The position numbers and the translations under genes are program-made. This document shows positions 1-64,000 of a stretch of DNA of 64,000 nucleotides, in pieces. This stretch comes from an uncultured Chthonomonadaceae bacterium. Lineage in GTDB: Bacteria; Armatimonadota; Chthonomonadetes; Chthonomonadales; Chthonomonadaceae. Where the stretch lies: positions 640,001-704,000 of the forward strand of contig CAWIEK010000049.1 in NCBI GenBank assembly GCA_963835065.1, read 5' to 3'. Positions within the stretch are counted from its first letter, which is position 1. Every line of letters begins with the position of its first letter. The notes under the pieces were generated by a model, which saw only the letters and a program-made list of their open reading frames with translations, searched no databases and had not been told where the DNA came from.

Positions 1-585
1 CTTCGCAGGGAACGGGCGAATCCGCGCTTTGCCAGGAGATGTGCGAGCTATAGGCCATCGAAAAGTTCGTTTCGTGGTAGCCCGTCAGCGGCTGTTCGCA
101 GGCCAGCACCAGACTGGGCTGAACCGTGTCCTGCCCAAGATGCGCGGCAAGCACCTGATCTACGCTGACGCCGCCATGCAGCACCGCCCCCCGCGTGAGC
201 GGCATGCCCGAAAGAATGTTGCCGGTCATGCCGGGATGAATTCCCACGCCCGTAGAAGGCTTGTTGAAAAGCCCGTTGATGACGTTGAGTTTGGTTTTGA
301 ACGGCTCCAGGGCTTGCAGGCTCTTGCTCAGCTCCATGCTCGCGCCTTCGCCTTTCGCCCACCAGTGATTCGGGTTGATGCCCGTGCCCATGAACTGCAC
401 GATGAAGCGGCGGGGCGGCGCGCTGGCCGCTTTGGGCGCTTCCGCCGCGCTTCCCCACACCGGAAGGGATTCCAGCCAGGGCAGCGCCATGACGACGCCC
501 GCGCCCCGCAGGAAAATGCGCCGGGAAACCGGAGCGGAAGACGGCGAGTCGGTTTCTGATCTGGTGTTTGCTCTTCGTTCGTCAT
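1..585 (-). CDS. DUF1552 domain protein (5' part, runs off window); apparent frameshift near the start
   Basis: GGAGG RBS then ATG at 585. The recognisable Tat-like SRRIFLRGAGVVMALPWLES is in a different frame from this ATG. Lies directly downstream of a DUF1592-type gene, the usual pairing. Confidence 0.75.
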
Positions 586-620
586 TGGTGTTATTCCTCC
601 GTGTATTCTGAATAGCCGGT

Positions 621-3600
621 TTAATTCCTTGCGGAAAGCGATTGGTTCTTTGCCAACGTGGGCGTGGCGCGTCGGTTGCGGAACTGCGGGCTGGTGACAA
701 TGCTTTCTACGAGCGTTCCGAAACGGTAGTTGTTGGCAGCCAATTTCTGCTGCATTTGAAGCAGCAGCGGGTCGTCGGACGGCTGCAGGGTGCGCCCCAG
801 GGCGTAGCACAACAGTTTGCGGCCCATATTGTCAAGAAAGTCTTGCTGGCGCTGTCCCTTGACAAACTCCTGCAAGCCGGTTACGCCGGATAGTTCCTTG
901 TTGCCGGGAAACGACGCTTTGGCGTCTACGGGCTTGCCGCCCAAATCCTTGCTGCGCTGTTCGCCAACCGGCCCGTAGCCTTCAAAGACAAGGCCATAGG
1001 AGTCGAAGCGGGCATGGCAGCCCGCGCAGGCCGGGTTTGCGCGGTGCGCGGCAAGCGCCTGCCGGAGCGTCAGGTCGCCCATTTTGCTTTCGTCGCTTGG
1101 CAGCGCGGGAACGTTGGCGGGCGGCGGGGGAATGGTTTCGCCCAACACGCGCTTCACGACCCAGTAGCCGCGCTTCACCGGGCTGGTGCGCAGGCCGGGG
1201 GAGTTTTTGGTCAGGAAAACCGCCATCGGCAACAATCCGCCCCTGCCATAATGGTCGGCGTTGTCCACCCGCACCCACTCATTCGCTGTCGGCTTCACGT
1301 CCGTCATGCCGTAATGCTTCGCAAGGGGCGCGTTGACAAAGGTGTATTTGCCGTACAGCAAATCCAGCACGGAATGACCCTGCTGAAACTCGTCCATCAG
1401 GAAGTGCAGCGGCTCCTCGAACATGGCCTCGCGCAGCTCGTCGTTAAAGCCGGGGAACCGCTCGCGGTCTACGGCGTTATGCTCCTCAAAGCGGCGGAAG
1501 TCCAGCCAGTTGCCCCCGAATTCGAGAGCCAGGGCGCGAACGCGCGGGTCTTTCAGCATCCGGCGGGACTGCGCGGCCAGCACGTTGGGGCGGTGCAAAT
1601 CACCGGCGGCGGCGTGGGCAAGCAGTTCCTGATCGGGCATACTCGACCAGAGGAAATAGCTCAACCGGCTTGCCAGCGCGTAATCCGGGAGCGGCTGTAC
1701 GCTGCCGCCGCCGTTGCTGTTACTGTAACTGCCGTTGCTGTTCGTATTACTATGGGGCGGCGGGGCGGCATGGCGCGTGAAAGCAGCCGTTCGCGCCCCG
1801 GAACTTGGACTCGCAAGGGGCGCGTTCTTAAAATCACCCTCCGAGGCTTCCAAATCCATGCGAAACAGGAACTTGGGCGACATCAGGACGCTGACAACGG
1901 AGTCCCGAATAGCGTCCTCGTGGGTCAAGCCTTCCTTTTGCCGCAGGGTCTGGTAGAAACCCAGCAGGTCGGCACGTTCCGCCGTTGTCAGGGGATGGCG
2001 ATAGGCGCGGGCGGCGAAGTCGAGCAGGGATTTGCGATGAATTGGCTCGGCGGCAAGCCGCGCTCTTTCCGCAGACCGGATGTCGACCGATACCCACTTG
2101 AAATGGTCTTCAATCGCCTGCAGCGTCTGCGGTTCCGCCCCGTTTTTACGCGCTTTCGCCAGGTACAGGTCGCCCAACAGCTTGATTTTGGCGTCCGACA
2201 GGGCTTCTTTGTCTTCGGCGCGGGCAAAGTTGAATTCGGGATCGGTGATGGTTCCGGCTTCGGCGCGCTCGTACACGAAGAACTCCGAGTGCATGCGCTC
2301 AGGGACAAAAGCGACCGTATCGAAATCCAGCCACATGCTATCCAGTTTGCGCTTGCCGTTCTCGTCCAGTATCAATTCCATCAGGGGCTTATCGTCGCGG
2401 AAGTAGCCCATCGAGTTGTGCAGCCCGGCGGTCAGCAGACGGCCCTTGTCGCCCGGATCGTCCACGAACATGCGGCCCCGCTCGGCAATATAAAACGCAT
2501 CGGGAAACACGCTGCAAAACCGGTTAAACGACGCCATGAGAGGCGCGCGGGCGGCTTCGTCCTGGGGCAAAAACAGGTCGGCGTCTACGGGATCGGTAAC
2601 GGTTTGATCCGGTTGTCTGCGGCCTCCGTTGCGGCGTCCGGGGATCGTCCGGGTTGCGGGCTTACCGCCGATTTGCAGAGCGTCGGGATAGAGCATCCGG
2701 CGGTGGGAGGCGTACTGGTTATCCTTCCACAACACGAAACACTGGCCGCCGCTGGAAAAACCGCGCGGAACCGGCAGGTTGGCGAACTTCCACGCCACTT
2801 TCTTGCGCAGGGTGACAACCCAATCCCGCATCGCCGCGCAGCCTGCGCCGGCCGCGTCCGCATGGGTTTTGTCCGGGGCGGGAAGCGCGTTCCACTGCGC
2901 CTGAAGTCTGGCAATCGGGCCGACTTTTTCACCGGGCGCGTTGAGCGTGTTCCATATCAATTCCAGGTAGCGCGGGCTTACTTTCGTTTCGGCGGCAACG
3001 GTTTGCAGCGTGGCGTTGGGAGCGCCCAGGGCAGCCCGATGCCGGTACCGCCAGGCAGCCTGAAAATAATCCGCGATGTCGGTCGGCTGCTTCTTGTAAA
3101 AATCCACGATGCGCAGGATGCAGAATTTGTCCCGATCCGTTTCGGCCAGAACCGGATGGGAGGCGAATTCCAGCCCCGTCGAAGTCAGCGCCATGCGATC
3201 CGCGATGTCTTTGGCGGCGGTCACGTATTTCTTCAGCAGCGCGGGCGATAGGGTGAGCGACTCGCCGGAATTGTCGAAGCCTTCCTGATTGGCCGGGTCA
3301 ACGGGAAATTCGCGGGTCGGGCGCATGTCCACGCCGGTCAGGTCGCGGATGGTGTAATCGTATTCCGCGTTGCTCAGACGACGCGCCAGGACAGGGCCGG
3401 GATCGCCGGCATTGCGCTGCGCTTCCACTTTGCGCGCGGCGCGAACCCAGGCGATGACCGCATTGCGCTGCGCGTCCGAGGGCTGCTTGCCGACGTTTGG
3501 CGGCGGCATCTGTTTGGCGGCGAGTTTGTCCAGCACCAGGGACCAGTGGGGAGCGTCCCGCATCACGGAATCCATGTTCGCATACGCGGTAAGGTCAAGC

Positions 3601-3830
3601 TGCGCCTGCGGTTTCACGCTGCTATGGCAGGAAACGCAGTACGTTTGCAGGAAGGGACGAACCGTGCCGGCGAACTGCTGTTCCAGAGCGGTACGGGGTT
3701 GGGCGGCGGGCCGGGTTTTGGCGGGCGTATCCGCGCCGGACGCGCCGGCCCAGGCAAGCACAGCCGCGAACGCTGACGCAGACGCGAGAAAACTCCCGGC
3801 AGAGGGATTAAACTTGAATTTACAGCGCAT
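621..3830 (-). CDS. Planctomycete-type cytochrome c / DUF1587-1592-1588-1585 domain protein
   Basis: Signal peptide, CVSCH and CAGCH heme motifs, RRLSNAEYDYTIRDL, LASRLSYFLWSSMPD and TSPVKRGYWV motifs; start uncertain. Confidence 0.85.
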   Translation of the reverse strand: MRCKFKFNPSAGSFLASASAFAAVLAWAGASGADTPAKTRPAAQPRTALEQQFAGTVRPFLQTYCVSCHSSVKPQAQLDLTAYANMDSVMRDAPHWSLVLDKLAAKQMPPPNVGKQPSDAQRNAVIAWVRAARKVEAQRNAGDPGPVLARRLSNAEYDYTIRDLTGVDMRPTREFPVDPANQEGFDNSGESLTLSPALLKKYVTAAKDIADRMALTSTGLEFASHPVLAETDRDKFCILRIVDFYKKQPTDIADYFQAAWRYRHRAALGAPNATLQTVAAETKVSPRYLELIWNTLNAPGEKVGPIARLQAQWNALPAPDKTHADAAGAGCAAMRDWVVTLRKKVAWKFANLPVPRGFSSGGQCFVLWKDNQYASHRRMLYPDALQIGGKPATRTIPGRRNGGRRQPDQTVTDPVDADLFLPQDEAARAPLMASFNRFCSVFPDAFYIAERGRMFVDDPGDKGRLLTAGLHNSMGYFRDDKPLMELILDENGKRKLDSMWLDFDTVAFVPERMHSEFFVYERAEAGTITDPEFNFARAEDKEALSDAKIKLLGDLYLAKARKNGAEPQTLQAIEDHFKWVSVDIRSAERARLAAEPIHRKSLLDFAARAYRHPLTTAERADLLGFYQTLRQKEGLTHEDAIRDSVVSVLMSPKFLFRMDLEASEGDFKNAPLASPSSGARTAAFTRHAAPPPHSNTNSNGSYSNSNGGGSVQPLPDYALASRLSYFLWSSMPDQELLAHAAAGDLHRPNVLAAQSRRMLKDPRVRALALEFGGNWLDFRRFEEHNAVDRERFPGFNDELREAMFEEPLHFLMDEFQQGHSVLDLLYGKYTFVNAPLAKHYGMTDVKPTANEWVRVDNADHYGRGGLLPMAVFLTKNSPGLRTSPVKRGYWVVKRVLGETIPPPPANVPALPSDESKMGDLTLRQALAAHRANPACAGCHARFDSYGLVFEGYGPVGEQRSKDLGGKPVDAKASFPGNKELSGVTGLQEFVKGQRQQDFLDNMGRKLLCYALGRTLQPSDDPLLLQMQQKLAANNYRFGTLVESIVTSPQFRNRRATPTLAKNQSLSARN

Positions 3831-3911
3831 GGGTTCGTGTGACTCCTGAATTTTGAACATGCTTTTAGTATACGCGCTTACAAGCAAAAAATCCACTTGA
3901 TTTTCTGACGC

Positions 3912-3940
3912 TTGACGCATTTCCGGTTTTGGCCTATACT
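3912..3940 (+). promoter_or_regulatory. sigma70-type promoter of Uma2 gene 1
   Basis: TTGACG-17 bp-TATACT; near-identical copy at 7232-7260. Confidence 0.7.
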
Positions 3941-3977
3941 GTGGGAGTGGCAACGAAAAGCAAGCAGGAGGAACATC

Positions 3978-4868
3978 ATGGCAACTCTGAGCATACCGCG
4001 CCCCTTACAAGAGGCGAAAACATCCGAGGGCAGCAAGCAAGACAAGGCAGCGCCCGACGGCAACACGCCACTCCGCAGCCCGCAAGTCGGCAAACCGCAA
4101 GCAGGCAGCAAACCTCGTTCTAAAAGAGCAGTTTACTATCCCACAGGAGACGGCAAGCCGATGGCCGAAGACGAGCCGCATCTGAACTTGATGAACTACT
4201 CCATTCCCGCGCTGCGCTACCGCCTTCGCAACCGTCCTGACGTGTACGTGGCCGGCAACAACTTCCTGTACTATGAAGAGGGCAACCCCAAAGCGCGCGT
4301 GTCTCCCGACTGCTATGTGGCGTTGGGCGTGGAGCCGAAAGGGCGCAGGCGCTTCTACAAGGTGTGGGAAGAGAACGGCATTGCCCCCGCTGTTATTTTT
4401 GAGTTCACGTCCAAGAAGACCAAAAAAGAAGACCTGACGATCAAGAAGTCCCTCTACGAGCAGGTATTAAGAGTGCAGGAGTATTTCCAGTTCGATCCGA
4501 CAGGCGATTACTTGAAGCCACGTTTGCAGGGACAGCGCTTACATGAGGGAGTGTACCAGCCGATAGAACTCAACGATAACCGCATGTTCAGCGAGCAGTT
4601 AGGATTGGAACTCGTCATGGAAGGCGAAACCTTGCGCTTCTATGATCCCGCAAGCGGCGAGTGGCTGCGCACGTATGAACAGGCCGAAACGCAGCGCCTT
4701 GCCCAGGAGCAGCGCGCCCAGGCAGAAGCGCAACGCGCCCAGGCAGAAGCGCAGCGGGCTGAGGCGGCTGACCAACGCGCCGACAGTGAAAAGCAACGCG
4801 CCGAGTCTGCCGAAGCGGAACTGGCGCGATTGCGCGCTGAACTCGAAGCCCTGCGCCAACAGAAATGA
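3978..4868 (+). CDS. Uma2 family (PD-(D/E)XK, DUF820) endonuclease with coiled-coil tail
   Basis: YPTGDGKPMAE, SPDCYV, FEFTS, EYFQFDP motifs; AEAQRA repeats; AGGAGG RBS. Confidence 0.88.
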   Translation: MATLSIPRPLQEAKTSEGSKQDKAAPDGNTPLRSPQVGKPQAGSKPRSKRAVYYPTGDGKPMAEDEPHLNLMNYSIPALRYRLRNRPDVYVAGNNFLYYEEGNPKARVSPDCYVALGVEPKGRRRFYKVWEENGIAPAVIFEFTSKKTKKEDLTIKKSLYEQVLRVQEYFQFDPTGDYLKPRLQGQRLHEGVYQPIELNDNRMFSEQLGLELVMEGETLRFYDPASGEWLRTYEQAETQRLAQEQRAQAEAQRAQAEAQRAEAADQRADSEKQRAESAEAELARLRAELEALRQQK

Positions 4869-4907
4869 ACCGCCACTTTCCTTTATAACGACGTTTTGAA
4901 TCTAAGC

Positions 4908-4951
4908 GCGGTAAGGATTCGCGCAACGCACACTTTGCCGAATCCTTACCG
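4908..4951. repeat. 13-bp-stem hairpin; its left arm recurs as a 17-bp direct repeat at 5504-5520
   Basis: cggtaaggattcg ... cgaatccttaccg between convergent genes; gcggtaaggattcgcgc at both 4908 and 5504. Confidence 0.75.
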
Positions 4952-4957
4952 TCGCCC

Positions 4958-5488
4958 TTAATGACCCGGCTCACCGGAACGCGCGACCCAGTCGGTATCA
5001 ATCCCCCGCGCCATCAGCAGTTCGGACAACTGCCCGACATGGCCCTGCAGGTGGCGCAGGTTCATGAGTTGGTGGGACAGTTTGCTCATATTTTTGTACC
5101 ACGAAAAGCCCGTTGCGTCGGCGTCGAGGTCGAGTTGAGCGACGGTGGGGCCGACAAGCGCGTCCACGAACCGAATGTAGTCGAGCATTTCGCTGCTCCG
5201 GTAGATTTCGGCTTCTGCGGGCAGCTCGTAGGGTTCCACTGCAAACGGCGGCTTCCAGAGTCCGTGGTGGATGCCCTCTTTTCGTCCGGGCCAGGGCTGA
5301 AAAGCCTCCTCGTTCTGCCCCAGGTACAGGTGGGTGAAGAAAGCGGCGTGAAAGGCGATGCGCCAGAACGCGCGGGGATACTCGCCCTCAAGCCACAGGT
5401 CTTCCGGGCACTTTGCCACACACTCTGCCAGCATCGCCAGCCCCGCATGATACTGCTCCGCAAGCGCCTGTCGCATCTCCATTTCCAT
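4958..5488 (-). CDS. DinB/YfiT-like protein
   Basis: FWRIAFHAAFFTHLYL and NLRHLQGHVGQL His motifs typical of the DinB superfamily. Confidence 0.7.
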   Translation of the reverse strand: MEMEMRQALAEQYHAGLAMLAECVAKCPEDLWLEGEYPRAFWRIAFHAAFFTHLYLGQNEEAFQPWPGRKEGIHHGLWKPPFAVEPYELPAEAEIYRSSEMLDYIRFVDALVGPTVAQLDLDADATGFSWYKNMSKLSHQLMNLRHLQGHVGQLSELLMARGIDTDWVARSGEPGH

Positions 5489-5586
5489 AACCTTTCAGGA
5501 ACGGCGGTAAGGATTCGCGCCCTATCCACATAGTCCGTATCAGCGCGTACCTATTATCCTGCCGCCCAGGAAATTCCTTCTGTGGA

Positions 5587-7056
5587 TTATTCAGAAAGGC
5601 CGGGACGCGCCGTATAGTACAGGCAGCCGAGGGTTTGGGGGCGACGCAGGATGCGATAGGCGAGAAAACGTCCCCAACGCGCGCAAGGCTGCATCAGAAG
5701 CCTACCGGTAAAGCGCAGTTCCTCTCGACCGTCTGCTCCAACGCCGGCCTGACTTTCAAATTCCGCATGAAGGCCGCACATCGGCAGGCGCAGGCCGCAC
5801 CAATACGCGGCGCGCGAACGCACCAGCAGCCCGCCTTCAGCAAGCGGCGTCACGGTAAACGCGATCACGAGGCGAAACTGCGGAAAAACCTCGCAAAAGG
5901 TGGGCTGTCCCTGTATCCGGCGTATGGCGAAATCGGCGTCGAAGACGCGCAGCCGGCTGCCGCAGTAGAGTTCCCGCAGAAAGCGCATGGAGCCATCGGG
6001 ACGGCGAAACACGCGGAAGCGGGCGGCTATAGTATCCTGTCCCTGCTCGTATAATCCCTGCCCGGTCAGGAAGGTTGCCAGCCGCGACAGCAGGCGGGCG
6101 GGGCGTGTGCGCAAATCGAGCGCGGCGGTCACGTCGTAGCGCGAAGGGTTCTGGTAGAAGCGGTCAATAGCCGGATGCACCTCATGAACGCGCTCGCCCA
6201 GCACGGAGGTCAGCAAGGGCCAGCGGACTTCCTGCGTGAGCCGTCCCCGCTCTTTCTGCCGCATTCCCTGCCGATACACGCGCATCGCCATCCAGGCCAG
6301 AATGGTATAGCGCAGTAATTGCCAGGCGCAGGCGCGGTATCCAATGGCCGCGCTGTCGGCTTTGGGCGCGGGCGTGAGAAAAGCACGGGCGGTTTCGCGG
6401 GCATAGCGCCCCATCAGCGGCCAGCCGGACGTAAGCAAGCGGGGAACGCTGCGCAGCATGGTTTCAGCCATCGCGGTTTCATAGGGAACGCGGCCTGCCA
6501 GCGCGTCGGCGTCGTGGGAGCGCGCGCCGAGCGTGACTTCCAGATGCAGGCGCAGGAATTGCCAGGTCGGGTCGTTCGGGTGCAGGTCGGCGTCACGGGT
6601 AAACGCTTCGAGTTCGCCTGCCGCGCGGGCCACTTCCAAATCCGCGACATGGGCGGCGACCCACAACTCCTCCACCACTTCCCAGGGACGCTCAAGTTCG
6701 CAGGCGTGGATATACTGCTGCCAGGCGAGCGTCCGGGGCGTACCGTCCGGCGCAATGGGAGTGACGACTTCGCCGATGCGGTCAAAATTGGTGGAGTAGC
6801 CGCAGAAACGTCCCAGGGTGAGGGCACAGGCGGTCAGCAGGTGGGTACGGGCCATCAGGCAGGGGTAGGCGCGATAAAAGCGCAGCATCCGCGTCAGCCG
6901 CTGCCGCGCCCGAAGCTGCCTGCGCGCGAATTCTTCTCGTTCCTCCGATGTGGCGCAGGGCAAAAATCGCCCGGTTTCGCGCAGGCACTCTTCCCAGGCC
7001 GACGCCCCGGATGTGACGGGGCTTTCGCGCCGGTTTTCAGGAGAAGCATTTCCCAT
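5587..7056 (-). CDS. Hypothetical protein, possible DUF4166-like C-terminal domain
   Basis: 489-aa ORF; C-terminal VHPAIDRFY segment resembles DUF4166 proteins. Confidence 0.5.
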   Translation of the reverse strand: MGNASPENRRESPVTSGASAWEECLRETGRFLPCATSEEREEFARRQLRARQRLTRMLRFYRAYPCLMARTHLLTACALTLGRFCGYSTNFDRIGEVVTPIAPDGTPRTLAWQQYIHACELERPWEVVEELWVAAHVADLEVARAAGELEAFTRDADLHPNDPTWQFLRLHLEVTLGARSHDADALAGRVPYETAMAETMLRSVPRLLTSGWPLMGRYARETARAFLTPAPKADSAAIGYRACAWQLLRYTILAWMAMRVYRQGMRQKERGRLTQEVRWPLLTSVLGERVHEVHPAIDRFYQNPSRYDVTAALDLRTRPARLLSRLATFLTGQGLYEQGQDTIAARFRVFRRPDGSMRFLRELYCGSRLRVFDADFAIRRIQGQPTFCEVFPQFRLVIAFTVTPLAEGGLLVRSRAAYWCGLRLPMCGLHAEFESQAGVGADGREELRFTGRLLMQPCARWGRFLAYRILRRPQTLGCLYYTARPGLSE

Positions 7057-7231
7057 GCGCAGTCGTTCTTTCGGCGGGCAACCCCAGTTTATTCATTTTC
7101 CCCTGCTTAAATCAACGTTTTTCGTTGCAACAGCGCCTATTTGCTTATGTTAGCCTCAACACGGGAATTTTCCTGCTGCCAATTCGCCTGTTCTCGTTCA
7201 AACGGCTTCTGCGCTGCACTGAAAACGAGGC

Positions 7232-7260
7232 TTGACGCATTTCCGGTTTTAGCCTATACT
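7232..7260 (+). promoter_or_regulatory. sigma70-type promoter of Uma2 gene 2
   Basis: TTGACG-17 bp-TATACT, duplicate of 3912-3940. Confidence 0.7.
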
Positions 7261-7301
7261 GTGGGAGTGCTGGTGTAAACGGAGGCAGGAGGAAAACCAT
7301 C

Positions 7302-8210
7302 ATGGCAACGTTAAGCGTACCACGCGACAGTGTGTTGGACAAGGTATTGGACAGCGGCTTGGACAGCGACCTGCCGGGCAGTGACGCGCCGATTTCGGGC
7401 AAGCAGGACCGGAACGGGCAGGGCAGGAACGGACACGACAAGAGCAAGGCCGCGAACAAGACGGGCGACAGCAAACCCCGTTCCAAACGAGCGATCTACT
7501 ATCCGACAGGAGACGGCAAGCCGATGGCCGAAGACGTGCTGCATCGCAAACTGATGAGCTACTGCTGTGAGTCCCTCGAATTCCACTTTGCTCCGCGTCC
7601 TGACGTGTGCGTAGCGGGCAACGACTTTTTGTACTATGAAGAAGGCAATCCGCAAGCGCGCGTGTCTCCCGACTGCTATATAGCCTTCGGCGTGGAACCC
7701 AAAGAGATACGGCACTTCTACAAAATATGGGAGGAGAACGGCATCGCGCCCTCAGTCGTGATCGAACTCACGTCCAAAAAGACGAAGAAGGAAGACGTGA
7801 CGATCAAGAAGCCCCTCTACGAACAGGTGTTGAAGGTGCAGGAGTATTTTCAGTTCGACCCAACCGGCGATTACTTGAAGCCACGCTTGCAGGGACAGCG
7901 CTTGCATGAGGGCGTGTACAAGCCGATAGAACTCACCAACAACCGCATGTTCAGTGAGCAGTTAGGACTGGAACTCGTCATTGAGGGCAAAACCTTGCGC
8001 TTCTATGATCCGCTACAGCAGAAGTGGCTGCTGACCTATAAAGAGGCGGAAACGCAGCGCGTTGCTCAGGAGCAACGCGCTCAGGCAGAAGCGCACCGCG
8101 CGGAAGCGGCGGACCAACGCGCCGAAAGTGAAAAACAACGGGCTGAGACTGCCGAAGCGGAACTGGCGCGTCTTCGCGCAGAAATCGAAGCCTTGCGGCA
8201 GCAGAAGTAA
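7302..8210 (+). CDS. Uma2 family endonuclease, close paralogue of 3978-4868
   Basis: Same motifs; long stretches of identical sequence with the first copy. Confidence 0.88.
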   Translation: MATLSVPRDSVLDKVLDSGLDSDLPGSDAPISGKQDRNGQGRNGHDKSKAANKTGDSKPRSKRAIYYPTGDGKPMAEDVLHRKLMSYCCESLEFHFAPRPDVCVAGNDFLYYEEGNPQARVSPDCYIAFGVEPKEIRHFYKIWEENGIAPSVVIELTSKKTKKEDVTIKKPLYEQVLKVQEYFQFDPTGDYLKPRLQGQRLHEGVYKPIELTNNRMFSEQLGLELVIEGKTLRFYDPLQQKWLLTYKEAETQRVAQEQRAQAEAHRAEAADQRAESEKQRAETAEAELARLRAEIEALRQQK

Positions 8211-8402
8211 CCTACGCTATTCAGAGTATGACCGCGCGCTTTAGCCTGTTCGCGCATTGCAGGTATTGCAACGATATTTCGTATCAGGCGCAGGCGTGAC
8301 GACGTGGCGGCTTTATGCGGCGCTGACAGGCTTATAACGGATGGGATTAGGGATCAGGACAATGCCCCGGTTCAACAGGATATTGCCCCTGCTCCCTACT
8401 CC

Positions 8403-9359
8403 CTAGAAATTGATCGCTGGCGCAGCTACGGGCGCATCCAGCGATTGCAGCGTGACGGGCACGGTCTGCGTGTTGTTATTCACAGTGGCGGAAATGGTGT
8501 ACTGCCCGGCAACGACCCAGAAGAAGTAATTGCCGCTTTGATCCGTGCTTACGGTTCCCAAAACCTGCCCGCCTGCCGTCGCCGTAATGGAAACGGACGC
8601 GCCTGCCACGCCCTTGCCGCCCGATGTGACCGTGCCGGAAATGGTGTACGGCAGCGAAGGCGGCGTCGCCGACACGGGAGCGCCGAGCAGCAGCGTTCCG
8701 AGCGCGTTGTTGCCGCTTGCCAGCACAAACTGCGTGAAGATCGGCCTTGATTCGAAATTAGGCGCGGAAATCGTGCCAATGGACGCATTGGGATCGGTTC
8801 CCAGGCCAATCGGCAGGTTGGGGATGCTGAACGTGCCGTCCGTGCCGGTTTTCACCTGCGATCCCGCTATCGTCACCGTCGCGCCGCCCACCGCTTGCTG
8901 CGCCCCGTTGATCTGCCCGACAACCGTTCCCGACGCGGTGGCATCGTAACCCGTATCCGAAACGTACACATCGCCCAGACTATTGGCGCTGTGCGCCGTC
9001 AGCGACAGGGTCAGCGTCCGCGCTTTCGCCGGGGCAGCGGGCGTAATCGTCGCCGTTTTCGTGTTCGCGTCCACATTCGACAATGTGAACGTGCCGTCCG
9101 AAGCCGATGTCGTGGACTGCCCGCCGATTTTAACGGCGGTTCCCGCTTCCGGCGCGTTGTTTTCCGCGCGCAAAACACGCCCGGTCACGCTCGTCGCCGT
9201 GCCGCCCCCACCCCCGCCCCCGCTGCCATTGCTGCATCCGGCAAGCCCGGCAAACGCGGTCAGCAAAGCCATAACGGTCAGCCACGCGAAACCGCGCCGC
9301 GTCATCCGTCCATTCCCCTCCCCTATTTTAAGGGTTATTTTATGGTTATCAATGATCAT
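8403..9359 (-). CDS. Lipoprotein with carboxypeptidase-regulatory-like (Ig-like) repeats
   Basis: TRRGF...LAGC lipobox; three GxVxG...DGxFx repeats. Confidence 0.75.
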   Translation of the reverse strand: MIIDNHKITLKIGEGNGRMTRRGFAWLTVMALLTAFAGLAGCSNGSGGGGGGGTATSVTGRVLRAENNAPEAGTAVKIGGQSTTSASDGTFTLSNVDANTKTATITPAAPAKARTLTLSLTAHSANSLGDVYVSDTGYDATASGTVVGQINGAQQAVGGATVTIAGSQVKTGTDGTFSIPNLPIGLGTDPNASIGTISAPNFESRPIFTQFVLASGNNALGTLLLGAPVSATPPSLPYTISGTVTSGGKGVAGASVSITATAGGQVLGTVSTDQSGNYFFWVVAGQYTISATVNNNTQTVPVTLQSLDAPVAAPAINF

Positions 9360-9406
9360 TGTTTTCTCCAACTACAAACAAATCCTGCCCCTCAACCCTC
9401 AACCAA

Positions 9407-12400
9407 TTACCTGGTAATCGGTTGCGGCAAAACCATGCGGGACGTTTCGCCTTCGGACGTGCGCGCGCTCACTTGAATCAGGTAGGTTCCTGTCGGGAGG
9501 GCGCGGCCCTGATCGTCCTTCAAGTCCCACGTTACTTGATTGGTTCCCACGGTGGCGGCGCGTCCGGTCGCCAGGCGGCGCACATGCCGCCCGGCTCCGC
9601 TCATAATGTCAACGGATACTTCCGCCGCGCCGGATATGTCGTAGGAGACAAGGGCGCTGGAAGCCACGCCCCGCGACAGGCGGGCATCCACGCGCATGTT
9701 GGAAATCAGCAGGCGTCCCGCCGTTCGGGGTTCGGCCTTGATCTGGAACTTGCGCGAAGTCGTGCCTTTGGTCGGCGTGAAGGTGTAGGAACTGGCCGAA
9801 TTCATCACGCGGCTGGTTCCGTTTTCCGTGTCCACGAGCGTCAGGCGCATGCCGCGCGGCAGTTTGCTGACGCTGTTCCACGTCAGGGTGTACGGCTGTT
9901 CGGGCGTGGGCGTATTGACGGTAACATCCCACTGCGCTTTGCTGCCGCTGCGCCGAATGTCGGATAGGAACTCGCCCACGTTGCTGCTGCCCTTGCCCGT
10001 ATCCCAATCCGCATGGGGGAAGCGAACGCTCAGGCTGGCATTGCGCGTAAACGGCGGTGGGCTGGCCGCGTCCAGACTGGGCGTGAAGCCGTCACTGCCT
10101 TTGGGGGATTGGCCGAGCAATGCGCCCGATCCATTGCCCAGACTGTCGCGCACAATCAGAGGCAATCGCCACCCGCCCACTTCGCTCGTGCCGCTGCTGG
10201 CGCGCGTCCGCTTTAATGCGCGGCTTCGCGCCTTGCCTGCCGCCAATGCGCGCCCGGTTCCCGTTGCGGGCGTCGGGTTCACATAGCTTATCGTCACGCC
10301 TTCCGTCACCAGAACGCGAATCCAATACCCTGTCCACGCCGATAGTTGATTCTGCGTCGGGCCGCTGACCGTTGTACCCGTCGTGGTCGGAGCTTGGGTA
10401 ATGTCTTGGTACGCGCCCGTGCCGGGATTGTAGCCGAACACGCCCGTCGCCACCAGTCCCGTATTAACGGCCTGCTGCAGCGTAAGCGCGTCGCCGTTCT
10501 GGTACTGTATCTGGATGCCGGGGGTATCGGCGTTGTCCTGAAAGGTCAGGTCGGCGGTATACGGGTTGCCGATCATGTTCCAGCCGAATTGCAGGGGCAC
10601 GCTGATCAAGTCCTGATCGTTTACCTGCCTGCCAATCTTGCTCAAATCCAGATTGCTGATCGCGCCCGCAAAGTTCGTCCAGAAGCTGTAGCCGGGCTGG
10701 TACAGGGGCAGGGACGGATAGCGCGTGTACTTGCCGACGCTGGCGTCCGCGTCCTGCCGGTACTGCGCAATCAGCTGCACATTGGCGTCGGGAGTGCCGG
10801 TTCCCGAACTGAACAGCAGGGGCAGGTTGCCGTTGTAGGGCTGATAGGGCTGGAGCGGCAGGGCGATCATTTGCGGCCCGTTGTTGAACGAGTGCGTTAG
10901 CTGCGCCTGCGTCGCCTGATTCAAGCCCGTGTTCAGCACGAAGATGGGCGACACGCCCGGAATCAGCGTCTGGTTCGGATTGTCCTTGCGCGTGAACGTG
11001 TTGCGCTGAAATACAATGGGCGTATTACTCCCGTCCGGGATAAAAGTCAGCGTGGCTTTGCTGAAGCCGGTAGGGATCTCGCCCATCGTGCTTTGCCCGG
11101 CGAACGCGCCAAATTTGAATAGCGCGTTCACGTTGCCGCCGCCGCCATTGAAAAGCGTTTGCAGCGTACCTGACTGCGCGCCAATCACAACGCCGGAAAA
11201 ATCCGAGGGCGCGTTGTTAAGCGTTTCCTCATTCGCCGGGAAATAAATGCGCGTGTACTCGTTGCCACCCGCAAACGCGGAACTGGCCTGACTGCTGCTG
11301 ACAGGGAAATCAATGGCGACGCGCTGCCGGTCACTGCCTGCTGCCGGGTCGCCGACGCCCGTAAAGAACGGCGAGATACTGCCCAATCCGTTCGTGATGG
11401 GTTCCTGCGCGTTGCCGTTGGACAAAATCAGGCGGTTGGCATACTGGTAATCGAAGTAAACCGGATTGGCGACGCCGCTCAGGGGCGTTTCGTTGCCGCT
11501 CTTGTCCGTGCCGTAATACGCCAGCAGAATGGACGCGCCCGCGTTGCCGCTGGAATCGGGGAAAGTAGGCGCGGGATACGCGAACAGCTTGGGACCGGGC
11601 GTGATGCTGGTATCGAAAATGTACTGCTGCATGTACCAGTTGACAAACGGCTGACCTTCCACGTTCGGCAGGACGCCGGCGGCAAGGTCGCGCAGACGAC
11701 CTGTATCCATGCTGACTGTGCCATCGGCAGTTACGGCATCATAATAGCGATTGTTGAATTTGATGAAGAAGTTGGGGTCTTCGATGTAGCACTTGGTGAA
11801 GACGGTAGACGCCATTTGCAGGCGCGGCACGAACATGCCTGCCAACCCGCCCACCGGTTGCGCTTTCAGCGCGTCCGGCAAAAAGACCGGGTTGCCCAAT
11901 GCGGGCTGATTGAGCAGGTCGTAGTAGGGCGTGTAGTAAAAGCCGGGAACCGCGTCTACAGGGTCAAGGCCGCTGATGCTGTTGAAAAAGTTGCTTGCGT
12001 TGAAGTCCTGCGCGGCGATGGTGGCTGCCGCCCGCGCAATGCCCTGATTCCATACATCGTAGCCGAAGTTTTTGGGCACGTAAAAACATTGCGCCAGCGT
12101 TTGCGCGAGGGCGAGAAACGTATCCTGATCGCTGCTGAACGTGGGCATATCAATGTTGATAACGCTGTTGGCCGCGTCCACCACAATAATCGCGCCGCGT
12201 ACGCTCTGATTCTGCGTGGCAATATCAGGATCGAAATTGTTGATGTTGACGGTAAAATTGGAAAACGGCGCTCCAAGAATTTTTTTGAGTTCCCCGTACA
12301 GCGCAGGCGTTCCGTTGACATTCTGCAAAAACGCGCTCAGGGAGCGGTACGTCTTGCTGTTGGTGTCGAAGGCATTTGTTCCCTGCGTGACGATGTTGAT

Positions 12401-12814
12401 TTGCAGGTTATTGCCGGCAGGCACATCGCGGGATACGCTCCGTTTTGCCTGCGGCGTCACCAACCGTCCGTTTTGCCTTAAATACACCATCTGCACGAGC
12501 GGGAATTGGCCGGTAGGCTTGAGCAGATGCCGACGGCGCATCTGGTCAATTTCGCGCGCCAAAATGGTGGTTTGGGCGCTCAAGGTTGACCGAACTTTGG
12601 TTTTCACGGCGCGCTGTACGGCAGCCGTATCGCTGGCATCCTTGACATCCACGATGATACCGGACTGCGGGCCGTTGCTTACAGTACGAAAACGCTGGTT
12701 GATGACATTGTGGTAAGGCTGCTGCGCGCGGGTAAGCGTTGGCGCTGCCAATGCGGACGCCGACAAGGACAGGGCGGCGGTCACGCGCAGGGCGCGAAAG
12801 GGAAATCCGTTCAA
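9407..12814 (-). CDS. Large secreted protein with C-terminal FlgD Ig-like domain
   Basis: GGAGG RBS before TTG, signal peptide, C-terminal VTWDLKDDQGRALPTGTYLIQV FlgD-type motif. Confidence 0.75.
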   Translation of the reverse strand: MNGFPFRALRVTAALSLSASALAAPTLTRAQQPYHNVINQRFRTVSNGPQSGIIVDVKDASDTAAVQRAVKTKVRSTLSAQTTILAREIDQMRRRHLLKPTGQFPLVQMVYLRQNGRLVTPQAKRSVSRDVPAGNNLQINIVTQGTNAFDTNSKTYRSLSAFLQNVNGTPALYGELKKILGAPFSNFTVNINNFDPDIATQNQSVRGAIIVVDAANSVINIDMPTFSSDQDTFLALAQTLAQCFYVPKNFGYDVWNQGIARAAATIAAQDFNASNFFNSISGLDPVDAVPGFYYTPYYDLLNQPALGNPVFLPDALKAQPVGGLAGMFVPRLQMASTVFTKCYIEDPNFFIKFNNRYYDAVTADGTVSMDTGRLRDLAAGVLPNVEGQPFVNWYMQQYIFDTSITPGPKLFAYPAPTFPDSSGNAGASILLAYYGTDKSGNETPLSGVANPVYFDYQYANRLILSNGNAQEPITNGLGSISPFFTGVGDPAAGSDRQRVAIDFPVSSSQASSAFAGGNEYTRIYFPANEETLNNAPSDFSGVVIGAQSGTLQTLFNGGGGNVNALFKFGAFAGQSTMGEIPTGFSKATLTFIPDGSNTPIVFQRNTFTRKDNPNQTLIPGVSPIFVLNTGLNQATQAQLTHSFNNGPQMIALPLQPYQPYNGNLPLLFSSGTGTPDANVQLIAQYRQDADASVGKYTRYPSLPLYQPGYSFWTNFAGAISNLDLSKIGRQVNDQDLISVPLQFGWNMIGNPYTADLTFQDNADTPGIQIQYQNGDALTLQQAVNTGLVATGVFGYNPGTGAYQDITQAPTTTGTTVSGPTQNQLSAWTGYWIRVLVTEGVTISYVNPTPATGTGRALAAGKARSRALKRTRASSGTSEVGGWRLPLIVRDSLGNGSGALLGQSPKGSDGFTPSLDAASPPPFTRNASLSVRFPHADWDTGKGSSNVGEFLSDIRRSGSKAQWDVTVNTPTPEQPYTLTWNSVSKLPRGMRLTLVDTENGTSRVMNSASSYTFTPTKGTTSRKFQIKAEPRTAGRLLISNMRVDARLSRGVASSALVSYDISGAAEVSVDIMSGAGRHVRRLATGRAATVGTNQVTWDLKDDQGRALPTGTYLIQVSARTSEGETSRMVLPQPITR

Positions 12815-13199
12815 GCGTAAATCCTCCGGGAAGAAGGGCCGAGGGGGTTGGCTCCGCAATCCTGCGTTTTGGGAAGACGATTGGGAACCGGGCCGAGGGT
12901 TAATGCGCCGGGATGGGGAAAAGGGCGCGAAACCGAATATGCAGCGTGGCATTCACGCAGCAAGCACACCCTCATTGTAGCAAACGCAGGCGATTGTGTC
13001 AAGGGGCGCGCGATGTTTTCGTTTACCGATCTGCCTATGCAGGCGTCATGTCCATTGCCGGAGTCGTGCAGGCGCTGTAAAATGAGCAGGAATCAGAAGC
13101 AGAAACCTAGAATCTAATTTGCAAGTGTGCCCGATAGCCACGACGAATATATCTTTCCCTGCGTTGTTCCTGTTGCGCAAGAGAGGTGAACTGCCTGCG

Positions 13200-14561
13200 A
13201 TGTACGTCCAATCCCTGCATTTAGAAAATATCAAAGCCTTTGATAAACTAGACATTGAATTCACACACCAAAGAGACTATGGTTCTTCTTATGCAGGTTT
13301 GAACGTATTTGTAGGCGGTAACTCATCGGGAAAATCCACTCTGCTCAAGTCTATGGCAATGGCGATTTCCGGTCCAACAGTCGCCAATCAGCAACTGATC
13401 ACGCCTGCAGGCTGGATATATAGGGGGGCCAAGCGTGGCGTAATCGAGTTAAAAGTGCATTGGGACCCTGTATACGACTCGCTACGAGGTGGAGGTAAAT
13501 CGCCTGCGGGAGATGGCTTTTCCGTTGGGTTGGCTTTCGAGACTGAGCAGGATGCTTCTGCTACCGTATTGAAGTCAAAAGATTACTACACTCCCAGACG
13601 CACGAAACTTATTTCGGCAGACCGAGGCCCGTGGAATGCAGATACGACGGGTTGGCTGCTCGGAGCTTATGGCCCTATGCGTCGTCTAACCGGTAGTTCT
13701 ACTGAAGCGCTTAGATATCAGCTAGGGCGGGGCAAACTGGCGAGTTGTGTCACACTTTTTCGGGAGGATGCTGCCCTCAGCGAAAGTGAAACTTGGCTTA
13801 AACAGGAGTATGCACGTGCACTTGAGCAGCAAAGCCAAGACCGTATTCCTTCTCCGTTCGTTGCACAGGTCCAGGCATTCCTCAACGATGGCTTGCTTCC
13901 CAAAAGTTTCCATATTGCAAAAGTTTCCGTAGATCATGTATACATGACAACACCGAACGGCGGCGACTTGCCCATGCGTGACCTGAGTGATGGCTGCCGT
14001 AGCGCGTTTGCGCTGATGCTGGACATCATACACAGCATGGCGTTAGCCTATCCCGGCAAAGTTATCTTTGAACAGGACGAACAGGGGCGCATGGTTGTCA
14101 ATAAACCGGGCGTCATTCTGATTGATGAAATCGAAGCGCACCTGCATCCCTCGTGGCAGCGTCTGATTTGCGAATGGCTGAAAACTCGCTTTCCACAGGT
14201 TCAGTTTTTCCTCACCACGCACAGCCCGCTCATTGCACAAGCCGCTGATGAAGGAGGTTTGTTTGTTCTGCCTCTGCCCGATGAGATAACTTCCAAGCGT
14301 GGTATTCGCCGCCTCAGTCCGCATGAGCAGAAGCGCATTACGCTCGGCAGTGCAGAAAAGGTGCTTCTTGGCGCTGCGTTCGGACTCAAACACACTTGGA
14401 GTCCGCGCGCGGAACGGCTTGTTGATAGTTGGGAGCGCCTCGCCGCACAGCGTGACGCCAGAGGGAGCCTGCCGCCGGAAGAGGAGAAAGAATACCAAGA
14501 GCTATCAGATCAGGTGGAAATCGTGTTCGATGACCTGCCGGAAGAAATAGTTCATGCGTAA
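13200..14561 (+). CDS. AAA/ABC-type ATPase (AAA_21, Septu PtuA-like)
   Basis: Walker A GGNSSGKST, signature LSDG, Walker B ILIDEIEAHLHP, TTHSP; coupled to an HNH gene. Confidence 0.85.
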   Translation: MYVQSLHLENIKAFDKLDIEFTHQRDYGSSYAGLNVFVGGNSSGKSTLLKSMAMAISGPTVANQQLITPAGWIYRGAKRGVIELKVHWDPVYDSLRGGGKSPAGDGFSVGLAFETEQDASATVLKSKDYYTPRRTKLISADRGPWNADTTGWLLGAYGPMRRLTGSSTEALRYQLGRGKLASCVTLFREDAALSESETWLKQEYARALEQQSQDRIPSPFVAQVQAFLNDGLLPKSFHIAKVSVDHVYMTTPNGGDLPMRDLSDGCRSAFALMLDIIHSMALAYPGKVIFEQDEQGRMVVNKPGVILIDEIEAHLHPSWQRLICEWLKTRFPQVQFFLTTHSPLIAQAADEGGLFVLPLPDEITSKRGIRRLSPHEQKRITLGSAEKVLLGAAFGLKHTWSPRAERLVDSWERLAAQRDARGSLPPEEEKEYQELSDQVEIVFDDLPEEIVHA

Positions 14562-15303
14562 CTTTCCGCCTCGCCCGATTCTTGCACCCGTTGTTCAAAC
14601 GCTATTGCTGGAGAAAAGCAATCATATTCTTGCCATAACGGATCAAAAGGAAAAAAAGCAGAGGGCGCGTAATACCTACGAGGCCACCCGCAAAACCCAA
14701 TGGTTTAAGCCGGTGGTAGACGCTTTGCGCAGCCTGTGCGGAGAGGGCGAACTGTGTATGTATTGCAGTTCCAATGAGCCGTCACAGGTAGAACATTACC
14801 GTCCGCTATCCACTTTTCCAGAGCAGGCGTTTCGTTATGAAAACTACCTCTGGACATGCGACATCTGCAACAGAACGTATAAAGGCGAACGATTTCCGCC
14901 GGATACGGAGCCGGGAGAACAGATATTGAACCCACTGGAGGATAATGTATGGGACTACTTTTTCCTCAGCGAGCAAAACGGGCGCTTGCTGCGAAAGTTT
15001 GACACTAAACTTAACGCTTATGTGCCTCGCGCTGTGAGTACCTGCGATGTGGTTGGCATTAACAGGGAGAACGTCCAGAAGAAGCGCCAACACCGCTTCC
15101 GTCGGCTTCGTCTGAATATGGAAGACGCCCTGAACAAGTTCCATGCCGGAACGCTTTCACAGGTGGAATTACGCGAGGAAATTGCTGTACTACGCGCCGA
15201 ACCGTTTCAGGCCGATGTTGCCGACTATTTTCTCAACGGTCCCGGCCGTGTACAGGAGCCTTTCCTATCAGCGCTCTTTCATGCGGGAGAGACAGTACCT
15301 TGA
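14554..15303 (+). CDS. HNH endonuclease (Septu PtuB-like)
   Basis: CMYC...VEHYRP...NYLWTCDICN zinc/HNH pattern; overlaps the ATPase stop by 8 nt. Confidence 0.8.
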   Translation: MRNFPPRPILAPVVQTLLLEKSNHILAITDQKEKKQRARNTYEATRKTQWFKPVVDALRSLCGEGELCMYCSSNEPSQVEHYRPLSTFPEQAFRYENYLWTCDICNRTYKGERFPPDTEPGEQILNPLEDNVWDYFFLSEQNGRLLRKFDTKLNAYVPRAVSTCDVVGINRENVQKKRQHRFRRLRLNMEDALNKFHAGTLSQVELREEIAVLRAEPFQADVADYFLNGPGRVQEPFLSALFHAGETVP

Positions 15304-15355
15304 AAGTAACTTAAAAGATGGACATTATCAAGCCGAAATAGCGGCGCGTTCTGCG

Positions 15356-16405
15356 CTACCGATGCTGCAAGAGCCAGAACGCGCCTGCTGCCACGCCTAC
15401 AATCACCGTCGCGTAGAAGAGGGCGAACGCTTCGCTGCGGTCATAGCGGAACTGGCGCAGGTTCATGCCGATGACCACAATGGCGATGGGAACCAGGGCG
15501 GGCAGGGCAATCGCGGTAAACGCCACCACCAGCATATACAAAGACAGCGTGGCGCACAGAACCACGAACGTATTCCACGCGGGAACGCCAAAGCGCTTGA
15601 AACACGCGAAAAACAGCGCCATGAACAGAAAATCCGCAAAGCCGATTTGAAGCTGCAAGGGCGACGACCCTCTGGCGGCATGCGTGGCCGGGATCTGCAC
15701 GGTCAGGCTGGTCATGGCGACCTGCGCAAGCGGCGATTGCCCGCTGATGGCTTTATGCACCACGCCCACACTGCTGAACACGGCCATGATGTCTACCAGT
15801 CCCAGCACCACGCCGGCGGGCATCAACAGCTTCATCTCCTTGATTAAGCGCGAAATCCCTACCCCAATACACGCCGCCAGCCACATCACCAGCAGTTCTT
15901 TCAGCCCCAACACATGCGCGAGGAGGATGGTGTATTGCCTGTACACCGGCCCCACCTGCGGCCAGCCGCTCCAACGGGGTATCAGCGCAAACAAAACCGG
16001 AACGCCCACTATCGGCAGCGCAAACAAACCCGCCAGCGCGAAATTCAGAATAAGAGTTTGTGGCCTTACCAGCGCCCGCGCCACGCGCACCGTGAACACA
16101 AGCATCAGCACCATTGCCGCCAGCGTGACGAAAACCGTTGACGTGACGCTGAACGGCAGCAGGGTGGAAACCCGAAAAAAGACAAGATACAGCAGGGCGG
16201 TGGCAATCGCGTACCAGCCCTCGTTATTCGGTTTGAGCGCGGGAGGATTGGCCGCTATCCAATCTCCCTGCTCGTCGGCTTTCCCGTTTTCAGCAGAAGG
16301 AGCCGCATACAGCGCCGCATACTCCTCCGTTGAGATTGCGGTAGAGGCTTTGGGTGCAACATCGTTTGGCACAGTATCGCCGGGTTCTGAAGGTGTGTTA
16401 GTCAT
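15356..16405 (-). CDS. Polytopic membrane protein with presenilin/SPP (peptidase A22)-like motifs
   Basis: About 9 hydrophobic segments; VDIMAV, IGFADF and LPALVP motifs in the A22 order. Confidence 0.6.
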   Translation of the reverse strand: MTNTPSEPGDTVPNDVAPKASTAISTEEYAALYAAPSAENGKADEQGDWIAANPPALKPNNEGWYAIATALLYLVFFRVSTLLPFSVTSTVFVTLAAMVLMLVFTVRVARALVRPQTLILNFALAGLFALPIVGVPVLFALIPRWSGWPQVGPVYRQYTILLAHVLGLKELLVMWLAACIGVGISRLIKEMKLLMPAGVVLGLVDIMAVFSSVGVVHKAISGQSPLAQVAMTSLTVQIPATHAARGSSPLQLQIGFADFLFMALFFACFKRFGVPAWNTFVVLCATLSLYMLVVAFTAIALPALVPIAIVVIGMNLRQFRYDRSEAFALFYATVIVGVAAGAFWLLQHR

Positions 16406-16519
16406 TCGTTAAATTAATCCATGCGCTGCCCGACTGCCGCAGTTCTTGCAGCGTTACGGGGCTTTATGCAATTTCATGCGTTTTTAGCCTGTACGCGCAA
16501 CAAAAACACGCGGCAGGCT

Positions 16520-16549
16520 TTGACAAATCACGTTCGGATATTATATAAT
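16520..16549 (+). promoter_or_regulatory. Consensus sigma70 promoter
   Basis: TTGACA-18 bp-TATAAT. Confidence 0.7.
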
Positions 16550-17080
16550 AGCTTAGTATCCGCGTCAAGGCGCGTTTTCTCTTTTCGACCTGATACTTTC
16601 CTGCTCTATCCGGCTTTTTTGCTGTTCCTGCACAACCCGCGCGGTTCCAACGTTGAAACCGCTGCGTTATTTTCGCTTTGCTTTACCGACAAGCTTGCTT
16701 CCGCGGTGCTGCAATTCGCCCTGCGCCTGCCTTTCAGTCGCGTTAAAAGCGGCTGACGGCTGTTGCCGGTTTGTATGCGCTCCCCGCCTCGCTCGCGGAA
16801 TGAACGGCGCTGAAATGGTTTGGCGTTTGTTCATTTTGCCCCAAACGTCTTCCGCGCTTTGCCCCTCCGCCCTTCGGCTTGACGGATGCGTGTTTTCTTT
16901 TCTCTCCCTTCGCGCGCTGCCCACCTGTTTCAGACTGCAACATTAACAGTAAAGGCGCAAAAGCAAGAGCGCCTCCTATACGCGAACTCTTAAACTCTGA
17001 GAACACCGAACGTAATACCATAGAACCCTAAAACCCTAAAACCTTAAAACCCTGATGCTTTACTTCTACGGAGAACCATT

Positions 17081-17662
17081 GTGAACGACAAACCCTTGCG
17101 TATCGTCATTGCCGATGACGAACCCATCATACGCTTAGACTTGAAAAAAATGCTGGAAGATTGCGGGTACGACGTAGTAGGCGAGGCCGGGGATGGCGTC
17201 CGCGCGCTGGACGCCGCGCGCAATCTCAAACCGGACGTGATGATTCTGGACATCAAAATGCCGGAAATGGACGGAATTGACGCCGCCAAAATCATTACGG
17301 AAGAAAAAATTGCTCCGGTCCTGCTGCTCACGGCGTACAGCCAGCTTGACCTTGTAAACCGCGCCAAAGAAGCGGGGGTGTTTTCCTATCTGGTCAAGCC
17401 TTTCAAAGAGGCCGACCTTATGCCGCAAATCGAAGTGGCCGTTGCCCGGTGGGGCGCGTTTCAGCGCATCGAAGAGCAGGCCGCCGATCTGGAAGACAAG
17501 TTGGAAACTCGCAAATCCGTAGACCGCGCCAAAGGCATCCTGATGGACCAGTACGGCTTGAAGGAACAGGAAGCCTTTCGCCGCATCCAGGTGCAAAGCA
17601 TGAACACGCGCAAGTCCATGCGCGAAATCGCCGAAGCTATCATCATTGCGCATAACGTTTGA
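17081..17662 (+). CDS. ANTAR-domain response regulator (PdtaR/EutV-like)
   Basis: REC domain (IADDE, LDIKMP) plus ANTAR RAKGILM...EAFRRIQ..SMN.R.SM. Confidence 0.93.
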   Translation: MNDKPLRIVIADDEPIIRLDLKKMLEDCGYDVVGEAGDGVRALDAARNLKPDVMILDIKMPEMDGIDAAKIITEEKIAPVLLLTAYSQLDLVNRAKEAGVFSYLVKPFKEADLMPQIEVAVARWGAFQRIEEQAADLEDKLETRKSVDRAKGILMDQYGLKEQEAFRRIQVQSMNTRKSMREIAEAIIIAHNV

Positions 17663-17663
17663 G

Positions 17664-17781
17664 AAGTAGCCAGTAGTCAGTAGTCAGTAGAAGAACCCTT
17701 CCTGTAAACTGCTTTTGAAATGCAACGTCTTGAGGAGACAGGCATTTCTACTGGCTACTGACTACTGACTACTGGCTACTT
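17664..17781. repeat. Inverted heptamer-array hairpin element (AGTAGTC)n
   Basis: (agtagtc)n arm, ~55-bp core ending GGCATTTCT, (gactact)n arm. Confidence 0.85.
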
Positions 17782-17786
17782 GTCTT

Positions 17787-19563
17787 ATGAAACACCCTCG
17801 CCTACCCGCTTCCTGGCGTTCGCGCCGCCTGACATCCGCGCTGCGCCGCAGCGACAACCCGGATGTCGCCCTGCTTCAGCAGGAGTTAGAAAATCGTGAC
17901 CGCCGGATACGCGATATGGCGCTGTCCGAACAGCAACTCCGCGCCGAATTGGAAGAAAAAAAGGGCGAAGCCGAAGCCTTGCGGCGCGTTGGCGAAGCTA
18001 TGGGGTCGGCTTTTGACACCGAAGAGATGCTCAAGGTCACAGCCGACATCGCCATTCGCATTACGGAAACAGACTCGTGCCAGGTGTACTTGATAGACAA
18101 AGCGCGGCATGAATTGGTTTTACGCGCGGCGGACTCCAGCTTTTCGCACATGGTCGGCAAAATTCGCTTAAAAATGGGACAGGGCATCACGGGTTGGGTC
18201 GCCCGCGAGCGCAAGCCGGTCATGGTCAGCCACAAAGCGTATGAGGATCACCGCTTTATCTTTTTTCCCGAAATGCACGAGGGCGAGTACGAGTCCATTT
18301 TGTCGGTTCCTCTGGTGACGCGGGGTGAAATACTGGGCGTTATCAATGTGCGAACCCGCCAGCCCAATGTGTACACGCAGAATCAGGTGCGGCTGCTGTC
18401 GGGGATCGCCAATCAAGTGGCGGGCGCGATTGAAAAATCCCGGCGCTTTCGGCAGTTGGAGCGCCATGCCGTGCAGCTGCATACCCTCTCGGAAGTGAGT
18501 CAGGCGATTACCTCCAATATGTATCTGGAGGAACTGCTGTCACTGTTTGTCCGCCTGACCGCCCGCACGATGCAGTATAAAATCTGCACCGTGATGCTTG
18601 TAGACGAAACCAAGCGCGAACTGGTCATCAAGGCGACGCAGGCCGACAGCAATGAATACGCGCAAAAGCCCAATCTCAAAGTCGGGGAAAGCGTTGCAGG
18701 GACGGGTTGTGGCGGAAAAGCGCATCATCACTCTTGCCGATGTGCAGAAAGCCCCCGATTACAACTTCCCCGACATTGCGCAGCGAGCGGGCGTCCGCTC
18801 GCTTGCCAGCATCCCCCTGATGATGAAGGGCGAGGCCATTGGCGCGCTCAACTGCTACACGGAAAAAGTCCACACCTTCACGATGGAAGAACTTGCAATT
18901 TTGCAGGCGCTCGCAACGCAGGCCGCGCTTGCCATTGACCATGCCAAACTGATGGTGAAGTCCGCCGTGATACAGGAAATGCACCACCGCGTCAAGAACA
19001 ACTTGCAGCAGATCGTCAGCTTGGTGCGCCTGGAAATGCGCTACTCGAAATACACGACGGTTGAAGACGCGCTCAACGATACCTTGAACCGTATACTGGC
19101 GATTTCCAGCGTCCATGAACTGCTGACACGCGACGATCTGGACACGGTAAGCATGAAAAAAGTGGCGGAAAGCATCATTCACGCCACACAGCAATCGGTT
19201 GTGCCGCCCGGCAAAACGATTTATACGACGGTGGAAGGCGACGACTTCATTCTGCCGCTCGCCAAAGCCACGTCTATGGCGCTCGTCCTGAACGAGCTGG
19301 TACAAAACGCGGTGGAGCATGGCTTCAAAACGCTCAATGACGGGCGCATCCACATCTTTTTGGGTGAAACGTCAACCGAACTGCGCGTTTTCGTCACCAA
19401 CGATGGCGCAACCCTGCCCCCCGGCTTCACCTTCAAAAGCAGCGACAGCCTGGGCCTGTCCATCGTGGAAACCCTCGTGCGCGGCGATCTCAACGGAACC
19501 TTCACGCTGGAAAACGAACCGGACGGCAAAAGCATCACCGCCAGTGTCATTGTTCCGCGCTAA
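17787..19563 (+). CDS. GAF-GAF sensor histidine kinase (HisKA_2, PdtaS/EutW-like), apparent frameshift at ~18700
   Basis: Two GAF domains, EMHHRVKNNLQ, NELVQNA, SLGLSIV; removing one G from GGG at 18699-18701 joins the two ORFs. Confidence 0.88.
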
Positions 19564-19622
19564 CTTCATAAGCATGCTTCACGAAGTTTGGGTACACTAA
19601 ACAAAATCGTAAAGGAAACATC

Positions 19623-20240
19623 ATGACAGTCGCAGCGCTAACCGCTTCTGTGCCGCGCCGCATGACGTTCGAGGAGTTCCTTGAATGGGCGGACGAGGAT
19701 GTTCATGCGGAATGGGTGAATGGAGAGATTGAGTTTATGAGTCCGGCTTCTTTTCAGCATCAGGATTTGGTTGGCTTCCTGACCGCTTTGCTGCGCCTTC
19801 TCGCTGAGGTACGCCAGTTGGGCAAAGTGGTAGGCCAGCCCTTCATAATGAAAACCGGTGTTCATCTGCCGGGACGAGAGCCGGACATTTTGTTTATCGC
19901 CACTGCCAATCTGCATCGTATCCAGCGCAACTATCTGGACGGCCCTGCGGATTTGGTGATTGAAATTGTCAGCCCGGAAAGCCAGACGCGCGACAGAAGA
20001 ATCAAAACTGAAGAGTATCGGCAGGGTGGCGTACCAGAGTACTGGACGCTGGACCCCATGCAACAGGAGGCGATTTTTCGTCTGTTGCAGGCGGATGGAA
20101 CTTACCTTCAGATACAGCCGGACGAAAACGGCATCTATCACTCCTCAGCCATGCCGGGATTGTGGATCAACGTCAATTGGCTCTGGCAAAACCCGTTGCC
20201 TGGAATTTTATCCATTCTCCGGCTATGGGGCCTGGTTTAA
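19623..20240 (+). CDS. Uma2 family endonuclease
   Basis: EWVNG, REPDILF, PADLVIEIVSP, GVPEYW. Confidence 0.88.
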   Translation: MTVAALTASVPRRMTFEEFLEWADEDVHAEWVNGEIEFMSPASFQHQDLVGFLTALLRLLAEVRQLGKVVGQPFIMKTGVHLPGREPDILFIATANLHRIQRNYLDGPADLVIEIVSPESQTRDRRIKTEEYRQGGVPEYWTLDPMQQEAIFRLLQADGTYLQIQPDENGIYHSSAMPGLWINVNWLWQNPLPGILSILRLWGLV

Positions 20241-20266
20241 CTTTGCAGGATAATGAGTAACCTAAA

Positions 20267-20527
20267 ATGCGCGAGCAGAACAGTCGAATCACAATCAATC
20301 CCAAACAATGCGGAGGCCGTCCCTGCATTCGGGGAATACGCATACGAGTTGTGGATGTTCTGAACCTATTCGCGTCAAACCTGAACGCCGAGCAGATTTT
20401 AGAAGAAATGCCCGATTTGGAGAAGAAAGACTTACAGGCAACGCTGGAATACGCGGCGAACCCCTTCTCCCAAACTTGGGAGAAGGGGCCAGGGTTTGAG
20501 GAGGGTTACTCGGTCGCCAATCCCTGA
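20267..20527 (+). CDS. DUF433 domain protein
   Basis: RITINPKQCGGRPCIRGIRIRV...LEYAA. Confidence 0.85.
   Translation: MREQNSRITINPKQCGGRPCIRGIRIRVVDVLNLFASNLNAEQILEEMPDLEKKDLQATLEYAANPFSQTWEKGPGFEEGYSVANP
20461..20501. repeat. REP-like palindrome (CCCCTTCTCCC...GGGAGAAGGGG family)
   Basis: Hairpin between convergent genes; a relative lies at 32944-32993. Confidence 0.6.
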
Positions 20528-22188
20528 TTTTTGGCTTCCTGCGTAGCGGTTGTTTTGGCCGCGTCGAGAGTTTCTTCCGCAACCGCCTGCACTTTGGTGG
20601 CGATGTCGGAAGCGGCGGACTGCGCCCGATTGAACAGTTCGTCGCGCTTCTGGCCCATGAAGCGGTTTTCCGGCTCTGTGGCGGGAAGCAACAGGCCCAC
20701 CGCCGCGCCAATGCCCAACGCCACTAAACCATAGGCCATCGGGTTGTCGTGGAACGTGTCCGATACCACGCCCTGCGCCTTGCGCGTCTGCTCCATCGCT
20801 GTCGAACCAAGCTGGCTGGCTTTGTCCCGCGCCTGGCTGGTCACTTGTGTTGCCTTATCCTTCGCCGCGCTCACCGCGCTGCTGACGGCATCGCTTGCCT
20901 GTCCCGCCTTGTCTTTGGCTGTACCCATTGCGCTGCTCACCTTATCTTTGGTGGTGTCCACGACACCGCCAACCTTGTCTTTCGCGCTGCCGGCTGCGTC
21001 TGACAGCTTATCTTTGGCGCTGCCGACCACATCCGTAACCTTGTCTTTGGCGCTGCCAACGGCGTCGGTTACTTTGTCTTTGGCGCTGCCAACAACGTCC
21101 GATACTTTGTCCTTCGCGTCCCCGACGGCCCCGGTAACAGCGTCTCCAACGTGCGCCGCTTTGTCCTTCACCGAATCTACCACGTCGCCGATTTTGCTGC
21201 CCACACTTGTGGAAGGCATATCCGACGGCAGATAGTCAGCGTAATCATCGCGCCGGTAATTCGTAGTCGCGCCATTATCGCGGCTGCGCATTATCAGCCA
21301 CGTCGCGCCCAACACCGCAGCGGCAATCGGAAGCGGGTTCTGGCTGACCGTGTTCAGCAGCGAGGAACCCACATTGCCACTGTTACTGCTTACGCTTCGT
21401 CCTATTCCATTCCCATCGGAAGAGGTTTCGATAATGATAATCTCTTCTTCCACCGGCATCAGTTCGACAGGCTGCGACGTGGGAAACATCGGATCGTAAT
21501 CCGTGTAATCGTAGTCGCCCGCATTACGGGTTCCATAGGTCGGAACCTTGTTGTCGTCCCGGTGTTTGAGATACAGATAGGTCGCGCCTACGGCAATCAG
21601 CGCGGTGGGCACGGGATTGCGCTTCACCGTGTCCAGCGCGGTTGTTCCGGCGCTGCTCACTCCTGCCATAACGCCTCCTGTGTTTCTGCGAGTATACGCG
21701 GGCGGGGTCGGAACTGTGCCGCGCAGCGAGTCAATAGCGGTATCCACGCTATGCTCTTCCTTGCCGCCCCCGAATACTTCGCCCACTTTGTCTTTGGCCG
21801 ACTGTACCGCGTTGCTGACGGTATCGCTGACGTTCTGCACTACGTTACTGACAGCATCCGCCGCGTTGTGCATCGCGTCGCCAACCGTATCCTTGACGTT
21901 TTCAACCGCCGTGCTGACGCTTTCCTTGACATTATCGCGGGCGGCATCCAGCGCGTCAACCGCAGCGTCCCTGACATGTTCTTTGGCCTGCTCCAGCACA
22001 ACCTGCGGATTCAGTTTTTCTTTGATCGCTTCCAGCGTTTCCTCAATGTCGTGCCGGGTATGCTCGATGTCGCTGCGCATGGCAACGATCTCGACCGTCT
22101 CATCCTCGCCGCCATGCGTCCCTGCTGCGGCATTGATCCCCGCCCGATCTGTTGCGGCCTGGTCTATTCCAACGGGAAGATCAGCCAT
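20506..22188 (-). CDS. DUF3618/DUF883-like stress protein with 11-aa LEA-like repeats
   Basis: MRSDIEHTRHDIEETLEAIKEKLNP; tandem KDKVTDAVGSA repeats; C-terminal NPMAYGLVALGIG. Confidence 0.75.
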   Translation of the reverse strand: MADLPVGIDQAATDRAGINAAAGTHGGEDETVEIVAMRSDIEHTRHDIEETLEAIKEKLNPQVVLEQAKEHVRDAAVDALDAARDNVKESVSTAVENVKDTVGDAMHNAADAVSNVVQNVSDTVSNAVQSAKDKVGEVFGGGKEEHSVDTAIDSLRGTVPTPPAYTRRNTGGVMAGVSSAGTTALDTVKRNPVPTALIAVGATYLYLKHRDDNKVPTYGTRNAGDYDYTDYDPMFPTSQPVELMPVEEEIIIIETSSDGNGIGRSVSSNSGNVGSSLLNTVSQNPLPIAAAVLGATWLIMRSRDNGATTNYRRDDYADYLPSDMPSTSVGSKIGDVVDSVKDKAAHVGDAVTGAVGDAKDKVSDVVGSAKDKVTDAVGSAKDKVTDVVGSAKDKLSDAAGSAKDKVGGVVDTTKDKVSSAMGTAKDKAGQASDAVSSAVSAAKDKATQVTSQARDKASQLGSTAMEQTRKAQGVVSDTFHDNPMAYGLVALGIGAAVGLLLPATEPENRFMGQKRDELFNRAQSAASDIATKVQAVAEETLDAAKTTATQEAKNQGLATE

Positions 22189-22576
22189 GTTTCAACTCCT
22201 TCAGCGAATCTATAGTTTGGTGCGGCGTCAAATCCGCTCCCTTTATGGCGCTAATCCCCTTCATCACCAACGCGCCGCCAATGCCCGTAACTACCGCCCC
22301 TACAAGCAAGGCAGACACCCAGCCGGGTAAATGGAACACTTCAACCAACAGCAAGGCGATGGAAGCCACCAGCATCAGTACGCCCGCATACGCCAGTGCG
22401 CCGCCGGCCACCAAGAGGCCGATATTCTTGGTGACGTTTGCCAGTTTCTGGCTCATTTCGGTTTTGGCAAGTGTTAATTCCTGCCGCACCAGCGTGATTG
22501 TGTCCTGCGACAACCGCCCCAGCAATTCGCCAAGCGAACTGTCTTCTTTTTGTTGGGGAGCTTGATACATCGTCAT
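22181..22576 (-). CDS. Holin-X/DUF1469-like membrane protein
   Basis: SLGEL..LSQD..TLVRQELTLAKTE, two TM helices, PHQTIDSLKE. Confidence 0.85.
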   Translation of the reverse strand: MTMYQAPQQKEDSSLGELLGRLSQDTITLVRQELTLAKTEMSQKLANVTKNIGLLVAGGALAYAGVLMLVASIALLLVEVFHLPGWVSALLVGAVVTGIGGALVMKGISAIKGADLTPHQTIDSLKELKHG

Positions 22577-22585
22577 GGCTTGTTA

Positions 22586-23314
22586 TTAGCCTCCTGTGCC
22601 CAACGGCGAATCGTACTGCGTTTCTATAGGAACCGGCAGCAGGCGATCCGTGGAAGGCGCGTACCCGGACGAACCAGCCGAACCGCCGGTGCTTTTCAGG
22701 AAGCGGGCCAGCATAATGCCCAACACAAACGCGCCCCCGATGAACAAGCCGGGCTGGCGGCGGGCAAACTGCTCCGTATCGCGGATGATGTCATCTACAG
22801 TTGCATCGCGTAAACGGGAGGACACCGTTCGTACCGTATCTGCGGCGCTGGCAGCCACATCCGCCACCTGTCCCATGTTGTTGGGATCATGCGCGCGCAA
22901 TTGATCGCCCGTGTCTTTGACCGCTCCGGCAATGCCGTCCAGTCCATCGGCGGCGGCATCCAACTGCGTTTCGATCCAGCCTTTGGTGCGAACGCGCGCC
23001 TGGTCAATGGCTTCGCCCGCTTTGCGCTGCGTATGCTCCACGACCTTCTGCGCCTGCTGCTTGGCTTGATCTACAATGGGCGCGGCGACACTGGCAACGC
23101 TGCTTGGGGTACTTGCGCCGTTTGTAGGCGCGCTCGTTGTTGATTCTGTCGTACTACCGGAAATAGGGGCAGTGGCGCTGCTGCCCGCGTCCGTAACGCC
23201 CATAATGGCGGCGGCTTCGGCGGCGCTTTCCGCCGGTCCGGGATCAGGGTGGTTAAAATGGTCATCCGGGTCTTGCGGCATGGCAGGGGGATTCCCCAAC
23301 TGGCTATCAGACAT
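22586..23314 (-). CDS. Hypothetical stress-cluster protein
   Basis: AAGGAG RBS; C-terminal FARRQPGLFIGGAFVLG..LARFLKS typical of this gene triad. Confidence 0.7.
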   Translation of the reverse strand: MSDSQLGNPPAMPQDPDDHFNHPDPGPAESAAEAAAIMGVTDAGSSATAPISGSTTESTTSAPTNGASTPSSVASVAAPIVDQAKQQAQKVVEHTQRKAGEAIDQARVRTKGWIETQLDAAADGLDGIAGAVKDTGDQLRAHDPNNMGQVADVAASAADTVRTVSSRLRDATVDDIIRDTEQFARRQPGLFIGGAFVLGIMLARFLKSTGGSAGSSGYAPSTDRLLPVPIETQYDSPLGTGG

Positions 23315-23754
23315 GGCAAACTCCTTGCTCGCAACAAGGCGAGATGATATAATGTGCAGGCGCGAAGGTGACCGGCGGCAGTCAGCGCAAACGCGCGAGC
23401 CGAACACGTGTCAGAACGATTGTCGAAAATGCTTTGTTCCCGGTTGTTTCCACAGGAAGCGCTATACGAACCGAACTGGCATAACTGCCTACCTGCGTCT
23501 ACGCCATAGGTGATAGATGGTTGTATGAGCGTTCTGTCAATCAGAAATCATGGCTCAAAACAGTAACAGCCGTGACAATAAAGCTCGGCTGCATAACTCC
23601 TATCAACGTTTGAAGAGGCAGTTTGAAAAAGCGGAACAATGCGCGATTGGCAGGCCGTCATAGAGGTGTGCGGCTGCTTGAAGCCACTTGCTCCCCTACA
23701 GCCGCACACTCCCCTGAAGATGATTTAATATACGGAATAAAGCGAGGATTGCCA

Positions 23755-24237
23755 ATGTCCCAATTGATTACGGGGCTGTTTGATACACACGCCGACGCGG
23801 AAAACGCCATTACGCAGTTGAAGCAGCACGGGTATACGGCGAACGAGATCAGCGTGATTATGAAGGATGCGCAGGAAGCGCAGGCGCTCAGTGAAAGTTC
23901 CGGCACACATGCGGCGGAAACTTCTACTGCAGCAATTGGCGGCGGAGTTGGGGCGTTACTTGGTGGATTGCTTGCTATCAGCGCGGTTGCCATTCCCGGT
24001 ATCGGGCTAATTGCGGCGGGCGCACTGGCGGCGCTGTTTGTGGGTGGGGGCGGCGTAACCGGCTCTGTCGTCGGCTGGCTGGTAGGCGCGGGGATTCCCG
24101 AAGACACCGCCGCCCATTACGAACAGGGTTTGCATCAAGGCGGCATTGTACTTGCAATCGCCACGCATCCCGGAGATGAAGCCTACGTGCAGAGTATTCT
24201 CAGTAGCAATACCGCTCAATCCAGTACCTCTCTTTAA
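23755..24237 (+). CDS. General stress protein (YflT/17M-like)
   Basis: ITGLFDTHADAE.AI..L...GY, glycine zipper, IPGIG, GIPE..A..YE. Confidence 0.8.
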   Translation: MSQLITGLFDTHADAENAITQLKQHGYTANEISVIMKDAQEAQALSESSGTHAAETSTAAIGGGVGALLGGLLAISAVAIPGIGLIAAGALAALFVGGGGVTGSVVGWLVGAGIPEDTAAHYEQGLHQGGIVLAIATHPGDEAYVQSILSSNTAQSSTSL

Positions 24238-25230
24238 CGGCGGGCGCACACGAAATTTTTACGGTAATACGACTCGCTGAGGTGGCTGACGGTCACTTGA
24301 TGTTTGCCGGAAGACGCATGGATGAAGTAGCCGTTGCCGACATAAAAACCCGTGTGGTGGACGCCAAGCCGCTCGGTGCGGGGCGTGAAGTACAGGCGGT
24401 CACCGGGCTGCAGCTGGTCTACGGGAACCGGAACGCCATACGCCATCTGGTCGGAGCCTAAACGCGGCAGGGGAAAGCCCAACGCGCCGTACACGTTCTT
24501 GACGAAACCGGAGCAATCAATGCCGCCATAGGTATTGCCGCCCCACACGTAGGGAACGCCCAGATACTTGTAAGCCTCGTTCAGAAAACGCCTGCGGGCT
24601 GGCGGTAAAGTACGGGCGGTCACTTCGCGGGTAAACGTCCGGGCCGCCAATGCCTGTGGGAGCGCTGCCGTTGCTGATGTCGGGGGAAGCCTGCTGCGTC
24701 GGCCATTGCCCATTGGACACCACCTGATAATCCAGCATCCGCACCGCTGCGCGATGTATCCACCCCATTGAGCCGTCCGCCATCAAAACGCCGTACCATT
24801 CCCCCTGCTCGTCTTCAATGGCAATATAGGTTCCCGCCCCTGCCGTGATTAACTGCGCCCCGTGTTCGCTGCGCGTCCGGCGTATGGGCGTGGCATGGTC
24901 TATCTGCCCCAAGCGGCCCACAACCCGGTCGCTGCCTGCCTGCCCCCGCGAGGACAAGGCGCCCCTGTCAGGATGATAACGTCCCTGACTGCGCAGGCTT
25001 GCGTCACCGGAACGGGGCGCGACATTGGTACGCGCCGCCGTTGCCCGCGTACGCGCCTTTTCCTGCGCCCGCATCTCCTGCGCTTCTTTGGACGGCGGCA
25101 ATTCCAGCGTCAGCGATTGATCGGCACGAACGATGCAGGAACCTTTCAGGCCAAAGAGCAGAACGAATAAGCAAGTACGCGCCAAAACGGACGCGCGGAC
25201 ATTTCGGGTCAAGTGAGCGGAATGGAGCAA
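24234..25230 (-). CDS. SH3 + NlpC/P60 cell-wall peptidase, frameshift near 24590
   Basis: C-terminal YLGVPYVWGG...IDCSG...HHTG..FIHAS; the N-terminal signal peptide and SH3-like part are in an adjacent frame. Confidence 0.85.
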
Positions 25231-25523
25231 CGCGGAACCTCCTCTGCACCTCGCAAGCGCTATTCTTGCAGCGCCGACAAAGCCGATGTGAAGCAGATTT
25301 CAGGAAAACAACAGCAGGGGATAAAACACAGAACGACAAGGTTCATTATCGGCAGGAGGGGGCCGATTTTGCAATACAATCCTAAAGACGGCATAACCTG
25401 CCGCCAAAGTGCGGTTCAAACCATTTGTCTTCAGCGTTAGCGCGACGGGGTTCAGCCCATCGCGCCAACACAAAGAACCTACAAAAACAACTACAATTCT
25501 CACCACGCGCAAACAAAGCGCGT

Positions 25524-25919
25524 TTACCGCTTGCTGAACTGGAAGCCGCGACGGGCGCGCTTGCGTCCGTATTTTTTGCGCTCTTTAACGCGGGGATCGC
25601 GGGTCAGCAGTCCGGTGCGGCGCAGGCGCGGACGCAATTCGGGGTCGGATTCCAGCAGGGCTTTGGAGATGCCGTGCCGAACGGCTCCCGCCTGCCCCGA
25701 AATGCCGCCGCCTTTGCAGTGCGCGATTACATCAAAACGGCCTTCGGTTTCCGTGATCTCGAACGGCTGTTGAATCAAGCGCGACAGTACGCGCCGTCCC
25801 AGATACTTTTCCGCCGGACGGTCGTTGATCGTCACCGTGCCCGAACCGGGCGCAAGCCATACGCGGGCAATCGCGTTTTTGCGCTTGCCGGTTCCATAAA
25901 AGCGATTTGCGTCTGCCAC
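25524..25919 (-). CDS. rpsI: 30S ribosomal protein S9
   Basis: [12 protein letters not shown]...RRGFQFSKR. Confidence 0.98.
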
Positions 25920-25921
25920 GC

Positions 25922-26392
25922 TTACTCTCCCTTGTTGGTCGGATCGGCCTGTACGCCGCCCGTAAAGATGATGGGGCCTTGCGCCTCATGCGGATGTGTC
26001 GGGCCGCTGTACACTTTCAGCTTCTTGATAACGGCGTCGCCCAGTTTGTTGTGCGGAATCATGCCGCGCACAACGCGGCGAACGGCCTCTTCAGGCTTCT
26101 TCGTCAGTTCATCCTGCCGCTTGATGCTTTTCAGCGCGCCCGGCCAGCCCGTGTGGTGGTACACCGGCTCGCCCGGCTTGTTCGCGCCGGTCAAAATCAC
26201 TTTGTCGGCATTGATGATAATAACGTGGTCGCCCGTATCCACGTTTGGCGTGAAAATGGGCTTGTGCTTGCCGCGCAGGACTTTGGCCGCGTCTACCGCC
26301 AGCCGTCCAAGCGGCTTGTTCGTCGCGTCCATCACATACCAGACGCGCTGCGCTTCCATATCCTCGGCGCGAGCCGATTTGGTGGTTTTCAT
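25922..26392 (-). CDS. rplM: 50S ribosomal protein L13
   Basis: WYVMDA..LGRLA...[15 protein letters not shown]. Confidence 0.98.
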
Positions 26393-26502
26393 TAGTTGAT
26401 TTCCCGCCCAAAACACGGTATTCAGGTGTTCGGGTATTCAGGTATTGGGTACTCGGTAGTGGGTATCAGGTATTCTGTTCCCTGTTCCCTGTTCCCTGTT
26501 CC

Positions 26503-27315
26503 CTATGTTTCGCTTTCACTGCCATTTGCCAGATCGAGCGCAAGCCGCTCGGCGTGTTCGGCTTTGTAGTCTTTGCGGACGCCGTATCGCGCTTTGAGCA
26601 GGCATAAGCCCTGCGGCGGCGCGGAGGGGCCGGCTTGCCTGCGGTCACGGGTTTGTAGCAAGCGGGGAATATCTTCCGCCGAACGCTTGCCAAAGCCGAC
26701 TTCCAGCAGGGTTCCCACGACGTTGCGCACCATGCCGCGCAGAAAAGCGTTGGCTTCGATACGCACCAGCACGAACCGATGATAACGTCCGACCTGCAAG
26801 CGCATCACATCGCGCATTGTGGGTTGATCCGCCATCAGTTCATTGGTGAAGCAGGCAAAATCCTGTTCGCCAAGCAAGTATCGCGCCGCTTCCTGCATAG
26901 CAGTCACATCCAGAGGTCCGGGGCGCAGCGCGCTGTAACGGCTCCAGATCGCGGACGGCGTACTCCGGTTCAGAATCAGGTACGCATACAAGCGCGAGGA
27001 CGCGGAAAACCGCGCATTAAAATCGCCGTCTACGCGCTCCACCTGCCGAATGGTAACATCGGAAGGCAGCGCGCTGTTCAAGGCAATCGCCATACGCTCA
27101 AACGGAATTGATGTCTCGCATTCAAAGCTGATAACCTGCCCCAATGCGTGAACGCCCGCGTCCGTCCGCCCCGCTCCCGTAATCCGAACATCCTGCCGCG
27201 TCCGCTCCTTAAGCGCCGTTTCCAGCACCCCCTGCACCGTTCGGATGTTGTGCTGCCACTGAAAGCCCGAAAAGTTCGTGCCGTCGTATTCCACTGTGGC
27301 TTTGAAATGGTTCAT
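26503..27315 (-). CDS. truA: tRNA pseudouridine(38-40) synthase
   Basis: YDGTNFSGFQ, GRTDAGVHA, FLRGMVR. Confidence 0.97.
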   Translation of the reverse strand: MNHFKATVEYDGTNFSGFQWQHNIRTVQGVLETALKERTRQDVRITGAGRTDAGVHALGQVISFECETSIPFERMAIALNSALPSDVTIRQVERVDGDFNARFSASSRLYAYLILNRSTPSAIWSRYSALRPGPLDVTAMQEAARYLLGEQDFACFTNELMADQPTMRDVMRLQVGRYHRFVLVRIEANAFLRGMVRNVVGTLLEVGFGKRSAEDIPRLLQTRDRRQAGPSAPPQGLCLLKARYGVRKDYKAEHAERLALDLANGSESET

Positions 27316-27439
27316 AGTTGATAGTTGATAGTTGATAGTTGACTCGCCATGACATATTAGCGTTCAGGTATCGGCGGCATACAGCCGGAAGCGACTTCCT
27401 CACGCCTCCTATCAACTATCAACTATCAACTATCAACTA
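27313..27439. repeat. Inverted heptamer-array hairpin element (ATAGTTG)n spanning rplQ stop to truA start
   Basis: (atagttg)4 ... (caactat)4. Confidence 0.85.
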
Positions 27440-27988
27440 ACTCCTTCTCCGTCCCAATCCGAACAGGCCGCGTCGTCCATCGCTGGTGACGGTGGCCGTT
27501 ACCGGGGTGGCGTCGGGTTCGGGGATGGGCACTTCATTGCCTTCAACGAACTCCAGCAGCACCATCGGCGCGGCATCGCCGCGTCGGAAGCCGATTTTGG
27601 TAATGCGCGTATACCCGCCGTTGCGATCCATGTAGCGGGGCGCGATTTCTTCAAACAAGCGCGGCACGACATAGTACGGGTTACGGGCAATCTTCGCGCC
27701 GCCGCGCGGTCCTTTGTTGGATTGGTCGCGCACAAACTCATCAATGTTGCTGTCTACCCACCGGCGCACCAATCGGCGCGTGTGCAGGCGCATGGCGACG
27801 GGCGCGTCCACGCCGCCCTTGCGGGCAATGGTGACAAGCTTTTCCACGATAGGACGCACTTCTTTGGCGCGCGTTTCCGTCGTGACAATCCGGTCATTAA
27901 GCAGCAGGCTGCGGGTCAAACTTTTCAGCAGCGCGCGCCGCTGGTCGCTTGGCAATCCAAGCTTTCGATAGGCTTTGCGGTGACGCAT
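27437..27988 (-). CDS. rplQ: 50S ribosomal protein L17 (with internal and C-terminal extensions)
   Basis: MRHRK...RNGGYTRI.K...RRGDAAPM. Confidence 0.97.
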
Positions 27989-28005
27989 TTGTTTTCCTTC
28001 GGAAA

Positions 28006-28134
28006 GGGGGAAGATAAGAGATAAGAGATAAGAGATATTAGTAAAACCTATATCTTGCTCAACGCTTTGCGAGAAGCGGAAGGAACTGAGGTCTAGTCCT
28101 GAACTAATATCTCTTATCTCTTATCTTCCCCCTA
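28006..28134. repeat. Inverted heptamer-array hairpin element (GATAAGA)n
   Basis: gggggaagataagagataaga ... tcttatctcttatcttccccc. Confidence 0.8.
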
Positions 28135-29145
28135 CTCCGTATCGTTCTCGCCTTCGGCGTCGGGGTCTTCTTCGTCCAGATTGACGGTGGAGCCGCCTTT
28201 GAGCGATAAGCCAAGCTGTCCAAGTTTTTCGCGGACTTCCGTCAGCGACTTGCGGCCAAAGTTGCGAATCTGCATTAAATCGGCTTCCGTAAACTGCACC
28301 AGTTCGTTGATGGTGAGAATGTTGGCCTTCTTCAAGCAGTTGTAAGTGCGAACCGAAAAATCCAGTTCTTCAATGCGCAGGTACGGCGGTTCGGGGCCGT
28401 TGTCCTGAAGGATCGGGCCGGGGGCTATTAACCCGCCTATGCCCGCCCGGAAACTGGCGAACAATCCGAAATACTGGCCCAGGATTTTGGCGGCCTCGCT
28501 GATCGCCGATTCGGGCGTAATTGTGCCGTTTGTCCACACTTCCAGTATCAGCCGCTCCAGGTTCGTGTTCGATCCCTGCCGCGTGGCTTCAACCGTGTAG
28601 TTTACTTTGCGCACGGGCGTAAACGCGGCTCCCATTGGGATCACGCCGATGCCCATTTGACTGCGGCGCTCTTGGCGTTCCGGGAGAACGTAGCCCTTGT
28701 TGGTTTCAATGGTCATTTCCACGAACAAGCGCGCGTCTTCGTCCGAAATCGTCGCAATGTACGCTTCCGGGTTGACCACTTCCACATCGGCGGGACAATG
28801 CACGTCCGCGCCGGTGACAATGCCTTCGCCCTTGCGATCAATGCTGATGGTGACGGGTTCGTGCCGCTCGCCGCTGCCATTCGTATGCACTTTGACAAAC
28901 ACATCTTTGAGGTTCAGCAGCAATTCCGTGGTATCTTCCTTCACGCCCGGAATAGTGGAGAACTCATGCAGCACTTTGTCAATTTTCACATACGTAATCG
29001 CCGCCCCCGGAATCGAAGACAGCAGCACACGGCGCAGGGAGTTGCCCAGCGTCACCCCATACCCCCGGTCCAGCGGCTCCACAATGAACTTGCCGTAGTT
29101 CGTTTCGGAGTCGAGCTTCTGGATGTTCGGCAGGGTCAGGTCCAT
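28132..29145 (-). CDS. rpoA: RNA polymerase subunit alpha
   Basis: EPLDRGYGVTLGNSLRRVLLSSIPG; IEELDFSVRTYNCL. Confidence 0.98.
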   Translation of the reverse strand: MDLTLPNIQKLDSETNYGKFIVEPLDRGYGVTLGNSLRRVLLSSIPGAAITYVKIDKVLHEFSTIPGVKEDTTELLLNLKDVFVKVHTNGSGERHEPVTISIDRKGEGIVTGADVHCPADVEVVNPEAYIATISDEDARLFVEMTIETNKGYVLPERQERRSQMGIGVIPMGAAFTPVRKVNYTVEATRQGSNTNLERLILEVWTNGTITPESAISEAAKILGQYFGLFASFRAGIGGLIAPGPILQDNGPEPPYLRIEELDFSVRTYNCLKKANILTINELVQFTEADLMQIRNFGRKSLTEVREKLGQLGLSLKGGSTVNLDEEDPDAEGENDTE

Positions 29146-29164
29146 ATTTCTCACTCTCCTTCGC

Positions 29165-29272
29165 AGGCATTAGGCATTAGGCATTAGGCACCTACCTTAA
29201 TGCTTTCGCGCCCTCGTAAGCACAAAGCAACCAGGCATTTCCTAATGCCTAATGCCTGATGCCTAATGCCTA
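29165..29272. repeat. Inverted heptamer-array hairpin element (AGGCATT)n
   Basis: (aggcatt)n ... (aatgcct)n. Confidence 0.85.
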
Positions 29273-29276
29273 CCTC

Positions 29277-29948
29277 CTACCGCGAATAGAACTCGATGAT
29301 GAGCTGTTCGCGAATATGGGCGATGTCGCCGCTTTCTTTCAGTTCGTTGAGCGTGGGAACCGAGACGATGCGGCCTTCCATGGCATTAGTGTTGAACTGA
29401 AGCCAGATGGGCAGGCTGCGCCGGATCACGCGGTCGCGCGCTTCGCGGATGCCGCCCGTACGGGTTGCGCTCTCATGGACGCCGACCACATCACCGGGCT
29501 TCAAAATATACGAAGGAATGTTGACGCGCTGACCGTTAATAGTAAAGTGGCGGTGCGTGATCATCTGCCGGGCCTGCGCGCGGCTGGCGGCGAGTCCCAA
29601 ACGATAAATCACGTTGTCGAAGCGCGACTCCAGCAGGCGCAGCAGGTTTTCACCCGTAACGCCCGGCAGGCGCAGGGCTTCGTCAAGATAGTTGTGGAAT
29701 TGTTTTTCCAGAACGCGGTACACGCGGCGGAGTTTCTGCTTTTCGCGCAGCTGCTGCCCGTATTCCGTAATTTTGCGCTGAAAGGCGGGAGCGCCGTGCA
29801 TTCCCGGCGGCTTGTCGCGCCATTTGGTTTTCCCGTCCCGACTCTGTTTGTCGAGCGTACAGTGGGTGAAGCACTTATCGCCCTTGAGGTACAGTTTCAA
29901 TCCCTCGCGGCGACATTGGCGACACCGGGGATCATGATTATTAGCCAT
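29277..29948 (-). CDS. rpsD: 30S ribosomal protein S4
   Basis: CRREG.KLYLKG, QLREKQK, LESRFDN, EFYSR. Confidence 0.98.
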   Translation of the reverse strand: MANNHDPRCRQCRREGLKLYLKGDKCFTHCTLDKQSRDGKTKWRDKPPGMHGAPAFQRKITEYGQQLREKQKLRRVYRVLEKQFHNYLDEALRLPGVTGENLLRLLESRFDNVIYRLGLAASRAQARQMITHRHFTINGQRVNIPSYILKPGDVVGVHESATRTGGIREARDRVIRRSLPIWLQFNTNAMEGRIVSVPTLNELKESGDIAHIREQLIIEFYSR

Positions 29949-30165
29949 AACGAACCAGATGCTCCTTGTGGTCTGTTGCTAGTTGCCACCAAGTGACAGC
30001 AGGAGAGAGTAATGAATGATGAGTGATGAATGATGAATGACAAATCCATTCTTCAATCAAGCAATCTCCGTTCATCCGGTATACAGGTTCTCTCCAGGGT
30101 GTTTACACGCGGCCATTGTTCTTGTAAATGGCCTGACGCTTCCTCCACCTGCACATCACAATCGT

Positions 30166-30317
30166 ATTTTGGATTTCCGATTTTGGAGTTTGGATTATTC
30201 CCAAACTCCGCAACAAAACTCCTATTTATCAAACAGGCAACAAATATTTCACACTATATTATGGACAAGACTTCCGATGGTTATAATTCAAAATCGAAAA
30301 TCCTCAATCCAAAATCG
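30166..30317. repeat. Degenerate inverted heptamer element (GATTTTG / CAAAATC)
   Basis: ttttggatttccgattttggag ... caaaatcgaaaatcctcaatccaaaatcg; a separate (gatgaat)n run lies at 30010-30040. Confidence 0.6.
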
Positions 30318-30728
30318 TCACACGCGCCGTCGCTTGGGCGGGCGGCAGCCGTTGTGCGGAATGGGCGTCACGTCTTTGATAAGACTGACTTCCAGGCCGA
30401 CATTTTGCAGCGCGCGAATAGCCGTTTCGCGGCCCGCGCCGGGTCCTTTGACATACACTTCCACGCGCCGCAGCCCATGCTCCATTGCCGCGCGGGATGC
30501 GCGCTCTGAAGCGATCTGCGCCGCGAACGGCGTACCCTTGCGGGTTCCCTTGAACATGCCCACGCTGCCCGCGCTGGCCCAGGAAAGCGTCGCGCCCTGC
30601 ATGTCGGTAATCGTCACCAGCGTATTGTTAAACGTGGATTGGATGTGGACAATGCCGGCCACAACGTTCTTTTTCTCTTTCGACTTCGGCTTGCCTGCGC
30701 TGCCCTTTGTCGTTTGTTTATTCGCCAT
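30318..30728 (-). CDS. rpsK: 30S ribosomal protein S11
   Basis: HIQSTFNNT...TPFAAQ...[12 protein letters not shown]. Confidence 0.98.
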
Positions 30729-30739
30729 GCGATTCTCCC

Positions 30740-31117
30740 CTACTTCTTCGGTTTCTTCTTGCCGGCTACGGCGCGCTTGGGACCCTTGCGGAAACGGGCG
30801 TTGGTTTTGGTGCGCTGGCCGCGCACCGGCAGGCCGCGCCGATGCCGCAGGCCACGATAGCAGCCGATTTCAATCAGACGCCGGATGCTCATCGCGAACT
30901 CGCGGCGCAAGTCACCCTCGACGCGAAAATCGCGCTCCAGGATTTCGCGCATTTTACCGGTTTCGGTTTCGGTCAAATCCCGAACGCGCGTAACCGGGTT
31001 GATGCCCGCCCGCTCAACGATCTTTTTGGCGCTGGTCAGCCCGATGCCGTAGATGTAGGTGAGCGCATATTCAATGCGTTTGTCGCGTGGCAGGTCCACG
31101 CCAGCAATACGTGCCAA
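30740..31117 (-). CDS. rpsM: 30S ribosomal protein S13
   Basis: ARIAGVDLP...[22 protein letters not shown]. Confidence 0.98.
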
Positions 31118-31136
31118 ACCGCTCCTCCTTGCGAGG

Positions 31137-31254
31137 AGGCATTAGGCATTAGGCATCAGGCATTAGGAACATACCCGCTCACCTTTGTTCTTGTGAAAGC
31201 ATTTAAGATGAAGAGGCATTTTCCTAATGCCTGATGCCTGATGCCTGATGCCTA
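31137..31254. repeat. Inverted heptamer-array hairpin element (AGGCATT)n
   Basis: Arms plus a core homologous to 31978-32110. Confidence 0.85.
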
Positions 31255-31365
31255 CCCTTGCCGCTGCTTGTGCTTGGGGTTGACGCAGATAACGCGCACA
31301 ACGCCTTCGCGCTTGATGACTTTGCACTTCTCGCAAATTTTCTTTACGGACGCGCGGACTTTCAT
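31252..31365 (-). CDS. rpmJ: 50S ribosomal protein L36
   Basis: Translated by hand: [37 protein letters not shown] (below the ORF-track length cutoff). Confidence 0.97.
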
Positions 31366-31494
31366 AGTGTTCCTCCGTTCTGTCCTTACTTGTAAGTTTT
31401 ACGCCAACCAAATGTTACGGCGTAAAAATTGCCGTATCAGCAGACACAACATGCCCCGTCCGGCAAACCGAAGCGTTTCCAGACAGCGCGTTCT

Positions 31495-31524
31495 AGTATA
31501 CCCTATATTTTGCCTAAACGTGAA
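31495..31524 (-). promoter_or_regulatory. Candidate promoter for rpmJ-alpha operon
   Basis: TTCACG-18 bp-TATACT on the minus strand. Confidence 0.45.
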
Positions 31525-31581
31525 AACGCGGGAAGCAAAATTTGCCTCCCTATCAACTAAGAACTATCAACTATCAACTGC

Positions 31582-31965
31582 TCAGGCTTTGTAGCGATAG
31601 CGGATGCGTCCGCGCTCCAGATCGTAGGGCGAAAGTTCCACCAATACGCGATCTCCAGGCAGAATGCGAATGTAGTTTTGCCGCATCTTGCCGGAAACGT
31701 GCGCCAGCACAACCTTCTTTTGTTCGCCGACAGGAATTTCGACGCGGAACATCGCATTGGGCAGGGCTTCTACAATCAAGCCCTCTACCTCAATGCCGGG
31801 TTCCTTGCCGCTGTTGTCTTCAGCGGGAGCCTGCGGCTTGCGCGGCCCGCCGCCTCCGCCGCCACTGCCGCCGCGTGGTGGTCCGCCCGGCCCGCGTCGT
31901 TGTGGTCCGCTTCCGCCTGCGCCTCCTGGGCGCGGGGGTCCTCCCGGTCGTTTGGGTGGTGGCAT
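31582..31965 (-). CDS. infA: Translation initiation factor IF-1 with Pro/Gly/Arg-rich N-terminal extension
   Basis: [16 protein letters not shown]...[30 protein letters not shown]. Confidence 0.96.
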
Positions 31966-31977
31966 TCAGTCTCCGTT

Positions 31978-32110
31978 TAGGCATCAGGCATTAGGCATCA
32001 GGCATTAGGCATTAGGAAGATACCCGACTACCTTTGTGCTTATAGAAGCATTCAAGATGAGGAGGCATTTTCCTAATGCCTAATGCCTGATGCCTGATGC
32101 CTGATGCCTA
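31978..32110. repeat. Inverted heptamer-array hairpin element (AGGCATY)n
   Basis: (aggcaty)5 ... (ratgcct)5; includes the map TAG stop. Confidence 0.85.
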
Positions 32111-32870
32111 TTCCTTCGTAAGAATTTGGACGCCACCATCCACGATGGCGACCGTGTGTTCGAAATGCGCGGACAGTTTGCCGTCCGCAGTCACGATGGT
32201 CCAGCCATCGTCATGGTACTTGATATCCTGCTTGCCGACATTGAGCATTGGTTCGATAGCGAACGTCATGCCGCAGCGCAGCAGATCGCCCCGTCCTCGC
32301 GCCCCATGATTGGGTACTTGCAGTTCTTCATGCAGTTCCGTGCCGACGCCATGCCCGGTCAGTTCGCGCACAACGGAAAACCCATGCGTTTCCGCGTACT
32401 TTTGCACGGCATAACCAATATCACCCGTGCGATTGCCGTTTCGCGCTTTTTCGATACCCTTGTAAAGCGCTTCTTCGGTTACTCTCAGCAATTTCTCAGC
32501 CTGCGGCGAGATTTTGCCGACGCCGAATGTCCACGCGCTGTCAGCCATCCAGCCTTCCAATTCAACGCCACAGTCAACCGTGACAATATCGCCTTCCTGC
32601 AATACGCGCCGCCCAGGAACGCCATGCACCACTTCTTCATTGACCGAAATGCACGTCCATGCGGGAAACGGAGGATGCCCGCCCGGCGCGTAACCCAAAA
32701 ACGGCGAGGTTCCGCCATGCTCGGAGATAATACGCGCCGCCATATCTTCCAGTTCGCCCGTTGTTATACCCGGAACAGCCGCTGCCCCCGTTGTCCTTCA
32801 AAACGCGGTTTACAACCCGTCCGGCAGCGCGCATTTTGGCAATCTGTTTTGGCGACTTCAAAGTGATCAT
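32108..32870 (-). CDS. map: Methionine aminopeptidase type I, apparent frameshift at ~32795
   Basis: MITLKS..I.KMRAAG start frame joins the CISVNEEVVHG, GHGVG..LHE, SAHFEHT frame by removing one base. Confidence 0.93.
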
Positions 32871-32943
32871 AATACTCTATCCAACAATCTTAAATTGAAC
32901 ACTGAACATTGTCAACTTCGTAAACCATCCCCAATTCTAAAGC

Positions 32944-32993
32944 CTCCCCTCTCCTGGCGCGTTGCGCGGCAAGGAGAGGGGCCGGGGGTGAGG
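32944..32993. repeat. REP-like palindrome CCCCTCTCC...GGAGAGGGG-CCGGGGGTGAGG
   Basis: Related to 20461-20501. Confidence 0.6.
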
Positions 32994-33002
32994 TCAAAAC
33001 CG

Positions 33003-33659
33003 CTATTTCCCCTGCTTGTTCAGAATAGCGACAACCGTACTGAACACGGTTTCCGGCGCGGCATCGGCGTCAATGGTGTACAGCATGTTGCGCTCACGAT
33101 AGTACGTTACTAAGGGCGCGGTCTTTTCCGCGTACACTTCCAGACGGCGCTGTACCACATCCGGGTCATCATCGGGCCTGCGTTCAAGGGGCGTACCGCA
33201 CAAATCGCACAATCCGGCAATTAGGGGCGGCTGCAATTCTACGTGATAGGTAGAGCCGTCGCGGGGACATACCCGCCGCCCGCTGAACCGTTTCACAATA
33301 TCTACAATGGGCGCTTCAAAATCCAACACGCAATTCAGCTTGCGCTCCTGCTCGGCCAGCATGGTTTCCAGAGATTCGGCCTGCGGAATGGTGCGCGGAA
33401 AGCCATCGAGCAAAAAGCCCTGCGCGCAATCCGGTTCCCCGGTTCGCGCCTTGACCGCCTGTATCACCACGTCGTCAGGGACATACTCGCCCTTCTCAAT
33501 CTTATACCGTTGAATCACGCGGCCTAGTTCCGTGCCACGCGCAACGGCGTCCCGAAACATGGCTCCCGTAGAAATGGTAGGCACACCGTAGTGGATCGAA
33601 ATTCGCCCACCCTGCGTCCCTTTGCCCACTCCCGGCGGTCCGAGCAGTATCACGATCAT
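33003..33659 (-). CDS. adk: Adenylate kinase
   Basis: GPPGVGKGTQ, GFLLDGFPRT..QA, LID with Cys. Confidence 0.97.
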   Translation of the reverse strand: MIVILLGPPGVGKGTQGGRISIHYGVPTISTGAMFRDAVARGTELGRVIQRYKIEKGEYVPDDVVIQAVKARTGEPDCAQGFLLDGFPRTIPQAESLETMLAEQERKLNCVLDFEAPIVDIVKRFSGRRVCPRDGSTYHVELQPPLIAGLCDLCGTPLERRPDDDPDVVQRRLEVYAEKTAPLVTYYRERNMLYTIDADAAPETVFSTVVAILNKQGK

Positions 33660-33680
33660 GCGCGTAAGCCCGCCGCTCGC

Positions 33681-33807
33681 AGAAGGAAAAAGGAAAAAGG
33701 AAAAAGGGAAAAGTCAGCCTGCATCAGACGTGTACCATTCTCGATGTGAACAAGGGCATAAGTTTGTTATCGCTCTTCATCCTTTTCCCTTTTCCCTTTT
33801 CCCTTTT
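33681..33807. repeat. Inverted heptamer-array hairpin element (GGAAAAR)n
   Basis: (ggaaaaa/g)n ... (cttttcc)n between secY and adk. Confidence 0.75.
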
Positions 33808-33811
33808 ACGA

Positions 33812-35122
33812 CTACTCCTCTGTCTTGGTCTTGATGAAGCCTTCGTAATTGCGCATCAGCAACTGCGCTTCGATGGCCTGCATGGTTTCAATCGCCACGC
33901 CCACGATAATCAGCAGCGACGTGCCGCCGACGAGGGTAACGCTTGTAAACTTGGTCGCGCTTGGAATAATGTACTGCGTCAGCGCGATCAGGGCGAGGAA
34001 CACCGCGCCCGCAAGCGTAATGCGCGAGATCACGCGATCCAGATATTCGTATGTCGGCGTTCCCGGACGGATGCCCGGAATGTAGTTGCCGTACTTCTTC
34101 AGGTTGTCCGCCATTTCCTGCACGTTCATCACAATGGCCGTGTAGAAATAGGTAAACACGATGACAAGCAGGGCGTACAGCGCCGTCGCGTACCAGGTCG
34201 CGCCCGGACTCAGGTTCTGCATCACCATTTTCAGCGAACCATAAAAGCCCGGCTCGCCCGCCTGCCCCGGCAGCAGATTGACCAGTGTGGCAGGGAACAG
34301 CATCAGCGAAATGGCAAAGATGATCGGGATAACGCCCGCCGAGTTCACTTTGATCGGCAGATACGACGTTCCCGCCTGTGTTTGCCGCATCCCGATAACC
34401 CGCTTGGTATGGTGAATGGGAATTCGCCGCGTACCCTGCGTCACGTAAACAACCGCCAGAACGGTCAAGAAGAACGCCGCGAACAGGAAGATCAGGTTGA
34501 ACCAGGGCACGGTATGGTTGGTAATCTGAGCAATCACCAGATTGGCCTGCCCGCGCAGACTGAGCAGAATACCCGCAAAAATCAGCAGCGAAATGCCGTT
34601 GCCGACACCCTTTTGCGTCACCTGCTCACCGAGCCACAGCAGGAAACTCGCGCCCGCTACCAGCGAAACCACGAGCATCAGCCGATCTCCCAGGGAGAAC
34701 GGGTGTCCCAAACGCGCAAACAGGAACGTCAGCCCGAACGCCTGCACGATTGCCAGGATCACGGTGATGTTGCGCGTGATTTTGGCGATTTGCTTGCGGC
34801 CCGACTCGCCTTCCTTTTGCATCGCGTCCAGCTGCGGAATAGCGATAGTCATCATCTGCATGATGATGGAACTGTTGATGTACGGCTGCAATCCCAAAGC
34901 GAAGACAGACATGCGCTTGAGCGCGCCGCCGGAAAAAACGTCAATCAATCCCAGCAGGTTGCCCGAGTTGGCTTGCAGCAGTTTCGCCAGTTTTTCCGGG
35001 TCGCGGATGCCGGGCGCGGGAATATGCGCTCCCAACGCGAACAGCGCCAACATTCCTAAAACGAACAGAATGCGCCGCTTCAGCTCCGGGATCGCCAGCG
35101 CCCGCTGCATTGCCTGTAACAT
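33812..35122 (-). CDS. secY: Preprotein translocase SecY
   Basis: SVFALGLQPYINSSII, GVGNGISLLIF, YIPGIRPG, GGTSLLI. Confidence 0.98.
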   Translation of the reverse strand: MLQAMQRALAIPELKRRILFVLGMLALFALGAHIPAPGIRDPEKLAKLLQANSGNLLGLIDVFSGGALKRMSVFALGLQPYINSSIIMQMMTIAIPQLDAMQKEGESGRKQIAKITRNITVILAIVQAFGLTFLFARLGHPFSLGDRLMLVVSLVAGASFLLWLGEQVTQKGVGNGISLLIFAGILLSLRGQANLVIAQITNHTVPWFNLIFLFAAFFLTVLAVVYVTQGTRRIPIHHTKRVIGMRQTQAGTSYLPIKVNSAGVIPIIFAISLMLFPATLVNLLPGQAGEPGFYGSLKMVMQNLSPGATWYATALYALLVIVFTYFYTAIVMNVQEMADNLKKYGNYIPGIRPGTPTYEYLDRVISRITLAGAVFLALIALTQYIIPSATKFTSVTLVGGTSLLIIVGVAIETMQAIEAQLLMRNYEGFIKTKTEE

Positions 35123-35126
35123 GGTC

Positions 35127-35591
35127 TTACTTTTTCCTCTCTGGTGCCAGCACGATTACTGTGCCGCCCGCCGCCGTCAGCTTTTCCTGCGCGGTTTCGC
35201 TGAACTTGTGCGCTCGCACGGTAAACTTCTTGGACACTTCGCCGTTGCCCAGGATTTTCAGGCCGTCGTGAATGTCGCGCAGAATGCCGCTTGCCAGCAA
35301 TGCTTCCGGCGTCACTTCCGCGCCCTCATCGAAGCGCTCCTGCAGGGTGTCAACGTTCACCAGCGCGTATATCTTTTTGTTGACGGGCTTGAACCCGCGC
35401 AACTGCGGCAAGCGGCGGTGCAGGGGTGTCTGCCCGCCTTCAAAGTTAGGGTTGATCTGTCCGCGCGCTTTGTTACCCTTGTGGCCGCGCGTGGAGGTTT
35501 TGCCGTGTCCCGATCCGATGCCGCGCCCGATGCGCTTGCGCCGGTGGGTGGAGCCGTCGGCAGGTTTCAGAGTATGCAATCCGATAGGCAT
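35127..35591 (-). CDS. rplO: 50S ribosomal protein L15
   Basis: RIGRGIGSGHGKTS.RG.KG, FEGGQTPL.RRLP. Confidence 0.98.
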   Translation of the reverse strand: MPIGLHTLKPADGSTHRRKRIGRGIGSGHGKTSTRGHKGNKARGQINPNFEGGQTPLHRRLPQLRGFKPVNKKIYALVNVDTLQERFDEGAEVTPEALLASGILRDIHDGLKILGNGEVSKKFTVRAHKFSETAQEKLTAAGGTVIVLAPERKK

Positions 35592-35642
35592 TGTAGGTTC
35601 CTATATAAAAACGAAGATGCCTGCGGATCGGCTTTAGGACGT

Positions 35643-35671
35643 ATTATACCTAAAACGAAGCCAATCCGCAA
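35643..35671 (-). promoter_or_regulatory. Candidate internal promoter for rplO-secY
   Basis: TTGCGG-17 bp-TATAAT on the minus strand. Confidence 0.5.
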
Positions 35672-35708
35672 ACAGTTTCAGAAAATAGTGGCTGGTGGCT
35701 AGTAGCTA

Positions 35709-35900
35709 CTACCCACCAACAACCTGTTCCACTTCCACCAGATGCTGGATTTTGTGGACCATGCCGCGAATTACGGCGTTGTCGTCCTGCTCCACTGTCT
35801 GGTTGATTTTCTTCAGGCCCAGGCCTTTGGCCGTTGCGCCCTGCGATTTGTCGTAGCCGATGGGGCTGCGCTTCAGCGTGATTTTCAGTTTAGCCGACAT
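35709..35900 (-). CDS. rpmD: 50S ribosomal protein L30
   Basis: [10 protein letters not shown]...LGLKK...IRGMV.K..HLV. Confidence 0.97.
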
Positions 35901-36429
35901 GCGTGTTGCCCTCCACTCTGCTCATCCAGGGCATCAGCGCTTCTACCGTCGTGGAACGCAGCCGCGCCACGTCTTCCACGCGCTTCAGCTTCTTCAGCGC
36001 GGACATGGTAGCCCAGCAAATGTTGGTCGCGTTGGACGAGCCGAGGGATTTGCCCAGCACGTCATGGACGCCCGCCAATTCCAGAATGGTACGCATGGAA
36101 CTGCCCGCCACAATGCCGGTTCCCGCCGAGGCCGGCTTGAGCATCACTTCCGCCGCCCCTTCGGACTCGAAAATCTCGTGCGGCAGCGTCCCGGCAATCA
36201 TCGGGATTTCGATGATGTTCTTTTTCGCCGCTTCCACGCCCTTACGGATGGCATCGGGGATCGCCCGCGCTTTGCCAAGCCCCGCGCCGACGTGTCCGTT
36301 ACGGTCGCCCACGATCACCAGGGCGCTCCAGCTCATGTTACGGCCACCCTTGGTGGTCTTCTGGCATTTGTTGGTGCGCACCACGCGCTCTTCCAACTCG
36401 CCCAATTTGTCAGGATTGATTCTCGCCAA
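35890..36429 (-). CDS. rpsE: 30S ribosomal protein S5
   Basis: [26 protein letters not shown]. Confidence 0.98.
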
Positions 36430-36445
36430 TGGAAACTCCTTGAGG

Positions 36446-36570
36446 AGTAGTCAGTAGTCAGTAGTCAGTAGTCAGTAGAAAACCACTGTTCCTGCCCTGT
36501 GCTGTTATAATCAACAAAGGTAGCCAGTTGCATTTCTACTGACTACTGACTACTGACTACTGACTACTTA
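36446..36570. repeat. Inverted heptamer-array hairpin element (AGTAGTC)n
   Basis: Four-unit arms, core ending GCATTTCT; starts at the rplR TAA. Confidence 0.85.
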
Positions 36571-36933
36571 AAATTTCAGTCCGCCTTCGCGCGCGCTGTC
36601 GGCGAGCGCCTGGACGCGGCCATGATATTTGTAGCCGCCGCGATCAAAAACGACGGCGGTGACACCTTTTTCCTGCGCGCGCTCGGCGATCAGCTTGCCG
36701 ACGGCTTTAGCCGCTTCCACGTTGCCGCCGGTTTTCAGCGTACTGCGCAGGCCGGCATCCACCGTAGACGCGGTGGCAATGGTATGCCCCGCCACGTCGT
36801 CAATCAACTGCGCGTAGATATGCTGCAAACTGCGCGACACATTGAGGCGCGGACGTTCGGGAGTTCCGGTCACTTTATAGCGCAGGCGCTTGTGGCGCTT
36901 GCGCCGCAGCGCTTCCTTCTCATCAGGTTTCAT
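36568..36933 (-). CDS. rplR: 50S ribosomal protein L18
   Basis: [33 protein letters not shown]. Confidence 0.98.
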
Positions 36934-36986
36934 AATGGTTGTGTTTTCCTCTGGCGCTGGATTTCCGACCCAACGCTCGGCAGAGT

Positions 36987-37101
36987 CATTAGGCATTAGG
37001 CATTAGGCATTAGGAAAAACGCCTGCCAATCACTATGCTTTCATAAGCATGTAGACAAGAACGGAAGTTCCTAATGCCTAATGCCTAATGCCTAATGCCT
37101 A
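36987..37101. repeat. Inverted heptamer-array hairpin element (AGGCATT)n
   Basis: Core in opposite orientation to the 31137 and 31978 copies; includes the rplF TAG. Confidence 0.85.
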
Positions 37102-37674
37102 CTTCTTACCCTTACCGCCCTTGCCGCTGGCCTTGCCTTGCTTGCGGCGCACGGCTTCGCCTTTGTAGCGGATGCCTTTGCCCTTGTAGGGTTCGGGCTT
37201 GCGCAGTTTGCGGATTTCGGCAGCCGTTTGGCCGACGCGCTCTTTGTCAATGCCCGTGATGGTGATGACCGGGTTACGGGATTGCGGGTCGTTGGCGACG
37301 GTGAACGCGATGCCTTCGCGGGGCAGCACTTCAATGGAATGGGAAAAGCCGACGTTGAGCGTCAGGGTTTGCCCGTTGACGGCGGCGCGGAAGCCGACGC
37401 CCTGCACTTCCAACTGGCGCGTATAGCCCGTCGTCACGCCTTCGATCATGTTGGCGACGAGGGTGCGGGTCAGGCCGTGCAGCGCGCGATGCTCTTTGCC
37501 GTCCGTAGGCCGCTCAACGTGCAGGGTGCTGTCTTCCTGCCGCAGCGTGATATCGGGACTGAACTGGCGCGTCAGCGTTCCCTTCGGACCTTTGATGGTC
37601 ACAGTCCCATCTTCGCTCGGCGTAATCGCCACGCCTGCCGGCACGGGAATGGGGCGTTTTCCAATACGAGACAT
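37099..37674 (-). CDS. rplF: 50S ribosomal protein L6
   Basis: MSRIGK.PI, KGPKG.L, PEPYKGKGIRY. Confidence 0.98.
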   Translation of the reverse strand: MSRIGKRPIPVPAGVAITPSEDGTVTIKGPKGTLTRQFSPDITLRQEDSTLHVERPTDGKEHRALHGLTRTLVANMIEGVTTGYTRQLEVQGVGFRAAVNGQTLTLNVGFSHSIEVLPREGIAFTVANDPQSRNPVITITGIDKERVGQTAAEIRKLRKPEPYKGKGIRYKGEAVRRKQGKASGKGGKGKK

Positions 37675-37687
37675 GGATGAACTCCAA

Positions 37688-37808
37688 GTAGTCAGTAGTC
37701 AGTAGTCAGTAGTCAGTAGAACACTGCTGTTCGCGCTTCCTGCCGTAAGTGACAGCAAAGACTTTCCGTTGCATTTCTACTGACTACTGACTACTGACTA
37801 CTGACTAC
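37688..37808. repeat. Inverted heptamer-array hairpin element (AGTAGTC)n
   Basis: Four-unit arms, core ending GCATTTCT. Confidence 0.85.
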
Positions 37809-37811
37809 CTC

Positions 37812-38213
37812 CTAATACACATAGCAAAGAATTTCGCCGCCGACGCCGCGCTTGCGGGCTTCGCGGTCGGTCATCACGCCCTGCGACGTGGATAGGACGG
37901 CAATGCCCAGGCCGCGCAGAACGCGGGGCACGTTGTCCTTGTTGCAGTACACGCGCAGGCCGGGCTTGCTGATGCGCTTCAGTTGGGTAATCACCTTTTC
38001 GCGCTTGGAGCCGTACTTGAGCGTGATTTTAATCTTGTCCTGGGGAGCCTGCTTGATCACGTCGTAACCCTTGAGGAAGCCTTCGGCGACCAGGATTTTG
38101 ACGATTTCGATCTTCAAATTGGAAGAGGAAATTTCCAGCGAATCGTGGTTGGCGCGATTCGAGTTGCGGATACGGGTCAGCAAGTCGGCGACAGGATCGG
38201 TTGTATAAGCCAT
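37812..38213 (-). CDS. rpsH: 30S ribosomal protein S8
   Basis: DPVADLLTRIRN, RISKPGLRVY, GGEILCYV. Confidence 0.98.
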   Translation of the reverse strand: MAYTTDPVADLLTRIRNSNRANHDSLEISSSNLKIEIVKILVAEGFLKGYDVIKQAPQDKIKITLKYGSKREKVITQLKRISKPGLRVYCNKDNVPRVLRGLGIAVLSTSQGVMTDREARKRGVGGEILCYVY

Positions 38214-38233
38214 TTAGAGAACTCTCCTTTCCT

Positions 38234-38419
38234 TTACCAGCTCGACTTGGTGACGCCCGGAATCAGTCCTTTGTGCGACATTTCCCGGAAACAGATGCGG
38301 CACAATCCAAAGCGGCGGAACACGCCGCGCGAGCGTCCGCAGACGTTGCAGCGTGTATAAGCGCGCACCGCGAACTTGGGCTTGCGCTTGCACTTTTCAA
38401 TCAAGGCTTGTTTTGCCAA
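38234..38419 (-). CDS. rpsN: 30S ribosomal protein S14 type Z (61 aa, Zn ribbon)
   Basis: GAAGGAG RBS, TTG start; RC.VCGR.R...[11 protein letters not shown]...IPGVTKSSW. Confidence 0.97.
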
Positions 38420-38446
38420 TACGACACTCCTTCGATGTCTTGAAGG

Positions 38447-38570
38447 AGTAGTCAGTAGCCAGTAGTCAGTAGTCAGTAGAAAACCCATTCCTTCAAGCCA
38501 CTACTGCTATGCAAAGCGTCGAGCAGGCAGGCATTTCTACTGACTACTGACTACTGGCTACTGACTACTT
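38447..38570. repeat. Inverted heptamer-array hairpin element (AGTAGTC)n upstream of rpsN
   Basis: Arms plus core ending GGCATTTCT. Confidence 0.85.
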
Positions 38571-38647
38571 CCTCAGCCAAGAATTTGCAGGTCGAAAAAC
38601 GATCCTGCGCCGCGCTCCTTCTTGTGGTTCGCGACCGTGTTCGGTTT

Positions 38648-38684
38648 CTTTCAATCCTCATCCGGTCTTGCAGCCGGATGCAAC
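38648..38684 (-). CRISPR. Solitary 37-nt CRISPR-like repeat, different family from the array
   Basis: GTTGCATCCGGCTGCAAGACCGGATGAGGATTGAAAG: GTT start, 7-bp stem CATCCGG/CCGGATG, ATTGAAA(G) 3' handle. Confidence 0.7.
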
Positions 38685-38744
38685 GGGTTCAGGCCGTCTC
38701 ACGACGTTGCGCCACATTGCGGAGACGGCAAAAAGGGCACAGCC

Positions 38745-38774
38745 ATTGTAAGAGGCCGATGAAGTATACCACAA
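38745..38774 (-). promoter_or_regulatory. Candidate promoter(s) reading toward the solitary repeat and rpsN
   Basis: TTGTGG-18 bp-TACAAT and an overlapping extended -10 TGGTATACT. Confidence 0.45.
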
Positions 38775-38923
38775 TTCGTAGGTCTATGGATAGAGTAATC
38801 ATAATTTCCTCTCGCGTCATACTCCGCAGGTTCTTTCTATGGCGGGCGGCAAGCGCTAAATCAGGCAGGAAACAGGCGGCCTCATAAGGAAAACGGCGCA
38901 ACCTTACCCACGACAGGACGCCC

Positions 38924-39756
38924 ATGCCCAACGCTTTTTTGCTCACGCTCCGCCGCCTGAATGACGCGCCCCTGCCTGCCAACACAGGGGATGTGGTTCA
39001 CGCCGCCTTTTACGACCTGCTGGCGCGCTGCGATGCCGGCCTGACCGAACGCCTGCATGACGCCAACGTCCGCAAGCCGTTCCCGCCTGCCTATGCTGCC
39101 GACCCGCCACCCCACCCAAGCCCAACCCGAATTCCTCAATCCAAAATCGAAAATCGAAAATCGAAAATCCAGACTGTGCCCTGCGCATCACTCTGCTGGA
39201 CGAAGAATTGTTCGCGCCGTTTGTGGACGGCTTGCTGCGGCAGGCCGGGACTGCGCCGCTGCGCCTGGGAAGCGCGCGGTACGCGCTCGACACGCTGCTT
39301 ACCACGTCCGCCCTCCACCCCGCAGCCGGCAGCGCCTCCTTCGCCGATTTGTGGACAGAAACGCCGCCCGCCGACGCGCTTCCCCTGAGTTTTGTCACGC
39401 CCACCGCGTTCCGTTCCCATGACCGCGATGTTTGCTGGCCCGATTCGCGCCTGTTGTGGCAATCCTGGGCGCGCGCCTGGAACGCCCATGCTCCCCCTGC
39501 CGTTCCGCAGATTGCCGAAGACCTTTTGCTTGCAGCGGCAGATCGCATCCGCCTGGGCGCGTATCATCTCCAAACCCGCAAAGCGCGCCTGCAAGGCGTG
39601 GCGCAAACCGGATTTATCGGGGAGTGCCGATTTGAACTGGGCGATCTGACGGACGCGGAGCGTCACATTGCCCGTGTGCTGGCCGAGTTCGCCTTCTACG
39701 CCGGAACCGGCCGCAAAACGGGCATGGGGATGGGGCAAACGCGGGTGAGGGGTTAG
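38924..39756 (+). pseudogene. cas6: CRISPR-associated endoribonuclease Cas6, frameshift near 39080
   Basis: N-terminal HAAFY.L....L...LHD...KPF; C-terminal F.TPT.F, GFIG.C, FAFYAGTGRKTGMGMGQ glycine loop in another frame. Confidence 0.88.
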
Positions 39757-39831
39757 GGTTCAGGTTTCAGGTTTCAGGTTTCAGGGGTGATGCTTGTTTG
39801 CTATGAACTTTGACAGGGAACGGGGAAAGGC

Positions 39832-40210
39832 ATGATTATTGTGAATTTTGCGCATCCGCTGACGGTGGAACAGCGCGCGGAGGTGGAACGGCAAAGCGGG
39901 CAGGCGGTGGAGCGCGTGATTGACGTGAAAACGCAGTTCGACGCGGCGCAGCCCTATGCAGAGCAGGCGCAAATGCTGCCGGAAGCGACCGGCCTGACAA
40001 CGGAGGAGTGGCAAACGCTGCCCCTGCTGGTCAGCCTGCCGAGTTTCAACGCGATTGCCGCGCTGCTGCTGGCGGAACTGCACGGGCGCTGTGGCTATTT
40101 CCCCGCCATCCTCCGGCGCGCCCGTTCCCAACGCGCTTCCGCCCCGCTTTGAAGTGGCGGAAATCATCAGCCTGCAAACCGTCCGTGACAAGTCTCGGGA
40201 ACAGCGATGA
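39832..40210 (+). pseudogene. csx15: CRISPR-associated Csx15 (Rossmann-like, putative cOA ring nuclease/binder), frameshift near 40117
   Basis: MIIVNFAHPLT...AELHGRCGYFPAIL; the expected RPVPNALPPRFEVAEIISLQ tail is in another frame. Confidence 0.75.
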
Positions 40211-40323
40211 AAACCAATATACTACATTTTGTGAATATATGTTACAATAGGTTCACAAACAAACGAGGAATAGCCGAACAGGAAGGCAACAAGCCCAATC
40301 TTGAGTTCTTATAGGAGTAACAA

Positions 40324-41088
40324 ATGATACGCAAGACACAGTTATCCGCTGGTAGCAACGAACGTTTTCAGCCGAAGTGATTAGTACTTTATGTCGGCAG
40401 TCTGGCGCTGTCCATACTGGGCAATGCAATTTACGGACTGCTCACCAACTGGTTTGGCGCAAACAGTTTAGCTTTGTTTGGAATTGCGTTTGGCATGGCA
40501 CTGGTTCTAGGTTTCAGCGCTTGGACACTGACGCGCCTTCTGCGCCGTGGAAACCATTCCGCCGTAATCGGCAAACGTCCGCCACGAGCGCGCGTCGGGT
40601 TGATTGTACTGGTAAGTAACAACCTGGAGGCATTGCGGAAAGCTATCGAATGGCACGGCGAGGAACTGAAAAACTGCTGGCTGATTTGTTCTCCTCTTTC
40701 AGCTCCAAATGCGCGAATTCTGGAAGAGGAATTGGTTGCGCAAGGCAAGGATGCGTGTCTGGAGTTAGTAAATGACGTGTATGATCCTATCAAATTTCTG
40801 GAGAAGGTTACAGAAATCAGCAAGCGAGCGACTACAGCCAACATTAATCCTGATGACCTTATCCTGGATTTTACAGGCATGACCTCAATTGCATCCGTAG
40901 GTTGCGTGTTGGCATGTTTGCAAACACACCTTCCGCTGCAATATACACCCGCCGTATCCAATCCGAACATGAAGGCTTTAATACCGCTTGATCCTATGGA
41001 AATTACGCTGGACTACAGCATACAGCCTCTCCATTCGCAAGCAGTCGTCGCATCTAATCGGACGCCTCCTGCTATGACCCCCCATTAG
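40324..41088 (+). pseudogene. Transmembrane-CARF effector (Cam1-like), in-frame TGA at 40378-40380
   Basis: Two N-terminal TM segments, then GLIVLVS...CWLICS...LILDFTGMTSIASVG CARF-type motif. Confidence 0.65.
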
Positions 41089-41130
41089 CCGCGCCTGTGA
41101 AGCGTTTGATCTGTACAGGGAACGATTGTC

Positions 41131-41415
41131 ATGCTGACTTGGTTTCGGATAATCGCTTATGACATTGCCTGTGACCGCCGCCGCAGGCAAATGCAGCAAT
41201 TGGCGCAGTCCGTTGCCGAGCGAGTGCAGGACAGCGTATTCGAGGGCTGGCTTTCGGATCGGGAGGTCGCAGATCTCCTGCGCCGGGCGCGGCCCTTGAT
41301 TGAGCCTGCAACCGACTCGCTGCGCATCTACCTTCTGTGCGAGTCGTGCCGGGAACAAGCGCATTGTCTGGGCGCGCCCATAACGCCCCCGCCGCCCGAC
41401 GACATTCTGACGTGA
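41131..41415 (+). CDS. cas2: CRISPR-associated Cas2
   Basis: IIAYDI..DRRR....RVQDSVFEG.L; DSLRIY.LC..C. Confidence 0.92.
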   Translation: MLTWFRIIAYDIACDRRRRQMQQLAQSVAERVQDSVFEGWLSDREVADLLRRARPLIEPATDSLRIYLLCESCREQAHCLGAPITPPPPDDILT

Positions 41416-41455
41416 AAAAGACAGGATTTTGTCTTCCCGATTCCGTATTCCTGCC

Positions 41456-42613
41456 ATGCCAACGCCCCTCTTTGCGCAATTGATGCAGCCGGAAACGCTG
41501 GCGATGGCCTGGGAACAGGTGCGCCGGGGCGGAAAAACACCCGGCGTGGATGACGTGACGCTGCCGCAGTTTGAACGCCATTTAGACCGGGAACTGCCGC
41601 GCCTGGCGAGAGAAGTACGCGAGGGCGCGTACCATCCCTGGCCGTCGCTTCGCCTCAACATCCCCAAACTAAAGGGCGGCACGCGGGCTATCGGCATCCA
41701 ATGCGTACGGGATCGCGTCGTCCAGCGCGCCCTGCTCAATCTCCTGCAGCCGCGCATTGAGCCGCAGTTGGAAGCCTGCTCGTATGCGTTTCGTCCGGGC
41801 CGCTCCGTGGCGCAGGCGCTGTCCACTCTGGATGCGCTGCATCAGGGCGGGCGAAGTTGGGCGGCGCGGGGCGATATTCGCCTGTGCTTCGATAGCCTGG
41901 CGCATGACCGGCTGCAAGCGGTTTTAAGCCGCGTCGTGCCGGAAAAGGATGTGCAGGAACTGCTCAGTCGCTGGCTGCGCGCGGGCGTGGTGGATGGCGA
42001 ACAGTGGCAGGAAACCGGGGCGGGCGTGGTGCAGGGTGACGCGCTTTCGCCCCTGCTCTGCAACCTGTACCTGGATGCGTTCGATGAAACCCTGCTGCGG
42101 GCGGGGTATGCGCTGATTCGCTATGCCGATGATTTCGTGCTGCTTGCCCACTCGGAACGGGAAGCGAGGCGCGGATTGCAGGCCGCCGATACCGCCCTGA
42201 GCGCGATTGCGCTGCACAGTAACCCGGAAAAAGCTTGGGTGGGCACGTTTATACAGGGTTTCGAGTACCTGGGCGCATCGCTGGTCGGCTCGCTGATTTT
42301 GCCGCTGCACAAAGTGGAGCGTCCGGGCAAACTTCCGCGCTACACGTTCGGCTACGGCGAACGCCCGCCCGTCCGCGCGCCCAACGAGCCGCCATGTGCG
42401 CCCGTCGTGACGCCGCTGACCGCCACCCACGCGCAATTGCGCGAGGAACTGCTGCGTTTGCGCCGCGCCCGGCAGCGGGGCCGGCAATTGCCCGCTGTGG
42501 GCGCGGCCATGCTGCAGGCGTGGGAGGAAGCCGGACGCCGCCGTCCCGCCCGACGCCGAACGGGAAGGCTGGCAAAGCGTGTATCTGATATAGGAGTAGG
42601 GGTTAGGGAGTGA
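41456..42613 (+). CDS. Group II-like reverse transcriptase, CRISPR-associated
   Basis: AW..V...PGVD, IPK..GGTR.IGI..VRDRVVQRA, SYAFRPGRS, GDI..CFD, QGDALSPLLCNLYL, RYADDF, FEYLG. Confidence 0.92.
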   Translation: MPTPLFAQLMQPETLAMAWEQVRRGGKTPGVDDVTLPQFERHLDRELPRLAREVREGAYHPWPSLRLNIPKLKGGTRAIGIQCVRDRVVQRALLNLLQPRIEPQLEACSYAFRPGRSVAQALSTLDALHQGGRSWAARGDIRLCFDSLAHDRLQAVLSRVVPEKDVQELLSRWLRAGVVDGEQWQETGAGVVQGDALSPLLCNLYLDAFDETLLRAGYALIRYADDFVLLAHSEREARRGLQAADTALSAIALHSNPEKAWVGTFIQGFEYLGASLVGSLILPLHKVERPGKLPRYTFGYGERPPVRAPNEPPCAPVVTPLTATHAQLREELLRLRRARQRGRQLPAVGAAMLQAWEEAGRRRPARRRTGRLAKRVSDIGVGVRE

Positions 42614-42699
42614 TTAGGAATTAGGCGCAATCCCAATACTAACTGCCGCGCCCCAACACCTAATCCCTAATCCCTAATCCCTAATCCTTAATCCCTATG
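42590..42699. repeat. Inverted heptamer-array element (TAGGGAT / ATCCCTA) between RT and cas1
   Basis: Degenerate taggagt/taggggt/tagggag arm and (taatccc)n arm ending in the cas1 ATG. Confidence 0.75.
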
Positions 42700-43680
42700 T
42701 CAAGCCTCGTCGTCACAACTCAAGGAGCGGTACTGCGCTGCGTGGGCGGGCAGATCGTGGCGGAATAGCAGAAGCAGGCCATGCAGAAGATTCCACAAAA
42801 CCAGGTGGAGCGCATTCTGCTGCTGGGCAGCGTCGGCCTGACAACAGGCGTTCTCAACTTCGCGCTGGAAAAGCGCATCCCCGTCACGTTTTTGACGCAG
42901 GAGGGGCAGTACAAAGGACGGCTGGAATCGGGCGGGCGGCGCGACATTGCGCTGCGGCTGGCGCAGTTTCGGGGTCTGGAAGATGTGGCCTGGCGGCTGT
43001 GCCTGTCGAAAACGATTGTAAGCGCAAAGATCGAAGCGCAGCGCGGCGTCTTGCGGCGGTGCGGGCGCAATCATCCGCAACCGCCCATCACAGCCGCCAT
43101 TGCGCAGTTGAACGATAGCCTGAACCGCATTGCCGACGCGCAAACCCTGCCCGAACTGATGGGGCAGGAAGGCAGCGCCGCCCGCGCCTACTTTCACGCC
43201 CTGCCCTCCGCCCTGCGCCGTTCCCTGCCGTTTAATGGGCGCAACCGCCGCCCGCCCAAAGACCCGGTGAACGCGCTGCTGAGTTTGGGCTACGGCCTGC
43301 TCACGGCGGAAATCATCGGCGCGCTGACGGGCGCAGGTTTGGACCCGCAGATCGGCCTCTTCCACAGTTCGCGGGGGCGCATGCCGGTGCTTGCTGAAGA
43401 CGTGTTGGAGATGTTTCGCGCTCCGGTTTCGGAAGTCCGCGCTGACACCTGAAAATTTGGGCGTGATGCGGGCGGAGCATTTCGAGAAACCTGAAACGGG
43501 GGAGCTGACAAACCCTGACCACGTACTTCAAGCACTACCGCCGGCGGATGCAGACGACGTTTCGGAACCGGCAGGGACAGCCGACCAGTTTCCGGCGCGA
43601 GTTGCAGGCACAGGCAACCCACTTGCGGCGCGTGATTTTACATCAGGAACCCTACGCGCCGTTTGAATTTCAGGTAGGCG
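42697..43680 (+). pseudogene. cas1: CRISPR-associated Cas1 with in-frame TAG (42766-42768) and two 3' frameshifts
   Basis: LVVTTQGA, LMGQEGSAARAYF, FNGRNRRPPKDPVNALLSLGY, GLDPQIGLFH; the C-terminus is spread over three frames; end approximate. Confidence 0.9.
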
Positions 43681-43689
43681 GGCCGCATG

Positions 43690-43932
43690 ACGATATTGCC
43701 CAACGCGACAAACCGGCGCAAACCTTGCTCAAGTCTAAAAGAAAAAGTGACATATGCCTCAGCAGCAAAGACAAGGGTAAGCCAGCGTCGGCGCTAACCT
43801 CCAAAACGCCAAAATAGGGAGGTTAGCGCCGGAAAAATAATCTCAACATGCTTGACAACACACGAAAAATACGCTATACTGGCTCTATGTTTCCGAGGTT
43901 AGCGCCGATGAGAAGGAAACATGAGATAGAGG
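43690..43932 (+). promoter_or_regulatory. CRISPR leader with promoter and repeated motif
   Basis: A-rich; TTGACA(43852)-17 bp-TATACT(43880); GAGGTTAGCGCCG motif in three copies. Confidence 0.8.
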
Positions 43933-45965
43933 GTTGCAACCCGACCTCTTCCCCGTAGGGGATTGAAACTGAGGATCCCAGCTCGGAGAGGCTGATGCCT
44001 TGATGCCGCTGTTGCAACCCGACCTCTTCCCCGTAGGGGATTGAAACAGAAGGTGACCGGGTTGAGGCTGTTAGCCACCAGAAACTCATTGAGTTGCAAC
44101 CCGACCTCTTCCCCGTAGGGGATTGAAACGGCGATCAGCCTTTGAAACTCTGCATGGTCTCCAGTGGTTGCAACCCGACCTCTTCCCCGTAGGGGATTGA
44201 AACGGGAGCGGTTTGGGGAGGAGGGGTTCTTCTGTGCCCTTGTTGCAACCCGACCTCTTCCCCGTAGGGGATTGAAACTCCTCAATCGAGTCGGCCTCAG
44301 CCCCGTCAATGCGGTTGCAACCCGACCTCTTCCCCGTAGGGGATTGAAACGGTAATGCGCTGCCCGGCCTCGTACTCCGGCGAAGCCTTGAGTTGCAACC
44401 CGACCTCTTCCCCGTAGGGGATTGAAACGTACTCGACCTGGACATTCGGTACGCCAAGACTCGTTGACTTCGTTGCAACCCGACCTCTTCCCCGTAGGGG
44501 ATTGAAACGATGACGTTGATCTGGTGCGGGCCGTTCAGGATGAACCGGTTGCAACCCGACCTCTTCCCCGTAGGGGATTGAAACAGGCTCCAGGGCGGTG
44601 GTGGCGATGGGTTGCATTGCCGTGGTTGCAACCCGACCTCTTCCCCGTAGGGGATTGAAACTCATGCCCCTTGGCGATGATGGGTCCGGTCGCGCACTCG
44701 TCGGTTGCAACCCGACCTCTTCCCCGTAGGGGATTGAAACAGCCTTCATACCCAGCTCACTATGTCGCATGGCACTCAGTTGCAACCCGACCTCTTCCCC
44801 GTAGGGGATTGAAACCGTTCCCAATGGTTTTGTAGAAGTAATAACGCGCCTTGTGTTGCAACCCGACCTCTTCCCCGTAGGGGATTGAAACGGCCCAGGA
44901 GAAAGGCGGTGGTAGCGGTGTCCAGGTCGAGTTGCAACCCGACCTCTTCCCCGTAGGGGATTGAAACCCGCTCGATCTCCGTGATCCTCCACATCTTGGA
45001 TATGGGGACGGTTGCAACCCGACCTCTTCCCCGTAGGGGATTGAAACAGGAGAACCACCAGCTTGTAGCTGCTACGCTCGTACTGTTGCAACCCGACCTC
45101 TTCCCCGTAGGGGATTGAAACACAGGTTCTTTCTTCACGGCTGACAGCAACGTGTCAAGTAGTTGTTGCAACCCGACCTCTTCCCCGTAGGGGATTGAAA
45201 CCCCAGCATTTCCTCCGGCACTGGAATCGATCTTTAGTGGGTTGCAACCCGACCTCTTCCCCGTAGGGGATTGAAACAATCTGCTTGTCTCTGGCTTTGG
45301 GGTCATGCTCGGGCATGAAAAGTTGCAACCCGACCTCTTCCCCGTAGGGGATTGAAACACGGCATACACCTTGGTGCGCAGTGAGGTGGGCTGAACCGAG
45401 TTGCAACCCGACCTCTTCCCCGTAGGGGATTGAAACGTTTCACGTCCTATAACAGTTAGTAGTCCGATTGTTAGGTTGCAACCCGACCTCTTCCCCGTAG
45501 GGGATTGAAACCGTAGCACCTCTTCGAAGGTGGAGCGGTCAGCCGCAGACGTGGTTGCAACCCGACCTCTTCCCCGTAGGGGATTGAAACAGGATGAACC
45601 ACCAGCTTGTAGCTGCTACGCTCGTACTGTTGCAACCCGACCTCTTCCCCGTAGGGGATTGAAACATGTTCGTTGTTGAGCGCGCTAGAGTGCCCGCAAA
45701 AGTTCAGTTTGTTGCAACCCGACCTCTTCCCCGTAGGGGATTGAAACCTTGCGTGCCTTGTGCGCTGGTGATTACTTTGAACATGGTGTTGCAACCCGAC
45801 CTCTTCCCCGTAGGGGATTGAAACCATGCTCCCAGTCTTCGGCAAGCGTCCTGTGCAGATTCGAGTTGCAACCCGACCTCTTCCCCGTAGGGGATTGAAA
45901 CTCGGACAACGAAGTTCGGTGGTGCTGGCTTTGAGGGCGCGGGAAGTTGCAACCCGACCTCTTCC
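43933..45965 (+). CRISPR. CRISPR array: 26 full repeats + 1 truncated terminal repeat, 26 spacers of 35-45 nt
   Basis: Repeat GTTGCAACCCGACCTCTTCCCCGTAGGGGATTGAAAC (37 nt, CCCC-GTA-GGGG hairpin); leader on the left, degenerate end on the right. Confidence 0.99.
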
Positions 45966-46048
45966 TGCAACCGGCAAAGAATTTAGATGGTATGTGCCGG
46001 GGACTACAGGCAGGTCTACGCAACACAAACTCTGTAATTCTTAACAAC

Positions 46049-46096
46049 AAAAAGCAGCCTTTCGACACAAGCGCTTGTGTCGAAAGGCTGCTTTTT
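46049..46096. terminator. 48-bp perfect palindrome, probable bidirectional terminator
   Basis: aaaaagcagcctttcgacacaagc|gcttgtgtcgaaaggctgcttttt between the array and a convergent PIN gene. Confidence 0.7.
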
Positions 46097-46169
46097 ATGG
46101 ATACTGAACGTCCTGCTAAAGCAGGATGGGTTAGGGTTCCTTGAGAATTGTTTGCTGCGTTTCCTCAGA

Positions 46170-46739
46170 TCAGATTTCAGTTCTGTAGGCTGCCAGTTGG
46201 TCCGCCGTAGTAACAAGCCGATTGTTCCGCAACGTTTCTATGAACTCGTCAAACGTTTTTGGTGGGTTTTGCAAAGCCGCAAGCGCTTCACGAATCACGC
46301 GCATAAACCCTATCGGTTCTGTGATTAAGAGCTGACTGATAAAGAGGTCTGGATGCTGCGCGTCGATTCTATAGGGCGCGAGCGCGGATGCTGGAAAGTC
46401 CGAAAGGTTGTACGTCACGATAATAGAAGCCTTCCCTACAATGGCAGCTGCCAGCACATGCCGGTCATCCACATCGGGCAGGACAAGGCTCTCAATTAGA
46501 CTTTCGTAACCTTCCACAAGACTACCCGCCGCATGAGTATTCATCAAGACTCGAGTACGCTCCAGTTTTGCGCGGCTAAGTTCCGGGCGATTTGCCAATA
46601 CGTTTTCCATCCACTCATCATGTATCTGTTCTGTCCAGCGAGGCGAATACAACCCCCTACCGGCAAGCCGCATAAGCAGATCGCGCAACGGAGCGGAGTA
46701 GAGAACGCACACATCTAATACTGCAACTGTTGGAATCAT
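46170..46739 (-). CDS. PIN domain protein (VapC-like)
   Basis: AVLDVCVLY, LPDVDDRHVLAAAI, IVTYNLSDFP. Confidence 0.9.
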   Translation of the reverse strand: MIPTVAVLDVCVLYSAPLRDLLMRLAGRGLYSPRWTEQIHDEWMENVLANRPELSRAKLERTRVLMNTHAAGSLVEGYESLIESLVLPDVDDRHVLAAAIVGKASIIVTYNLSDFPASALAPYRIDAQHPDLFISQLLITEPIGFMRVIREALAALQNPPKTFDEFIETLRNNRLVTTADQLAAYRTEI

Positions 46740-47203
46740 TCGTATAGTCCAAGCCGCTGTGCCTCAGCAGTCATCTCATCCAGTACCGCTTTACGCGCTT
46801 CCTGTTCCGCTTCCATATAGGCAGCCAAGTCCGCATATCGAACACGGCGATGCGTTCCGACAAGGCGGAACGCGATTTTACCCTCATCCAGCAGTTTAAT
46901 CAGGTAGGGACGCGACACGCCCATAATCGCCGCCGCCTCAAATGTGGTCAGTTCTACCGGCAGCGGCAGAGCGGTTACAGCATTGCCGTTGCCCATTTCG
47001 GCCAGAATGGAGGCGAGCAGGGAGAGGGCGGGAGCCGGAACCTTAATCGCAACCCGCTTTTCTCCCTCGCAGGATAGTTCCAGACAGTAACACTTTTCGC
47101 CGTTCATAAAGTGTTCAATTTCTTTGCCGGCTTCGCGGGCGTCTTCGCGCTCCTGCTCGGAAAGCGTAAACGCCTTTACCGCTTCATTCATCGTGGCAGC
47201 CAT
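46736..47203 (-). CDS. Excisionase-family HTH DNA-binding protein (putative antitoxin)
   Basis: ELTT.EAA.IMGVSRPYLIKLLDEGKI.F..VGTHRRV; overlaps the PIN gene start by 4 nt. Confidence 0.88.
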   Translation of the reverse strand: MAATMNEAVKAFTLSEQEREDAREAGKEIEHFMNGEKCYCLELSCEGEKRVAIKVPAPALSLLASILAEMGNGNAVTALPLPVELTTFEAAAIMGVSRPYLIKLLDEGKIAFRLVGTHRRVRYADLAAYMEAEQEARKAVLDEMTAEAQRLGLYE

Positions 47204-47750
47204 CGTATCATCTCTCCATTCCTTTGTTTTGAACAGTGTACCATGCTAAGTGCAATATATGCAATGAACTTCTCGCATGTTCCCCCTTCCCATTCCTCGG
47301 ACAGCGCCTACAGCAATCATCCCACAACAACCCTCCGCAAAAACAATCCCACAAAAAGACAGAAAAAAAGCCAAACAACGTAAAACAAACGAACCTTTTG
47401 CCCCACACAGCCGTCTAAACAGTAGAACACAGTCTACTATGCAGATGTTATACCCACAGGAAGGCGGAACGTTCGCAGTTCCTATCAACTATTAACTATC
47501 AACTATCAACTAAGAAGGGAGGTGCCAGTCCTATGTTTCACCCCTCCCGTTCGCCCTGACGCTTACGAGGTCACGACGCCTCTCTCCTACAACCTGACAC
47601 AACGAGACATCGGGCTGGAAGCGCTGCATTGCCAAGATTTCGACGATGACTCTACATATCCTTTCATTTTAAGGACGTTTGTTGTTGACTGTACCCGTAA
47701 CGTATCCGGCGCGGGCTGCGTCTAAAGCCTAAATTTCTTTCGATGGAGAC

Positions 47751-49649
47751 ATGGCTATGCGCAAAGGTAATGCCCGGTTGCTTCCTTTACCGATTTCAAG
47801 CGGATTTTGGCTGACGCGCGCGTGTGGATTGTTCGCGTGTGGATTGCTGGCGCTGCCGGGGAATGTCGGGGCGCAATCGTCGCGCCCCGCCCCGCCTGCG
47901 GATGTGTTTGCTCAGGATACGCGGCTACGGCAGAATGTGAAGGTACACGCGCCCGGTTTGGCCGTAAAGGATTTGCTGGCGCGGCTGTCAGCGACAACAG
48001 GCGTGATGCTGACCGCCGACAAAATCACTGCCGAAGACAAAGTGATTGTTTTCAGCCCCGCGCGGCCTTTGCAGGCGACGCTTGCCGATGTTGCCGCCCT
48101 GTTCAACGATGTCTGGCGGCGGGAAACCACAAGCGACGGCAAGCCCCGCTACCTTCTCACCCGCAGCCTCCGCGCTTCCGCGCTCGAAGAAACGCTCCTC
48201 AACAAATCCCGCAATCGCCTGATGGCGCAGCTTGACGCGCAGGTAAACGCCTTAGCCGAAACGCCCGAACAACTGGCAAAGCGGCCCGCCAATGACCCCA
48301 TACGCCAGAGCCTTACGAAAGCGGAAAATCGAACCGCCACGCAGGTTTATGCCGCGCTTTCGCCCGAACAGCGCGACGTTTTGTTTTCCCGCCGCGTGAT
48401 GAACTTTGCCCCCAACACCATCAGCCCGCAGATGCGCGAACCCATCCGCAAACTCTATGAAGCCAGCATTGCCGCTATCGCCAGATTTCGGCCCCCGGAC
48501 GCCAACAACCCGCCGGAAACCCTTGCCGATTATGAGCGTCAGGGCATACAATTTGCCATTCATTCCTGCGGCGGACGGGTGACTCCTGCGATCTACGTTT
48601 ACGGCAAGGGTTCGATGCACGGCTCGCTGTTCGCGGAACTCGACGCGCGCAAGCAGTGGACATTGCCGCCACACGGCAACCCTTACGTTCAGCCCTCCCC
48701 TGCCCTGCTCCCTCCGATTGCCGAAGCCGAACAAACGCGCAAGGCCACGCAGGAAAAACAATGGCTTGACCAACTGCGCTCCCTTGCCGCGCTTACGGGA
48801 AAGCCCGTTGTGGCGGACTTCTACCGCAGCCAGCCTATCAACGCCGCTCCCATCGAGCAAAATCCTGATGCCGGCACCCCTGACAATCCTCCTGCCGCAC
48901 AAAGCCAATCCGGCAATGACGCTCCCGCCGCCAAAGCCAGCCCTGATGCGAAGGGAAGAATTAGCGCGAAGACAAAGGAGGCCGCAACAGAAAACATTGC
49001 CGCTTTAGATGATTTTTGTCGAAAAGCCGGGTATCTGTGGTGGATGCGGGCGGATGGCACACTGTTGTTCCGCAAGCGGGACTGGTACGAGCAGAAGTTG
49101 TACGAAGCGCCTGAAGATTGGCTGCATGAAACGGTGAAACATCTGGCCGCGCAAAACAACACGCCCACGCTTGCCGACTTTTTACGCGCCCGCCAACTGA
49201 CCACCCAGCAAATCCTCGGCCTGAACAGCATTTATCAGGGCGAGAACTACAGCTATTCGGAAGTGGAAGCCGTTGGCGCAACGGAACTGCTTGCGCTGCT
49301 GGACCGCCAGCTTGCCACAAGCGCCCTGTATCACCAGCCGATGAAGGTGGGCAGAACGCAATCCGCGATTTACTCTGTGGAGGGTGACAGCCTGACAGCG
49401 GCCCGCGACGCGCTGCTGGAGTTCCTGAACGCGCAGTTACAGCCGTTTGCCTTTGCAGACATAAAGTTCTTCCGCGTGGACGCCGTAAACTCGGACCGCT
49501 CTCCTGCCCCCGAAAGCGGTTTCAAGGACGCCGAACTCATGCTGATGTGCAACTGGAATCACGGCGCGGTGCGAAGCTATTACATTCGGTTGCCGCTCCG
49601 CCTGCCCGATGACCGCCAATCCGAAACCGTAATTGAACAAGCGCCGTAA
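47751..49649 (+). CDS. Secreted hypothetical protein
   Basis: 632-aa ORF, GGAG RBS, signal peptide, STN/secretin-N-like start (DLLARLSATTGV.L). Confidence 0.7.
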   Translation: MAMRKGNARLLPLPISSGFWLTRACGLFACGLLALPGNVGAQSSRPAPPADVFAQDTRLRQNVKVHAPGLAVKDLLARLSATTGVMLTADKITAEDKVIVFSPARPLQATLADVAALFNDVWRRETTSDGKPRYLLTRSLRASALEETLLNKSRNRLMAQLDAQVNALAETPEQLAKRPANDPIRQSLTKAENRTATQVYAALSPEQRDVLFSRRVMNFAPNTISPQMREPIRKLYEASIAAIARFRPPDANNPPETLADYERQGIQFAIHSCGGRVTPAIYVYGKGSMHGSLFAELDARKQWTLPPHGNPYVQPSPALLPPIAEAEQTRKATQEKQWLDQLRSLAALTGKPVVADFYRSQPINAAPIEQNPDAGTPDNPPAAQSQSGNDAPAAKASPDAKGRISAKTKEAATENIAALDDFCRKAGYLWWMRADGTLLFRKRDWYEQKLYEAPEDWLHETVKHLAAQNNTPTLADFLRARQLTTQQILGLNSIYQGENYSYSEVEAVGATELLALLDRQLATSALYHQPMKVGRTQSAIYSVEGDSLTAARDALLEFLNAQLQPFAFADIKFFRVDAVNSDRSPAPESGFKDAELMLMCNWNHGAVRSYYIRLPLRLPDDRQSETVIEQAP

Positions 49650-49690
49650 AACCCGGTTTATTCCTTCTCTCTGCTACAGTGCGTTCACGT

Positions 49691-49868
49691 CTGCCGGGTG
49701 TTTTCAACGCTTGCTGTGAAATGGGAGGCCGGGTACCGACAAGAGCGTTCCGAGTGTTGAAAACACCCGGCAGGAAAAGGCAAGCGTCTTGCAGACGCAA
49801 CTTTCCGAAAGCAGGGGCGCGTCTGAAAGACGCTTGCTTTGTCCAGCCAGGGGTTTTCAACCCCTGGC
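49691..49868. repeat. Composite REP-like palindromic element
   Basis: 18-bp IR (49691-49708/49756-49773), 19-bp IR (49780-49798/49819-49837), GCCAGGGGTTTTCAACCCCTGGC hairpin. Confidence 0.75.
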
Positions 49869-49909
49869 AACAAACAGAAGAAGCCAATACGCTGTGGACA
49901 GGAACAATG

Positions 49910-51136
49910 TTATTGTTCGGCAGGCTTTGCTGATACAGAGGAAGTAGTCACAGCGGCTTGCGGCGTGGTGTTCAGAGCGAAAAAGTAAAGGCTGCGGCCT
50001 TTGCCGTCCGGCGTTTTGCTGGTCAAAATCAGCAGGCCGGGCGTTCCATCGCCGTGCGCGCTTTCCGTCACTACGTCGTAGATGTCGCCTTCCAGACGCG
50101 GCGTAAAGAACTGGTTTGCCATGCTCGGTTCGCGGGGATTGACGACGCCCACCTTCCAGCCCTGACTTACCAGTGTCAGTTTCGGCTTCGTCAGGCCGGT
50201 TGGATCGTTTTTCACGTCAATATCCTGATCCAAGTCCACATGGTAAAGCAATTGCTTGTTCAGTTTCGCCGCTGTCCATAAGCCGAGCAGCCCGCCCCGC
50301 GTCAGTTCCGCCGGCCAGCCGATTTTGTCGAAAAATTCGGGCGTGTCGCGCATGTCGAGTTGCGCCACCTGTCCGTCCGGCGTCGGGATAGGATCAATCA
50401 GCAAACTGGGATTGTTGAAATCAAGCCGGTACGCCTTCATATCGGTTGGCGAACTCGCCGCCAGTACGCGCTCCGTATTGTCCGTTTTCAGGCGGACGCT
50501 GCCCACAATGTTCAAAGACTGCGCGGCGTCCTTGCGAATATAGGTTTTGCCGTTCCATTGCCATGCGGAGCGTTCGGTCACGATCACGGTCTTGCCATCG
50601 GCTGTAAACTTGCCTGCCGCCAATTTTTCCGCGCTTCCGGGCGTATCCCCCGTGAACTCGGTGATGTACGCTTTGCCGTCCCATTTTTTCACGGTCAGGA
50701 CGCTGCTGTCTTTGGTGTCCGGCTTGACATTGAGCGTAATCAGGCGGGGAATGTGATCGCCTGCCACATCCGCAACGGCAATACGCCGCGCCGCGTCCGG
50801 CAGCATTTCCCGCGCCACGAACCGAAACAGGGCGGCGGGCGCATTGGGACGAACGCGGGGTTCCACGTAGCCGTCAAAGGAATGGTTGTGCGCCTGATAA
50901 TACGCGCCACGCTTATTGACATCCAGCGCCTCGCGCCTGCCCGTCTTGTCATCAATCGTGCCGGGACTGCCGCTGACATGGCAATACTGGCAGGCGCGGC
51001 CTTCCTTCTGCGCGTACTCCGCCGTCGCCTGTGCCGCTTGCCCGCTTCCCAATCCTAAAATCGCCAGCAGCATACAGGAAATTACAGGCAAAATACGGGA
51101 AGGTTCTGATTTTGCGTGGCTCAAAAATGCGAACAT
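49910..51136 (-). CDS. Secreted protein with single CxxCH heme motif
   Basis: Signal peptide, EYAQKEGRACQYCH, then a beta-rich domain. Confidence 0.65.
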   Translation of the reverse strand: MFAFLSHAKSEPSRILPVISCMLLAILGLGSGQAAQATAEYAQKEGRACQYCHVSGSPGTIDDKTGRREALDVNKRGAYYQAHNHSFDGYVEPRVRPNAPAALFRFVAREMLPDAARRIAVADVAGDHIPRLITLNVKPDTKDSSVLTVKKWDGKAYITEFTGDTPGSAEKLAAGKFTADGKTVIVTERSAWQWNGKTYIRKDAAQSLNIVGSVRLKTDNTERVLAASSPTDMKAYRLDFNNPSLLIDPIPTPDGQVAQLDMRDTPEFFDKIGWPAELTRGGLLGLWTAAKLNKQLLYHVDLDQDIDVKNDPTGLTKPKLTLVSQGWKVGVVNPREPSMANQFFTPRLEGDIYDVVTESAHGDGTPGLLILTSKTPDGKGRSLYFFALNTTPQAAVTTSSVSAKPAEQ

Positions 51137-51228
51137 ACAGCATGTCTCCAAAAGTGTCGGGCGTTCAACGTCGAATGTTTTTCTTCTCAACGTTCAACGC
51201 TCATCGCTTGCCGCTCAACGCTTCGTTC

Positions 51229-51861
51229 TTACCGTTCATCTTCTTGACGTATTGACGGCGTGGATTCGGAGGTGCGACTGGCAAGGTAATCGTGGAAAAA
51301 TTGGGAGGAGGCAGAATCTTTTTTTTGCAGTTGCGAAGGCTTGCGCAGGTAATAAGCAAAGGCTTCGGCAAAACCTTCCTCGTCCGAATCGCCCGCGTAT
51401 TCCGTTACCAGCCGATGCGCCCGCTTTTGCGAACGCCAGATTTGCGTATAGCGGGCGCGTTCCCGGTTCGTCAGCATTTCACCCCACACGAAATGCCCGT
51501 ACTCATGCGTAAACACCAATCCCGCCTGTTCGCCGCGCAAACTGTCGCACAGGGTAATAATGGGCGTATCGTCGTCCTCATCCCCGCTCTGATAACAGCC
51601 GTCCACAACCGAATCATCGTTGCGGTCCGCTTCGTCGCCTTCCAATCGGGCAATCAAGCGCTCCATTTCGCGGGGGGGCAGTTCCCGCAGTTTGATGTCG
51701 CGGCGCGTCTTCCACACGTCCGGCAGTTCGTTGTACAGGCGAAACCACTGCTCCGCATGGGGCGCGTCTTCCCGCACCTTCAACGAGGCTTGCGAAGATG
51801 CCATGCAGACAACGCTCAGGATCAGCAGCAGGGACGTGAACAACGCAACGCGCGTTCTCAT
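51229..51861 (-). CDS. Putative secreted zinc metallopeptidase
   Basis: HEYGH (HExxH) and downstream EGFAEAF; start uncertain. Confidence 0.65.
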   Translation of the reverse strand: MRTRVALFTSLLLILSVVCMASSQASLKVREDAPHAEQWFRLYNELPDVWKTRRDIKLRELPPREMERLIARLEGDEADRNDDSVVDGCYQSGDEDDDTPIITLCDSLRGEQAGLVFTHEYGHFVWGEMLTNRERARYTQIWRSQKRAHRLVTEYAGDSDEEGFAEAFAYYLRKPSQLQKKDSASSQFFHDYLASRTSESTPSIRQEDER

Positions 51862-52289
51862 TTGCACGGGTTTTGGCGGCGTGGAAGCGGGAGGAAGCGG
51901 CAGCGTCAGGCGCGGCAGGATATTTCCGGCACAAAGCGTTTGCCATGCAGCAAAAAAGCGTTTTAGCATCAACACTTGATTCCTTACACAAGACAAGTAG
52001 GGAGGGTGACAGCGCGAGCGCGTATCTTTCTCTCAGATGACATGCAGCAGGGCTGCCATTGGCTGCAATAGAACTTGCCTGTTTGTAAACACAGGCATCC
52101 AGTCCTGATTGCATTATACACGGATTTCAGGCAATTTAGCGCGGCTTCCAAACGAAAATGCCTGCCATTTTTGATCCCGACGCTTCCGGCGCGCGGTGGT
52201 CAACAAAATGGCAGGCATGGGGCAACAGCGTCAGGACTGCCGCCGACAAACGCAAGCCTATTTCAACTCGGCTTTACTTCTCGCCGATG

Positions 52290-52586
52290 TTACTTCTTGT
52301 CGGATTCGAGGGCGAGTTTGCACTCCGCGAGAGCCTGCTGCGTCAGGTCCATCGCCTTTTCGCGATGCCCGGCGAAATCATGCGCGGCATTTTGCAGGTT
52401 GTTTTTGGCCTGCTCCAGATTCCGCATGGCTTTGCGAATTTCCGGGTGGCGTTCCCCGCCCTTGCGCGGAGCCGGAATGGGCGTCTGTGCCGAAGCCGGG
52501 GTGATTTGCGGGATGATGAACGCTCCACTCAGCATCAGCAGCCCCGCCGTGCCAAGCGTAATGGTTTTGGATGTTTTGTTCCACAT
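52290..52586 (-). CDS. Small secreted helical protein
   Basis: Signal peptide; ERHPEIRKA..NL..A...L..A.HDFAGHR.KA. Confidence 0.7.
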   Translation of the reverse strand: MWNKTSKTITLGTAGLLMLSGAFIIPQITPASAQTPIPAPRKGGERHPEIRKAMRNLEQAKNNLQNAAHDFAGHREKAMDLTQQALAECKLALESDKK

Positions 52587-52988
52587 GGTTGTTTTTTCTC
52601 CACTTTGTTCGTTTTTACAATGCAGCAGCTCGATGAGCGATGTTGGTAAGAATTGCGCGTATTGCCCTACAACACCGTTCACAATCTTCGACGCAGGCCG
52701 AAAAGGAATGTTCAGTATTCCTAAAACAATTTTCATGCGCCCTGAACGTACTTGTCATAGAGAAGATATTTACGAGCAGACATTGGTGTTCCTGAGACTG
52801 TTGCCGTCAACTCTTTACGTCCGGCTGATTGACATGAAGCGGAATTCGGGCTATTATAGCAAAGCGAAATCGTTGATGCGGCGAAGGAACAGCAAACCTG
52901 CGCCTCGCCTGCAACGAACCTGCGCGAAGCCGACAACAAACACGCAGCAAGCCTGCGTTTAAGGCAGCAAGCCTGCATCTAATAAGGT

Positions 52989-54626
52989 ATGTTTATGAGT
53001 GAGCCGGAAAGAAAAGAAAAACCGACGGAAACCGACCCAATCAATTTAGAATCGCTGTTTGCGCCCGTGCCGAACGCGGAAACGCACTGGCAGCGTTTTG
53101 AAGAACTGGTGCAGAACGACGCGCAGCACTTTTTTGATGGCGTCGGCCCCATCGCCGGGGCGCGCGCTCCAGGACGTTTGGACGTGATGGGCGGCGTAGC
53201 CGATTATTCCGGCAGCCTGGTGCTGGAAATGCCGATTGCCCATGCCTGCTGCGCCGCGATCCAATGGCGCAGTGATCGCGTTTTGCGCGTCCGCAGTTTG
53301 GGCGCGACGGCGGAAGGCTTCGCGCAGGATGTTACGGTTCCTCTCACGGACTTGCTGAATGACGATGGCTTGCCCCGCGCCCCTGAAGACGTTCGCGCCC
53401 GACTGACCGGCGATCCACAAACGCGCTGGGCCAGTTACGTTGTCGGCTGTTTTTACGTCATGCTTGCCGCCTATGCCAAAGCGCCCACAACCGCCCGCGA
53501 GGACGCGCGTTTGGGCGAATCGGGCGCAAACATCTTAATATGGAGCGAAGTGCCGCTTGGCGCGGGCGTGTCATCATCCGCCGCTCTCGAAGTCGCCACC
53601 ATGCACGCCCTGAGCGAAGCCGCCGGTATCCATCCCAGCGACCTGACTCTCGCCTCATGGTGTCAGCGCGTGGAAAACACCATTGTCGGCGCTCCATGCG
53701 GCATCATGGATCAGGTCACGTCCGCGCTTGGCCGCCAAAACGCGCTCCTTGCTCTGCGCTGCCAGCCCCACGATTTACTCGGCAACCAACAGCTTCCGCC
53801 CGGCTGGCGGCTTGTCGGCATTGACAGCCGCGTGAAACATTCCGTCGGGGGCAGTCACTACACGCAGGCGCGGGTAGGCGCGTTTATGGGCTTGAAGGTA
53901 ATCCAACTGGAAAGCGGCGGCAAATTGCTGGAAAACTACCTGTGCAAAATGAAGCCGGATGAATTCGCAAAGTACCGCGACCTGATTCCTGAAACCATTA
54001 CGGGCGCGGAGTACCATGAACTGTATGGCCGCCTGCCCGATCTTGTCACCCGCGTTGACCCTGAAGCGACGTACCATCCCCGCGCCTGCGCCGAGCATCC
54101 CATACTGGAAAACGAGCGCGTCGGCACGTTCATCGCCTTAATGCACATCGCCAGCCTCCGCGCCGAAGAACAGCTTAACGAAGCGCCGCGCGGCGCGACA
54201 CAGGACAACAAGGAAGCCGCAACGGAAATGGCTCCTGCACCCGACGCGCAACTGCGCCCTGACGCCCTTCACGCGAACACCCTGCACGGCGATCCGCAAT
54301 TGCTGCGCCAGGCGGGACAGTTGATGTACGCCAGCCACGCCTCCTACGGTGAGCGGCTCCATCTCGGTTCGCCGGAAACCGACCTGCTGGTAGAATTGAT
54401 ACGCGAACGGGGCGAAGCGCGCGGTTTGTACGGCGCAAGAATCACGGGCGGCGGCGCGGGCGGCACGGTTGCCGTCCTGTGCGCGGACAATTCGCCCGAT
54501 GTGGACGCCGCGCTTGTGGAAATCTGCCGCGAGTACCACGCCCGCACCGACATCACGCCCCGCGCCTTTGTCGGCAGCTCGCCCGGCGCCATCCTCTTCG
54601 GCGCGCGGCAAATCATGCGAGGATAA
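52989..54626 (+). CDS. GHMP kinase (galactokinase/L-arabinokinase-like)
   Basis: RAPGRLDVMGG, VPLGAGVSSSAA, CGIMDQ, GARITGGGAGG. Confidence 0.9.
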   Translation: MFMSEPERKEKPTETDPINLESLFAPVPNAETHWQRFEELVQNDAQHFFDGVGPIAGARAPGRLDVMGGVADYSGSLVLEMPIAHACCAAIQWRSDRVLRVRSLGATAEGFAQDVTVPLTDLLNDDGLPRAPEDVRARLTGDPQTRWASYVVGCFYVMLAAYAKAPTTAREDARLGESGANILIWSEVPLGAGVSSSAALEVATMHALSEAAGIHPSDLTLASWCQRVENTIVGAPCGIMDQVTSALGRQNALLALRCQPHDLLGNQQLPPGWRLVGIDSRVKHSVGGSHYTQARVGAFMGLKVIQLESGGKLLENYLCKMKPDEFAKYRDLIPETITGAEYHELYGRLPDLVTRVDPEATYHPRACAEHPILENERVGTFIALMHIASLRAEEQLNEAPRGATQDNKEAATEMAPAPDAQLRPDALHANTLHGDPQLLRQAGQLMYASHASYGERLHLGSPETDLLVELIRERGEARGLYGARITGGGAGGTVAVLCADNSPDVDAALVEICREYHARTDITPRAFVGSSPGAILFGARQIMRG

Positions 54627-54636
54627 AAAAAGAGTA

Positions 54637-54940
54637 AACCACGGGGAACACGGGGAACACGGGGAGGAGAGGGGGAGGAACAGGAAAGACAAACCGCGAA
54701 AGATACGAAATAAACGAAAAGAAACGTGTAAAGGAAATAGACAGGATTAAAAGGATTGTCAGGATTAAACAGGATTACAAACAGGAGGGGGTACGCTTCT
54801 GCTGTTCCTATCCCTGTTCATCCGTTTTATCCGTTTCATCCGTGGTTTGATCTTTTGGATTTTCCTTTTTTCGTTTTGGTTCGTGTATTTCGCGGTTCCT
54901 CCCTCCCCTTGCCTTTCTCCTCCCCGTGTTCCCCGTGGTT
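54637..54940. repeat. Three nested inverted pairs of ~9-mer tandem repeats
   Basis: (cacggggaa)n/(ttccccgtg)n outermost; cgcgaaa..acgaaa/tttcgt..tttcgcg in the middle; caggatt/atccgt innermost. Confidence 0.8.
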
Positions 54941-54960
54941 AATACGTATTGGAGGTTGAT

Positions 54961-55953
54961 GTGAACAAGATACGCAAAGCAGTGATTACGGCAGCGGGAC
55001 GGGGTACGCGGATGTATCCCGCCACCACGACCATACAAAAAGAGATGCTGCCCGTGATGGATCGGGACGGCATTTGCAAGCCGGCGATCCAGATTATCAT
55101 CGAAGAAGCGCTTGACAGCGGCATTGAGGAAGTGTGCCTCGTCGTCAATCCGCACAATCGCGCGCAGATCGAGCAGCATTTCGCGCCGCTTTCGCCCGAA
55201 GAACTGCGCTTGTTCAAAGGCAAGGATTGGGCGCTGCTGCAATCGGCGCGAATCCAGCAAATCGCGTCGCGCCTGCATTTCGTGGTGCAGGAAAGCCCGG
55301 AAGGTTACGGCCATGCGGTCTACCAATCGCAGAGTTTTGTGGGGGATGAGCCGTTTCTAGTGATGTTGGGCGACCATATTTTTACCGCAGGCGGCAGCAA
55401 GCGGTGCGCTCGGCAGATTTTAGACGTATATGAGTTATATCAGGCCAGCGTTTCCGCCGTACAGCAGACGCCCACGGAACTGCTGCACCTGTTCGGCACG
55501 GTATGCGGGCAGCGTCTGGAAGAAAGCGTGGAACACGGCCAGAACGTTTACGATGTGGAAGCGATTTACGAGAAGCCGACGCCACAGTACGCCGAGGAGC
55601 ATTTGCGGCAGGCGGGCCTATTGCACGGCATGTACCTGTGCTTCTTCGGGATGCACATTATGACGCCACAGATTTTCGACTGCTTGAAGTACGCGATGGA
55701 CAACGACCTGCGCGAAAAGGGCGAGTTTCAGTTTACGAGCGCGCAGGAGCGCTTGCGCGCGTCGGGCGAACGCTACCTTGCCTTTGAAGCCGTAGGCGAA
55801 CGCCACGACATCGGCATCCCGTTCGGCTACGCGCAAACGCAGGCCGCCCTCGCGCTCAACAGCATCTACAAGGAGCAGATGCTTTCCGCCCTGGTACGCG
55901 CCCTCGCCGTCCCGCAGCAGTCCATCCCCGAAGCCTTCCGCGATAATGCGTGA
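54961..55953 (+). CDS. Sugar-1-phosphate nucleotidyltransferase (GalU-like)
   Basis: IRKAVITAAGRGTRMYPAT...KEMLP, GYGHAV, LGDH, EKP. Confidence 0.88.
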   Translation: MNKIRKAVITAAGRGTRMYPATTTIQKEMLPVMDRDGICKPAIQIIIEEALDSGIEEVCLVVNPHNRAQIEQHFAPLSPEELRLFKGKDWALLQSARIQQIASRLHFVVQESPEGYGHAVYQSQSFVGDEPFLVMLGDHIFTAGGSKRCARQILDVYELYQASVSAVQQTPTELLHLFGTVCGQRLEESVEHGQNVYDVEAIYEKPTPQYAEEHLRQAGLLHGMYLCFFGMHIMTPQIFDCLKYAMDNDLREKGEFQFTSAQERLRASGERYLAFEAVGERHDIGIPFGYAQTQAALALNSIYKEQMLSALVRALAVPQQSIPEAFRDNA

Positions 55954-56041
55954 GGAAGGGGTAAGGATAGAAAAAAAGAAAAGAAGACAGAAGCCGAACA
56001 CCCGAATACCCGAATACCTGAACACCGAATATCCTACGACA

Positions 56042-56983
56042 ATGATGTCTCACCTACTATCCCTTGAAGGACGTGATGTGGAGTCACCTATCCATGATCA
56101 TTTCGATGCGCAGAAGCATCTGAATGTGCTGCGCGCTTTCCTGCCTGCCTCCGACGGCGCTGCGCTGGACAGAATTTTTGCTGTCGCTGTCCGCGCTCAT
56201 GCGGGGCAGTTCCGAACGGCGGAAACCGAAGCGGTTGCTACGCCCTACATCATGCACCCCTTGCGCGTGGCGCGTATTGTGGCGGAAGAGTGGCAGCGTC
56301 CCGATATGCAAACGATTGCCGCTTGCCTGCTTCACGACGTTCTGGAAGACTGCCCGCGAGACCGGCGCGGAACGTATGAGCAGGATATTATTCGGGAAGC
56401 CGGAAAAGAGGTTTACCACGCGGTCGAAACGCTGACCAAGCCAATGGCCGGCCCGCGCGAAGTGCAGGCCGCCCGCGAAGCGCGTTATTTCGCCGAACTT
56501 CGCAAGGCGGGCGCGTGGGTGCGGCTGGTGAAACTGGCGGATCGCGTGGACAACCTGCGGGATGCGCTGGCGTGGGGGAATGTGGAGTTTTGGACGCGCT
56601 ACAGCAACGAAACCATCGGCTGGCATCTATTTCTGGCGCGGCAAACGTCGCCCTTGGCGGAAGCCGCCTTGTTCCGCGCTCTCGTGGAGGGGGAACGCGC
56701 CCTGCGCGGACGCGCGCCCGTGTGGGCGGACGGTTTTTTGATTGACCCGCGCGCCGCTTCCCTGATCCCGGAACACATCGCCCGCGCCCACGAGATTATC
56801 GGCCTGGCGGTTCAGGGGGAAACGCTGATTGTCGGCGTCCGGGACAAGAACAATACGCTCGCCCTTCACGCCGCGCGCATGGCGGCAGGCCATGAAGTAA
56901 AAAACGTTCATCCTATCCAAATCAGCGCCGACGCGATGCAGGACGCGCTTCAAGCCGGGCTATTTGGCTCCGTAACCTGCTGA
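56042..56983 (+). CDS. HD-domain (RelA/SpoT hydrolase-like) protein with C-terminal GspE_N-like domain
   Basis: AH.GQ.R...PYIMHPLRVA, LLHDVLED, VKLADRVDNL; start uncertain. Confidence 0.75.
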   Translation: MMSHLLSLEGRDVESPIHDHFDAQKHLNVLRAFLPASDGAALDRIFAVAVRAHAGQFRTAETEAVATPYIMHPLRVARIVAEEWQRPDMQTIAACLLHDVLEDCPRDRRGTYEQDIIREAGKEVYHAVETLTKPMAGPREVQAAREARYFAELRKAGAWVRLVKLADRVDNLRDALAWGNVEFWTRYSNETIGWHLFLARQTSPLAEAALFRALVEGERALRGRAPVWADGFLIDPRAASLIPEHIARAHEIIGLAVQGETLIVGVRDKNNTLALHAARMAAGHEVKNVHPIQISADAMQDALQAGLFGSVTC

Positions 56984-57052
56984 ACAAACGCGTTAATAAA
57001 ATCGCCCGCTTATATTTGTTCTAAACACATTGGCAAGGAAACCCAAATACTC

Positions 57053-57997
57053 GTGAATGAACACGTTCCCGCTCGCTTGCTTGGCGCGCACATGCCTACA
57101 ACCGGCGGATTACACAACAGTCTGCTTGGCGGGCATAAAATCGGCTGTAATGTGGTGCAGTTGTTCACTGCCAACCCAAAACAATGGCAGCATCCGCCGT
57201 TGAGCAATGAAATCATTGCCGCCTTCCGCAACGCGCAGGAACAAACCGGGATTGCGTCTACGGTTTCGCACAACTCGTATCTCATCAATTTAGCCGCGCC
57301 CACTCTGGAAACGCTCGTTAAATCCCGCGCGGCATTTCGGGCGGAACTGGATCGCGCGCATCTTTTGGGCATTCCCTGGGTCGTGACGCACATGGGGGCG
57401 CATCTGGATCAGGGCGAAGACGAAGCCATGACGCGGCTTGTGGACAGCCTGAAGCAGGTTCTGGAAGATACGGAAAAAGCGGGCTATACGGTGGGCATCG
57501 CGCTGGAAACAACGGCGGGACAGGGTACGGGATTGGGCTGGCAGTTTGAGCAGTTAGGGCGTATTTTGCGCGAAGTCGGGCCGAACCCGCGCCTGGGCGT
57601 TTGTTTGGATACATGCCATATCTTTGCCGCCGGTTACGACCTGCGCGATCAAGCCGCTTACGCGCAAACAATGGCGGCTTTTGACCGCTTGATCGGGCTG
57701 GAAAATCTCAAGGTGATCCACGCCAACGACTGCCAGAAACCACTCGGCTGCCGCGTGGATCGCCACTCCCATATCGGCGAGGGGCAGATCGGCATGGAAG
57801 CGTTTGGAAGTCTGGTGACGGACGCGCGTTTGCGGCATGTTCCCGTTCTCGTGGAAACGCCCGAATCGGAAACCATGCATGCCGTCAACCTTTCCCGCTT
57901 GCAGCAATTGGCGCGCGGCGAAACGCCTATAATTGCCGACAACAGCGCCAACGCCATTACAGCCGCCGCTTCGGAACCAACGGAGGCCAGCGCATGA
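57053..57997 (+). CDS. nfo: Endonuclease IV
   Basis: LGAH, QLF..NP, H.SYLINLA, LETTAGQG, CLDTCH.FAAGYD, DRH.HIGEG.IG. Confidence 0.95.
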   Translation: MNEHVPARLLGAHMPTTGGLHNSLLGGHKIGCNVVQLFTANPKQWQHPPLSNEIIAAFRNAQEQTGIASTVSHNSYLINLAAPTLETLVKSRAAFRAELDRAHLLGIPWVVTHMGAHLDQGEDEAMTRLVDSLKQVLEDTEKAGYTVGIALETTAGQGTGLGWQFEQLGRILREVGPNPRLGVCLDTCHIFAAGYDLRDQAAYAQTMAAFDRLIGLENLKVIHANDCQKPLGCRVDRHSHIGEGQIGMEAFGSLVTDARLRHVPVLVETPESETMHAVNLSRLQQLARGETPIIADNSANAITAAASEPTEASA

Positions 57998-58239
57998 CCA
58001 TTAATGTCCTTTTTTTCGGCCATTACAGCGACTATTCCAACGACGAACCCTTTGCAATCACGCTTGCCGACAGTGCAACAGTGCGCGACCTGGCGCAAGC
58101 CCTTGCCGAACGCGATACGCGCCTGTCCAACCTCGCGTCCCATTGCCGCTTCGCCGTGAATGAGGAATATGCCTCCTTAGACCAACTCTTGCAGGAAGGA
58201 AGCACGGTTGCGGTTCTTCCTCCGATGAGCGGTGGCTAA
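57994..58239 (+). CDS. moaD: MoaD/ThiS sulfur carrier
   Basis: VLFFG...AVNEEY...VAVLPPMSGG terminus. Confidence 0.92.
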   Translation: MTINVLFFGHYSDYSNDEPFAITLADSATVRDLAQALAERDTRLSNLASHCRFAVNEEYASLDQLLQEGSTVAVLPPMSGG

Positions 58240-58375
58240 TGTTGGTGGCTGGTAAGGGTTCGTAAAAGAACAAGTTCCCGAATATAGGTAGTGGCGTTGC
58301 TTGCTGCGCCCAAGATGGTGGGAAGTTATAGTTTAACGAACCCTAAGCATGGGCGCAATTTGCAGGAGTTTCTCA

Positions 58376-58804
58376 TTGGCTGAAGCAAGAATTGAAGCAG
58401 CAGTTATTGATACCGCCGCCTTGGAAGCGCAAGTGGCCGATGCCGCCAATGGCGCGGTCTGTACCTTCATTGGGCAGGTGCGCCGCAACTCGCGCGGACG
58501 CGAAGTAGCCTACCTCGAATACAACGCTTACGTGCCGCTGGCGCAAAAGCAGATGCAGCGCCTTGCCGAAGAAGCCGAAACGCGCTGGAATTGTCAGGTC
58601 GTGATGCAGCACCGCATCGGACGCCTTGAATTAGGCGAGGCCAGCATCGTGATTTGCGTTGGCTCCCCCCATCGCGCGGCAGCCTTCGAAGCCTGCCGCT
58701 GGTGCATTGACACGCTGAAAGAAACCGTGCCGATCTGGAAACGAGAAGTGTGTCCCGATGGCGCGTTTTGGATTGAGGGGGAGAACGCGATTCAACAAGG
58801 ATGA
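58376..58804 (+). CDS. moaE: Molybdopterin synthase catalytic subunit
   Basis: GAVCTFIGQVR, LEY.AY, HRIG.L..GE, HRAAAF, LK..VPIWKRE. Confidence 0.95.
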   Translation: MAEARIEAAVIDTAALEAQVADAANGAVCTFIGQVRRNSRGREVAYLEYNAYVPLAQKQMQRLAEEAETRWNCQVVMQHRIGRLELGEASIVICVGSPHRAAAFEACRWCIDTLKETVPIWKREVCPDGAFWIEGENAIQQG

Positions 58805-58913
58805 AGGATGAAGGATGAAATTTACTTTTCCTTGCAACATCGCTTCGGATAAATAGAAAGCGGGCTGCCAAAAACCATAGTCAAGGATGATTAGTTCTTC
58901 ATCCTTCATCCTT
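58797..58913. repeat. Inverted heptamer-array hairpin element (GGATGAA)n
   Basis: (aggatga)3 including the moaE TGA ... (ttcatcc)2. Confidence 0.75.
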
Positions 58914-58928
58914 GTTCTGGAGTCGCTC

Positions 58929-59525
58929 ATGGGACGCATGCTCATGCTGATTGTAGTCGCCGGAAGCACCTGCGCCCTGGTGCTGTGGCTGATTGCGCCC
59001 CGCTTGTTTCCATCAAGCAACTCTCCTGCCCCAACCGCGCCTGTTCAGGGAACAGGGAACAGGGAACAGGGAACAGAAGAGAAGACAGAAGACAGAAGAC
59101 AGAAGGCAGAAGACGCTCAATCCACAATCGGCAATCGGCAATCGGCAGTTGAAAATCCCTCTACCCGCGCCCTTCCTAACCTCGCGCCTGTACAAACGCC
59201 CGAACAAAAAGCGGTCAACGATTATGAAGCGCAGCGCGCGCCGTTTTATACCCTGCTGCGGCAGCAATGCGGCGATATTGTCATCGAAGGCCGGCCCGCG
59301 CTGGAAGACCGCTCCATACTGGTATTGTATGCAACGCGGCGTGACAATACCATCATTACCGACCTGCTTACCCGCGTCGTCAATCCCTATGCGTATGCCT
59401 ACGGGTTTCGCCACGTCCGCTTCTACCTGCCCAACCCGCGCGGCAGCATCGAACATTATCAGCTTGCTGCGGAAGCCAACTCGGACGGCAACGGGCACTG
59501 GCAGGCGTTTCAGCACGGCTCCTGA
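58929..59525 (+). CDS. Membrane-anchored hypothetical protein with heptamer-repeat-derived linker
   Basis: N-terminal TM; the GNREQ/TEDRRQK/IGNRQS linker is encoded by heptamer runs. Confidence 0.65.
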   Translation: MGRMLMLIVVAGSTCALVLWLIAPRLFPSSNSPAPTAPVQGTGNREQGTEEKTEDRRQKAEDAQSTIGNRQSAVENPSTRALPNLAPVQTPEQKAVNDYEAQRAPFYTLLRQQCGDIVIEGRPALEDRSILVLYATRRDNTIITDLLTRVVNPYAYAYGFRHVRFYLPNPRGSIEHYQLAAEANSDGNGHWQAFQHGS

Positions 59526-59584
59526 CAGGATTTTACATTGAGCATATTCATGTTGCTGTAGTGCGATTTACCGGGAGAAACATC

Positions 59585-60229
59585 ATGGCAAACCTTTTAC
59601 TGGAATGTGAAACCGAACAAAATGTGGAAGCCCGCATTGTCCACGTTGGCGAACGGCCTATTCCCTTTGACCACTTTTTGTGCATGGCGGAAGGCCATTT
59701 CGTCGAATTGGTGAAGGGCGTCATTGTGGAGAAACCGATGATACAACTGGATCATGAACGCTGTTCGCGTTGGCTTTACAGCGTCGTATGGCCTTATGTG
59801 AATAAACTCGGATTAGGAGAGATGCTGAGTTCGCGGATCATGGTCAAGACAGACACGTTCGGCGGCAGAATGCCTGATTTGCTTTTTGTGCGGCAGGAAC
59901 GCATGGAAATCGTACAGCAGCAAGCCGTTCGTGGCGCTCCTGATCTGGTGATTGAAATTGCTTCGCCCAATGACCGCCCCTCGCATTTACGGGAACTGGA
60001 AGCCGAGTATTACTTGCTCGGCGTCCCGGAACTGGTTTTCATCCATTTGCGCAAACAGGAAATCCGCCTGTTGCGGCGTGGCGAAGAAGGCTACGCGGAA
60101 ACGATTATTACTGATGGGCCAGTCACGTTCGCCGCGCTGCCCGGCCTGACTTTGCAAGCCGAATGGATACTGCAAGAACCCCGTCCCGATGTTTATGATA
60201 CTCTGACGATGCTGCTGACGCAGTTCTAA
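59585..60229 (+). CDS. Uma2 family endonuclease
   Basis: ELVKG, RMPDLLFV, GAPDLVIEIASP, GVPE. Confidence 0.88.
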   Translation: MANLLLECETEQNVEARIVHVGERPIPFDHFLCMAEGHFVELVKGVIVEKPMIQLDHERCSRWLYSVVWPYVNKLGLGEMLSSRIMVKTDTFGGRMPDLLFVRQERMEIVQQQAVRGAPDLVIEIASPNDRPSHLRELEAEYYLLGVPELVFIHLRKQEIRLLRRGEEGYAETIITDGPVTFAALPGLTLQAEWILQEPRPDVYDTLTMLLTQF

Positions 60230-60329
60230 CTTCTTAAATGCACAAAGAGCGTGGAAGTCTATTTTCGAGTGCAACAGGTCACACGACTATTTTCTACAGG
60301 CGCGTTGCCAACAAGACAGGAGCAAGACC

Positions 60330-60917
60330 ATGACTGCTGTGACGACAGCCTTTTCGCCGTCCCAAATCTTGACGTATGAGTCCTACATGGCGGAAGAAAC
60401 CGACATGCGGCGTTATGACATTCTTGACGGAAAGAAAGTTTGTATGCCCGGAGTAACCGACGACCATCAGGATTATCAAGGCAATCTGTTTGCCTTATTA
60501 CGTACTTTCGAGCAACAGTACAGGCTAGGCAAGGCGCGAATGGCTCCGCGCGACGTTCTGATAACCCGTGTTCCGTTGCGGACACGCCAGCCGGATGTGT
60601 TTTTCATCAGCAATGAACGCCGCGCCCTTAATCCTGCATCCAACGACCCGGCTCCAATGACTGCCGCGCCGGAACTCGTAGTCGAAGTCATCTCCGACAG
60701 TGAAACGCAGTCCCGCTTCACCGCGAAGATAACCGATTATTGCGATGTAAACGTAAGGGAATGTTGGAAAGTCATGCCCGACACGCAAACGGTGGAAGTG
60801 CTGCGCCTGTCTTGCAATGGGGCAGAGTCGGTTCGAGTTTACGGCAGGGGCGAATCCGTTCAATCTATCATTTTTCCCAGCTTGAATGTCACCGTCGAAG
60901 CCATCTTCGCCAATTAA
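60330..60917 (+). CDS. Uma2 family endonuclease
   Basis: RQPDVFFIS, APELVVEVIS, V.ECW. Confidence 0.88.
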   Translation: MTAVTTAFSPSQILTYESYMAEETDMRRYDILDGKKVCMPGVTDDHQDYQGNLFALLRTFEQQYRLGKARMAPRDVLITRVPLRTRQPDVFFISNERRALNPASNDPAPMTAAPELVVEVISDSETQSRFTAKITDYCDVNVRECWKVMPDTQTVEVLRLSCNGAESVRVYGRGESVQSIIFPSLNVTVEAIFAN

Positions 60918-60931
60918 CGCGCCGATTGCTG

Positions 60932-60961
60932 TTGACAATGCCGTACAGTGTGTGCTAAACT
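60932..60961 (+). promoter_or_regulatory. pyr operon promoter
   Basis: TTGACA-18 bp-TAAACT with extended TG. Confidence 0.6.
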
Positions 60962-60989
60962 CATCGTAAGATTAAAGATTTTGAAACAC

Positions 60990-61028
60990 GTCCTTTTAAG
61001 TTGGTCCGGTGAGGCTGGCAAAGGGCAG
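60990..61028 (+). ncRNA. PyrR binding loop (cis-regulatory RNA)
   Basis: CCTTTTAAGTTGGTCCGGTGAGGCTGGCAAAGG matches the UCCNGNGAGGYU consensus, directly upstream of pyrR. Confidence 0.85.
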
Positions 61029-61191
61029 TAACAGGGAATTTAGCAGTAGCAGGTCGCGCTTTCCGCACGTTTGCCTGCTGTCACATTCCTGATGTACGCC
61101 TCCGCCAGTCGGCACACATGTGCTGTGGGGAGGCGTTTTTGGCATATACGGTCTATTCGTTTTCAGGCTCGTGGGCCGCAGGAGTACGCGC

Positions 61192-61770
61192 ATGACTCAG
61201 TCAGGAACAGAAGCAGCCCCTTCCACATGGCAAAGCGTCAGCGTGATGGAGTCGGAAGACATACGCCGCGCCCTGACGCGCATCGCGCATGAGATTGTGG
61301 AAAAAAATCAGGGTGCGCAGAATCTGGCGCTGGTCGGCATCCTGACACGCGGCGTTCCGCTGGCCCTTCGCTTATCCGCGCTGTTGCGCCAGATTGAAAA
61401 TGTAGAAGTTCCTGTCGGAAAGCTGGACATAGGCATGTACCGCGACGATTACGGCAGCCGCGCTGCCGGACACGCGCCGCTTACGCCCACCGCCATTCCT
61501 TTTGATGTGACGGATAAGCGCATCGTGCTTGTGGACGATGTGCTGTTTACAGGGCGCAGCGTCCGCGCCGCCATTTCCGCGCTGCTGGATTTGGGCCGTC
61601 CCGCCAACATACAGCTTGCCGTCCTGCTGGACAGGGGCCACCGCGAACTGCCCATTCGCCCTGATTTCGTCGGCAAAAACGTTCCCACTGCCCTCCAAGA
61701 ACACGTGCAGGTAAAAGTGCGCGAAACAGACGGCGACGACGGCGTTCTGATACGCAAACCCGGTAATTGA
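61192..61770 (+). CDS. pyrR: Pyrimidine operon attenuation protein / UPRTase
   Basis: [42 protein letters not shown]. Confidence 0.97.
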
Positions 61771-61881
61771 CGATTTTCGATTTTCGATTGCCGATTGAAG
61801 TTTCCGCTTGTTCAACACGTACAAAGCAGGAACTATCAATCCCCAATCGAAAATCGAAAATCGAAAATCGAAAATCCTATG
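61768..61881. repeat. Inverted heptamer-array hairpin element (CGATTTT/AAAATCG) spanning pyrR stop to pyrB start
   Basis: TGAcgattttcgattttcgattg ... caatcgaaaatcgaaaatcgaaaatcgaaaatcctATG. Confidence 0.85.
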
Positions 61882-62817
61882 AGACATTTGCTCACGCTGC
61901 GCGAAACTTCCTCTGCCGATATACGCTACCTGCTGAATCAGGCGATTGCCTTTCAGGAGATACTGGCGCGTCCGGTCAAAAAAGTGCCTACTCTGCGCGG
62001 GCGGGCTATGATTACGCTGTTCTACGAGAACAGCACCCGTACGCGCACGAGTTTTGAAATGGCCGCCAAAATCATGTCGGCGGAAGCCATCAATATCGCG
62101 GTGGCGCAGTCCTCAGTTGCCAAGGGAGAAAGTCTCAAGGATACGCTGCTCACGCTTCAAGCGCTGAAAGCCGACTGCATTGTGATGCGCCATCCGGTTT
62201 CGGGAACGCCGCAGTTCGCCGCCGAGCATCTCAATATCCCGGTTATCAACGCGGGCGACGGGCGGCACGAACACCCCACGCAAGGCTTGCTCGACATGCT
62301 CACCATGCAGCAGCACAAGGGCGAGTTGGGCGGCCTGAACGTGGCAATTGTCGGCGACATTACGCACAGCCGGGTTGCCCGCTCCAATATCTGGGGACTA
62401 ACCAAAATGGGCGCGAACGTCCGCCTTGTCGGGCCGCGAACCCTCCTCCCGCCGGACGCCGAAAAACTGCCCGTACAGGTCTTTGACGATCTACGCGCCG
62501 GACTGGAAGGCGTGGACGTGGTAAATGTATTGCGCCTGCAAACCGAGCGGCAGGAGCGCGGATTGTTGCCAAGCCTGCGCGAATATAGCCGCTTGTTCGG
62601 TGTCACCACAAGCAGCCTGAAAGCCGCCAAGTCCGATGTCTTAGTTCTGCATCCCGGCCCCATGAACCGGGGCGTGGAAATATCCGCCGATGTTGCCGAC
62701 GGCGCGGGAGGCATCCGCAGCGCAATCGAAGAACAGGTGACAAACGGCGTCGCAGTCCGTATGGCAGTTCTGTACACGCTCATGGGCACACAAGGCACAA
62801 CGGGAGCGGATTCCTAA
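61879..62817 (+). CDS. pyrB: Aspartate carbamoyltransferase catalytic subunit
   Basis: FYENSTRTRTSFE, INAGDGRHEHPTQ, HPGPMNRG. Confidence 0.97.
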   Translation: MRHLLTLRETSSADIRYLLNQAIAFQEILARPVKKVPTLRGRAMITLFYENSTRTRTSFEMAAKIMSAEAINIAVAQSSVAKGESLKDTLLTLQALKADCIVMRHPVSGTPQFAAEHLNIPVINAGDGRHEHPTQGLLDMLTMQQHKGELGGLNVAIVGDITHSRVARSNIWGLTKMGANVRLVGPRTLLPPDAEKLPVQVFDDLRAGLEGVDVVNVLRLQTERQERGLLPSLREYSRLFGVTTSSLKAAKSDVLVLHPGPMNRGVEISADVADGAGGIRSAIEEQVTNGVAVRMAVLYTLMGTQGTTGADS

Positions 62818-62833
62818 TCAAGAGGAGAGTAGG

Positions 62834-63040
62834 ATGCAACTCAACATTGAAACCGAACAGGAAGAAGATGGACGCTGGATTGCAGCCGTTTTGGAACTAC
62901 CCGGCACGCAGGTGTACGGCTCCACTCGTGAACTCGCCATACGGAAGGTACAAGCGCTTGCCTTGCGCGTAATCGCAGAGCGTTTGGAGCATGGCGAACC
63001 GATCCCTGCGATGGTCGATGTATTTCAGGTAGCCGCATGA
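62834..63040 (+). CDS. hicB: HicB-family antitoxin (short)
   Basis: EQEEDGRWIA.V.ELPG...YG.T.E.A. Confidence 0.85.
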   Translation: MQLNIETEQEEDGRWIAAVLELPGTQVYGSTRELAIRKVQALALRVIAERLEHGEPIPAMVDVFQVAA

Positions 63041-63252
63041 GTCAATGGCCTTCTCGAAAAGCAAGTAAAGTATTGGCGGCGTTGAAGAAGATCGGCTGGA
63101 AAGTCAAGCGCGGAACAAGCGGTTCACACCGAACTTTAGAGCGCAAGGGATGGCCTGATTACGTTTTTGCCTTCCATGACGGTGATGAAATCGGCCCGCG
63201 CATGTTGGCGCGTATCGGAAAAGATACCGGGTTGACGCCCGCCGACCTATGA
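63037..63252 (+). CDS. hicA: HicA-family mRNA interferase toxin
   Basis: L.K.GW..KR..SGSH..L...FH..DEIGP.ML.RI.K.TGL. Confidence 0.88.
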   Translation: MSQWPSRKASKVLAALKKIGWKVKRGTSGSHRTLERKGWPDYVFAFHDGDEIGPRMLARIGKDTGLTPADL

Positions 63253-63292
63253 CCATAAGCGTTCATAAATCAACCGGCTCTACACAAAGGGA

Positions 63293-64000
63293 ATGTGCGT
63301 GAAAACAATAATTTCAGGTGGGCGCGTAATTGACCCGGCGCAGCAGATTGACCGCGTTGCCGATGTGCTGATTGACGGCGTGACTATTGCGGGCATTGTT
63401 GAGCCGGGGGCGGCGGGTTCGGAATACGATGATGCGGAACGGCTGGATGCGCGGGGCATGGTGGTCACGCCCGGCCTGATAGATATTCACGTCCATTTGC
63501 GCGAGCCGGGGCAGGAGTACAAGGAAGACATTGAAAGCGGGACGCGGGCGGCGGCGGCAGGCGGCTTTACCCGCGTGTGCTGTATGCCCAACACCAACCC
63601 GGCCATTGACACCGCTGCGGTTGTAAGGCAGATATTAGAGCGAACGGAGCAGGTTGGCAGCGCGAGAGTGCATCCCATCGGAGCCGCGACCCGCGCCATG
63701 CAGGGCGATCAGCTCACCGAAATGGCTGAACTGAAGGCGGCGGGAGCATGCGCTATTTCCGACGACGCTTTTCCCCTGCAAAACGCCGAAACCATGCGCC
63801 GCGCGATGGAATACTGCCGAATGCTTGGCCTGTGCCTGATGACGCACAACGAGGACAAGCAGCTTACCGAAAAAGGCGCGATGAACGAGGGCTATACGGC
63901 TACCGTTTTGGGCATCCCCGGAATGCCGCGCATTGCCGAAGACATTGCTGTTGCCCGTAACATCCTGCTGGCGCAGCTTACGGGCTGCCACCTGCACCTG
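63293..64000 (+). CDS. pyrC: Dihydroorotase (partial, runs off window)
   Basis: Translated by hand: GGRVIDP...[45 protein letters not shown]. Confidence 0.95.

Follow-up and report, generated by a model that had tools for sequence, protein, structure and literature searches.

Short intergenic hairpins such as the REP, BOX and Correia-type repeats can affect mRNA processing or stability, and solitary CRISPR repeats have previously been known from phages and from cas loci. Solitary repeat units and RNA anti-CRISPRs (Racrs) consist of a single intergenic CRISPR repeat downstream of a promoter and without adjacent cognate cas genes, with RacrIC1 representing type I-C; Racrs and viral solitary repeat units lie on phages and plasmids, and 83% of them match a host system (PMC10651486). 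CreA-type repeats depend on a matching Cascade and on a target flanked by a PAM (PMC9458426), and a systematic survey (bioRxiv 2023.03.03.530964) reports that, away from cas loci, intergenic DNA is depleted of repeat-like sequences. Ribosomal-protein leaders (r-leaders) are recognised as lineage-restricted structured motifs that lie consistently upstream of ribosomal-protein genes and show covariation (PMC7247131).

We analysed a 64,000-nt stretch (the window) of an uncultured Chthonomonadaceae genome (G000; 8.0 Mb, 92% complete), in which a solitary CRISPR repeat stands upstream of rpsN; below, C numbers are contigs of this genome, other G numbers are relatives' genomes and L numbers are extracted loci or contigs. 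Like Racrs, this repeat is solitary and downstream of a promoter (the promoter being assigned from conservation), but unlike them it is not on a mobile element, since its flanks are native leader colinear with the relative G002, and the copies found across Armatimonadota are chromosomal, lie in core-gene leaders, occur several per genome and often have no matching system that we could find. It resembles CreA/CreR in being a degenerate ectopic repeat near cas genes and differs from it in that no cognate effector, mini-array or target was found. In contrast to the depletion reported in the survey (bioRxiv 2023.03.03.530964), repeats are here dispersed away from cas loci. They share with REP, BOX and Correia elements the character of short hairpins dispersed between genes, and are set apart from them by being CRISPR-derived, low in copy and strictly oriented, with neither target duplication nor terminal inverted repeats observed. 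The leader that follows the repeat in the window resembles described r-leaders in its placement and covariation (PMC7247131), whereas it departs from known ribosomal leaders, among them the S8 site of the E. coli spc operon, in following a split between the L5 and S14 genes, in its predicted pseudoknot and in overlapping a coding 3′ end. In a search of openly accessible papers on solitary repeats, r-leaders, ectopic Cas1-Cas2 integration and Armatimonadota, we found neither element described.

The locus is read on the minus strand, where the hairpins, the 37-nt repeat, the heptamer element and rpsN listed by the first-pass annotation were all found. It begins with an extended −10 box (38763–38771), likely the promoter of rpsN-rpsH-rplF...secY by its conservation, with an identical 11 nt in G002 and on the metagenome contig L164 and a near-identical stretch in G001. 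The candidate promoter annotated earlier at 38745–38774 stands as far as this conserved box (~38763–38771) is concerned, while the hexamer near 38745–38750 varies among relatives and a consensus promoter and terminator scan of 38400–39000 returned 0 sites, missing the −10 box as well. Then follow a hairpin with an 8-bp stem (38693–38729; arms 38722–38729 and 38693–38700), whose arms are kept in G002 around a variable interior; the solitary repeat of 37 nt (38648–38684), of the type I-C (DR9-like) family, with a 7-bp stem containing one mismatch; and a 13-nt stretch (38632–38644; 16/17 with its flank) identical to the helix III region of the genome's own 5S rRNA, where L18 binds. This stretch is not family-conserved and occurs only in the flank of this genus. 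The conserved leader comprises a core (38610–38634) with a 5-bp stem P1, a 2x2 internal loop, 2 bp and a 7-nt loop; a variable hairpin P2 (38587–38608), which is the second hairpin of the first-pass annotation; and a hexamer complementary to the core loop (38578–38583), the predicted pseudoknot partner. A heptamer-repeat element (38447–38568, given without a strand) occupies the place where the family has hairpins P3/P4, and rpsN (S14; 38234–38419), the operon's first gene, has a TTG start and a Shine-Dalgarno (SD) sequence at ~38427–38432.

The divergent neighbour on the plus strand is cas6 (38924–39756, in two frames around a heptamer run), which belongs to a type III-associated locus; it is followed by a neighbouring locus with a group II-like reverse transcriptase and cas1 (41429–43452, plus strand) and by a CRISPR array (43933–45965, plus strand) whose 37-nt repeat is unlike the solitary one. 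The genome holds three cas6 paralogues of this type, of which the window copy and G000:C2:93534–94363 are frameshifted at the same heptamer run and the C63 copy, without the run, is intact. At the position of cas6, G002 has a two-repeat type III mini-array (L032, ~14180–14295) divergent from the rpsN promoter, one repeat of which is split by a 58-nt insertion.

The solitary repeat is almost certainly genuine. Its layout of a 6-nt head, 7-bp stem, 4-nt loop and 13-nt 3′ handle gives the type I-C (DR9-like) form, it scores 30.4 bits against Rfam CRISPR-DR9 (E 0.0013, short of the gathering score of 45), and it differs from the array repeat of the relative G113 at 5/37 positions (32/37 identical) and has 22/37 positions in common with the window's own array repeat. 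A degenerate pattern of the family matched once in the window and in 0/100 shuffles, the reversed pattern gave 0 matches genome-wide at up to 4 mismatches, no second copy at ≤8 substitutions was found in the 8.0-Mb genome, and no partner repeat lies near this one. The repeat was annotated at first pass as belonging to a foreign, type I-C-like family and as lying in the apparent rpsN leader, and both assignments are borne out: arrays of the same family adjoin cas5c/cas8c/cas7c operons in 4/6 relatives' array loci (G113, G215, G023 and G046), with a III-B module alongside in G257 and no recognised cas gene in the 18 kb examined around the array of G019.

An assembly error that fused a piece of CRISPR sequence with the ribosomal operon is hardly credible. 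Frameshifts in many neighbouring genes, of the sort seen in assemblies of noisy long reads, and the placement of rplE on a different contig would speak for such a join; against it, both flanks are colinear with G002 over 1.7 kb at 82%, the L5/S14 split is frequent in the family and rplE lies mid-contig with a terminator-like hairpin, and the genome has no array of this repeat available for misjoining. In addition, contigs from two runs of another study cover 38607–38799, including most of the repeat, at depths of 2 and 4.5 and with 20 substitutions and 13 gap positions that are identical in both runs; they keep the repeat mostly, with the first four bases missing and the canonical end present. 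Two further contigs bridge the repeat region with 81–83 other letters. The first-pass annotation had named a misassembly junction among the findings that would refute its reading; with colinear G002 flanks, spanning contigs and no source array we ruled this candidate out.

The first-pass annotation had suggested a crRNA-like regulator of the CreA/CreR type, in which the repeat and the 35 nt downstream would act in a type I complex to repress a promoter. The setting invites it, in that the repeat is downstream of a promoter and adjoins cas6, a type I (PGING) operon is present on C15, and the 5S rRNA gene is matched by the 12 nt that directly follow the repeat's canonical end. The genome-wide evidence, however, leaves this reading largely refuted and, in our estimate, very improbable. 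The cas operons of G000 are of types III-D, III-B and I PGING, its arrays use four other repeats and none carries the solitary repeat's sequence, so the search for an array or cas subtype with this repeat came back empty. Cas5d, Cas7c and Cas8c were not found in the 92% complete genome by family search or by tblastn with the proteins of 13 relatives, no second repeat accompanies the first, and relatives without the repeat conserve the ‘spacer’ all the same. For the 35 nt after the repeat, a target with a flanking PAM was found neither genome-wide nor in seven cas regions, where the best seed matches reached 6–9 of 10 without a fitting PAM; a TTC PAM occurred at 1/109 and 0/58 of the genome-wide seed matches. 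PAM-adjacent matches in cas promoters, a further check proposed at first pass, were likewise not found in a fitting form in those seven regions.

Cas5d matches occur in 10/42 family genomes, the Cas8c and Cas5d profiles had no match in any control genome, and I-C genes were found in none of G000, G001, G002 and G021 (for the last three, Cas5d and Cas7c were sought). At present the repeat is probably no substrate of the Cas proteins in this genome, and cleavage at the rpsN repeat cannot involve a Cas5d found in it, though a I-C locus could be missing from an assembly that is 92% complete. Enzymes other than Cas5d may process this repeat family, because G257, in which Cas5d was not found, has an array of it next to a III-B module; the C63 cas6 of G000, moreover, is intact. 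As a separate observation, III-B modules without a nearby cas6 bear an I-C-type repeat at two loci, as an array in L227 (G257) and as a single copy 14 nt before cmr1 in L230 (G137).

The roughly 40 nt regarded as spacer-like at first pass turned out not to be unique sequence: they form the 5′ half of a motif conserved throughout the family, whose 23-nt core starts 14 nt past the repeat. The core was present at 23 of 24 Chthonomonadaceae loci picked by their S8 or S14 gene and in 30/31 family genomes besides G000, and among 369 genomes outside the family it had one match, which was without the rest of the motif. It is single-copy in most genomes and lies 105–312 nt before the rpsN start. Among 67 distinct motif loci, rpsN was downstream in 59, one was at a contig end, and seven were unrelated matches without the remaining motif. 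Conservation upstream of rpsN in relatives, which the first-pass annotation had proposed to examine, is therefore that of the leader core, with the repeat itself absent in G002. The leader motif is older than the repeat, and the pseudo-spacer is thus explained by a conserved cis-acting RNA.

The secondary structure of the leader is backed by covariation at the P1 closing pair and in P2. The closing pair, which was outside the search pattern, was paired in 57/57 leaders with 4 pair types, and P2 was paired in 202 of 275 cells as against 175 ± 3.5 (maximum 187) in 2000 shuffles. P2 was counted by anchoring; its length varies by up to ~170 nt among leaders, and MAFFT misaligned it, hence RNAalifold did not predict it. 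The hexamer complementary to the loop, also outside the search pattern, occurs in 57/57 leaders; in 50 of 56 it comes no more than 45 nt downstream of the core, and in 0/56 upstream of it. The loop–hexamer helix is invariant, shows no covariation, and is proposed from complementarity only. The leader is accordingly predicted to fold as a pseudoknot. Rfam 15 gave no leader family match for the window region and 10 relatives' loci at E up to 1, and the portion of the PMC7247131 table examined holds no entry for an rpsN leader; table S1 of that paper may be relevant to the question of novelty, as may large-scale motif screens beyond Rfam. A shared-word search for rRNA mimicry directed at the operon's proteins found none beyond the 5S-like stretch confined to this genus, the core having at most 7 nt in common with the sense strands of 16S and 23S rRNA.

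Very probably, then, the leader is a structured cis-acting RNA. A ribosomal protein of the operon is its probable ligand; for S8 in particular the case is tentative, S8 being the ligand that we assume beforehand by analogy with how E. coli regulates its spc operon, and the gene for S4 lies farther downstream in the operon. The criteria of PMC7247131 make the motif an r-leader candidate, and it is likely a new ribosomal-protein leader that matches no Rfam family. That it serves instead as a riboswitch, or binds a factor other than a ribosomal protein, is rather improbable. The core overlaps the last 12–15 codons of an EF-G paralogue gene in 38/59 loci, lies after its stop codon in 7/59, and is found without that gene in the locus in 14/59; in the 38 overlapping loci the codons within the motif are invariant and upstream codons vary at third positions, an invariance set partly by the search pattern. 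Translation of this gene would unfold the core, so that the EF-G paralogue, or ribosomes terminating on its gene, might be what is sensed, and the near-invariant core with its predicted pseudoknot and the failure to find rRNA mimicry agree with such a role. However, the leader stays upstream of rpsN even where the EF-G paralogue is far away, as in the window's genome, in which ~88 kb separate the two, and the sister family has an unrelated hairpin at the same position. We therefore retain the reading of a ribosomal-protein leader. The rpsN leader is a clean candidate for a new ribosomal leader, and its overlap with a coding 3′ end, followed by separation from it, illustrates how such regulators can come about.

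Two further observations concern this region in relatives. The L5/S14 split is usual in the family and the EF-G paralogue commonly stands before rpsN; in L066, L081 and L146, where rplE immediately precedes, the L5 and S14 genes still have the leader motif between them. The conserved hairpin of the sister family (L024–L030 and L257–L262) lies directly before the rpsN SD sequence in 13/13 loci, is found in 0/24 loci of the window's family, and constitutes another r-leader candidate.

The repeat at rpsN, compared with the sequence of G002, is a lineage-specific insertion upstream of the older leader. G002 has no repeat between colinear flanks, with ~10 nt in place of 40 nt in G000. Empty orthologous sites also exist for infA-rpmJ, tuf, rsmA and gapA: the rsmA site is empty in 3/5 genomes of one genus and the gapA site in 6/6 aligned relatives (11 fetched). 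At rpsN, rsmA and gapA the repeat replaces roughly 10–25 nt without target duplication, and at infA-rpmJ and tuf the upstream flank differs too between filled and empty sites. Other copies have been kept. One before infC is retained in 3/3 genomes of a single genus, where a G-C pair has become A-U by compensatory change and the loop is altered, and 2/3 of its carriers encode Cas5d. A second I-C-family repeat in G000 (G000:C44:158476; L213:1501–1537) lies between acpP and fabF with GAGGA at the place expected of the fabF SD sequence, and in G002 only the 3′ half of this copy is kept, with GAGGA 8 nt before the ATG, so some solitary repeats appear to supply a ribosome-binding site.

Such copies are dispersed across the phylum. 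The repeat pattern matched in 22/42 family genomes and its reversed control in 0. We inspected 38 non-array loci (36 distinct sites), 35 of which had no partner repeat within 110 nt; a weak 3-mismatch match in G003, a contig-end match in G022, two type III repeats and all arrays were left out of the solitary set, and L226 turned out to be an array. Named neighbours of the family sites include tuf, infA-rpmJ, infC, guaB, ahcY, fabF, rsmA, ilvD and ssb/rpsR, and 11 solitary sites in other families add gapA, apgM, cas4 and cmr1; of these other-family sites, two are preceded by DNA that by eye resembles an array leader, so they may be arrays that have collapsed, and two seem to truncate or follow mobile genes. 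On the metagenome contig L164, a different repeat of the same family stands just after the matching −10 box of its rpsN leader. Orientation was judged only between co-directional genes, where all 17 sites (14 in the family and 3 outside) were sense (two-sided 1.5e-5 if the sites are independent, with 5/17 from the single genome G021); the remaining sites have divergent, convergent or unnamed flanks, and many of them lie, by eye, just after a −10 box of the gene to which they point. The stem was paired in 233/259 cells of the solitary copies, a value partly forced by the search pattern, and several copies are altered in the 3′ handle. In viral contigs the tight pattern had 0 matches and the loose pattern found 3 stretches. 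We are highly confident that the dispersed, sense-oriented solitary repeats are real, and it is their dispersal and strand polarity that is surprising.

Taking the window's locus together, we judge it somewhat probable from the sequence comparisons that the repeat sits between the likely rpsN promoter and a leader, predicted to be a pseudoknot, that would bind a ribosomal protein of the operon, and that the repeat is a later passenger, inert in this genome as far as type I-C activity is concerned. The division of roles, with the leader as regulator and the repeat as the later arrival, is likely. Under past I-C carriage, misdirected Cas1-Cas2 or recombination would have left single repeats that replaced short native stretches. 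Sense copies could then have persisted, as in RNA they add a stable hairpin and the SD-like GAGGA, while antisense copies would bring an anti-SD sequence. In the leader itself, an excess of ribosomal protein, most likely S8, would stabilise the fold, and the stabilised fold would lower translation of rpsN together with its coupled genes. We favour misplacement at the DNA level with retention of sense copies because the repeats have exact ends and some of the copies have been conserved or put to new use; the proposed selection for the sense strand does not obviously explain copies just past stop codons. More generally, solitary repeats are likely leftovers of CRISPR activity that cells tolerated or reused.

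The same data could be read in terms of function, with solitary repeats as mRNA processing sites that are cut by Cas5d, a Cas6 or a host RNase and selected in leaders of highly expressed genes, the site just ahead of the rpsN leader among them, where the cut would give a protected 5′-OH end or uncouple genes. The first-pass idea of a cleavage site in the rpsN leader gains indirect support from the many sense solitary repeats in gene leaders across the phylum. The sense orientation at 17/17 informative sites would suit cutting of the transcript, as would the presence in rpsN leaders, in separate lineages, of two repeats that differ from each other, the copies before tuf, gapA, infC, guaB and ahcY with their recurrence at translation genes, and the conserved infC copy, with its compensatory change and its Cas5d-encoding carriers. 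We nevertheless regard general selection for processing as unlikely. The genomes richest in solitary copies, G021 (9 copies), G002 and G001, show no Cas5d or Cas7c match, sites differ between close relatives, several copies are changed in the 3′ handle, and a related contig is without the repeat's first bases. Equally unlikely, in our assessment, is the stronger proposal that I-C repeats were set repeatedly into untranslated regions across Armatimonadota, at core genes such as rpsN, rpmJ, tuf, infC and gapA, and are cut as portable, strand-specific RNA cassettes by Cas5d, Cas6 or a host RNase, which at rpsN would free a pseudoknot leader derived from the coding end of the EF-G paralogue; if it were true, CRISPR processing would be wired into housekeeping gene expression.

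Insertion by way of RNA would make the sense orientation a product of the mechanism itself: a reverse transcriptase would switch between pre-crRNA and an abundant mRNA, the cDNA would replace a short stretch, and the copies would be neutral. The strict sense bias, the lack of target duplication, the shortness of the replaced segments, their patchy resemblance to the repeat and the many highly expressed neighbours all accord with this, and in the window a reverse transcriptase adjoins cas1. That RT-cas1 locus, however, uses another repeat, and Cas1-Cas2 nicking would better account for copies that are complete, end exactly and retain no trace of a spacer; we regard the route through RNA as improbable. 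We therefore keep to misplacement at the DNA level as the preferred origin. Either way, a scatter over leaders throughout the chromosome with strict polarity points to an unrecognised route by which CRISPR machinery would write repeats into its host's chromosome, or to selection of the repeats as RNA elements.

Several minor observations were made on repeats elsewhere. In G021, 5/9 solitary repeats (L185, L195, L051, L205 and L210) precede prepilin-type (DUF1559) genes, some of them followed by A-rich runs. Direct-repeat pairs 807 and 1825 nt apart (L049/L176 in G001 and L191/L057 in G014) enclose open reading frames in the manner of gene cassettes, and a cas3-like HD gene in L224 (G079) seems to be cut short in frame by a solitary repeat. 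A viral contig (L266) bears a solitary repeat of this family, a possible Racr candidate. In G000 itself, a degenerate solitary copy of a type III array repeat lies upstream of a promoter and small genes (G000:C37:64854; L192:1501–1537), and a palindromic REP-like element, the core of which resembles the 3′ end of CRISPR repeats, has 125 matches. Its 16S rRNA gene (G000:C51:119419–121114; L100) is 1696 nt long, with heptamer-repeat insertions in two helices, and the 23S region contains similar runs.

Follow-up and report, generated by a model that had tools for sequence, protein, structure and literature searches.

The 64,000-nucleotide stretch of an uncultured Chthonomonadaceae genome analysed here (the window) contains, at positions 38924..45965, what appears to be a detached type III adaptation and accessory block in which five of the six genes are broken and the array is likely transcribed, guiding a distant III-D complex encoded on C44 (probability about 0.6). 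Profile searches and ORF reading give the order cas6-csx15-TM/CARF-cas2-RT-cas1-leader-array on a single strand, with the following features:

38924..39756, + strand: cas6, with PF19308 on the N-terminal part and PF10040 (E 2e-19) on the C-terminal part; frameshifted
39832..40210, + strand: csx15 (cA4 ring nuclease/sponge family), NF040560 at E 5.5e-35; frameshifted
40324..41088, + strand: gene for a Cam1-like CARF effector with two TM helices (TM-CARF), PADLOC CARF8_TM at 1.7e-53; in-frame TGA
41131..41415, + strand: cas2, PF09827; intact frame
41456..42613, + strand: stand-alone CRISPR-associated RT with YADD, PF00078; separate ORF, frameshifted
42697..43770 (end approximate), + strand: cas1, PF01867; stop and indel patch
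43771..43932, + strand: leader with a sigma-70-type promoter toward the array, at 43852-43880
43933..45965, + strand: CRISPR array, 26 full repeats and a degenerate last one, 26 spacers
46050..46095, no strand assigned: long hairpin with T tracts 3' of the array, likely a terminator, called on the minus strand only
46170..47203, - strand: flanking PIN and HTH_17 gene pair (PF13470, PF12728); possibly outside the block

The profile matches and ORFs confirm the gene order, strand and families that had been proposed from the sequence alone, together with the rpsN and PIN/HTH flanks. The array, the largest with its repeat, consists of 26 identical 37-nt repeats, which end in the 8-nt sequence ATTGAAAC, and a 20-nt degenerate last repeat, separated by spacers of 35-45 nt; the promoter in the leader faces it with 11 of 12 consensus matches. 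The GC content of the TM-CARF gene is 0.50, whereas the rest of the block's six genes range from 0.62 to 0.66. The ribosomal genes adjoining the block have open frames, and the idea that the block broke up a ribosomal operon was rejected since rpsN and rplE lie far apart in both of two congeners as well. An integrative island is likewise unsupported: there is no tRNA, GC content is flat and housekeeping genes extend across the next 85 kb.

No effector genes are found in cis, so that the lack of an effector complex put forward in the sequence-only reading stands for the locus but not for the genome, which encodes III-D, III-B and type I-PGING modules elsewhere. The genome-wide search for cas10, csm and cmr yielded an unbroken III-D module at C44:94.2-103.4k, with open frames for a CARF-PD(D/E)XK protein, Cas10 with GGDD, Csx10, a Csm2-like subunit and three further Cas7 proteins; the III-B module, on another contig, is broken. 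The combination diagnostic of type III, Cas10 with GGDD plus Cas7, Cas5 and small subunits, is thus present in trans only, at C44. Homologues of the block's genes are similarly scattered: an open cas1 at C44:541674 (90% DNA identity) has the same leader and repeat, and the leader is nearly identical among the block, C44 and C2 copies; open homologues of csx15 and the TM-CARF gene are found on C2, another open csx15 spans the C48/C65 contig ends, and an open cas6 is located on C63. By tblastn of the genome, the block's cas2 is the only copy of its family found in the assembly. The two options originally offered, service to a complex in trans or a remnant left after loss of that complex, both survive in part, given that III-D is available in trans and the breaks speak for a remnant, but the effector has not been lost from the genome. 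The block appears to be a remnant whose array is probably live.

As assembled, cas2 alone is whole, and the impression that the module is otherwise complete apart from cas1 is not borne out for cas6, csx15, the TM-CARF gene and the RT. The frame of cas6 shifts near 39100-39180, in a loop carrying a heptamer tract, and a paralogue on contig C2 has the same frame offset. In csx15, which lacks a full-length open frame in the block, the shift lies near 40115-40125, so that the gene reads in two frames against the intact L050 (see below) and C2 copies; mapped by eye, it takes away the C-terminal Arg-rich segment, which has been placed at the cA4 site (PMC13148439). The TM-CARF gene has a TGA at codon 19 (40378-40380), and the RT frame shifts near 42545. 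In cas1, comparison with the open C44 copy reveals a TAG stop (42766-42768) as well as a patch of indels around 43430-43515. The breaks far exceed the background: comparison with congener G032 turned up 4 real frame changes in 70 ORFs, none with a primary in-frame stop, a count that may be low given its 70% identity filter; a cruder pass, shadow ORFs included, flagged 20 of 141. For background rates of 0.06-0.15, five broken genes out of six correspond to binomial p values of 4e-6 to 4e-4. With that many genes interrupted, the assembled island would be unable itself to acquire, process or signal. The decay of cas1 seems to be recent because it differs from the C44 copy by 38 synonymous and 12 non-synonymous codons.

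Some of these breaks may be assembly errors. That most of them are consensus errors, and that an intact island acquires, processes and signals in trans for III-D (and III-B), is nevertheless rather unlikely. This explanation would account for the stray single-base indels that the assembly shows in conserved housekeeping genes (sufC, sufU and rplV among those hit, named by reading the proteins), for the csx15 break, which reads as a pair of single-base gaps a few nucleotides apart, for a region of poor quality in the C63 array, and for the chimera-like cas1 patch. That patch is similar to the flank outside cas1 in the C2 copy (a score equalled by 8 of 1000 shuffles); the C44 stretch shows no such similarity (691 of 1000). 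The pattern in the patch is what cross-mapped reads would give. Purifying selection on cas1 and the location of the biggest array of its repeat at the block also fit an intact island. However, cas1 and the TM-CARF gene each contain a clean nonsense substitution, a kind of change not seen among real genes in the 70-ORF control. For the TM-CARF gene there is no paralogue similar at the DNA level from which reads could cross-map. The 26 full repeats next to the broken genes are error-free, and the adjoining ribosomal genes are open. At the other extreme, the entire block, array included, could be dead within a genome-wide loss of CRISPR functions, which we consider improbable: the cmr2 of C48 is frameshifted and its csx1 broken, the cas6 on C2 is broken, the cas3 on C15 is split, and no match to cas1 or RAMP proteins was obtained in the two congeners searched (G031, 80% complete, and G032, 97%), but the III-D module is open and retains GGDD, the promoter and repeats of the block are intact, and the genome still has an open cas1 and an unbroken cas2.

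A chance insertion of a group II intron protein between cas2 and cas1 is extremely unlikely. The best NCBIfam match of the RT is an intron maturase model, albeit below the cut-off (243.7 vs 300), and the AU test does not reject a position as sister to intron RTs (p=0.39). Against this, in a quick tree with SH-aLRT support only, the RT falls in a 12-row clade (99%) separate from a 59-row group to which every one of the 28 RTs with the PF08388 maturase domain belongs, and both clade members with DNA context (L050 and L051) have the order cas2-RT-cas1. The Pfam search detects no PF08388 in the RT, the 60 Rfam matches obtained at E up to 1 across 36-50 kb include no intron family, and genes abut the RT ORF on both sides. 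The earlier view of a CRISPR-type RT is therefore upheld by the phylogeny, which groups it with cas-linked RTs and outside group II introns; the searches turned up no intron domain V or VI next to the ORF and no clade member at an unrelated site lacking cas genes. Its description as a separate ORF with an intact YADD also agrees with the PF00078 match and ORF reading, and the homologue alignment shows the RT0-7 core. Nine close homologues (49-61% identity) include no named protein; eight of them share a C-terminal tail, W[QED]S[VS]YL[IV] (consensus EGWQSVYLI), and the ninth is truncated. In the block's RT this tail lies in another frame after the shift and would end at 42593. Derivation of the tail from the first strand of Cas1 is not supported by profile comparison (hhalign probability 1.3%, match not at the tail). 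The RT may represent an unnumbered subclade with its own tail.

The metagenomic locus L050, whose RT is 58% identical to that of the block, combines arrays-cas2-RT-cas1-array-CARF-csx15-array-TM-CARF-cas10-csm3-csx10 in one open locus and thus holds five of the block's gene families, cas6 not among them, beside cas10. In its intact form, the block would have employed Cas1-Cas2 to integrate spacers at the leader, with the unfused RT presumably allowing RNA to act as a spacer source, and Cas6 to cut the array transcript; the TM-CARF effector would be opened by a messenger from Cas10, putatively cA4, and the signal damped by Csx15. Today the array would still be transcribed and its guides loaded into the C44 III-D complex. 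The TM-CARF family profile matches the Cam1 structure 8T64 (E 2e-4), and the predicted model (pLDDT 89.5) shows an alpha/beta domain preceded by two helices at the N terminus; the helices are hydrophobic and, by eye, the first carries an Asn in the consensus at the position of the Cam1 pore Asp. Judged from sequence, the protein may at most work like Cam1. Csx15 scores 120 bits with NF040560 (cut-off 35) and contains two His motifs, identified by eye.

The spacers show a strand bias: 20 of 26 are antisense to coding sequence (p=0.005), in line with the 76% calibration for a pure coding strand, whereas the three larger arrays besides this one together give 25 of 52 (Fisher p=0.013). The C63b array, which shares its leader end with the block, is unbiased (7/16), as are the RT-linked arrays of L050 (19/34). 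The bias and the strong leader promoter fit type III use, without thereby demonstrating capture from RNA; selection explains antisense bias equally well (PMC7515739). Protospacers were sought in the genome itself (blastn, 19 of 26 spacers, best match 18 nt) and in a phage collection that includes at least 1,224 ssRNA phage records, where blastn gave nothing credible (best E 0.2) and tblastn with two reading frames through the array reached E 2 at best. A plasmid search returned weak matches only, to unannotated stretches that are probably other arrays, and five single-spacer patterns covering 6 of the 26 spacers had no match in IMG/VR. Certain spacer peptides are reminiscent of leviviral coat proteins, which we treat as a lead only. 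In a comparison with 52 ORFs from 18 levivirus loci, the antisense peptides score 28.3 on average (best 41) versus 26.4-27.2 in five control sets, a difference judged not significant.

An adaptation block combined with a distant type III complex is an ordinary, already known arrangement; effectors are reported to be missing from about half of RT-cas loci, with a function in trans proposed (Silas et al., 2017, PMC5513706). Like those effector-less modules, the block has an RT beside cas1 and cas2, an array, no intron RNA and no effector in cis; unlike them as described, it is broken in five of six genes and includes Csx15 and a TM-CARF gene. Separate RT ORFs in type III adaptation modules also characterize clades 9 (Chloroflexi) and 13 (Proteobacteria) of Toro (PMC6013744). 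The TM-CARF protein shares an N-terminal TM region and a CARF domain with Cam1 (Baca et al., 2024, PMC10808066) but is predicted to have two TM helices where Cam1 has one, and it differs further in the Asn in place of the pore Asp and in the premature stop. Similarly, the family match and His motifs agree with the Csx15 described in PMC13148439, but the block's frame is broken. The RT-linked III-B array of Roseiflexus RS-1 matches RNA phages (bioRxiv 10.1101/2022.02.15.480533); the block's RT-linked array could in principle record RNA viruses as well, but its spacer targets were not found.

A more elaborate joint proposal, which we regard as quite improbable, is that the type III machinery is functional but distributed, duplication with reciprocal loss having left its parts at four or more loci. 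The block would then give the sole cas2 of this family, the sole CRISPR RT and the principal array; cas1 and III-D would come from C44, and Csx15, TM-CARF and Cas6 from C2/C63. The unfused RT, from an unnumbered clade, would dock on Cas1 by its conserved tail, and the one-strand spacers would record an ssRNA phage of unknown kind. As one more RT module without effectors, and in damaged condition, the locus itself is of little weight; its worth is as a pointer to a clade in which CRISPR RTs are unfused and share a conserved C-terminal tail. Published RT acquisition experiments, as far as the accessible parts of those reports extend, concern fusions, and no title among the literature matches listed names a test of how an unfused RT joins Cas1-Cas2. 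L050, an intact representative that brings Cas1, Cas2, a leader and Cas10 of its own, could be used for this purpose, and the antisense-biased spacers of the block double as probes for unknown viruses of the host.

The block at window positions 38924-45965 comprises, in this order on the plus strand, cas6, csx15, a TM-CARF gene, cas2, a separate reverse transcriptase (RT) gene, cas1, a leader and a CRISPR array, and is flanked by rpsN on the minus strand (left) and a PIN/HTH pair (right); this order and both flanks, as proposed in the sequence-only reading, were all recovered. The array consists of 26 identical 37-nt repeats, each with a ATTGAAAC end, and a 20-nt degenerate final repeat, with 26 spacers of 35-45 nt. 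Because the leader promoter (11 of 12 consensus bases matched) faces the array and the repeats end in ATTGAAAC, the crRNA strand is assigned to plus. Spacers 15 and 22 (window 45048-45084 and 45591-45628) differ by a single base, through either duplication or capture of one site twice.

The host's ribosomal spc operon is in two pieces, with the split between rplE and rpsN (window 38234-38488; C46:136881 in the same assembly), and the same holds for both congeners searched. Inverted pairs of tandem heptamers are found in intergenic regions (window 36446-36568, 37687-37808 and 38447-38575) and genome-wide, where 1,255 tracts have at least three units, some being translated within genes.

The proposed absence of an effector complex holds at the block itself and fails for the genome as a whole: RAMP and Cas10 searches of the host assembly (G000; 91.9% complete) revealed two type III modules, on contigs C44 and C48.

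CRISPR-related loci elsewhere in the host assembly
C44:94.2-103.4k, III-D layout, open frames for a CARF-PD(D/E)XK nuclease, Cas10 with GGDD, Csx10, a Csm2-like subunit and more Cas7 proteins
C48:138.5-146.5k, cmr1-6 and csx1 (cmr2 carries a frameshift, csx1 is interrupted), then csx15 continuing into C65
C15, type I-PGING module
C44:541.7k, open cas1, 90% identical to the window cas1 and sharing its leader, plus an array of three repeats
C2:91-94k, second relic: frameshifted cas6, open csx15 and TM-CARF, RT tail alone, inverted cas1 end, leader, four repeats
C63, open cas6 and two related arrays

A simple array scan detected no array at the III-D module. The cas1-leader-array unit is present three times in the genome (including C44:541635-543097 and C2:90990-91707), with near-identical leaders and different spacers; a heptamer tract immediately precedes each copy, and these tracts may be recombination points. 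The C63 array at 62036-63350 has a different repeat, a leader-end motif in common with the window array and no strand bias (7/16), and a lone degenerate repeat at C37:64854-64890, which has a leader-like short end and precedes a hairpin, may represent an orphan or regulatory mini-array. In the type I-PGING cas1 (C15; L023:8925-10250), an insertion of about 75 aa interrupts the profile match, as it does in two further genomes from the same family (L176-L179).

Among the six genes of the block, cas2 is the only whole one. The frame of cas6 changes within a loop that contains a heptamer tract, that of csx15 near 40120; the TM-CARF gene has a TGA at codon 19, cas1 carries both a TAG (position 42766) and a patch of indels around 43430-43515, and in the RT the conserved tail lies in a different frame. 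When 70 ORFs of a congener (G032) were compared with the host assembly, seven were flagged, four for frame changes in real genes (three of them net single-base indels), the other three being set aside as shadow ORFs or upstream extensions; no primary in-frame stop was found in the real genes of this set. Against such background rates, five broken genes out of six are unlikely (p 4e-6 to 4e-4), although the filter may undercount breaks (a cruder pass, shadow ORFs included, flagged 20 of 141). Two of the breaks, in cas1 and TM-CARF, are clean nonsense changes, and we conclude that there is real decay in these two genes at least, whereas some of the frameshifts may be assembly errors. The cas1 patch resembles the non-cas1 flank of the paralogous C2 fragment (8/1000 shuffles, compared with 691/1000 when the open C44 copy is used), suggestive of a consensus chimera. 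Since the window and C44 copies of cas1 differ by 38 synonymous and 12 non-synonymous changes over 244 codons, selection acted on cas1 until recently. The cas6 paralogues (window 39130-39172; C2:94075-94170), 77% identical, agree in their frame offset and in having, within one and the same loop, some four units of a tandem heptamer; an old common break, a common assembly error or a phase switch driven by repeat number could each account for this.

Every badly broken gene of the block has an open homologue elsewhere in the assembly, whereas cas2 and the RT, for which no second copy was found in G000, are whole or nearly so. This fits reciprocal loss, as a pattern only, given six genes.

In a 133-row tree (8 of 141 rows, short or identical, removed), the RT belongs to a 12-row clade (99% SH-aLRT) nested in a group of 33 rows of cas-linked RTs (92%; context is lacking for eight database proteins and for four rows whose contigs are 1-2 kb long), separate from the 59-row group that contains all 28 maturase-bearing RTs. 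The phylogenetic test thus bore out a CRISPR-associated placement, and no intron RNA was found at the RT locus; a sister position to introns was not rejected in a 35-row AU test (p=0.39). Unfused CRISPR RTs form known clades, as described in PMC6013744. A C-terminal tail (consensus EGWQSVYLI) is present in eight of the nine homologues found (49-61% identity), the remaining one being truncated, and is one of two leads worth keeping. The cas-linked RT of a relative (L164:9701-10666) lacks a clean YADD, a disturbed patch being read through, and is a further damaged case.

The intact plan is seen at locus L050 of another genome: arrays, cas2, RT, cas1, array, CARF, csx15, array, TM-CARF, cas10, csm3 and csx10; L051 has cas6-cas2-RT-cas1. 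The RT clade profile was matched at E 1e-60 by 27 genomes in a 401-genome sample of the phylum; among ten regions examined, cas linkage was seen in the seven grouping with the clade and lacking in the other three, and a limited local BLAST (2-20 kb) found effector genes in one of the seven. The block is of a kind already known: RT-cas loci without effector genes are described as about half of the total and as possibly acting in trans (Silas 2017, PMC5513706). No RT above 41% identity was found among 67 other genomes of the order, and no cas1 or RAMP matches in the two congeners searched, a distribution indicative of patchy loss or of gain by horizontal transfer.

The TM-CARF protein is a member of the CARF8-TM family, with 104 homologues (L050 protein as query); the family profile reaches Cam1, and the predicted model combines an alpha/beta domain with two N-terminal helices. 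Cam2, Cam3 and Chp1 differ from it, judging by their descriptions. Cam1 is described as depolarising the membrane upon cA4 binding (PMC10808066) and Csx15 as binding or slowly degrading cA4 (PMC13148439), so signalling by cA4 may reasonably be proposed.

In the most probable scenario, the block moved away from its cas10 neighbours or lost them, was partly duplicated and recently decayed, and its array would still feed the C44 III-D complex with Cas6 made elsewhere; acquisition may go on with the C44 Cas1 and the window Cas2. In this scheme we infer array transcription, loading into III-D, the identity of the messenger and the role of the RT.

The second lead worth keeping is the one-strandedness of the spacers. 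No protospacers were found in the host's own genome (19/26 spacers), a phage collection, plasmids or IMG/VR (6/26 spacers). Scored with a codon model whose accuracy in calling the coding strand is 76%, 20 of 26 window spacers come out antisense (19/25 minus the near-duplicate; p=0.005-0.007), as do 4/8, 7/16 and 14/28 in other arrays and 1/3 and 1/1 in two mini-arrays. Such a bias should be expected of guides for an RNA-targeting complex, and RNA capture is not implied, because selection is reported to produce the same bias in Thermus with no RT involved (PMC7515739) and the RT-linked arrays of L050 are unbiased (19/34).
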